DNA of 64,000 bases, taken from NCBI GenBank assembly GCA_047495785.1, contig JBLDXI010000001.1, forward strand, positions 4,898,001 to 4,962,000, read 5' to 3'. Within the stretch, counting starts at the first letter, position 1; every line of letters starts with the position of its first letter. This stretch comes from Lepidodermella squamata (taxonomy: Eukaryota > Animalia > Gastrotricha). Below are positions 1 to 64,000 of this stretch, in pieces. Below the pieces are notes generated by a model that did no database searches, was not told where the DNA came from, and saw only the letters and a program-made list of their open reading frames with translations. A program made the position numbers and the translations under genes.

Positions 1-2260
1 ATCGAGGTAAACAGCAAACACAAAACAAATATTTGCAAATTTTTTGTAACCTTATTTTGAAGTTTACCTAGAATTTACATGCGTGAATTTATGGAAAGAG
101 TTTTTCCGAGCATTCCGAGAGATTCCATAGCCCGCACCTTGATAATTCTTTAATCGATCGACATTTTCCATTGCAAAAACTGTTTCTTAGTAGTACCAAA
201 CCAACATCATCAGGAGATTTTTGCGTCTTGATTAGCGAATATTTTTCTCCGTTAGCAATAGCCAACCCTGATTGATTTCGCACAATTATATTCAAAATGT
301 AAAATCTCTGGCAATGAAATTCGTGAAGCCAGGTCGAAAAATGCTTTTCATCAGCTAAATATTGGCTCGATCTGAGTTTTCAGCTGCGATTGCGTCCAAA
401 TATTCTAAATTGTTGCTTCCGAGCAACACATTTATGTGATTTTATTTCAATTTTTGCCCACTTGAGCGAAAGCGTTCCATTTTGGCTACATGGTACCCTA
501 AGGTATGTAGGCTAAAAGTACGATTTGGCCCTGTGTACTCAAGCATAACTCGCTAACTGACCGCCGAAAGCGCAAAATTCGAGCAATATTTAGATAGTTA
601 GATCTGGCTGAAAAACACTGACAATCAGAATTGATAGAGACTCAAGGAAAGGCGTGAAACTCGAAATCCACATTTTGGGGAAAATGTTGTTCTTGAATCC
701 TAAATTGAAGGCACAGCAATCTAGATTCTCCGTATTCGTTTTCGCGCAACAAAAATTCACTCGTTTCAAAATATCACCTTTTTTATTTGATTTGCGTAAA
801 AAAATAGCACAGTATGATGTGAAATGTCGACTACATGGTAGCCGGGCCGCCGCGACTCGGCGCCCCGAGTTGCCGCGCCCGATCGCGAAACTGCGTCGCT
901 TTCGCAACGTCCTGCTCGATGCCGGCCGCCTGCGACAACTGCGGCGCCTTGCCGAAGAGCAGCGCCGAGGCGTTGACGCAGCCGGGCGCGTCGCCCAGCT
1001 CGCACGCCCGCGCCAGCAACCGGATCACCTCGCGGCCCGTCTGCGGACTGCGCACCTCGCTGTCCCTGCCCTTGAGCTTTATGTCCGCCAGCCGGGTGCA
1101 CGCGCCGGCCACGCTGCCCTCGTCGCACGCCCGCTGCAGGTACTTCGCCGCCAGCGGCCAGTTGAGGTCCGAACTCGCGAACATGGCCGCCGTCATGCAC
1201 GTCTTCGGCTTGAGCTCGCACGCCTTCCGCGCGAGTTCCACGGCGCCCTTCTGGTCCTTCGGGATGCCCTTGCCGAGGGCTTTCATGTAGGCGAGGCGGT
1301 TGCACGACTCCGGCTCCGAGTACGCCGAGCACGCGTGTTCGTAAATCGCCGCCGCGCGTTCGTAGTTCACTTTCACGTTGTACTCGTATTCGCCCAACAA
1401 TCGACAACCTGACGAAAAAAATAAAAGAAAAATCAGGAAAAATACAAAAATTTCAATTTTAATTCGCATGCTTTTTCGAATACTTTTGATTCGGCCGGTT
1501 TTTCAAGAAGTATCACGATATTACACGTTATTACAATTTCTTCATTTCAAATTCAGTCGATATTCGGAAATGTTGACAAATAATTAAATTTTATATTCTT
1601 TCCAACAGATACTCGCATTATTTTACATTCATTTCGAGAAATTAAGAAAATGGCTCACCTTCGGGGTCTTTTTCCTTGTAGCACGCGAACGAATACTCAG
1701 CCGCAATATTTTTCAAGTACTCCTCCGCCTCGGCCTCGTTTTTCCAATCAACAAAACTGCCCATCGCACGAATTTGATTAAAATAAAATACCTACCATAA
1801 AACAAAATAACAGCTATGAAAAATTATAAATAAATTAAAATAAATAAATTCCTCATTATTTTTGCTAGATTTTGGACGGTTGCATCGTGGTGATATCGTT
1901 CGGCCTCGACATCATGCTCATGTTCGAGGAAGTCAGCGTCGCCATCGAATCCATCGCTCAACTGCTCATCATGCTACGGTTGTGGCGCATCGCCCGCATT
2001 GTCAACGGTAAAATATAAAAATTTAACTAAACTCCAATTAATTTTGGATAATTTCAATTCCATTCTTCGCCGATATTATTTGGCAATTTTTTAATATTTA
2101 TTCAAATTCAGGAGCCGCTGTGGCGATGGACTCGAAATGGCGCACGAAGTACCACGCGTTAGAGGACAAGATGAAATCGCTGCAAAAGCACCTGCCGCCC
2201 GAGTTCGTGAATTTGCACGAAGAAATCGCCGACAAGGCGCACCACCACCACGGCCTGTGA
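1..2260 (+). CDS. HVCN1: Voltage-gated proton channel Hv1-like, 3' part (exon end 1-6, exons 1871-2008, 2112-2260)
   Basis: Spliced translation IE|[17 protein letters not shown]...[16 protein letters not shown]|AAVAMDSKW...HHHHGL*. RLWRxxRIVNG is the Hv1 S4 signature. GT-AG junctions are in phase. The 5' part lies outside the window. Confidence 0.85.
831..1764 (-). CDS. COA7: Cytochrome c oxidase assembly factor 7-like Sel1-repeat protein (exons 1764-1659, 1408-831)
   Basis: [36 protein letters not shown]|CRLLGEY..., followed by Cys-paired Sel1-like repeats (ACxxG...C); matches the COA7/SELRC1 N-terminus. Confidence 0.85.
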
Positions 2261-2474
2261 TTTCGATGCAACCAAATTATGACAACCTCGTTTTACATTT
2301 TGGCAATCAAGCAATCGAACGTGTAATGCAATTCCCGCTCTTCCGATTGACAACAGATTTGTGCGAAATTCGAAAAAAAACGTTTTATATCTTCTAAAAA
2401 ATGTGACACTACTAGCAACAACAACAATTTTTGCATCATTTTTCCGCTGAAGGCTGACTGAAAAATAAACGATA

Positions 2475-5124
2475 TTATGATGAAGCGTTGTTGTTGTTGT
2501 TGTTGTGCAGGCTATTCGCGGCTATCCGCTTGTGGACGCGGCAGCACGGCGCGTCGGCGCTGCAGTTGCCGTGATGATGGTCGGCGTGGCCGTTTTGGGG
2601 GTCGACGGTGCCATTCGGTGATGGCTGAGGGCCACAAACCAAATCGCGGAATGTTTTCGAATCGAACGGGTTTTCGACTATCACAGCATGCTCATCGGGC
2701 AGAGGCTAAATGAAAAATAAACATTTCAATAACCAAAACTTGAAAAATTGAAATTTACATCGAAATTTTTACAACTGATTTCTATGAAAATTGGCAACAT
2801 GGAAATTGAACTAATACTTAATAGCCTTTTGAAATTCAGTTGAAGGCAAATGTTGAATTTTGAAAATTTGTTGCTGAAAATTGCTGTTATATTTTCTCAG
2901 TCAATTTGAAATCAGCCACCAATTGCGCGGAAAAATTTAAAATCGTCTGGAAGTGAGCTTTCAGAAATTCACAAAAAGCAAAATTCGCAAAAATCAAATT
3001 GAAAAGTTTTCGAATGTGCAAACTTACATCTCGCGTTTTCTCCATTGCAACAAGACGCCGGCAAACAGTGGTGATTCGGTCGCCCTCGGGCGAATTCGAC
3101 ACCACTTTCAAACACGGATGATGCGGAACATGCGATTCTTTGAAACTAGGCAAAACATTTTCATTTCCGTAATTCACAAACATCAACGCTCATAGTTGCT
3201 ACGTACTCTTTGGGCGCTAAACTAGGCAGCCAGAAGACGAGCCGGCCGCCTTTGCGCAGCAACACCGCCGCCATGTTCAGCAAATCTGTGTAGATTTCGA
3301 CGAAGCCGTAGCAGATTTTCGACGGAATGTGAAGGTGCCGACTAGAAGAAATAATCAACTTCATTATTAGCTTCAAAATTCGACTTGGTAACTTAGCGCT
3401 TACATGTCATCGGTGAGTTCGTAAGGCTCGTGGCTTCCCAATCGCCGGCCAGATTCACGAACGCCATACGGAGCTGAATTTAAAACGAAAAATTAAACAA
3501 AAACATCAACTAAATAAACGGATTCGGACCGATCAATATAAAATTGAGCGAGTGTTTTGGTATAAAAAAGCCAAGCTACCCCACTATGTTTTCTCGAAAA
3601 TAGTAAAAAAATTTGAAATGCTTACGATCAGTGACGATGGCGTCGAACAACCCAATGCCGTTGTGCCACAACTGCGGAATGAGACTCGCATCGCCGACGA
3701 AACAGTCCAGGTAGCGACTCTGAAGGCCGTACTGCTGCATGTTCGCGAGCACACTCTCGCCGGCCGATCGCGATTTCACGCCGACGCGACTCGGCCGCGA
3801 TTTGCCGTGCAGCAACAGGTAGTTTATGTCCAGGCCCGTCACGTAGGCGCCGAAGTGAGCACAGGCCACGAGGCAGCCGCCGGAACCGCAAAACGGATCC
3901 AGCACCAAATCATTATCGCGAACCTAAATTTGCAGAAAAATTACCAAATATTTAGAAAACTGTTTGAGAATTCAAGAAAATTCGAGGATTTTTCGACTCA
4001 TTGAATCATTTTAAATTGTCAAATTAAAAAATATTTGAAATGGGCAAAATTACCTGTGCTTCGTTGGCCATGATAAAAGCTAGAAGAGGGTCCATGCTCG
4101 TATTCGCGATGAATACTCGCGTTTTCAGGTCGTATTTGTGGATGATTTTGCGCTGCCCATCAGCAATCCACCGGCCGATGAAGTAACGCGTCGGAATTTC
4201 GTCCACTTTCATGTGATTCCGCATGGTTGGATCGTGGTCCATGAGCAAATCAAAGCGATGCGTTGAGCTCGCTAAATCAACCGGGCCGTCGAGTTTCAAC
4301 ACATTCGATACAATATTCTGAAAATAAAATTAATAAATAAATCAAAAGCCATACAGAAGTGATACAGTCAATGGGTTCAATTCTAATAACTAAATATTGG
4401 GAAAAATAGGTGAATTTCGAAGCTTGAAATTTAGGAAAATGAGCTTGGTAAATTTCATATAGATAGAATTTTTGTCCCACTTTTTAAAAAAAGCTACTAC
4501 AAAATTACAAGTCCGTAATTCTGCTGTCAATTTTGGCTATAATTTCAAATGAAATATGCGAATAACAGTTGAAAGATGTGAAAAAATGAACTTACGTCGA
4601 TGAGACTGAGAACTTCCTTGTGATTCTGCTTCAAGCCAGTGCTTTTCACGCGAATCACAAACGAATCTGTGCAGTGAATGTAAGGCCTAGCTTGGACGGA
4701 ATTACTCGCTGACACTTCCAAATCTTTCAGCGACCAAGAATCTGCTAAATACTCGTACGAAGACCTGTAGTCGAAATTCAGGTTTTAGTAAAATATCATT
4801 TGTCATTTTAGATAAAACGAACTTGAGGAGGAAAGATCGTTTCGCAATTGATTTCACGTCGTTTTCGGACGGCAGATCGGCCACGATGAAAGGAGACTAT
4901 CAAATTGAAATTCTGTAAAACTGAAATAGAGGCAGACTCAATACCTACTTCTCTGCCTTTATCGATAACATCCATTTTGATATTGAGCATTGAAGCCACA
5001 GAAATCAACTCCTGGAAAATTCAGCCATTAGGTAAGCATGTTTGAAATGAGAAAATGTGGAAAAACTCACATTCAGAGTAAATTGCAAATTGTTGCGCGC
5101 GAAATAGAAAATAAAGCGCTTCAT
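2475..5124 (-). CDS. TRMT11: tRNA (guanine-10-N2)-methyltransferase, multi-exon
   Basis: Motifs YDLKTRVFIANTSMDPLLAFIMAN, VLDPFCGSG, FDAIVTD(PPYG)VRE, LRKGGRLVFWLP. Last exon 2705-2475 joins in phase (TRD|PLPDEHAVIVENPF). Confidence 0.9.
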
Positions 5125-5680
5125 TTTTAAAATTTAACACCTAAAATTTGAGAATAAAAGCCTAATTCGCCTTAGATAGAGAGCAGAAAAAAACAATATA
5201 GTAAGCCAAAAATAGCCGCCTTCAATAGTGTCCAACTCAAATTTAAACGAATTTTAAATATTCTGTTTAACAGAACGATCAAATAAATTATGTGGATTTT
5301 TCCAGTTATTTTCTATTTTCCATGCTTTCTCTTGGGTAAATTTCACTGCTACTTGATCTCTACAAAGCATCATGAAATTTCTTTTGATATTAGCTTCTTT
5401 AATAGCAGGCTCGCAACGATGCCGCTCGAAAGGCTGCAACTGAGTCTAACAACCCCCAACTTACAGTTCATGATCGCATTATCATGGCATTTCCATCATC
5501 GCATGCTCTCACTAGTAAATGACGTTGAGGTCCTGAGGCTGTGACCCAAGTAACCAACCTACGCTGTTTCCACTGTCCACAATAAGTACTCTGCAATTTA
5601 GCGAAGCCTCGGATGCGATGATTTTGCGTGAGCTTCTTCTTTCGGTTGGCACCAAGCACAGGTAAAGCCAACTCTAACGA

Positions 5681-7252
5681 CATTAGAACTGAACGCAAAT
5701 CTTGTACGTACATCAATAGCAGATTGCCCCGAAAACAGCCTGATTACCGGCGTACCGCTTTTCTCTCTCGCTGATCTAGGCGTAGACCACTGGAGGCAGA
5801 ATGACCTAAACTACACGCTCGTCCTTCTCAAGCAAGTCCTCGTTCTAGTTGACCTGACTGCTCCAAGTAGCGATGCCCACAATAACACATGTGGTCTGAA
5901 CACCGTTGAGATGAAGAGCAGCTTCAACATGTTGATTCGCAGCCGGCGCAACGCCGAGCGAAAGAGGGCTGAGCGCAAATGCACTCCGCGCTAAAACCGC
6001 AACGCCACAGCCGATTTGAATTTTTCCAACAGTAATTAATACTAATGTTTTAGACGCTTAGACGGCTATGTAACAGCTATACAACTCTAATAGCCATTAG
6101 CGACGAACATTTTCTCATGCCGCAACTTTGATCATTTCTTTACACTTGAGCACAGCTTCGAGGAAGGCAGCTTCGGCTTTGTTGTACAGAGCGAGGTCAA
6201 ACTGGGCATTAACGCTTAGCAACAGGCTCAACTCACACGCGAATAATACTCAAGTCGGGCGGGCCAGAAATCGGTGTTTTTTCAACGACGAATGCCCGGA
6301 TGGCGAAAAGTTAGTTGAGCTCAGGAACCTCTTTAATAATCTAGCCTGAACCCTGAACGACGGCAAAACACGAAGAAGAACGAAATCGGAGATCGAGATA
6401 TGCTTTCATTGACTCGTTTAATAAATCGAATTTATAGGTATCAAGATTCAGATATATGTATCTATATAAAAATATATGAAATGACGCTTGTTGGTGCTCT
6501 GGAAAGCACAGAGACGACGGCGGCGAGCAGCTGACCCGATCCAAAAAGAAGGGCTGTCCAGCGTTATTGTCAAACACGCCAGCGTCACGGGCATTGACGG
6601 AGATGGCTATACTGTGACAGCGCGAAACATGGAGCACAACCATGAGCGTACCGAACAGGACTACAATCGTCGAACAGCAGCCATGTCGAAAGTTCTTTCT
6701 CGCCAATGCCTAACTGATGAGTTTGAATCCAGCTGCTAGAAGCCTGAACAATCACCCAGTTGCAGCATCAGTCGCGGAATAGCTCTGTGACCCTGTGTCT
6801 CCTTCGAAGCAAGCAGCCATAATTCTCAATGAGAAGTACAATCTGAATTGTAGATGCAAAGATTTGCTAAACTTCTTCAACTTTTTGCTAAACGAACGAA
6901 TAATAAACGTCGTTAGAACTGAACGCGAATCTTTTACGTCAATAGCAGGCTGCCCCGAAAACAGCCTGATCACCGACGTACCGCTTTTCTCTCTCACTGA
7001 TCTAGGCGTAGATCACTGGAAGCAGAATGACCTGAATTACACTCTCACCCTTGTCAAGCAAGTCCTCGTTCTAGTGGACCTGGCTGCTCTAAATAGCGAC
7101 GCCCACAGTGGCACATGTGGCCTGAGTACCGCTGAGATGAAGAGTAGCTACATCGTTTCTATTCGCTGCTTCAAAGCAGCCAACGCACAGCGCAGCGCCG
7201 AGCGAAAGAGCGCAAATGCATTCTGAGCTGAAACCGCAACGCCACAGCCGAT
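5681..7252 (+). repeat. Diverged direct duplication (~335 bp; 5681-6015 and 6911-7252) of a coding-like module
   Basis: Both copies translate in the + frame as SIA(D/G)CPENSLIT(G/D)VPLFSL(A/T)DLGVDHW(R/K)QNDLNYTL..., with many synonymous differences. Confidence 0.8.
6430..6900 (+). pseudogene. Mutator/MULE transposase-like DNA-binding region (FAR1/WRKY-GCM1 type), frameshifted
   Basis: CSGKHR...KKGCPALL (6546-6569), frameshift, then YTVTARNMEHNHE (HNH 6635-6643), then SPSKQAAIILNEKYNLNCRCKDLLN resembling the downstream helical region. Confidence 0.55.
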
Positions 7253-8975
7253 GGGGTGCGTGAGGTTATTGTTGATCCGCGCCGAGGCGGCTTGTCTGGC
7301 ATCTCAAGAGTCGACGAAAACAACCTTCAGTCGGGAGCTGGAAACTTGGACGATGATGGGCATGCGTTTTGCCTGCTTTCTGCGCCGCCTGTGCTGTGAC
7401 AAGGAAAAGAGCCGCTCTATCAGACACATGATCAGACGTCTCGGCTCAATCTTTGTCAATCTCTGTAGAGCAATCTTTCCATGCCGTTCAACCTATCCAA
7501 ATCGATGGTCAACGGTTCATTGCGGTGACTTTTTGACACACATGGGCAACCTCCGACTCTAGCGACCTACTAATCGAGATAAGCTCGAATCTTCTCTTCT
7601 CGATGGTCAAGGCATCGTCACAAGGCATCGATTCACCGAGGTCGTCTACACGGCCTGTGCCCTCGTCATCGGGTACCGAAAAAAGCGGTCGACTGCGATG
7701 TTTACGGCAAATGGACGTGCGCCGATCGTTGGTCAAGTCGATGGCCGAGATCCGAAATCCGAAATCCGAGTCGACTGGCTCTCTTCCTTAGCTTTCGTTT
7801 CCGAAAAAATAGCGCGCTTTAAAATTAAAATTGCTACATTTGTAATTTTCTAATTCAATAATTGACATAAAAATATAAAAATAATTTTAACGTCATGAAA
7901 ATTTACAACACGTGGGTTTTTTGTTGCTTATGACGCTAACTAACTCTTCTTCTTGACAACCAGCGGAGTTTTCCGCTTGGAAATTTTGAAAATTGCCGGC
8001 GCTTAACCGTCAGCCACTTTCCTCAGGCACCGTTGAATTGTTACATTGAAAGATGGTCCTGAACAGCGCTCTGTCATGTCACTAGAAATATTTTGCCGTT
8101 AACTTGAACGTGCGATTTTTTCAGCTGCTATGGCTATGCCATGATAAAAAAAGGATTGTCACTATATGGAGATGAACTTTTGATTTCGAGAGGCTTCGTA
8201 AGGTCATTTACGACGAAAAATACTTTGTTAATAGTTTTAGTGTATTTGGATGATCCATTCCAAAAATAATTGAATGTTTTCGAATTTGTTCTCGCAGCTG
8301 TTCTCGCGAGTTTGGCAATTATTTCAGCATGTAACGTGATAGATTCCTATCCTACCATGCGATATGTTTCTCGAAACAATTTTGTATCTGATGTCTGATG
8401 ACACTATATCTGATATTATAGTGACATGACAGACAAAGCGGTAATGCGGTAAGGCTGAGAGTCCACGCAAACTTGACTTGATATAATGAAAATAAATGAG
8501 TATTCTGCGGTCTGCGGCTGAGAGTTCATCTTCTTACAGGCAAGCTGAATTTCCCAGTGAACGTAAAATCTTTCTTTGCTAACGCAGACACTGAGCGCGG
8601 TTTTACCACTTGAGTTTTCCATCTTCCTTAATCAGTAAAACGTGAAAGAATTGAATGTCTCATAAAGATAGTGTAATTATAATTTGCATCAACCCATAGC
8701 CTGATGAGCCCAGTAATAGTTCAAAACACGTGCTGCAACAGTTATCGGCGAGCCCGCTGACTGCCTGACTTTCATACCGAGAAAAAAAAAGAAATTTGAA
8801 AAAGATTTCTTCCATTTATTGTCATTTCATAAACAATGTTTGTAAAATTAAAAACAATCTATCATCATCACATGCCGGAATAATTTATCATCGGTATAAA
8901 AATTGCGGATAACACCGGAAATGTAGAGACGTTCGTGCGTGAGTAATCTGAGATAAAATTAAGTGTTACGCCGTA

Positions 8976-9939
8976 TTACGACTGACGCGCCGCGCCCTTG
9001 TCGGCTTGCTCAAGTATCGTCGAAAATAAGCCGCTCAGCAGCCGGCCAGACACTGAAGACGCCGCCGCCGGCTTGCTGCTGCTGTCCAGCTGTTTCGAGA
9101 AGGCGCTAGGCAGCTGCAGGAACGGCGCCGGGTTTCCATCCGTCAACTCGTGGTGATTATCGACCGGGGGCGACGGAGGAGGTGGCAATTTATTATTATC
9201 ATCAGACTCGATAATTTGAACATGCTCATTAGTAGACGGGCGGTTTTGATTCCACTGATCAGCGACCGATTTACGAATCGCAGCATCCTCAGCCCGGCCA
9301 TGACTAGCGTCGAGTGAAAACAGGTGTTTTTCGGACATTCTACCAGGCTGAAACACAGCCGGGTCTTGTTGATTGCGGTTGTTGTTGTCGTCAAACATGA
9401 CCACGTCCTGGTCGAGCTGGCGAAACCGGGCCAGCCACTGGTCGCGCCTCGCCTGCGCCGCCTTATCGTTATCCGGGTCGAGTGATTCGCGAATGCGCTC
9501 CGTTTTGCCGCCGTGCATCGGCTGCGGCGCGATTTTAAGCTGCAACGGCTGGCCGAGCATTTGCTCGGGCGCGTGGCGTTTCGCCGGATTAAGCCCGCTG
9601 AAATCGCTGAGGCCGGACGGCTGGCCGCGCCACGGCTCGACGGGCGCGAGAGGGGGCGGCGTCGGAATCGCAACGTCAGCCACAGGCATGTCGAGGTAGG
9701 ACGGAATTTCAGGCGTCTCGTCCGGGTGATTAAAAATGTTCAAAACTGCAAAGTAGCGACTAATTAACTCGGCATGATTTTCAATTAGAGCAACACCTAC
9801 TTATCGGCACCATAACTATCGCGGTTGTTATCACGCCGAGAATGATAATTGTCTGTTGAAATGATTGGAAAACAAAGAAAAGGCTATAATTAACGAGTTG
9901 TATAGGTGAAAATTGTTAGCTAACCATCCACTGTTCCAT
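8976..9939 (-). CDS. Hypothetical protein with N-terminal signal anchor (exons 9939-9925, 9852-9801, 9745-8976)
   Basis: In-phase GT-AG junctions give MEQWM|TIIILGVITTAIVMVPI|ILNIFNHPDE...; the rest is Pro/Gln/Asp-rich and low-complexity. Confidence 0.65.
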
Positions 9940-11849
9940 GGCGGCGATGATGATGTGGTGAAGGAAAAACAATGTTTTCAAGTTGTTGTGTTCGTGTTAA
10001 AGATAAAATAAGTGGTTGAATATTTTGAAAATTCAATGCTCGATGAGCAGCCGGCACGCGTTTGATCGCGTGCTCTTCGAAGAGGCGTCACATTTCTACA
10101 TTTCTGGCTCGACTCGTATTGGAAAATGTTCAGAAACTGGACACTAAAAAAAGGAACGAAAATAGTCGTAGAAATTCGATGGCTTGAGATTTATTCTTTG
10201 ACAGAAGCGGCAGAATAACTCAATTATTTCGACATTTTGGGAAATAATTTGCGTTTTTTCGCATTTTTTTTTCGTTGTTATGATCCAGGTCTCAATTAAT
10301 CGTTGTTTGATTGGCGAAAAGCAGATGGCAGAGCAAATCTTTAATAGCTGTATATTTTGACTGTTATCCGCTGCAAAACAAAATCGAACAAATATCTGCC
10401 GCTGTGGAATTTTCATTTGTATCAGATCATTGCTTATTTTTCGGGAAAAATTGCTGAAACGTAGCTTTAAAGCATCGATATTTCGATATTTCGATGTTAC
10501 AACAAATTTTTCCGATTTTTCCTCTAACATTATTTAATTCTGAACGAATATTTATCGCAACGCCATTCGAGGTGTTCAGAAATAATTGAAAAATAGTCGA
10601 GCGGTATTTTATTTTTCAGCAATCGCCGCAAGTCGAGATGCGATGAACCAGAAATTGTGATGAAAGAAATTGAAGGCGTGAATATTAATTTTCTCAATTT
10701 TTGCGGCAAGTTCACCATCATAGTTGGTCATCACCTCAGCTTTCGCGTATCTGCGTTCCTGTTGGTTGCGATGCTGTTGATTTCAGTAAACGATAATAAT
10801 GTGTCCCAACCCTCTGGATAATGATCATCGCTTTCTCCCGAAACGAGCAGGAATTATTGCCTGATTTCTGTGACTTCTGTCGGATTTATGGATAAAAACC
10901 GGCATAAATTCGCGCTATTTACGTGCCTGAATTTATCTGCATCAGCCGATTTATTACTGGTTTTAATCCTTTTTATCTCCCATTTACCATCAATTTACGC
11001 GTGGAACAGGTAACAAGGGCGGGCAGCGTGGGCGTAGTTATTTACAGCTATCATCAATCCATCACTTTTTATCATCATGTGTCTGCCTATGCCTAGCTCT
11101 TGCTCGCTATCCGAAAACCAGGCCGCTGCATCTGCTGCTGCTGCTGCTGACCACAATATGTGCTATACAACAATAACAACAACAATAATGGCTACCGGCT
11201 TGCTTGTTAGCATGAGGCGCGGCCAGCGTGGGTCAGGCTCGGGACACCTTGTTGAAACAACGCACGATTTTTACCGTAGAAACCGCCTGAAAACCGCAAA
11301 CGCATCGAACAAACCGCAAAACGCAATCAAATTTAACGAATTTTTTAATCAATTTTCAATCGAATCAAAGTGAAGTTTACGATTTATTTTTTCGAGTTTT
11401 CAAACGAGAATTTCGTATATTCTGCGGCGGCTGTGCGTTTTCGGGGTAATACGGCCTGGCGCTTATTTATTATTGCTATTACGAGACGCGGCTGGCGTTG
11501 CGTTTGCTTAGTGAATAACGCAAATACACTCACGCGCGCTCTCGCGTTCTCGCTGATATACGATATATGCATGCGGCATGTATGCGAGCGAGCGCGCAGA
11601 TGCCGAGCATGTGTGTGTGCGCTATTAATAATTGCGCGCGTTGTGGTTGCATCACGCGGGTCATTCAACGGTCGCCGGCGAGTTCGCGCGCCGGTCAGCT
11701 ATTGCGCGTTCGCATCGGGCCGCCGCCGCACCAACGGCCGTCATTTCGTCCGATTTCGCTAGTCGATGCAACAACTATTCTCTCTAGCTACGCAACACCG
11801 CCTGCTGACCGGGCCGTCGCCTTTCGACCTAAGCGCGCGCGCACACAGG

Positions 11850-11865
11850 CCGGGTATAAAACGGC
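11850..11865 (+). promoter_or_regulatory. TATA box in a CpG-rich promoter-like region, probably of the miR-36 primary transcript
   Basis: GGGTATAAAACGG within a CG-rich stretch (11500-12200), with no downstream protein-coding gene; miRNA hairpin ~450 bp downstream. Confidence 0.5.
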
Positions 11866-12292
11866 GAAAACGCAGCGCTGTTCGGCCACTCGCTCGCTTT
11901 TGCGCCTAGGCGTCGCTCACTCGCTCACTCACTTTGTTGTAGTTGTAGTCGTAGTTTGCTATAGCATAGCATAGTATAGTAGTATATGCTAATGAGCGTC
12001 GGTCCACAACAACTATAGCGTCGCTTCTTGTTGCATCTATGTTTGTTTTGGCGGCGCGACTAGTAAACAATGGAATGGCGTGCGTGCGCTGACCGACGCC
12101 ACTCGACAACAATAGCGGTGACGCTACGCAGTCGGCCTCGCGCCGCCGGCCGGCCATCAACGGCCATTCGCGCATTTTCTCTCGCCGAAGCAACTAGCTT
12201 TTTCTGGACATTTCAGTCTTCAGTCTTCGCCTTCGGTCTTCAACATCAGAAATATTTTTCAACTCTTGCCTTCAGCCTTCAGCCTCTGACTC

Positions 12293-12397
12293 AGCAACAT
12301 GTTGAATGGTTGAGTGATACCTCTGGTAATGCTGTTGATACATCATGATCATATAGAGCCATCACCGGGTATTCATTCATCCACTCGCAGTTGCTAA
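12293..12397 (+). ncRNA. mir-36: microRNA precursor, miR-36 family (mature 3p ~12362-12384)
   Basis: TCACCGGGTATTCATTCATCCAC carries the miR-36 seed CACCGGG and the 3' CATTCAT typical of the family. The 5' arm TGGTTGAGTGATACCTCTGGTAATGCT pairs with it; basal stem AGCAAC/GTTGCT. Confidence 0.75.
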
Positions 12398-15120
12398 TCA
12401 CAATCATTCAATGTATTCGTGTATTCGTTTTTCACTTTTCCTCATTTCTAGGTCAACCAAATTTAGGTCACTTACTCACATTAGGTCACGTAAAAGCGAC
12501 TTATTAAAGGCAACACTTTGACCTGATAGTAAAAAATCAGGTCAAATCGTTTAATAACTCGCTTTTGCGTCCTTACTATGATCGGCTATGATGGGAGATG
12601 GGTCGGGAATATCATCGTAAGGACAACTCCGCTTGCTTGGAAATACAGCCGGGTGTTAGGAGCAGCCATCGCAGGCCTAATAGCATGGGCCATGCCTGTA
12701 TTGCCACGCTGCTATGAGTACTACGCTATGAGTAGCTATGGTTAGGATGTTAACCAGGCTTAGTCGGCCCCGTTTTATTTGGTGGAAGCGAATACTGCTT
12801 GTTGACGCTTGACGCAGAAATATAGTTCCTTTAGGACAGTCGGTTATAGGGCTGTATCGCAGCGACGTTCAGACAGGCGAATGCTTCATCGAATGACATG
12901 GCCTTGTTACCAATTCATCAACGTAGTCAAACGCCTTCTGCCAGGAACTTTTCCCTGTTCCCAAGCTTTAGATATTTCAGCAATAAATAGGTACAGCGAA
13001 TAGCCGTCTCGCGGCATTCGTTTCGACCAAAACGAAAATGCGAGGCGAATATATAGTATACCTATATCGTTTCCAAATTTACTAATATATTAGAGCAATT
13101 ACTTGGTACGGCTGTGGAATTTTTCGTATCAGTCGTTACTCGGCACCCGGCACCCGCAGTTCATAGCAAAAAGATTAAAACCGGGCGACTGCTTGAAGCA
13201 TTTGAGAAATGTTACCGAGTGTGGATTAAACCGAACCAATTTTTTCTCAGGTGCTCGATTTTTGGCTCTAAAACGTGGGACAACGCGCCTTAAAGTCACC
13301 TCTTTTTTCAGAGGCTCGAGACAATGGCAAGTATTCATCGTAAACTAGCCGAAAATATTAGGCCAAAGTTATACACTGCGCAAAACTATCCGGTCCATTG
13401 TCACTTGCCCGATATTTGCCAGCCATTTGTGAACAATTTATCGTAGGTAAATGGACATTTTTAGTTATGTTTTTAAACTTGTTCTTAAGTATGGTAGATT
13501 TTAGAGCAGCAGTTCTGCTATTCCTATTATTTTGCTTGCTGATTCAGCGAGAAGAAATTGACCCTTAGCAAGGGAATAGTGGGCGAATTTTGTGAATTTT
13601 CCAAAATAACATGTAGACCTGCAGTAGAAGGTCTGAGATTCAATTATTCTTTAAACCACTCCATTTCAGGATTTTGAGTTTCATCCTGTCCTATTAATAT
13701 GGTGGGAAAGACTACCTTGCCTGCGAATAGTCTTTTCGGTTCAGGTGGGGACACATGGGGACAACACGATCTTGAAAAATTCGAAACGAGATCCCTCTCA
13801 GATCCCACATTTATATCGACTGAGATGTAGAAAATTCGTTTCATATTTATCGTCTGACCTGACCAGATGCAATAAAAATTCATCGTACGAAGTATGCGCG
13901 TTTCTGAAATCGTCCGCTGATTTTGATACATTTTGATACCCATATTCTCAGCAGAAATATTGGCTTATCGATCTCACGATGCCAAAAATTATCCCAAACG
14001 GCTTGTTTCGCTTGTTGTTGTTTCCATTTAAAGTGGGTCGTTCTTTGCACCGTTCAATATTTTCGGTTCCCGAACGAACGCGAAATCGTGTTGTAGGTAT
14101 ATAAAATATTTTCATGTACTATTAGATATTTTATGATACAAATTTGGTGAAATTATTTACTGCTTTTCCTCTCATTTTCAGCTGATTCTGCTGCTGCCAA
14201 ATATGTTCACGAAATTTCGTAGATTTCATCGATATCCGCGTTAAGCCGGCATTTGGCTGCGGAAATATTTTGTCGCGTTCCTCGCCCACGTGGTTATTAG
14301 CTTACCGGGTATTATTTTGTTCGGAATGCGGCTGGCGTGAGAGAGAGAGAGCAACTTGATGCCATCAAGCTGGTGCGCGTTACCGCACAGATGATGACCT
14401 ATCGACCGACTTTGTCACCCCCGCCGCATTTAGCCTCTTGTGCCGGCCGCCCGGTTAACACTCGAAACAGCCGTAAATAGCGCCCGCCTATCACGCATGC
14501 ATTACGCCGGCTGCGTGTTGCCTTGAGAGCGCATAACATAAGATCCATTTCCCGACCGCTTGTGAGTAATATAATATTATGTTAGGCCCTCATCCACGAT
14601 AATAATAGACAACGTACGGTATTCATTTCATGTTATAGGCCTTGAGGAATGAAGTGGAGAAACATAATTGGTCAGAAAGCCGCAAAATTCCATGTTACGT
14701 CACGTAAAACGATCTCGAGATTCCGAAAATGCCTGGCTAATTGCAAGAGAAAGTCATTGATGGATTATGCAAAACTTCCAGGAAACCAATTTGAAACTTG
14801 CAGATTTTTGGTACCTATGCAGGGTACAGCACGGTATTTTCTGATTCAACGGTTGGTTGCACAAAAACTTGATTGGAAGAGGAACGGGAAACATTAGACA
14901 CCTCTCCCTATGGCTATTTGCATCAAAATGTATAAAATGATTGAAAATTATAAAAGCTCTCTGAAAATTTCCAAATAATTATTTCCAAGTTTTCTCTGAG
15001 GAGCGCCGCCGTTTTATTTTCAAAATAATTTTCATTTTTTCAAATCTTACTCTGCGCTCGCCTTTTATTTTGACGCAAAAGTTGCCTTGAAATTGTTTGA
15101 TGCAATTCGGAACCCAATTA

Positions 15121-15559
15121 CAGTGAAAGTTGTCTAAACGCCAGGCAAAATGGTCCGGTTTAGACGAAGTCCGGTTTAGAATTAGGAAATATAAGGGAAA
15201 TATACCGTAAAATTCAGGATTTTTCACATTTTACGAAGTCATTGAAGTTACATCTTTCTATATACATGATTGAACTACATTGACCCTAGATGCCTAATTT
15301 TGAAATTTTCCGAGGTATCTCATGACAGGCAGGTGCCTTCATTTTCCCTCAAATCTTCTACAAAATTGGCCTTTTTTATGCGTAAACCGGACTCGGACTC
15401 AAAAATCCGTCCGGTTTATACCACCAGTCCGGTTTAGTGAGTCCGGTTTAGACAATAAAATTATAATGTTAAGTCCATACTTTTGGATCGAGCCACCCGA
15501 AAACGTCTGGTTTAGAGAAAGTCCGGTTTACACCGGTCCGGCTTAGACAACTTTTTCTG
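15121..15559. mobile_element. Tc1/mariner-pogo type MITE
   Basis: TA|CAGTGAAAGTTGTCTAAAC ... GCTTAGACAACTTTTTCTG|TA imperfect TIRs with TA flanks; internal CCGGTTTA repeats. Confidence 0.75.
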
Positions 15560-15964
15560 TATACAGCCGCTTCGATCTTGATGACAAGCATTTGTTGCAT
15601 TTTCTGCTCTCAATTTATCTGCAAAAGTTGGATGAATGAATTCGCGATCGTAGGCTTTTGTGCGAATTCTGTTCACGAGTTCTACGCGAAAAATTGCGAA
15701 CGCTTTTCTTTTTTATTCACGTGCAATTCGACGTCGTTTTCCTTCTGTGAACAGCAAACCCTTTGGCTTCAACAAAACCATCACGAAAAAAGCATGAAAA
15801 ATAAGTCTCGTTTATTTTGAACAGCTCATAATTTGCATAAAACAGGAATTATTTGTAGTTCCACTAGTCCGAAAGTAACAAAAATAGAACAAACTATCCG
15901 GTAAATCACGATGTTTATGATAAAAATAAAGCCAAGTCAATTTTTATCGAAATCCCTTATTATT

Positions 15965-17978
15965 TCACACCAAAATTTGTCCTCGCGACGCTTTCATCGC
16001 CATAATTTCATCGAGAACAGCGCGGAAAGCTTCGAAACTGACAGTTTCACGGTCGGCTGAGCGGCGGCCAGACGGCGCTGTCAACTTGCCGCCGTTCGAT
16101 TGAATCGACTGGGCGCGTTCGAAAATCGCCTCGAAATCGCCCTCAGTCATATCGACGCCAATGTGCGACAGAATCGTCTTGATTTCGGTGCGACTTCGCG
16201 GCTGGAAAATGTCACGCTCCGTCAGACCGTGACGCGCCATTATCGACGGGCGAATCGACGCCCACGCGCCCGGTTCGTCGCCGTAATTTTGCCGATCGTC
16301 CAATTTTCGAAGCCGAGGCGCTGGTAGGTCGAACCGCCTCGAGGGTACCCCAAAGGTCCGCAAATTCGCAGTTGAAACGTCAGAATTCGCACCGTAAAGC
16401 GACGAGGTTTTCCGATAATCAGTTATTGATTCATCGATTTTCTTTTCTAATTTCGCGAGGTTAGCCGGGTCTTCTGAGTTGTGCTTCAAACACGCGGTGG
16501 TTTTCGCGTCACCAATCGTCCGATCAGTCCAGTTGAGAATGCAGACTAATTGGCCGTAATTGATTCGGCCGATTTTAGGCCCATTCGGGGCGTCAATGCC
16601 GCATAATTCGGACGAAGGACCGCAAATACCCACATCGCATAGATCTAGCAGTTGTTCAAGGACTTCTGGCTCCAAAGGAACGCCCATCGTTTTAAAAATA
16701 TTTCGCATATCCTCGAGTGGTAGACTGCCCGCGTTTTCTTTATCCTTCGCCAGGCAAATATTCATAAATTGTTCAAAAGCTGCCCATTGATGCTTTTTCA
16801 ACTGCCTGCGAACTTCTGAAATGATGGCGTTTCTTCGATTCCAGTGGTTATGCAGCCACTCTTTCGGAGTTCTCATATGGATCAATTCGCCAGCTTTGTA
16901 AGGATCAGGCTTTGATGGCAGGCCAAAAGTGTAGCATAATGGATCGACAGGCATTGTATCAGCAATTGGGTCACGCACTTTGCCTAACTGATGCGAAAAA
17001 CGTTCTCGGTAGTTGACTAAACGCTCAGATTCAACCCGAGCGCCTTTTCGCTCTAAGCATTCGGTCATCCAATCCATGGCTTTCTTTGTCTTACCACCCC
17101 TCGGGTCATTCGGGGTCGGCATGCCAAATTTCTTCATATCGTCTAAAATGAAATAAGCTATTCAAACAGGATATCGGGGATATGCGAAAAAAACAAACCG
17201 AAACATGGGTAATCTCGATGTTTCTGTTCGCCAGGGTAGTAGGCCGAGTGACTGAGACGGTAAAGATCTTTGCACTGATCGCCTTCCCACTCGACTTGTA
17301 AGGTTGACTTGGGTGGGTTGATGATTTTACCTCCATCTTCATCTCTGACATTCTTAACGCCAAAAGTGGCTTCGTATGGGTCAATATTAGCAGGTAGATT
17401 CGGTTTTGGAACTGCGCCGAGTGGATGTTTTGTGGAGGCATAACAGTTGGCCTCTTTCATCAAATCGAGGTGATGCTCGACTAAGGACTTGGGAGGCGGG
17501 TTAAGCAGATCTCCGCTGGTGTCGAACTGTTTTGTCGGCAAGCCATGAACACGTTCTTGAGCTATCTGACGTTCTGGATCATTGACTTGCCCGTAGTGAA
17601 TGCGGCGTTGTTCGTAAGGTGTGAAGTAGTAATTGTGAAACTTCTCGATGTTGGGCGGTAGCGGTCCCTGAAATTGCAGTGATGTTTCAAGTTATGCTCA
17701 AAGTAGTTCCAATTTACCTCAGGTGCGCTCTTGATTATCTTTCCGACATTCTCCACCTCAGGGCCTGGCAGTAGACCTGCCCCGGGCAATTCAGGAAATC
17801 GTTCTTTGAATTTGTCAGGGAATACAGGCTGCTTCTTTTGCCGATAAAGCGGAGTCGGCTCGACGTAAATCGGCAGCTTTCCCATAACAGGGGGAACGGA
17901 TGTTCGAATAGAGTTGAAAGCCTCGGCCGAGCCAACCTGAATGCCATCACTAGATCCAGCAGCGTTAGCCTCAGGCAT
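15965..17978 (-). CDS. EFHB: EF-hand domain family member B (ciliary protein), 3 exons
   Basis: Repeated motifs FGxPT/PNDPRG, YxxSHxAYYPGEQKHRDY, GVPSRRFDLPAPRLRKLDDRQNYGDE and C-terminal VSFEAFR; introns ~17668-17717 and ~17144-17202. Confidence 0.85.
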
Positions 17979-18132
17979 TGTCACTTCAAGGTTTAATTCG
18001 TTAAACGCCCTAATACAAATCGTTCAGTTAACCAACTGGGAAATCCAGGGCATGTTTATGGGGACCAAAACAGAATGCTGCAATAAAAACATGAGCAGCT
18101 TCAAATCGCCACAAATAATAGGTTTCATTTAG

Positions 18133-18146
18133 GTTGCTTAGGCGAT
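18133..18146. promoter_or_regulatory. Candidate RFX X-box upstream of EFHB
   Basis: GTTGCTTAGGCGAT resembles GTTGCCATGGCAAC and lies ~155 bp upstream of a ciliary gene. Confidence 0.4.
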
Positions 18147-18440
18147 GCCGGGAGCTCAGGAAGTATCGGCCTCTTGAGGTGGTTACCTACTGACCGCTTT
18201 TCATGGCGTGTTGCTACGGACTCATAATTATTGTTGTCATGCCCATAAATTTTTATTAAAACATAAAAATATAACACTTGAAATTTATTGGAATAATTAT
18301 ATTAATTTGTGATCATGATGATTTGAGACCCACGTGGTTTGACTCCTGATGATCTCCCACGGTTTGAGGTTCTCATCAGATTTGGCAACAACTCAGACGA
18401 GAACGCAGGAGCTTCTGAAAGCAAAATAGAGCTACGGGAG

Positions 18441-18627
18441 TCATGTGACGTATATGTAGACGGACGCAGGACTACCTGATTTTACCTAATCCATAAAACA
18501 CGAATATTCAGAAATTCGGCCTGGCCTGTATCACAACAATGGATAAATCGAACGAGATCATAATCTTTTCCGCGATGTTTTTCGGGTAGTCCTGCTTCCG
18601 TCAACATACGTCATCTACGTCACATGA
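18441..18627. mobile_element. Short MITE with 6-bp direct flanks
   Basis: TCATGTGACGTA...GCAGGACTACCTGA and TCGGGTAGTCCTGC...TACGTCACATGA are inverted; CGGGAG is repeated on both sides. Confidence 0.7.
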
Positions 18628-19136
18628 CGGGAGCGACCTGTTTCATCATGGATCATCCTGATAAGTTTTGCACTTGATAATGTGGTATTGAAATCGGAAA
18701 ATCCTGATATTTCAATTCGACCCTTTGAGGTCTTGACGACGCGACAAGAAGCCAAGGTAGAAGATCTTATTCTGATGCAGTGCAAACTCCGATGGATGGT
18801 AATGATTTAAAAGCGTCCATTTTCTCTTCGGTAGCTTCAATCTGTGGAGAAATGCGCCAAATTCTTTTTTGACTTGTGGAAAAAATGGCACGAATCAAAT
18901 TGAGGAGAATCAGTGCATTTCTCGTCTGTATGCTGAATTAATGATGTTATTGCCAAAATCGTAACCTTGAAAGTAGAAAAGCATTTCCTGGAAGTCATCG
19001 TTAGTGGAATACAATTAGCTTGGAGGCCATGGTGTGTTTTATTGAACGTTCGTCATATGTTAATTAACTGCAAGGAGAAAGCAATTCGATATGCTGTACA
19101 TTCTCTATCACTTCAATGGCGTTTATTGATTGTTAA

Positions 19137-19542
19137 TTACCATGGACATGCGACAAAGCCTGGGTGGCCTAATGGGTCTCCGAGTGGTGGCTCGTATCCT
19201 GAAAATGAAGATAGAAGTGCTTAGTGTGGAAAGTTGAATACTCCTACCTTCTCGCCAGCTACAAGCAGGATCGCCTAATTCTTCGCCATTAGTTAGGCCG
19301 TCATTATCACTGTCCTTGTGGCATAGCCAACGGGTCCATTTGAATCCAGCTTCTTTAAAATCACGGCCGAACAAATTTATTGCCCCGCCACCTTGATCAT
19401 GCGCATGCCCTGCAGCTGGCCAACTCCATCCGGGTGGTTTGCATGGATGCGGCACCCGAAATCCATTCGGGATGCGACTTTGAAACATCTCTAGCGCGTA
19501 AGCTAACTCAAGGCCAATCAGAACCAGCATCAATCGAACCAT
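19137..19542 (-). CDS. Temptin-like secreted protein (2 exons)
   Basis: Signal peptide, then FQSRIPNGFRVPHPC...GH...GGG.N.FGRDF...WTRWLCHKDSDNDGLTNGEELGDPACSW|...GHPG, the temptin Cys/Cys domain pattern. Confidence 0.85.
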
Positions 19543-19673
19543 TTTCGATGAGAATGAGATTTATCATCAAACGATAGCTAGACTAACGCGACGCTTTCAG
19601 CCGGAAATGTGAACTCGGGTCACCAGACTTTATTATTGATTTTTCATTGCTAGATTTATGTTATTTATATGAA

Positions 19674-22600
19674 ATGAAACGGCAGTTCCTGAAACCGGCC
19701 GATGTCAGTACGGTCGGCATTGGCTTGAAGCCTGGTATAACTGAAGAAAGAGCCGACCCTGGGTCATTCAGTGCGGTTTTCAACCCTCACCGGGCTTTGA
19801 GTATCGCCCAACAGCGCCAGCAGTTGCCGGTCTTTAAAGCGAGAACGCATTTGCTGTATTTACTCGAGACCCATCAAACGCTGATTATTGAAGGCGAAAC
19901 CGGTATAATTATATGGCTTAAGACGAGAAAAAAATGAAAAATTCGTTAATTTTCAGGCTCTGGAAAATCTACTCAAATTGCGCAGTATTTGAACGAAGCC
20001 GGCTGGACGGCGAATGGGTTGAAAATAGCCGTAACCCAACCGAGGCGTATTTCGTGCGTTAACCTCGCAACTCGAGTTGCCGAAGAAATGGGCTCGGCAC
20101 TCGGGAGAGAAGTCGGCTATGCCGTACGTTTCGATGACTGCTACGACGCTCGGCTGACGCGGATAAAATTTCTCACAGAAGGCATGCTGATTCGCGAGAT
20201 GATGCGAGACCCATTGCTGCGACAATACGCAGTAGTAATGGTGAGCTAAAATCTCCTATAATTATTCATGATATTTCCTAAAGGAAAATTTCACAAAATC
20301 ACAACAAATTCTGCACCTATCAAGGTTTTTTTTTACCGATAACGATTACTATCATTTCCTGAATTTCCTGCGAAGCTCAAAATAATTTTATTCAGTGCCA
20401 ATAGTACCAACAGCTTTTTTCATCTTTTCCTCGCTTTGAAACACGACCGCCAGAGACGTAGCCACTCATAGTGCTACGACTGCCACTGCTAGCTTTGAGT
20501 TAGCTTTTTGAGGAGAAACTGGCGATCCATCAGAATGATAGAGCGGCTTAAACTTCAGGTGCTGGGAGGAGCCTTAACTGTCGATCTTGCGACCATTTGA
20601 TGCCAAAGAAAATCATTGGTATTCAAAGAAAATCAGTGGATTCTGTATTCTGAAATGAATAACAAACATAATTTTAGAATCGAACTGAATTTAAACGAAG
20701 AATAACATTAAAAGTGGTTGCGGCAAAAATTCAACATGTTTTTTCAATATGTCGGAAAAAGAGATACAATCAACAGCGCTCGTTTTAGTTTTAGCTCTGG
20801 TGGTGAAAAGCGAGACAGCTACGTCGTAGCGGCCGAAAATTTCTGCGAGATGCACGGCCGATAGGCGAATGTAGCGCTTTTTCTCGCTACAAAAGCTAAC
20901 AGCTTTTACTTGATGCAGTAAATTTGTCATCAAGTACTGACCTTTAAGCAAGCTTCCAGCCGAGCCAACTTACCTACGGGAAAAACGCATTGTCGGTTAA
21001 CAGCATGAGCTGCATCGCGATTGTGATGCGTTTGGAGAGCTTGAACCGATTTTTTGGCCAGGAGCACCAGATCTTTTTTGGGGATCGAAACGCGCCACCG
21101 GATCAAACAATTGAGAGTCAGATCATCGATGCGTCGAAATTCGGTGACCGCACAGCTATGCTTGAGAATATATTGATTTTGAGGACATTTTTGGCTATTT
21201 GATTTGATCAAATTGAGGAGAGAGATATTTGAAGAGCTATTTTACCTATTTTACATGAATGCGTTAAAATAATTACATGATTTTTTGATTAGTATGAAAT
21301 TCAACATTTTGGCAGCGAATTGTACGAGCTTCATGCAAAATTCAATATTAAGAAAGCAAATTCGCTATTACCTAAATAATCGGAAATCGGCTTATTTCTG
21401 CATTTTTTCCCTATTTCGCGGAACGGTTAAAAGCGAATTGCTTCAAAAAATTTGAAAAATATAGGCACTGAGTTGTAATTATTTTTCGATTTTATTTTCA
21501 GGTAGATGAAGCGCATGAACGATGCCTGAATACCGATATCGTCATCGGCCTTCTCCGAAAAATTCAGAAAAAACGCCGCGATCTGCGAATAATAATCTCC
21601 TCGGCAACAATGGACGTGCGTGAATTTCGCGAGTTTTTCGAAGCAGCCCACGAACAGAAAACGGAGAGCGAAACCTCGAAAACCGATATGGATTCAAATT
21701 TGAAACCAGTCGCCGAACTAGCCGTTGAAGGCGCCGTTTTTCCCGTCAAAATTTTCTACTCGTCGAGCCCGGTTGCCGACTACGTTGCCGCGAGCATCGA
21801 GACCGTGCAGAAAATTCACGAAAATCTGCCCGTTGGCGATGTTTTGGTATTTCTGACCGGGCAGGAAGAAATCGAACGGGCGTGTCGCAGTCTCAATGAA
21901 TACGCCGAGACACTGCCGAAAAAAGCCATGCGGTTACAAGTCGCGCCGTTATACAGCGGTCTGCCATTTGCTGATCAAATCAAAGTTTTCGATCCTCTTC
22001 CACCCTATATTCGCAAAGTGAGTTCGTGTTTCGATCTTGAATTTATTAGCGATTGTCATGTCTTAAATTACCAGCGTTTCCTGGGTTCTTAAATCACCAA
22101 ATTATACAGCGTTTCAAGGTTTTTAAATTTGTTTGAAAAATTGAGGGGGAATTATTAGCTAATTCAAAACAAAAATGAAAGTTTAAACATTTAAATTTGA
22201 GTGAAATTATCTCATTTTCAACATAAAATGTCGTGAATTGGTTACTTTAAACGGCAATCAACCTATTTCGAATATTTCGGCGTTGAGAAAGGATTCAAAT
22301 TTTCGCATTTGAAAGTGATGTAAAGAAGTTGGAATTTATTAACAAATTTTATCTCTCGTAAATATTACGGTAGCCCCAATGGGCTGTACCTAGTGTTTGC
22401 AAGTAGGCATGCATAATCGACGAGCGAGCACGTGCGCTGGTATTGATGTGCGACGTGTGTGCGTGTGTGTGCTTAGCCTGACTATTGTTTGCTGCTATTT
22501 GAGAGGCGTAGTCCTATGTGGAAAATGCGAGCGCCGCTAGTGTAACGGTATCATACAAGATTCCCATTCTTGTGACCCGGGTTCGACTCCCGGGCGGCGC

Positions 22601-25600
22601 ACTTTCACTTTTTCATTTTTTTTTTTTATTATTATTTTTATCATGTTCGATTCTATTCGGACTTGAAATTTCATACTCCCATTATTTCATAGACGGGATT
22701 ATTTTTAAGAATATGTGAGGACAGAACCTTAGGGTTAGGCTTAGACAAGGCGCATGAGATTCGCTTTTCATAGACAACATCAGATACATTCTTGTTAGTC
22801 ATTACTAAAACTGAACTTGAAATAATAATAATAGTGTTTTGTTTTTTCTCTCATTCGACTTGCGCGTCTATACCGTTTCCGGTTTTGGAGAGGGCGAAGG
22901 CAGGCGAAAGATGGAAATCACCCACCCCCACAGTTGAATATCTTAAAACTGAGACTTGATCCATGCTAATTAATTAACTACTCGAAAAATTTGTCGATCT
23001 GTAGCCGTAAAATCACTCGCTCCAAACTCTGAGCCCATGGAGATCGGGATAGATATAACCACCTATATTATATTGTCTTTGTTTAGGTAATAATAGCGAC
23101 TAATTTGGCGGAAGCGTCGGTGACGGTGCCGAACGTTGGCTACGTGATCGACAGCGGTTTCGTGAAGCTGAAAGTGCTGAACCCGAAGAACGGCCTCGAA
23201 GCCCTGATGACGGTGCCGGTGTCGAAAGCGAGCGCCGACCAGCGGGCGGGCCGGGCCGGTCGAACGCGTGACGGCTCGGTGTTCCGGCTGTACACGGAGG
23301 ACGCGTACTCGAACATGCTGGCCGACTTCACGGTTCCCGAAATGGCCCGCTGCGACGTTGCTGGGTACGTTTCACTTTCATATGAACCTCTAACCTCAAA
23401 TAGCTCGCTCAATCGGCTACCATGAAGTCCGAAGTAAGAGCGCGGGACTTACCGTAGTGTTTAAAATGATCAAAAATATCAGAAATAAGGCATGCCCTCA
23501 TTCAATTATTATTATTATTTGCAAAATTTCAATGCAGTGAAGAGGAGGTCAGAATTAAATCAGTGAGCATTATCCGAATTTCACGGATAATCTCTCTAAG
23601 GCGCTAAATATCATTTCGAACGACTAGACAATCCGGCACTTCAATAGGGCACATCTGGTGGAAAGACCCGGAATGCGAGGGTGGAATGAAAACATTTAAG
23701 ATAAAAGAGAAACATTTTTTCATCATTTTGTAGTCGGAGAATGATGAGAAATTATTTCATCTTTGGCTCTGTATCTATCATATCACCAGTCAGTCATTTT
23801 TCCTAGTTACGCAGCAATTATTGAATCACGAACTTGGAACGCAGTTGATAGTTATCAGTCGAATATGAGGCATGCTAAAACTGAATAATCCATGATATTC
23901 AAATTTGCTACGCGTTCGTTCCAGCGCTCGACTTGCACTCTACCCACTGGCAATACCGCGGCTACGAATAACCTCTTTTGTTGTTCATCAGTGTGAGCGA
24001 TCGCCGGGCATAGCACGTTGTATTTTAAGTGAAGACCCTTGAAAAGCTTGTCCACCGCAAATTGCATACCAGGCGTTATTGGTTTGCATCTCGTTGGAGA
24101 GATCAGTGTCGTTTGAACGACCTGGATATAAAGGCGATACATAACACGCGGCACAGCGGAGGCTTTTCATGGTAGAGCCGTCTCGATATTTGCTATAAAT
24201 TCTTTTACGGTGATTGAAATCTTTGTGAGGAATAGAGGCTTTAATATAGGGCTAAAGTTTTTACCATGGAATGAAAAATTATAATGGTGGACCGAACCTT
24301 TGGAAAAGTCAAATAAATCACCAATTGCTACACGAGAATTTGTCTAAATAAGTGGATACCCGGGTGGAAAATTGGAGTAGACTCGCTCGAACAGCCGGAC
24401 GAACTCGTCTATTCCTCTCCACGAAGGTTCAAAACGGAGAGATGAGCCGATGATTTCGACTAGAAGGTCGCCCAAGGTCGTCATCTGATTTGAAAGACCT
24501 GCTACTACCTCCATTTAATCCAGCCAAGAATGGATATTTATATTGATCCGGTAGAAAATTTGCATTCGGGCACGGGACATGTGATCTCTTGAATCTTGAC
24601 CTTGATCTCGAGGCGGGTAGACCCCTGCCTATCGCCATCCTGTTGGAAATTTAGGAATACCGACGCTGACAGGCCGGGATTAGTGTGTTGCGATTTCTTC
24701 TTTCAATTTTTTCAAATATTCCTCGACAGTCACATTGCCGTCGAAAAAAATCGGGCCGATAATTGCATCACCGAGAATGAGCCAGACCATTACTTGGGGA
24801 GCACCTGCTTCTGGGTGTCACTGTAGTAGTGGAAGCTGTTTATCTTTCGTGGCATTTGGGAAACTTGATTTCAACGTGTAGATCGATAGATTATAACTTG
24901 GCCATGGAAGACGTTTGCAACTACCTTGGTTGCAGAATCCGTTATCAAAACCATTATTTTCAGCCATTTATATATTCAAAAATTTGATGTTTCTGGTCGT
25001 TTTTTCAATTGCAGTGCGGTACTGCAGCTGATGGCTCTGGGCGTATCGAATGTGGTTCGTTTTCACTACCTGTCACCGCCTCCTGCGCTGCACCTGGCCC
25101 GCGCATTGGAACTGCTGTACGCGCTGGGCGCTATTGATGCCAAGGGCTCGTTGACGGACCCGCTCGGCGTGCGCATGGCTGAATTTCCGCTATCACCTAT
25201 GTTCGCCAAGGTACGATTTTCTTATCAGTCTTCAATTCGAACTTGGCAAACATAAAAATTCGCGAAATCTTGAGCATTTGAAACGACATGCTAGAAAATT
25301 CATGACCTTCTGGCGAGAGGCTTTAAAATTGAAATATGTCTAGAATCCATTGGAATGACGTTTTTTGTCGCTTTTTATGCTGTAGATGCTGCTGGCGTCT
25401 GGCGAGCTGGGCTGTTCTGAAGAGGCGCTCACGATCGCTGCCATGTGCCAGATCCAGAACGTGTTCGTGCAGGTGCCGCCGTCTGCGGGCGGCAAGGCGC
25501 GTCGCCAGGCCGCCATCTCGCGGCGCCTCTTCTCGGTGGCCGAGGGCGACCACATGACGCTGCTCAACGCCTACCGCGCCTTCATCGAAAACCAGCGATC

Positions 25601-36600: not shown

Positions 36601-37543
36601 TTTCTAGCTAAACGCCAACTTCATTTTGGTATGAAAAATTGAAGTTGCCGCCCAGGTCCAGAGAGGTGATTTTAGAGTTTTCAGGGTTCGATGCCAAAAA
36701 TCAGCAGTCAATAATGGAACCGAATGCGGGGAAAACAAAATCGATATCCTTATTCTACAGGAGCCAAAGGATATTATTTAGATATTTTTCCACAAATTTA
36801 GGAAGTCAACCGCAGGTAGGTAGAAAAAAAGTTGTCAAACTTATACCTTTCAGAATTGTACCCCTCCCCGGTATCCAGTTTTCAATGTGAAAAAGGACTT
36901 TTCGGATTTTGTTTTTTTTTGACCAATAAGTTTCGTAACTTGGCTGTCTGCGAAAAATAATTTCAACTTATTAACTACCCCCCTCCATATTGAACAAAAA
37001 AGCTAAGCCTTATCAGCTACACAGATTTTTAAGAATTTTCCAAAGTGGTAGCACACCCGCGTGTTTCCGGGCTAAAAAAGGTCAATTTCAAGCAAGTATC
37101 GTGAATTTACATATAAAAGTATGCGAAATGCGACTGACCGAGCACTTGAAGCGAAGTGAAAGACTCTTGACCGTGTCGTCCGGCTGCAGTTTGTGCTCGA
37201 CGAAGAACTTGGTGGCGACGGCGGCGGCGGAGGGCGCCTGCGCCGAGAAGGCCGAGTACGCCGCTTCATTGAAGCCCGAGCCGCCGGTGACGGTGGGCGA
37301 CGAGCGGCGTTTCAGCGTCGACCGCGACAGCAGCTCGATTTCCTCGCCTTCGTAAACCGTCGACGCGCCGCGACCGCCGTCGCCGTCGTCTTCATCGCTG
37401 CCTGCCGATTTGTGGATGAGCGGGCGGAATTCGATGCGTTTATTACTGTTTGAGGTGGAGCCGCCGGTTAGCGAGCCGGGCCGCGACGACCGCTTGCCGC
37501 CGCTGCTTTTCAGGATCGAGTAGGACGACGCCGAACCGCTCAT
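33688..37543 (-). CDS. LYSMD3: LysM-domain membrane protein, LYSMD3/4-like (exons ~37543-37139, 34887-34705, 34116-33688; start uncertain)
   Basis: EHKLQPDDTVKSLSLRFKCS|VADLKKLNGLTADQDLFALKTVKIPV (LysM) and a C-terminal TM segment LTICLYVAGFVFVFCLLPLIIYLHW. Confidence 0.8.
35000..36871. mobile_element. TA-flanked inverted-repeat element (Tc1/mariner-like ends) inside a LYSMD intron
   Basis: TA|CCAGGGAACGGTACAATTTTGA ... TCAGAATTGTACCCCTCCCCGG|TA. Confidence 0.55.
35347..36180 (+). pseudogene. Crinkler/RHS-type P-loop protein with TDP-43-NTD-like header, spliced, frameshifted near the start and truncated
   Basis: Exons ~35347-35443, 35500-35664, 35725-~36180: LHLNEHGDVVLADLQ|LLYPEATHLEF...VLRKPDDGW...|...LYIRSSY...YAIVTGTPGIGKSMFVYYLIW...WCIID. 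Confidence 0.7.
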
Positions 37544-38436
37544 CGGTTCATTTCTCGCCAGGCTCGATGCGGGGCAATTACGTGAAAAAAACACGAAAAA
37601 AATCAAATAAAAACCTATTGAAAAATCGCAAAAACGTATGAATTATAAACGAGAAAATACTAAATGCAAACGTTGAAGCTTCTACCTCGATTTCATCATT
37701 CATAATTCGATGAAAAAACTTCGAAAAATTGCGTACTATTTTCATTGTAAATTAGTAGCTCGGAAAGCCAAATTATGGGAAGCTGAGTCTTGATACTGAA
37801 ATATAGCCGATTATTATTCTCATTATTCTCAATAATCCTACATTTAGGGTGTGCAATCGGTCAACCTCAATGATTGACAATGAGCTCCTAGAAATGTTCC
37901 GAATAATTCCAAAACTTCAACTCAATTTAATAATCAAGATTCTTATCTCAGAATCGGGTTCAAACGCAAAACCCCGAACAATGGATTCAGCATTCAAATA
38001 AAGTTATACCGAAAATAGACATTCAGCGAAAATCGAGAGGTGCATTCAATTTTGTAAACAGGTTCAGAGCGATGAGTCGAATTTTGAATTAATGGCCGTC
38101 AACTTTGACGCTCACTTTGACGATTTTCTCAACACTTCAAAGTTAATTCCAAATTAGTCCTTATTCAATTAAAAAAAAATTCCATAAATTCCAATAAAAT
38201 GTTTCTACTTTTCGCTCAAAATAAACTATTTAGATGAAGTAGCAAGTTATAACTGAAATAGCTCGCAATTACAACATTTAAAGTCGAAAGTTCTGCAAAC
38301 AATATTCCAAGCTTGTGCATTCTTTTTATTCGCGAGGTTCGAAATGAAATGATGACTACTTGATGACAATTTAACAGAGCCGACTATTACGAGTGGTTGC
38401 GCTGTCGCGTATAAGAACAGCAGTTGCAGCAGTGTA

Positions 38437-39330
38437 TCAGCCCCACCAGGCGCGCGTGATGCCGGACATTTTGTTGTAGTCGGCCTGCTGGCGGAAGACA
38501 ATGCGGCTGATGCGCCAGTCGTGGCACAGACCGCGCGCTCGCGACGTCACCACGCACCGCGTGTGCGCCCTGATGAAGTACGCGTCCAGTGGCAGTTGCT
38601 TCATCGCCTCCTTCGCCATGTTCTAAATACACAACAAATTTGGGCACGATGATAACATACGCAATGACAAAAGGCAAGAACAAAAAATAATACTCGAGGT
38701 CATACTGAAAGCATGTGTATGTGCGAAAAACAACACTCCATTTTCAGCATTTTCATCATGATTCTGGCGTTGTTTGCCCAATGACAAGCAATGTTTTTAT
38801 ATTTCTCATCGTCCGCAGGTGAAACTTTGAAAAACCCACAAAAATCAGCCAATAATGAGAAAATTCAGAGAAAATATTCTGAATATTCAACTCGAAAACG
38901 GCGTAAACGGAATTTAGCCATTTTCATGATTTTTGAAGTTTTCATGATTTTTGAAAAATCATGAAAAATTCGGCCAAAAATCTTCAACCGGCTATCGAAT
39001 CCGTATCGCCCAAATTTATTCAAGTTTTTACACTTCGTATTATTTTTTGGAATTTTTTCAATTCAATACAAGATTAAAAACTAGCTTCAGCAGTTCTCAA
39101 GTCAATCAAGTCAAAAAGTGAAAAACTCCACCCACCTGAACCTCTGCGGGTAGCACGTCGTTGTTGGTGATGGCTTCGAGATTTTCCCTGACCGGGCCGT
39201 GTTCCTTGAGCGTGGCTCGCCGCCTCGCGTCCCGCTTCATTCGCCAGTCGACGTACCGAAATCGCCGCTGTTCGACTACGAGCGCCGAATTGTTGGCTCC
39301 ACGGCGTAAAAACGACAACAATAAGCTCAT
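38437..39330 (-). CDS. MRPS14: Mitochondrial ribosomal protein S14 (exons 39330-39136, 38622-38437)
   Basis: YVDWRMKRDARRR...; RCVVTSRARG...WRISRIVFRQQADYNKMSGITRAWW. Confidence 0.93.
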
Positions 39331-39699
39331 TCTATAGCGCAAAAATCAGCCGGATAAACTATGTTTTCTTTCAAAAATCATATTATCATTTCTTCTGCGT
39401 TATCGTATAACAAGAGAAAAAGAGCACAAATCAATAACGAAAGGCATAGAAGGACACATCATTTGAGCTAGGTTCACTCGGCAGATCGAAAGTTCTCGTT
39501 GCTTTCTGAATAGAAGTTGCAAAATTTGGCAAAAGCGTAGTATAAGATCGTGAAATTTATATTCGAAGTGAAAAATGAAATACCAGTACAGTTGACTAAA
39601 ATTGAGCCGTGCGGCAAAAAAGTTCGGAAAAAATTGATCGAAAATTGCAAAGAGATTCGACTTTTTCGAACTTTTTAAGCGCCATATATATTCGCCGCT

Positions 39700-42600
39700 T
39701 TATTTGCTGGGACAGTTTTTGCGATTGTGACCCGGCTGGCCGCATTGGCCGCATTTGCGCTGCTTCGGCCCGGTCGGCGAGTCGCAACCGCCCCCGTCAT
39801 CGAAATCACCCCCGCCAAACGACCGTTTCGCACCTCGACCCCGCCCAGCACCACCACCGGCTCCACCTCCGCCGCCGCCGCCACCCCGATGCCCGCCCCG
39901 ACTTCCCGCCGCGTGGCCCCCGCCCAGGAATCCGAGTTGGGTGACCGGGTACTGGGGCGACTTCGCCCTGCCGCGACCACCACCCGAATACGAAGACCCG
40001 CCGCCCCTGGTGCCTCCAGACTGGTACCCGCCCCGGTAACTGGACCCGCCAAACCCACCTGACCCACCGGCGGCATTACTGCTGCCCCCAGCATCACCAT
40101 CGCCATCGGCCCACCCGTTCCACTTGCCGCAACCGCCCTCGCCCGGCTTGCGGCACGACCAGAACGCTTTGCCCGCATTTTGGCCGTTTTTACACGTCAG
40201 CTTACTGCACGGCTGTCCGCAGTCGGCGCACTTCTTCTGCTGGGAGTTGCCCTGCCGCTGGGTCTGCTGGTCACCCCCGCCGCCGCCGCCGTCTTCGTCC
40301 CACAGGAAAAAGTCGCACAGGTTACCGCCGCATTTGTAGAACTGGCGGCCCTGGTTCGGACCTTCCTTGCGGACGGTCAGTTTCGACGCCGGTTTTTGGC
40401 ACGTGCACAGTACCGAATTCGGGCTGCCGGGCTGGAACTGATCAGCGTTGTTGTTGTTGTTATTATTGTAGTTGTTGTTGCTGTTAGGAGGTCGGTTGAA
40501 ATTCGAGTTGTTCGCTATCGCAAAATTGTTCTGTGGTTGTTGTTGGCTGACAACTGCTGGTATTAGTGCGTTGTTTGCTGGTTGGCGCTGTTGCAACGCT
40601 GTGCTTTGATTGTTCATCGAGTTCGCAGGCCGTGATGAAGTTGAGGCTAACGAGCGGATGCCGAGCAGCTCGTAGAAGGCCGGCTCGCAGCCGCCTAAAC
40701 AGCACCGGCGTTGCTGCTCCAGTCCGGCTGGTGTTTCTTCGCGCTTGAACTGCATCTCGACGAGATGAGGGTGCGACGAACACTAAGAGGGGTAGTAACA
40801 ATCACAATAACAGTGAGCGTTAATCACATTTGGGAAATAGTAATCAAAGGCTATATGATCGAATATGATCGAAAAAACACCAAAAGCGGCGAAACTGAGA
40901 GATGACTTCAACAGCTACAATACTTATTTGCGAAACGCCTAGAAATTGCTTATCTCACATCATCTCTTCACCTCTCTTCACTAAAATCGATAATGATTGG
41001 CACTTATTTTTCATCGCAAGAATAACCTGATTTTTTCTCTATTTCAAAGTGTGTTATCTGCTTCTTTCTTTCGGGCTACGACAAACGATTTTGCGACAGA
41101 ATTGAGCTAGCTTTCGAAATTGCTTTCGAAGCGCCGCGTCTCGAATAGTCCGACAACATGATCGTTGGTCGGTGCGTCGAACGAGAAGCCTAAGCGATCA
41201 CCGCCCAAGTCAACTCGGACCACGCCATCATGCCAAAACCACCTAGGCGAAAAATGTATCGCCATATCGCAAGAATTACTATTGGAGGCCGGGTGAACTA
41301 TTGGTCGAAGCTATGTGGCCGATTTGTAGCTACGAAGTTAGTACAAGTGAGACGTGTGAAATGAGACCGTTGATGGTAATAACATCAACTGAACGCCCCA
41401 GCCGATCATTTGCTGGCGGATTCCTATCGATCAACTCGATATGGCTTCCAATTTATATGCCTTTTCTGCTGCTAATTTGTGGCGACGTAAGTAACAATAC
41501 TTATCAATTTTTCTTGTTTAACTTTTTGACTAACTTCGTCAATTTTTCAGATCGAATCCAATCCGGGGCCTTATGGAGAATCAAACGGTCAATCAGACAG
41601 ATCAGCGTTACGAAAACCACCTGTTTGGTTTGGGGAACTCAAAAATCGGATCGAAACTACTAATACAAGTAAGTCAATTCAAATTTGCTAATGCTTAAAG
41701 GTGGACCCTTTTCTATTTTGTTAACGCGATGGATTGGTAGAATCGCCGCGGGGCCAAGGGGGAACTCGATCCTTGTTCCGTCACTAGGACTTGAACCCAG
41801 TCCCGATAGCATTATAAATATACAGTAGCCCAACGACCCAACTGTCTTTGACGTTTAATACGAATCGCTAATTCTCAAATTTTCAAATAAGGTGTCGCTC
41901 CTCGCCAAGTTTTGGAGGTGTAAATATGAATAATGCGATGAGCAAATTTTTCCTGACGAAGATCAACTAACACCAATAAATATTGCGAAAATCATCGCAT
42001 TGAAGAAGGCACTACATCGACCTATGATCTGGCCGCCAGAGTAAAGGTATAGACTAAAGTTGCTAAATCCATTAAAAGACTGCAACATGGATAACCAAAA
42101 TGCAATTAGTTTTACTATGTATCCACTTCATTTCCAACTTATTACTATATATTACCATTACTAAGACGATACGATTTATTTGAGAAATTTTCGAAAACTT
42201 ACAGTTTGACAGGTCTGCGGCAGGAGGGTGACTTTTTGCACGCTGTCGGGCAGGAAGATGGACAGCTTGCAGTTGGGATAGCCCATGCAGCCGAAGAACA
42301 GGCCGCCGTTCTTGGTCGTGCGCAACGTCACGTCGCCCTTGCACGCCGGGCAGTTGCCCAGCTTCGTCGAGCTCTGGTCGAGCAGGAAGCCCAAATCGCC
42401 GCCTGGGCCCGCACCCGGACCAGGTCCTCCGGGTCCTCCTCCTCCGCCGCCGCCGCCACCGTCGTCAGGGTTATCAGCGCCCCAATCGACCTCGTTCTCA
42501 TCGCCATTGCCGTTGTTGGGCATGCCACCTATTAGGAAAATGAGCTATTTATTCTCTACTACGAAAAAATTAAAATCCCAAATTGTCATAAACTGGGAGC

Positions 42601-45600
42601 CGACGGAAAGACGACGAATTACAGGTAACAAGTAATGGCTTTCTAATCACGACTTCCAAACGGTCTTACAGTGACCGATCTTTTAAACATGTTTGTATCT
42701 GTAACGTGACATGGCTGATTTTCTAGTAGCCAATTTGGAGGTAAGGGAAATGATTTGCTCAGAAAACCAACATTTCATCATTTTCTACCTCCTGATTTTG
42801 ATACATAATAGGTTTTATTCCCTCCCCCATCAAAAAAATCTAGGTGAAAATGGCATGTTAAGAGTCAGATTGCGACTCGTTCTACGAACGTTAGAGTTCA
42901 TGATTTTATGCGGTTAATTAAATTTCAAGCAATAATTTCGAAAAATCAGGGTAAGCTTCGAGTTTTCAGATTTTCAAACATGGAAAAACTGTCTTGATCC
43001 AAACAGCCGTTGCGGTATCATATAACATACTTGTAAAGTAAAGGGTGAAATTACCTAACAAATACCGCCCAACACTTTCGTCGAGTTTTTTGTAATTTTC
43101 GGCAGCTAACCGGAAAATCTCCTGGTACTTGGCGATGTAAGTCGCCAGCACATCGGCCGCCTGGGCGGTTCCGTCGCAGATGCGCTGCAAATCGGCCTCG
43201 AACTCGGCTCTCAGATTCGGCTTCGACATCTGGAAACCCATCGAGTCGTAGCCCTCGACGAGGCCCATGCCGAGATGCCCGGGCGTGAAACGCTTCTCAT
43301 TCGTCACGCCCACGTAGAACCGCTGTTGAATCTTGTCGATGTGCTCCGCATGCGTCGCATCAGTCCCGATGCCGTGTTTCTCCATCAGCGCGATCAGATC
43401 GGCTTCGGTTAGCAGCGGCGGGGGTGCTGTTTGACCGCCTTGAATCTTAAAAAATATATCGAATAATTTTGAAATCCGAGAACAATCGAAATCTCGAAAT
43501 TCTCTTTTCGACAATTTTCACCTCGCTGTTCTTATTTTTACTCAAAATTTCCGTCAAATTTTGCAAGAAAACTTACATCGAGAAAAGTAGGCTCGAAGAC
43601 TTGGCCCTGCTGGTACTCGGGGATGGTGCGCTCGCTCCAGCGGTCGTACGGGTACACCTCGAGGTAGTTGAGCGCGAGGACGGTGAGGCCACTGGCGGTG
43701 AACGCCTCGCCGGCCATCTCCGCCTCGACGACGTACTCCTTGCCCTCGGCGTCGGCCGAGCAGCACGCGAGGAAGTGCCGCGTGATCAGCTCGTAAAGCC
43801 GCCACTCGTCGTTGCTCGCCAGCTCGTTCTGCCGCACGCACTTGGTCGGGTGGATCGGCGGATGCGCGTTATCCGTCTTCTTGCCATTCCGCGGCCTCGC
43901 ACCGCCCTGGTCAGAGCAGAGCAACAATGAGTTCAAGGTCTAAATCTTTTCAAGATATTTCACGCCTCCCTGAATTATTTAAATTCTCAACATTATAATA
44001 CTTCTGGTGAAGCTTCCGACAATATCGAAAACACAATTTCAAGTTTCATCAATCAAACATAATTAATAAAACATTAAAACAATCAACCAGGAGTTCAGGG
44101 TCTAAATCTTTTCAAGATAAGTACAACTCATTACATATTTGAAGTTCTCAGAACCGAATATTTCTGGTGCCGCTGCCGACAAGATTGGAATCACAATTTC
44201 AAAAATTTCAGATATCAGTTTCTCATTTCGACTATTTTCCTGTTAAAGCCTTCAAAATGGTTGAACCATCAAACTTCGAAAACCCGATCAAACAAGAACA
44301 CTCCTCTTCGTTTTTCCGACTTTATCTTCAAATTATGGCTCAAGTTAGGACATGGAAATTGGGAAATTTGGAGTTGAAGGCAAATTTAATGAACTAATTG
44401 AATAGAATAGATTGTCGAATTCAACAGCTAGACAAATAATTGCTGATAATGACTTTTCTAATGAGAATGAGCTCATGAAGATCACCAACCTGTTGCAGTA
44501 TGCCGGCGGCGAAATTGCCCCACGCCTCGTGATTCGTGTGCTGTTCGATGAGCGCGTCCAGTTTGAGCTCGCGCGGGAAAATGTTCGTCTCTGTACGCGG
44601 GTAAGATATGATACCGCGAGTGTACAGCGCTTCGGCGAGCGTCATCGCAGTTTTCGCCGTCATGCGCAACTTACGCACGGCCAGTTTTTCCATTTCGACA
44701 GTATCGAGTGCCTGCGGACGCCATTTCTGCTTCGGCTTGCTTTGCACAGATGTCACCTACATATCAAAACTAGTTTTATATCAGTCCGAAACAATTCAGT
44801 AAAATCATTGAGCAAAAGCCATGAACCGGACATATCAAGCCTTAATTTGTCAATTTAAAATTCAAAAGCAATAATGTGAGTTCAACATTTCCAGTGAAAC
44901 CAAATTATTCATTCGAACTAAAAATGGGAAATTATCACCGAACTTCTACAACTTTAAAAAATCTCATGAAAAATCCGCCATCCTCCACTGATTCGTCCAA
45001 AAATTCTTGTGTTAACTTAGTTATTTCATTTCTAAAATCAATCGTGATTGTGGATGTGAAAATTGAAGAAAAATTACCGTAGCTCGGCCGCAGGCCTGCA
45101 ATATGTCGAGAATAATTCGCACAATTTGCTCGTCAAAAATTCGCACTCGCCCCCAGTTGAAATCGGCAACCTCGTTTCTAACCGAATGTGTCACTAATAA
45201 AATCGAAAATTTATCAAAATGTTCAATCAACTGAAAATCTTAACGAACTTTTAATTTTCCAGAAATCTTCGACAACAAAATCTTGAATTTGTTTATAGCG
45301 ATCAACAACAAAACCGAGCGTCGGAAATTGACAACTGCCGTAACTTATCACTCGGCCTTCCAAAAACTGATTGTACAATTTTCGCAGCCGAAGAGTCTGA
45401 AATCGCGTAAAAGCGGCACCTAATCACCCTAGTTGCAAATATTTCTTCTCGAAATTGAAAAAATATCATTACCAGTTCGCAGATCGAGCTCGGATCTCAC
45501 ATCCACAGCTTGACTCATGCGTAAATCAGGCCGAATCAGGTTGTTGACGGCTCGCCATATCGCGCTATATAATGTAAATTTTTGCAACAGTTTAGGGACA

Positions 45601-46068
45601 CTGGCTTATAACATACGGAGCTGTCATTTCGGAGAATTTAGCTCGCCATACGTCGAGACGAGGATTTACAGTTTTGCATAAATCGATAATTTCATAGCCA
45701 ATATTTTCTCCCTCACGATCGCAATCGGTCCAAATAACGAGTTTTTGACACGATCTCGCCAGTTGAAGAAGGGTACTTTCAATGTCTTTCATATTGCTGG
45801 AGACCTGTTTGACAACAGGCGCTTCGAACAGCGCCAACAACGGCACAGTCTGCCAGTTTTTGTACTGAGGTGGGTACTCGGTTGACATTAAATGTCCTGA
45901 TACGGATGTCATGATCATCTGGCACTGTTGGCCCTGCAGTTGACACGGAAATTCATAGATTTTGTTGTACTTGGACTTTCCCTCGCGCCGCTGACACTGC
46001 CCTTTGCCTAGAATTGAAGCGATTGTGCTAGCGGCTGCGTTTTTCTCGGCGACGTTTAAAACACGCAT
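39700..46068 (-). CDS. TOP3A: DNA topoisomerase III alpha, multi-exon
   Basis: MRVLNVAEK, WTDCDREGENIG, SYGSCQFPTLGFVV, ISYPRTET (catalytic Tyr), GIGTDATH; C4 zinc finger, two GRF zinc fingers, RGG tract and terminal CCHC knuckle. Confidence 0.95.
41313..41668 (+). CDS. Putative spliced ORF containing a 2A/StopGo-like motif (exons ~41313-41486, 41551-41668; ends uncertain)
   Basis: ...FLLLICGD|GTAAGT..TGACTAAC..TTTTTCAG|IESNPGPYGESNGQ...; the 64-nt phase-0 intron has an ideal donor, branch point and acceptor. Confidence 0.6.
41778..41853 (-). other. Degenerate tRNA-like element (possible SINE head or pseudo-tRNA)
   Basis: Reverse complement CGTCA...CTGGGTTCAAGTCCTAG TGACG shows a T-arm/B-box and partial acceptor pairing; D and anticodon arms are poor. 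Confidence 0.35.
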
Positions 46069-46619
46069 CGTTTCAGATGATAGGCGCCGTACTAGCAGAC
46101 GAAAAATAACTGTCATAAACTGCTCTCAATAGATCAGGGGAAATTTTATGTCACATTTGATTAACAGACACTAAAAATAACATAAATAAAAGTGGTCAAG
46201 TTGGGTACGTCACAAACTGATGCCCAAGCATATCGTCGGGCAACTGGCGATTAAGCTTATAAATCCATCCATCCATCCGTGGTGCATCAGAACTCACTAG
46301 ATAGGTAATCGCTAGCCACTTGCTGTTTAGATATCTGAGAATCGCTACTTATATTATTCAACCGAAACCGAAGCATTACACATGCAACCGCCAATCGCAC
46401 TTTATTAAAATAAGCATATGGGCTGCGAGTGATAGAAAAACTGAAAGTTATCCCGCCTCGCATCACAAGCCCATAGTATTGAATGCAAAAATCGCTCGGT
46501 TTATTCCGGTTGGCAAAATCTGTATTCGATGCACGAGTGCGATCTGCGAGCGACCGAGGTGAGGTATTGGGGCGAGTCCGTATGTGTGCGTGATCCGGTG
46601 AATGCTTGCCCGCAGTTCA

Positions 46620-48200
46620 CGTTCCCAGGTCATGATCTAAAAACACTGTCATAAATTTCACGCGTGACGGTATTAAATTGGTGGCGCAAGAAAGTGATCA
46701 CGCGTGACGGAATTACAATAACGCGTGACGGATTTACCAAGTGAGCACCAATAAACCCAACAAATGGATCACGCGTGACGGAGTTTCCAGGTTGGTTGGA
46801 CAAACGTCTAAAATTTGAATTGCCGCCTTGTGATCTTCAAAATCAAAATTAACAAAGAAACAAGTGGAAAGCAGAGTAAAGTTTCAATTTAATGTTAGAA
46901 AATCGCAATAAACACGCCGAAAAATTTCAGTAGCCCAAATTTTTTTCGCCCGCAGAGAAAAATCTGCTAAGTCCGCTAATCTGAACGATGACTTGAATAT
47001 GGAGAAGTCTGAGATTCAGAGGTCCAAGGAGATCTCAACAAAAAGAAAGTAAGTTTTACCCTTACGCTTGATTCGCTTGATCCTAAACACACACTCATAT
47101 ACGCACTGAGCTTCCTAGCGGATGTGAGAATTGAGGCTTGTTACTGAATTTTCAATGTCGTTTTAGGTAGAAAGATGGAAATGTGAACACTTCTGTTCAA
47201 TTCGACAGAGTTGGGAAAATTGTCAGTGGATAAAGTCACTACGTGGTTTGAACGAGTAGTACTTCTATAAACAGCGAGCTATTCAGCCGTTTAGATGAAA
47301 CATCGACTGGTCTTCGGCATAGAAGAGACTGATATGTAAGCTTTCTGTCATATGATGAAGGGAACTGAAAGATTAATCTTGTTTCCTGTTTACAGAATGT
47401 GCACCGACGAATGTTACACAACGGCTTCAAATGGCGTAAGGCGCGGTTTCAGTCACACAAACAGATGGTTAACTTTGGGCCGCCTACACGCAAGATCTTC
47501 GCGCAATCTAACAAACTGCACGGGATTATGCACGTCTCAAGGAGAAGAGAAGCGAGCGAATGTACACAGTTCGAAGTTCGACAAGCAAATGGCAATTGCA
47601 GCAACGCCAGCAAAACACAAGGAAGCTAGTTCCTGAACTATTTTGAACATTTGATTCTTTGTGAAGCGAGATGATTGCGATAATGACGAGTGTGGTAGTG
47701 CTTATTGAGCTTATTATTGATTGGAATTCGTTAATTCGTTGATCGTAAATGAAGACAATAAATGAGAATATTTGAAATCTTCCGCATTTTGGCACTGAAT
47801 CAAAAATAGAATGGGACAGAAGGTAAGCAGCAGATAGAGGATCATCACGTGATTTGGGTCTAAATAAAGCTATATTTAGAAATGCTGGGCCGGTAGGAAT
47901 AATTCCGTCACGCGTGATACGCTGCCGAAAAGGGATTACGCGTGACCGATTAAAAAGTGTGTCACGCGTGATATATGGCCTGAATGGTGTCGGCCAGAAA
48001 TGTACATCACGCGTGATCCAAAAACTGCGTCACGCGTGATCCAAAAACTGCATCACGCGTGATAAAAGCTTCCTCATTCACGCGTGATATCTTTTCCAGC
48101 GAAGAAAGTCGGTAACGCGTGATATTGGCCTCAGTGAACCAAGCAAAAAAGTTGAGCTCATAGCGCGCCAATTTTCCAGCGTCAAGGATGCCTGGAAACC
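46620..48200. mobile_element. Probable non-autonomous DNA transposon with inverted arrays of TCACGCGTGA subterminal motifs
   Basis: 4 ACGCGTGACGG motifs at 46658-46781; ~9 (CCG)TCACGCGTGAT-type motifs at 47843-48123 in the opposite orientation; exact ends unclear. Confidence 0.55.
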
Positions 48201-48353
48201 CTAAATTTAAGGTTAAAAATTTTAAAAATATTACTCTTCAAAACTTTTCATAATATGTATTACAATTTAATAAGCAATATCTTTCCGTGTGCGTATCGAT
48301 TTTCGAATTCTAAGGTTTTTAACTGATATTTACTCGATCATTCACTCAATCAA

Positions 48354-49205
48354 ATGGTTGCCGATATCGAGCTTGAAATCGTCGAACTTCTGGAGCAACT
48401 CGAAGAGGAGGTTGGGTCGCTGCCGACAGGAGAGACGAAAGAGAGGCTGCGACAAATTCAATCGAAACTGCAATTGAAGCTGCTAAAGAAAGAAGCCAGA
48501 AAGAAAAGAAGTGCAGAAGAGAAGGAGGAAGAAAAGCGAAAGCATCTGATGGAAAAGATGGTAAATGAAGACCGACTCCTTATAAAAGGTCTGGGCGAAA
48601 ATTGGAAGGAGGAGGTCAAAAAACTCCTCCCGGCTGACCTGCCACTCTGGAGACTAGAAGAAGAGAAGGACAAAGACGGGGCGGTGGTCATCGAATTCCT
48701 TCGAGACACGCAGAGGTCAAAGGCCCGAGTTCTAAACCTGGCGAAGCAGTGGAAAGAACCACTGAAAGCGGTAAAACCAGTCACGAAACACATGAAAGAA
48801 GTCAGAGAAATACTCGAGGAGAAGAAAGTCGAACTGGAAAGCGCGGGCACCCAAGGATTACAGGTCAGAGGAGCGAACATCTACCAGTACGACATCCCGC
48901 TCATCCGTTACTACTCGGACGCAAGTGAAATGGTGAAAATTCACAACCCGGTTGAAAACATCCAGGAGGAACCAACCGGAATAAAGTGCTTCACTTGCCA
49001 CGGCTATGGGCACATGTCATGGCAATGCGCAAACAACCAAGAGCCAGACAGAGGCAACGCGCCCAGAAACAACCAACTGCGACCGAACAACAACAGATAT
49101 CAAAACAACAACAACACTGGAAACAACAACTACCGCGGAAACGGTGGAAACAATCGGAACGACGGAAACTACGGAAACCGAGCGCCGTATGGACGCTGGA
49201 ACTAG
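48354..49205 (+). CDS. Retrotransposon ORF1/gag-like protein: coiled coil, CCHC zinc knuckle, N/G/R-rich tail
   Basis: 283-aa intact ORF with CFTCHGYGHMSWQC. Confidence 0.8.
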   Translation: MVADIELEIVELLEQLEEEVGSLPTGETKERLRQIQSKLQLKLLKKEARKKRSAEEKEEEKRKHLMEKMVNEDRLLIKGLGENWKEEVKKLLPADLPLWRLEEEKDKDGAVVIEFLRDTQRSKARVLNLAKQWKEPLKAVKPVTKHMKEVREILEEKKVELESAGTQGLQVRGANIYQYDIPLIRYYSDASEMVKIHNPVENIQEEPTGIKCFTCHGYGHMSWQCANNQEPDRGNAPRNNQLRPNNNRYQNNNNTGNNNYRGNGGNNRNDGNYGNRAPYGRWN

Positions 49206-49374
49206 GACTGGCTAAACCCACTCCCGCTTGAAAACCGTTTCGAACTGCTAACAGAAAATGACAACTCATCTGATGATTCGATTGTGAAGAAAGTGGAAGG
49301 CGAAGGAAAAACGAAATCTACAAGGCCCAAGAAAAGGGCAAGGGGTATGAAAATTAAAACAAAAAATTTGAAAA

Positions 49375-50177
49375 ATGTTTGCCATTCTGAAAACCAAGGT
49401 TTCTTCCTTCAAGTATTTAGGCAGCATAATAACAGATGACGGAAAAATTGACGCCGAACTAAAATCACGTATAGCAAAAGCCGGTAGTTGCTTTGGTGCA
49501 ATCAGTAAGTTCATGTGCAACCGAAACCATGTATCTCTTGGAATTAAATTGAAAATACTAAATTGTGTAATAATTCCGACACTAATGTACGCTAGCGAAT
49601 CCTGGAATTTGACCGAAGAACATGAGAGAAACCTAAACACACTCGAATATAAGTGGCTTAGGTGCATCTTAGGAATCACTGTTATGGATTATATTCCGAA
49701 TATAGACATAAGACTCTCAATGTGCGGCGGCGTGATAGAAGTGAGTAGATTAATAGAAAAACAACGCCTCAATTATCTCGGTCACATAATAAGAATGCAA
49801 ACCTATGTAGACAAAGACGGAAAGCCTCTCGAACCCGGCCCAGTGTACGACATATATAGATGGCAGACTCCAGAAGGTTGGGTCAGGCCAGTAGGAAAAC
49901 CTCAAATTTATTGGTTAAAATGCGTAGAAAGAAGCCTAATTAAAGTAGGCCTCACATCGAAAACAACTATTAGGAAAAAATCGATGGCTCTCGAGGACGA
50001 CCCAAGAAAGATGGGTCAAACTCGATTGAGATAACAGTAGAAGACGTGGACTGGCACGCCACAGAATTAACGGCATTAAATAGAGATGAATGGCAAACAA
50101 CGGTCTCAGAATTGGAAAATTATGAATTTTACGGTAAAAGCAAATTGCTAACTGCGGGGGTGGGCGTTTTTTCTTAA
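49375..50177 (+). pseudogene. C-terminal remnant of LINE ORF2 (post-RT region), frameshifted near 49975
   Basis: VSSFKYLGS, RLNYLGHIIR, RPVGKPQIYW, then ALNRDEW in a second frame; no YADD or endonuclease. Confidence 0.75.
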
Positions 50178-50416
50178 ATTTTGCCTTCCTTCGCCTTCCA
50201 CAAAACCCGAAAGGGTATAGACGCCTTAGTCGCGTGGAAGTTAAATAAAATCATTCATATTCATATTCATATTTCCGTGTGCATTTTCGCGAAGAATCAG
50301 TGACCTGCGCGAAAAGGAGGAAACTCACCACCTTACCTCAGCGCGCTCATCAGCGCCCGTCTAAAGGAAGACTGCGAAGTGCGAATCCAATATTACAGAT
50401 CATATATCATATATAC

Positions 50417-50877
50417 CAGTGTGGTCCAAACGTGGACTCCGGAGCCTTTTGGACTCTTTTCGACATTTTGTGGGCTCCGGAACGTTTTTTGGTTTTTTCG
50501 AGGTTGGACTCCAAATGGGCTCCGAACCTGGCCTCCGCCAGGCTCCATCGGACTCCCCCACCTGAAATTGGTCACCAACTAGAGGTTGCCCATGAATCCT
50601 CGAATTTTTGCTGCATTTTAAGCCCATTTTCGGCTTGAAAATGCTCAAAAAAGCGTTGGCTAAAGCTCGCTTCGCTCGCGAGTCGACTTTTCTGAGCAGT
50701 TTTTCAGGCCACAAATTTTTTGAACCCAAGGGTGAATACATATCACCCCCCCCCCCCCCAAAAAAAGCTTAAAAAAGCATATCACCCCCAAATTTTACTG
50801 AATACCCTGTGTGGACTCCCCCGGCCTTTTTGGTCTCCGACTGCGGACTCCAAACTTTGTGGGCTTGGACCACACTG
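50417..50877. mobile_element. hAT-type MITE
   Basis: Perfect 13-bp TIR CAGTGTGGTCCAA/TTGGACCACACTG with 8-bp TSD ATATATAC; internal GGACTCC repeats. Confidence 0.9.
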
Positions 50878-51614
50878 ATATATACGCATGCATTAATCCA
50901 GTGTTGTCCACGGTCGGAAGCTGGCGAGTCACAAACCGGAGTCAAAAATAGGCCAAAGAGTCAAATCCACTGAAATGCCGAAAAACCAGTGAATATCACG
51001 TGTATCGGTCCAGTTCCCATTCTAGCGCGTAAATTGCTCTCTATATTCACGGGTCACTGGAACTTTTCGCGGGGTTCGACTGGTTTTTCAACAAATTTCG
51101 TTGTTTTTGCGCCTTTGCAACTTGAAAATAGCCATATGGGATAAGACGATGGCTATCACTAGACCAGCAACGGCGCACACAAGAACTGTACACCAGGGGT
51201 ATTGCCCTGAAGAAAGCCGGAAATGCAGACTACTTCCAAATTCGCGGTAGTCGCCTTCTTGCCGTTAAAGGGATGACGGTTACAAATCGCCTCGAAGCTC
51301 GCCTCGTCGGTGGAATCATCCTGATCTTCGAGGTGACTGCCGACCTGGGGAAGTTCGATGAAAAATTCCCTGCGTTGACGCCGCTAAGACCACGCCAGCC
51401 GAAAACGGCCGGCGCAGCATTACCCTAGGACCCTCGCAGGTCGCAGCATATCAACCAACTTCCATGCGCAAGAAATTACCGGATCGGGGGCATCACCCAT
51501 CGATCGACCGCCAATTGCATCTACAATGATGCCCCGGTCACGGTACTTCACAATATAACAGATAAGGCTAAACTTGATGCATGTTCTAGTTCTCATTGTA
51601 ATACGAATAAGGAT

Positions 51615-52070
51615 GTGTTGAAATCAATACTTGCCGGTTTCCGAAACATCCAAGGTGCAACATCGTTTAGCAACAATGAGCTCGAAACCGCTGCTGAAAA
51701 CTGTCTCATCTTCGTTGCAGCAGAGACGCACGGCCTCGCGCCGCATCTTACGATAGAAGATTACGACAAATACGAAGCCGATGGCATTCGCCTAGTCGGA
51801 GGCCGTAAATCTGGTGGCATGAATGCTTTCATCTCGAAAAAAATTAAAGATTTAGTGACAGTAATTATGATCATCTGTATTGTCGCCTTGCCACGGCAAT
51901 CTCAACCCACAATATATTTTGTTTTTTTCCTATGTCCCCACGGATTCAACTTCACAGTCTCCTAGCGATGCATTCTCCAACCTCAAAGATCTAATCGAAA
52001 ACAACATCCGGTGAAAAATACGAATTGGTGCTACTTGGTGATTTGAATTGCCGCCTTGGTCAGCTCTCCG
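51615..52070 (+). pseudogene. Degenerate AP-endonuclease domain of a non-LTR retrotransposon
   Basis: FRNIQG...LIFVAAET...GRKSGG and, after frameshifts, LVLLGDLNCRLG (52025-52060). Confidence 0.65.
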
Positions 52071-53552
52071 ACGTGGATTCAAGCGACGCGCCAAAACAAC
52101 CACTTAACTATTTATAGCTTTTTTTTTATAGAAATTACGTTCAACCCTTGAACGTACATTCGATAACTACGATCAGTGCTTAAATAAGCCGAACGCACTC
52201 CTCCTTTACGTTCGGATCGTCAAGGTACGATCGAATGAGTCGTCAAAGTGGTATTTTTTGCGCGTCGCTAACGATATTTTAGAAATAAATGAATTGCATC
52301 AATGGTCGATTTTTGTGTCCGTGAATGACCGAATGAATTTGACCAATCTCCCGCTAATGTTTACCCTCTTTCTTTTTTTCTTTGTTCTTGCACGTTTCAG
52401 ACCTTTGCCGAGCTCAACAAAAAATGACTTTCGGATTCTTCAGATCCAGCCTTGTATTTTTCTTCCTATTTGTGGTTGTTTCTCTTTCTATACTTATGTA
52501 AAACTGAACGTTTTGCAGATAAAGAAATGGCGAAAGAAAGTAAGAAATACGCAGCAGGTTCGCCGCTTTTTTGAGAAATAGATGCAATTACGAAGCTATG
52601 AAGGTAGAGAAAAAGCGGAATACATTTTGCAACTGTATTTGTAGGTTCAACTTATTAACCACGTTCAAAGGCAGGAAAGCGACAGAATGCGTGCAATTAA
52701 TTCGGTTCCGCGTGTCACGCAAGACTATTTGCTAAATCCGCTGGGAGTTATATCCGTTGAGTCACAAAAAATGTGCAAAATACGCTCCATTCACCTTGCT
52801 AATTTTGCCACTGCCGCATTCGATCTCTCGCACTTTATTTCTCACTTTTGGATCGACTTATTGGCTGCGCATAACTCTTTAGGAGCTAATGGTTTTATGA
52901 ATTAAAAACCTTGAGAACAGTATTTGGCATGTCAAAAAGCGGTCAAAATAAAGCTGACAGCTATGATAACGAAGGATCTTGCCAAGGATCTGCAGCGTTT
53001 CGATCAGCATCGAGCAGATTTGGTTCTTGCCACCCGGATTCATTAAAACGACACGTTCACATCAAGCTGCTCGCTTATAAAGAAGCCAGATCAGCAGTAA
53101 AATTGGAAGTCACTCGGAAGAAAATAAGCAAACAGACATGACCGCATTTATTTTAATTCTTTAATTCGTCTGTTTCTTTATTTTCTTCGCGTCTTTATTG
53201 AAGCGCTACAACACATCTAGGCGATTTTATTAAGGCGAACATTTATTTTTTGTATTCATGTCATGATCGTAGCAGCTAAATGCCGCCTTGTAGATGGAAT
53301 AAAATGATGTTCAAATTTTTCAATGTTTTGTAGCCGGGTGTATATTAGGCCCGACGATTGCTTCATCTTGACGTCGAATAAAGCCGGATAAATGTTTTGG
53401 TTTGTTGAGTTTAGGATTAACAAAAATTCAAATAGCACATCAATTTTTAAAACATCCCCCTTAATATTTTTGATATTTGGTTTAATAATTATTTTACGTA
53501 TTTGCATCGATCAATTTGCTGACAAACTGCAACTAAACTAATTTGCTACGAA

Positions 53553-54820
53553 ATGGACGTAGTTAGGAACATGGAACGCAAGGTATGAACATTTGCGAAA
53601 ATTCCCTGATTTGACGATTTCAATGTGGTTTTATTCAGGCTTTGGCTGCTGCCTCGATTAGTGGCTTTGTTGTTGCGCCCCAAAACGTGTCCGTGAGGCA
53701 AAGAAGAACTATGACTTACAATGCCGAAATAATTAACGGAGTGCTGACTCGCAGCATTGATATTTCCCAGCAACAATCGGAGCAGCAGCTGAGATTCTAT
53801 TTCACTCATGCAACACATCTCACATACGTTGGAACAAACTTTGCTGTTCATCGACTCCAGTCCAATCTAGGAGACGTTGCAACCCTCAGACTGTTCTTCA
53901 CCACAAAAGAAGAAGCATGGGCTTTCATGCGTGTGATTTTGTCCTACATGGGTGAAACTGCGTATCCTAAATGCTTTTCCCTGTTGAAACTCGCCAACAG
54001 ATTTTTTCAAAAACATCGCAGTGGAACAATTCAGATTAATCAGGAAGCATATGAGTGGCTCGGCTATCCCTTCTTCTACACCATTCCAGCCAACGAAATG
54101 CCAACTCTTCATAACGGAATAAGGCGTAAATTTCTTCCATCTTTCAGCAGCGATATTACTGACTTATTCGGCATAACTTACCAACCAAGTGAAACATGCT
54201 ATCACATTGAGCTATTCAACAGGTACACCGATCTGCATGAGCACGTCGACTTTGTTGCAATGGCCAACCGGTTGAATGATTTGACTATTGCTGCTGGCTA
54301 CATGAATAATTCTTTCATCACGGCTTGCTTCGGCTCACCGTTTCATGTGCCGCATCTTCGGCTGCTGCCACCATTAAGACACATAGGCGACTACGTGGGA
54401 AGCAGTTTCACGACCTCCTTCAGTTCACATCTCACTGGTAAAGCCGATCAATTGCAGGAAGAATTCAGAGGCCAATACCAGCTGCATCATAGATTGCTAA
54501 CAGGAGGACAGGCTCAATTAACTTGGTGCGGAATCTTTGACGAAGCAGCTATATTCGACTGGGCAGTTATCGCGCTGCCAGATTATTTTTTAAGGATGCC
54601 CTCGAAAAGTGTTTCTAGCTGCATCACAGTGGGCATTAAATCAATTGGGTGGCGGCCGGAATTCAAAGTATTCGGTGTTGCCAAAACTGCACATACTTTT
54701 AGAGATAAGCAACAAATTATTCGATCGATCTGGCTCAGAATTACTGACTTGGAAACCGCAGACTATCGCAGGGTTACTAAAGCAGCTCCTAGTAGTTATT
54801 GGGCCATCGCCATAGTTTGA
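53553..54820 (+). CDS. Hypothetical ~400-aa protein (exons 53553-53582, 53639-54820)
   Basis: Long ORF joined in phase to a short ATG exon by a 56-nt GT-AG intron; no recognised domain. Confidence 0.65.
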
Positions 54821-55422
54821 TGGCAAACTAAAAAATTGAATGAAATAAAGACTCTTGCACCCCAAAAGCTTCCGCAGGTTTTCATCATGCAAAACTTAAT
54901 GATAACAAGTTAGGTCCTTGGGCAAAGTATTTTTAGCCCGCATTCCGAATAGGTTTTGTTCTATATGAGAAGAGACGCAGCGAAGTTCTCTGTGATGTTT
55001 ACTGTGCTGATTATACGATTTGTAATACGATAATGCGATAATGTCGCGTTTTTTCTGCGTTTCCCTTGTTTCTTCAAGTGCACCGAAAATATAATAGAAG
55101 ATAACTGAGTTAACCCGCAGCCATCGAAAAGTCATAACTTGATGTAAGTCTTCACCTAGTATCTAGTTACGGTGTCAACTATTCGTGCTTACTGCAGCAG
55201 CATGTTGAAAAACCATCATCAATCTGATATGCGCTTCGGTCACGCTCCACATGTGATTAATTGAAAGTGATCATACTCTAAATATCACGCATGATTGACA
55301 TTCAAAAGTTGCCGTCAAAGAAGGTAAATATATCATAGCCTGGATTATTCCGGAAGGAGTCCTAGACTGTTAGCATTTCAGAATTGACGAATTAGTAGTG
55401 GTGCTTCTAAAAAAAATAAAAA

Positions 55423-56037
55423 ATGTTCACAAACGCAATTTTTCTGATTGCTTTGTTGCCAGCATTAGCGAGCGCAACTCTCGAGGACGATTTAGTCGAA
55501 GCGGCGTACAAGAACAACACTGACCGTGTAGTTTCCCTGCTGAACTCAGGGGTTTTCGTTGATGGTCGAAGCATCGAAGGAGGAGTCACTGCTCTTCATG
55601 CTGCAGCATTTGCAGGTAATTTACAATCTAGGTTTCATTCGATTAATTTCCATCTAAAATAATTTCGAATAACTTCAGGTAATACTGACATCGCACGTTT
55701 GCTGCTCGAGCACGGAGCAAATGTTGATGCCCGCGAGCCCGAAGAATTTTCAACACCGCTAATGTTCGCAGCATTTGCTGGTCGCACAGAGACTGTCTCC
55801 CTCCTGTTAGATCACAAGGCAAATATCGACGCAAAAGACAAGACTGGATCAACTTCGTTGGTTGCAGCTGCCTTTGCTGGTCGTAACGATACAGTTTCTC
55901 TTCTTATCAGCCGTGGCGCTAACCTTGAAATCCGCGACAGCACTGGATCGACCGCATTGGAGATTGCCATCTGGGCGAATTACGCAGATACGGCAAAGCT
56001 TTTGAAAGCTCGCGGTGCCCTGAGTGGCCCCAAGTGA
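55423..56037 (+). CDS. Ankyrin-repeat protein with signal peptide (exons 55423-55615, 55679-56037)
   Basis: MFTNAIFLIALLPALASA, followed by ~5 ANK repeats (GVTALHAAAFAG, TPLMFAAFAG, GSTALEIA). Confidence 0.85.
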
Positions 56038-56985
56038 TTTTTCGGGTTAAATGTACACTTCGAATTGCAAAATATTATAATTTTGATCCGATAAAAGAAA
56101 AAAGACTGCATCCCATCTGAATAACCTCGCATGATCAAGACATTGACTTACCATGCACCATATCCGCGTGTTGGCAAATAAAGAGCAACTACATTAAAAT
56201 TGTCGACTCTTATTTTCAGCAGATAATCATTGATCAACATCCTACTCGTCATTTCTTATATAACTTATGAAAACTTGTCGGAATAAGCTGATCAAGCTGA
56301 AATCGAAGAAAGCTAAACATGCGACACGCGCTCTGCAAAAGAAACAAAAACGTTGCCATGGAAGCACGAAAGCCGCACGATAAAAGTTGTTTTTTTTTTT
56401 GCGCCATAAATTAATTTGCCTTCATATTTTCATGATAAAAAAATATTTTCAGCTGATAAGTTTCTACGTCCTTGAACATTTTTCACGCGGGTTTTAGCGG
56501 TTTTGGAACTTCAAACTCTGTTGAGTCTTGACGTGCCCTTTTGGTGCCTTCTCGTTTACAGGCCATGCATGGCCCTCCCTGGCATAAATTCTTTCCGCCT
56601 CGACTGAACTCTCCTCTAGCCGTGACAAAATCAGGTTTTCATCGCATGAAATCACCATAGAATATAGGGTATAGGGCGCTAGACGCTAGGCGGTGCCCAT
56701 TTATATAGGGGTGAAACCTCTGACTGATGCAACTTTGCGAAAACAATTATCGATCGTCAGTTTCTATTCATTGATTGTGGTTTGATTGATCTGTAACAAT
56801 AAGCAATTAATTTTGAGATCTCAGCTTTCAACGCGAATTCGATTTGCGCTCTGATACCTATTAATAGTATCAGATACCTAGTCATCTCTCTTTCTACACT
56901 TTTCTTACTTCAAAGTTAACGCATAAGCTGTTACATCCTTTATTTCTGTACTTGTATAATTCATTGTTTTAGATTTTTTATATAA

Positions 56986-59900
56986 ATGTTTTTCCGCAGC
57001 TCCAAAACCGCGCCTGTCAAGAATCCGGTGCGCGAAAAAGTTGTTGCGCTTTATGACGAAGTCTTCTACGTTCCCGAAGATGGCAAAGAGCGTGTTCTCA
57101 TCAATACGGACGAATTCTGGGAACAGCTACTGCTGCTTAAGATTAACATTCCAGAGCTAGTTACACGTTTGGGGAAGCTGACTACTGGCGATACGGGTTT
57201 ACTTATTCTTCGCAAATGCGCATCAGTGACAAAGAGCTCACTCAGCGCAGGTGAAACTGTTCGGTGTGTGAATGGCCTCAGCACAGCCAGTATTGTAGTT
57301 CGGTGCCTTAATAAATTACTTCCCGGTTGTGATCAAAACGCTCTGACTGCTGTGACTACTTCATTAACGAGCGATGCATTCACCATACTAAGCGACGACG
57401 CTGTGTCGGCGTTGAGCAAAAAAGCTGCATTAGCCTGGCTGTTGTGCTTACTGGCTGCCGACGAGCGACTAGGAACTAGCGGTTACGTAACTGGAGCTTT
57501 CGAAGCCCTGGAGTCATCTGATGTTACTCTATCAGCAGTAATGCGCCTTCTCTCAAACCCAAGCACTCGTTTTCAGTTCGGAATCGAAGCTGTCACCATA
57601 TTTTCGCTGTTGATTCAACTACCTGGTGGCGATAACCAATTTCCGGCTCGTTTTTCGATTTTAGACGACGAGGCTGCGATAAATGCTATGGCACAGATTA
57701 TTGACGGCGAGTTGACATCGGCTAATCTCGTATGGCGAGATCGGCTGAAGCAACAACAATCCAAGGGCATGTGGTCTAGCTTGAGCTCAGCAATCGCCGG
57801 TCTACTCGTCGGTGGCGACGACCTGCCACCAGCAACAGCCCTTCAACCCGGCTTACTCCTCGCTTTCTTCTACGCAACGATTCTAAATCGTCACTTCATG
57901 CCAACTCTGACACAGACCTACCCAATCGCAGCTGGACCTCCGACCCCAATAGTCGCGTCTTCGCTGGTCGGGGCTGAGAATAGCCATGAGAATGGGAAAA
58001 GTAGCGCTGTTACGAGTGAGCAAGCTCAAACTCCGTTGAAGCACTCGCCAGAACGGGCTGCTAGCGTGAATGAAGTCTCAACCCCAAGGAGTACTGCGGG
58101 AGATACTAGTAAGCTGGGCTCCCCGGGCGTCGACCAGTCTTCGAATGAACCCCAACAGCAAATGCCGGGCAACCTACTGCTGACTGTTATCGAGTACACC
58201 TCAGCCTTACTGCAGGACACGAGGGACGAAGGCCGGCGACACGCTGCCCACGTTTGCTTGATGGCCCTGGAGGCGATTGCGGAAGACCCTTACGCCAGTT
58301 CGGTGCTGCATGACGACAATCTGGCGTTCCGGCCTGTCATCCACCGCATCCAGCTGCGGCATCGGCGCAACGCGGCCGTTCCTGCGCCGCCGAGGCCGCT
58401 GGCGTCGGCGCTGCTCGATCTCGCCGTCGAGTTCATTTGCACGCATTTGATGAAGAACTTCCCGTTCGAGCTGCACTACCATGCGCTGGCGATCATTCAC
58501 CGGTTGCTGTGCTACGAAAAGAAAGCTGGCGTTCGGTTGAAGGTCGACTGGCACGAGCTGTGGTCTGCTCTGACGGCACTTGTAAGTTACCATTATAATA
58601 TTTTAATTGAAGCGGAACCGAAATTCAAAACCTGTCAGTAATGGCAAGTTATGCATTTTGCAATTATTCACTTCGAAATTCCGGAATAAGTGATTGATGT
58701 GTAGAAGCGATGCATTTCTGCACCAAAATATTGCAAATTCCACCAGCCTTAATTTGAGCGAAACAAAGCGATTGGAGTTTTGCCATACTTCCTGAGAACC
58801 TAATATTTCAGCCTATCGAGCTATGTTAACTTGAAAAATTATGCGAATTTCTCGTTGTTGCATAGATGCGATTTCTGGCGACAAATGAGAGCGCACTGAC
58901 TGCAGCTCAACAGCAGCAGCAGCAATCGAAGCCGGCTGATCCGGCGCCGTGTTCATCCGCCTCGCCTGCCGCCAGTGTCTTCTCGCTGGTTCAGCTGTCG
59001 GTGACCATTCTGAACATGTTCATCACATTCGGCGATGCCATTCTGTCGGACCCGCTGTCCTACGACGATCTGTACTACGAAATCATTCGCAATGCCGACC
59101 TCTTCGCCAACATTTACCAGGTAACTTGCATTCCCAGTCCCGACTCGGCGATCTTCTTGAATGTTGAAACTTGATTTCAAAGCGTACATCACAAACTCAC
59201 AATGCCTAAGTATTGTTGAGAACAATAATATAAAGGGTGCAGATTCGAACGATCGTTCTCAGTTCTCAGTGGTTCTCAAACTATTTTCGCTCCCGGTCAA
59301 AAATTGTGGGTTTTCGAAGGGGCGGAACAAGATACCGTCAAACAAGCATTTAGTGAGCACCTAGATGATTCATCAGAGGTTTTGAAAAACAGTGACCCAA
59401 TTATCGATAGTTGAGGAGCGATGATCGATTTCATAGACTTCTAGATTTGCTAGATACTTGCGTTTATATTTTTCTCGGACTGTTGTACAATTTTGATTTT
59501 CAATTTCCAGTTGTGCCTGCGCACTTGCGCCTCGCCTCAATCGCTGTCGCCGTCGACGTCTCGAGCCGTGCTGGCTAAAAACAGCAACTCTCCCTCGCCA
59601 ACGCAACTACAGGCCACCTCGCAACAGCAGCAAACAGACGCCGATTCGGCAATAGTCGACGGTGTGTCGATCCACTCGAATGCAGCCGCAATCCAGTCTC
59701 CACAGCAGCAGCAGTTGTCGGCAGCAAACGGAGGCGAGTCGCCCGGGGCAGCTGCCGCCCGAGCAGCCGCCGCCCTGCACAACATCCGGGCGATCGTGAC
59801 GCACTACAGCCCGCTGGTCGACGACCTGACGGAGCAGAAGGGCGCGAGCTTCGTCACGGAGGCGGACATCCTCGAGCTGGTGCGCTCGCACTACGACTCG

Positions 59901-60101
59901 CTGCTGCTGCGCCTCGTCGACGGCACCGACTCGTTCGACCGGTTCCGCGGCCAGGCCCTCGCGCCCTCGGCGTGCCGCGCCTCCCTCGTCGCGCTCTGCG
60001 ACGCGCAGCTCGCGGACGTGCGGCGGCGGTACAGCGCCGCGGCGCCGCCCATTCCGAACACGGACAGCCTGAACAGCAGTCTCAACAGCAGCGTGCCATG
60101 A
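56986..60101 (+). CDS. ARMH3: Armadillo-like helical domain protein 3 (C10orf76) (exons 56986-58581, 58867-59120, 59511-60101)
   Basis: HLMKNFPFELH...IIHRLLCY...WxELWSAL|MRFL...LNMFITFGD...SYDDLYYEIIR...NIRAIVTHY...YDSLLL. Confidence 0.88.
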
Positions 60102-60766
60102 AACGCAATCAAACAAAAACAAACATTTTTTTCGTTTTTTGCAGGGTTGAAACAAACTCTGTGGCGGTGATATCAAAATAACATCAATCTACTATGTACT
60201 ACTAATGACTTGCATTGTCTTTGACAACAAAAACAAAACGGGACTTGTGTATGAATGTGCATTAAGGTATATTTTTTCTGACTTGTTCTTGCTGTATCTC
60301 ATTTGCATGTGAAATCATACTGCGTTGTTTCTGGTGGTCGCATGCGTGATGTTGCTAACATTCAATAAAAAAGTGATGACTGTCTTTATTTAAAATGTTA
60401 TAATATTGCTCGCTTTTTTGCAAGCTGCTCGGTGATACACGCTAATAAAAAGACTAACCTAAGTGGTGTCACTGTTTTTCAAGGCGGTAAGCTCCGGTTT
60501 GACCGGATATATGTAATTAAGCTTTTCTTGAATTTCATACGGAAATAGAACACATTCTGCATTGAACCCCCGATTGAAAAATCCGGTTCTAGCTGCAAGA
60601 AAGAAATTTATTTGGAAGCTTCATTTTGGCGAATTCGACGATTTTCCAGAGCTGTCGCAATAGGAAAACTTACCCATATGTGAATGGTCAAGGAAAAGTT
60701 GCGGCTTTTGTGTAGCTAACAGCAATCAGCTGATTTCAAGAAATTGATTTTTGAATGAGTAGATGA

Positions 60767-61943
60767 AAGCTTGGGCACTCTATTTTTTCATCAGCGGAAT
60801 GTCTTTTTCCATCAGCAAAATGTCATTTTTATCAGCGTACGAAGTGTTTTTCATCAGCCTACTAAAAAGTGTCACTTTTCATCAGCAAAATGTTTTATTT
60901 CATCAGCGGATTGCCAACCTGACGGAACAGCCATCAGATTTGGCTGTAATGGCAGATCAACTACAGGGACAATGACTAAAGGGGTGGTACCAGACATTGG
61001 CAGAGTCAGGGATAGTCAAGGCTGGGGTTCGATTGATTTATAGCGGTTTGCTAATAGTCATGCGATTACAATCGATTGCCTAGTTGCGAAACATGCTCAA
61101 CTTCAGCTGAGTACTCATTTGTGTAAGTTTCTAACGCAAAGAAGTGAAGGCTGTACAGTAAATTATTACCGCGCTAGAAGCCACTAATTATTGCTCGCTT
61201 TTTGTGACATTCACTATACCTGTGCCGATTTATGTTATAATTGAAGAGTGTTAAGGCTCTAAAGTTTGCATTTCGCATTAGTTAATCATTTAATCCTTCA
61301 ATCCGCGGGCGAGGCTAAGATACGTGAGGGCGTCCGCCGCGTGTGACACAGCGCCCAGGTAACTATTTGTTTACCGCCGGAATGATCCACACGGATCAAT
61401 GGGGCACCATAATGTTGCGGAAAAGGGTAGAAGAAGCGCTGATGATAAGTACACTTTCTGCCAAAAAGACCCGGCCACGCTAGTTGTTGATGATTCTAGT
61501 GGATCTAGGCGATATCTATTCAATCGCCTTCATTATAACCGATAGATTAGGTACTACATTTTAAGGAGCATTTTGAGCGCAAGAACGAAGAACCACATGA
61601 TTCTAGCATTAAATTGGCCTAGGTTTATATTATTAGTTATTGCTGATATTAGTTATCGATTGATCGATTATCGATGAATATCCGGGTGGCATCTCTTCTC
61701 CAGGTAACAGTTTCTTTCAATTGAGTTAAATAGAAAGAATTGATCAACAACGGGACAAAAAATTAGGCAGGTAAGCTAGCTGGCGCTGTTGATTCGGGGC
61801 TGCTGATAGAAAATGACATGTCGCTGATGAAAAATGATATTATGCTGACATAAAATGACGAAATTTATCGCTGATGAAAAATGATATTTTTTGGCTGATG
61901 AAAACCAACATTTCGCTGATGGAAAAAGTTTTCCCCAAAGCTT
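60767..61943. mobile_element. Foldback/MITE-like element with inverted repeat arrays
   Basis: Left arm AAGCTTGGG + ~6 TTTCATCAGC; right arm ~5 GCTGATGAAA + CCCCAAAGCTT. Confidence 0.65.
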
Positions 61944-62297
61944 GTCTATAAGGTATGTATCAGTGTTTCCATGAGAAGAACGTCACGATCTCGATTAGTT
62001 CACTGAAAGCGCTACCTCGCGAAAAACCGAGAATTTTTTTATTTTTCTTCATGGAGCAAGTTTTTTGAAAAATAGACGGAAAGCTTGATGATCATTGGCG
62101 CCATAAGAATCCAACAGAAAACCAACTGACCACCAATTTTAGCAATGCGAAGAGCAAGAACACGAATACGCAATAAAATTGCGATGCTAATGAACAACTC
62201 AACGCTATAAAAGCAGGCGATTTACGATTGATATTCAACATTACTCATAACATTTTACAATATCGTACACTATTCGAACACATTCACTCATAAGAAC

Positions 62298-63454
62298 ATG
62301 AAAACCGTCTCAGTCGCCTCCCTGTCCTTTGCTATTCTTCTCATTTGTAAGTTCAATATATCATACAATTCACCAAGTTGGAAAGCTGTGTATCATTGAT
62401 AGATCTGGCCCAGATAGTTGGATCGGATCCGATACCAGAAGGCAATGCTACTAATTTAGGCGGTGCTGGGCCCGTACATGCAGTGCCTGCGCCCGCCGAG
62501 AACGCCGAAACCGCCCCGTCGCAACAAGCAGGCACGCCAGGCGAGCCTGCGGCCGGTGTTGCTGTTGCTCAACCCGATACTGCTCCAGCTGCTCCGAATG
62601 TTCAACCAAGCTCTCCTCTCTCAGAGCAGCCGGTCGATCCATCACCAGCAGTGAAGATTGAGCCCACTTCCAACGTCGAAACGCCCTTGCCGCAGCCACA
62701 GGCTGACATCGCCAGCGGTGTCGATAAGTCCGTGCCAAATGTTGATTTCACTGCAAACGCCGCAATCGCGAAGCCTGAGCCTGCTTCAGCCATCCCGCAA
62801 TCGGCTGCTCCAGCTGCAACTGAAATCGCTGCGGAGAAGGTCGTTCCAGCGGCTCCCTCAGCGCCAATTGCTCTTCCGCCTGCCGAGCCTGTTTCAAGCG
62901 TCTCACAAACAGCTGAAACTGGACCAAACATCGTCCCTGCGTCCGTTGGTAATGAAGTGAGCGGCGCGAATGTCCAGCCAAGCATTGCCGTTCCTTCTCC
63001 GCTTGAGCCGATCTCATCTACATCCGCGAAGTCCGAGCCTGTTTCTAACAATGAAACTCCTTTGCCGCAACCAGCTCCTCAAGTTGACATTGGAATCGAT
63101 GTTGCAAAGGTCGATGTTGAAGCTACTGAAGATGAGCAAGAAGATGAGCCCAGCCGTGCTGATCTCGGACCTATCGAAGCCCAGCCAGCCTGGTTGGAAG
63201 AGCCTAACGATGCTGGTTTGCATTTGAACAACTTGAAGCAGATGGCAGAAGGCGCGCGGCAAGATGCAGTGAACGAAGCCCGAGAGCGCCATAGGTTGGT
63301 CAAAATGCAGATGCATCACGTTCGAGCCATCATCAGGGAAGCCGGCAAGTTGGCACATCTGCTCACTAAGCATAAAAACATGGGCGGGCCTGCTGTGGCA
63401 AGCTTGGATCCGATCATCAAAACAATCGACCGCATTCAAGGCCATGGCCTTTGA
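62298..63454 (+). CDS. Secreted Pro/Ala-rich protein with a C-terminal helical region (intron ~62347-62402)
   Basis: TATAAAA at ~62205; signal peptide MKTVSVASLSFAILLI|YLAQIVGS; internal repeat EPxSNxETPLPQP. Confidence 0.75.
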
Positions 63455-64000
63455 ATGACAATTATACAGACTGATGATACACTTTGATTACAATAATTTG
63501 AAACATTTTTTACGCTATGCTTGTTTATTCTATTGTTGGTACAAATTTTAACACTAAGCTACATTTTCGAAATAAAGCTAATCATGACTTATCAACAAGG
63601 GATTCATTAAACACGTAAAAATTAGCGTGAAAAACAGCTTTGGCCTTTTTAGAAGCTGTGAGCAGGGTCCGAAAACAACGCAAATTAGCCCTGCATACTA
63701 ACCGAATTTGTGACCATAACTGTTGCTGGTTATTCTGAAAAACTGTCAATAATTTTTTAACCGAAAATGTTGTCTTCATTCGGAGCATCGCATCGTTGGC
63801 TATAGCAAATGTGCGATCTTAAAACTCCTCTGAACTAATCGCTGCGATCAAAACTCCTGAATAGCAGTTCGCTCTAATATTTCTAGCAATAATCACTAAT
63901 ATTAGCTAAATTTTCAATGTTTCGTCTGTGAACGGTTTGCAGTCTCCATCGGATCACGTTCAACTTACCTCAATCTTGAAAGCATCATGATCACAATATT

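Follow-up and report, generated by a model that had tools for sequence, protein, structure and literature searches.

In Lepidodermella squamata, the last intron of TOP3A harbours, in antisense, a genuine 2A-leader module, one of a kind found repeatedly in this genome: a hydrophobic exon 1 ending in ...CGD, a short phase-0 intron, and an exon 2 starting with IESNPGP, so that the ribosome-skipping (2A/StopGo) motif is encoded in two halves. The copy studied here lies in the window, i.e., the whole 64,000-nt stretch of contig JBLDXI010000001.1 that was analysed, and it is probably an orphan: a neutrally evolving 5′ leader left over from the 2A-leader genes or transposons of this genome.

Anatomy of the split 2A unit and its host intron

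The open frame of exon 1 begins immediately behind a TAG stop codon (41244–41246). The parts of the unit and its nearest surroundings, in window coordinates, are as follows:

41247–41486, + strand: open frame of exon 1, 80 codons, with ATGs at 41313 and 41361
41487–41550, + strand: predicted phase-0 intron of 64 nt, with a GTAAGT donor at 41487, a TGACTAAC branch site and a TTTTTCAG acceptor
41551–41668, + strand: exon 2, which starts with IESNPGP and continues with YGESNGQSDRSALRKPPVWFGELKNRIETTNT; its last base is the first of a codon
41669–41691, + strand: second GTAAGT, a possible donor; an in-frame TAA at 41689–41691 closes the frame if this donor is unused
41709–41844, no strand assigned: internal fragment of a SINE-like repeat, ~140 of ~320 bp, 86% identical
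40783–42202, − strand: last intron of TOP3A, ~1.42 kb, which contains the 2A unit in antisense

Exon 1 translates to ...SFAGGFLSINSIWLPIYMPFLLLICGD, its last codon ending at 41486, and its 3′ end reads ...FLLLICGD; the hydrophobic run FLSINSIWLPIYMPFLLLICGD supplies the upstream half of the 2A peptide, and hydropathy on the Kyte–Doolittle scale reaches its maximum, 2.0, over IWLPIYMPFLLLICG. The LLLICGD run upstream of the motif resembles those of active 2As, whose activity is context-dependent. The predicted intron has the features expected of one, namely GT..AG ends, a branch site (41527–41534), a pyrimidine tract, an acceptor that terminates at 41550, and a length usual for this genome. Codons 41551–41667 of exon 2 translate to IESNPGPYGESNGQSDRSALRKPPVWFGELKNRIETTNT, with NPG/P at 41560–41571.

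When the stretch 41487–41550 is spliced out in silico, the two halves join to give GDIESNPGP, a textbook version of the C-terminal core D(V/I)ExNPG/P. The initial annotation had proposed that splicing creates the 2A core, and this holds for the in-silico transcript, given the canonical intron signals; each sequence detail that it listed is present, base for base. It had also pointed to the unspliced RNA. Again this is correct: the intron is 64 nt long and its retention therefore changes the frame, the RNA then reading GDVSNN.... Beyond the donor at 41669, the search for a third exon gave no convincing candidate and no family homology downstream. A perfect 11-nt inverted repeat links exon 1 (41332–41342) with the branch-site region of the intron (41529–41539), and may be due to chance.

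As for the host locus, it is a minus-strand TOP3A, and by Pfam its exons on either side of the intron carry Toprim, Topoisom_bac, Zn_ribbon_Top1 and GRF finger domains; the antisense nesting given in the initial annotation is correct. The intron is the last of the gene, with the donor GT at 42202–42201 and the acceptor at 40783 or, alternatively, at 40750. TOP3A has at least seven exons in this genome (window 39700–46116) and its last intron measures 1.4 kb; in a metagenome-derived relative, the gene (L037:5809–8741) is called in three coding blocks with gaps of ~30–100 nt.

The SINE fragment starts 18 bases beyond the stop codon of the 2A unit. It belongs to a repeat family with more than 40 genomic copies, from which it is 14% diverged, and a tRNA-like box, GGTTCAAGTCC, occurs in it in the reverse direction. 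The remaining half of the SINE is absent upstream of the unit, and therefore no boundary of a nested insertion can be drawn. Between 40000 and 43000, ARAGORN finds no tRNA, and the Rfam scan returns a single sub-threshold match, to snoU13, located on the SINE fragment. Elsewhere in the window, at 48354–50034 (+ strand), lies the remnant of a non-LTR retrotransposon, composed of a 283-aa gag-like ORF with CCHC zinc knuckles and a piece of 219 aa that looks like the C-terminal portion of a reverse transcriptase; both lack a Pfam match.

Split 2A leaders across the genome

Is the window unit alone? The question was addressed with a census of DNA patterns over the 121-Mb assembly, in which the reversed pattern served as control. 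The strict pattern [IV]ExNPGP has 25 matches in the genome versus one for the control, and when a preceding YAG is demanded, the figures become six and zero. The 25 strict matches divide into 18 unsplit motifs, six split ones, the window unit included, and one junk match. The search for paralogous split motifs, which the initial annotation had suggested, has thus yielded five further cases, with the intron at the identical D/[IV] junction. The six split motifs are given below with what the five new ones head:

Window unit: FLLLICGD, intron of 64 nt, IESNPGP
L019 (G000:C9:3391873–3393450, − strand): NLLQLCGD, intron of 51 nt, IESNPGP; 475 aa, intact, single copy
L021 (G000:C28:~108900–110580): NWLLLCGD, intron of 202 nt, IEANPGP; 423 aa, intact, single copy
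L018 (C4:1030189) and L020 (C16:415170): LLLLRSGD, intron of 59 nt, VERNPGP; P-like transposase loci
L022 (C29:3638080): TLLLRSGD, intron of 53 nt, VESNPGP; P-like transposase locus

In every one of the six, a phase-0 GT..AG intron separates D from I or V, and the upstream exon, 51–202 nt away, terminates with ...(C/S)GD exactly at the GT donor, preceded by a hydrophobic run.

These regularities bear on the simplest alternative, namely an NPGP-like string that happens to lie beside fortuitous GT and AG dinucleotides. In its favour, the halves of the motif are short, and the second half has one control match genome-wide. However, the pattern controls and the shared architecture of all six cases effectively refute it: the whole split configuration is expected by chance, on a rough estimate, fewer than 0.001 times per genome. 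In addition, ten of the looser ExNPGP matches were inspected and none has the features of a split 2A; these ten look like chance. For the window unit, coincidence is scarcely credible.

Most of the other loose matches have in common one recurring, tandemly spaced, tRNA-like sequence. Long tandem arrays, seen as pattern matches only, occur at C9:5.55–5.65 Mb, C1:5.08–5.18 Mb and C10:2.43–2.73 Mb (G000), with units of ~3.4, 6 and 4.5 kb, respectively, and the tRNA-like GAATTGAACCCGGGACC is common to all three.

What do the 2A leaders of this genome precede? Among the unsplit motifs, those whose families were scanned with Pfam (L011–L017) lead into ORFs for reverse transcriptase and, in a single case, APE, and they are the known non-LTR type of 2A leader. 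The split ones are different in what they head. Three (L018, L020 and L022) enter P-like transposases, and two (L019 and L021) enter a low-copy family of 420–480-aa proteins; beyond the motif, the open frames of L018–L022 extend for 420–495 codons, L020 being degenerate.

L018 and L022 are P-element-like transposases by Pfam (PF12017, PF21787, PF21788), and L020 is a degenerate copy of L018. In both L018 and L022, an in-frame TAG stop stands immediately before the V of VE[RS]NPGP, and therefore the 2A motif is attainable there by splicing only. A contig of another organism that encodes a P-like transposase (55% identity) has no NPGP in the 1.2 kb upstream.

L019 and L021 are paralogues, 32% identical, and ahead of each come a short, hydrophobic leader and a 2A divided by an intron. 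Their conserved blocks include GKTGHxLASQFAVI, and pseudogene fragments of the family are found on C7, C21 and C42. Pfam detects no domain in either protein, L019 has no relatives among 1.84 billion representative proteins, and feature searches with both returned no usable leads or only weak ones, all below 0.9. Their predicted structure is of too low a quality for a fold search (mean pLDDT 39). The two were also considered as ORF1s of non-LTR elements, and this assignment was rejected: the APE ORF behind L021 is part of another, multicopy element, copies of which are 100% identical and start ~450 nt beyond the L021 ORF. L019 and L021 therefore count as single-copy genes with no function assigned.

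The neighbouring element, at L021:4725–6023 (G000:C28:~111033 onward), is itself a multicopy retrotransposon of the APE type, and a young one: the copies on C54 and C15 are 100% identical. Over the initial ~45 nt, the element matches a sequence that repeats every 8.4 kb on C22, possibly in rDNA units, which suggests an element that targets rDNA.

The window unit, its X1 allele and its origin

With L019 and L021, the window unit shares the wording CGD/IE[SA]NPGP, and the likeness is limited to the leader and 18 residues of exon 2. The window copy stops after 39–47 codons of exon 2. Downstream on the + strand there is no transposase, no body of the L019/L021 kind and no member of any Pfam family, nor is there an ORF1 or an APE-RT ORF; by DNA and by protein comparison alike, the genome has just one copy of the unit, which is thus not multicopy as a non-LTR element is. 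Its unspliced 120-aa ORF has no homologue among 5.8 billion proteins.

Two other sources of a leader without a body have to be weighed. One is an RNA virus. GDIESNPGP is a classical viral 2A nonapeptide, with ~99% skipping in published tables (PMC8623073), and iflaviruses, dicistroviruses and cypoviruses all use it, so that the unit could be an endogenous fragment of a virus of one of these types. Against this stand an intron with consensus signals within the motif, the lack of viral protein homology on either side, where no capsid or polymerase remnants are seen, and the fact that what follows the paralogous split motifs is transposases and ORFs of cellular type instead of viral polyproteins. 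A viral origin is accordingly very improbable.

The other source is a DNA transposon, P-like or not, that became non-autonomous by internal deletion and kept only its 5′ leader. Split 2A leaders do occur on P-like elements of this genome, and P-type elements typically undergo internal deletion. However, the leader in the window is of the CGD/IE type, whereas the P-like copies are of the RSGD/VE type. Moreover, the window holds no transposase homology, no inverted terminal repeats or target-site duplications surround the unit, and its DNA is similar to that of no other element. This origin is distinctly unlikely.

How does the unit fare in other genomes? Conservation was assessed in one other individual (X1, the one sequencing run that covers the region) and in one distant relative. 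The depth of X1 is even across exons and introns of the TOP3A region, and X1 is therefore DNA from a near-identical individual or strain. An X1 contig spans 41371–41917 at full local depth (53) and differs from the reference at seven sites in 547 nt, among them the following:

41542, A>T: inside the predicted intron
41563, C>T: CCG (Pro) becomes TCG (Ser), and NPGP becomes NSGP
41578–41579, GA>TG: GAA becomes a TGA stop, at codon 10 of exon 2

The X1 allele therefore lacks the 2A core, reading NSGP. Its seven differences in 547 nt are about the level of the surrounding intronic background; the exons of TOP3A differ by 0–0.3%, and their sole indel is in frame. The canonical reference allele is presumably the ancestral one; that of X1 is a null.

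In the distant relative, identity amounts to 70% over the Toprim domain of TOP3A and to 41% over the last exon. Its orthologous intron is shorter than 100 nt with nothing nested inside, and the 2A unit is absent. Thus, as far as these two comparisons and the homology searches reach, the intact frame is kept nowhere else: X1 has NSGP and the premature TGA, the relative has a short intron, and homologues are lacking. Such a lack of conservation is one of the outcomes that the initial annotation had named as refuting its reading.

The initial annotation had called the unit a domesticated, splicing-gated recoding element. "Domesticated" does not agree with a unit that has no downstream gene body and no homologues, and whose motif and frame are broken in X1. 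"Splicing-gated" describes the trivial outcome of any coding intron, and nothing points to regulated splicing here.

Since the leader runs into no gene body and its copy in the other individual is broken, the unit is most likely a decaying leftover and not a working gene. The orphan would consist of exon 1 with a possible promoter region, the intron, and exon 2 over 39 codons, with no protein body. Most likely, a 2A-leader gene or transposon was inserted or duplicated into the TOP3A intron and lost its body later, perhaps when a deletion cut short the adjacent SINE as well; the antisense placement would be the orientation tolerated for an insert with strong splice sites. The unit would now be evolving neutrally. 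If the reference allele is transcribed, its intron is probably removed, and the ribosome would then probably free a leader of 48–64 aa ending in ...NPG before making a peptide of ~40 aa, to which no function is assigned.

Some observations do not sit easily with a relic. The reference allele is flawless, with open frames, consensus splice signals and a perfect motif, and the genome contains no parent copy; if a fragment is neutral and has outlived every relative, decay would be expected. The neighbouring SINE is 14% diverged, and neither terminal repeats nor target-site duplications mark an insertion. A flawless allele with no surviving parent is therefore either young, its parent having been lost, or was under constraint until recently.

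The flawless reference allele also lends something to the opposite reading, in which the unit is a live, lineage-specific small gene: splicing would make the StopGo site, a hydrophobic leader would be produced together with either a short peptide or, given further exons, a longer protein, and the X1 allele would be a tolerated null. To the intact reference allele can be added the further consensus donor at 41669, an AATAAA near 41966, and the existence in this genome of L019 and L021 as intact single-copy genes with this type of leader. However, the X1 allele breaks motif and frame at full depth and its divergence is that of neutral background, no homologous coding exon lies downstream, no homologue was found anywhere searched, and the unit is missing from the intron of the relative. 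A live gene is thus doubtful. More doubtful still is the fuller version, in which the reference allele represents a micro-gene, living and polymorphic between strains, with a splice-made StopGo site, and as such part of a genome-wide class of transposases and an unknown protein family behind split 2As. The orphan relic remains the reading that we prefer.

Split leaders compared with described StopGo systems

The prevailing view of 2A/StopGo is that of a viral device, seldom met in cellular genes, and in genomes it is known chiefly from non-LTR retrotransposons. Within such retrotransposons, 2A-like leaders have been described at the N-terminus of the ORFs of APE-type elements (Odon et al. 2013, PMC3708506), and in sea urchins 2A-like sequences serve as N-terminal signal sequences of genes (Roulston et al. 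2016, PMC4981915). The window unit resembles both in that a hydrophobic N-terminal stretch runs into GD(V/I)ExNPGP at the start of the coding sequence, and the unsplit L011–L017 place the same kind of leader before RT and APE ORFs in this very genome. Unlike them, the window motif has an intron between D and I, exists as a single copy, and is followed by no ORF1, RT or other body.

With the 2As of the viruses EoPV, PnPV and BmCPV-1, the likeness is one of sequence alone: the spliced C-terminal nonapeptide is identical, and the LLxCGD of the window resembles the LLTCGD of T2A. However, the window 2A is cellular DNA with an intron, and there is no polyprotein. The closest counterparts are the split 2As of the same genome, L018–L022, which are built alike and have their phase-0 intron at the identical place, L019 and L021 also sharing the wording around the junction; the window copy differs from all of them in ending so early, with no further similarity. 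Another comparison is with intron 3 of the Drosophila P element, which is spliced specifically in the germline. In both cases, removal of an intron has to precede the making of the downstream protein, and this is the sole sense in which "splicing-gated" fits the window unit; the window locus, unlike the P element, has no transposase and no sign of regulated splicing.

The 2A literature examined makes no mention of an intron within a 2A motif or of its splicing, and as for a link between NPGP or 2A-like sequences and transposases, only a general recoding review was found. The 2A papers searched contain no case of a 2A core that an intron splits at a constant junction and that stands before DNA-transposase genes and an unknown gene family.

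The window locus, an orphan with a null allele, is the weakest exemplar of the class and is not to be cited as a domesticated recoding gene. The informative exemplars of a splice-assembled 2A are L019, L021 and the P-like loci. If RNA confirms split 2A leaders, protein-level motif scans of unspliced DNA would be shown to miss such cases, and StopGo would gain a setting beyond those known so far.
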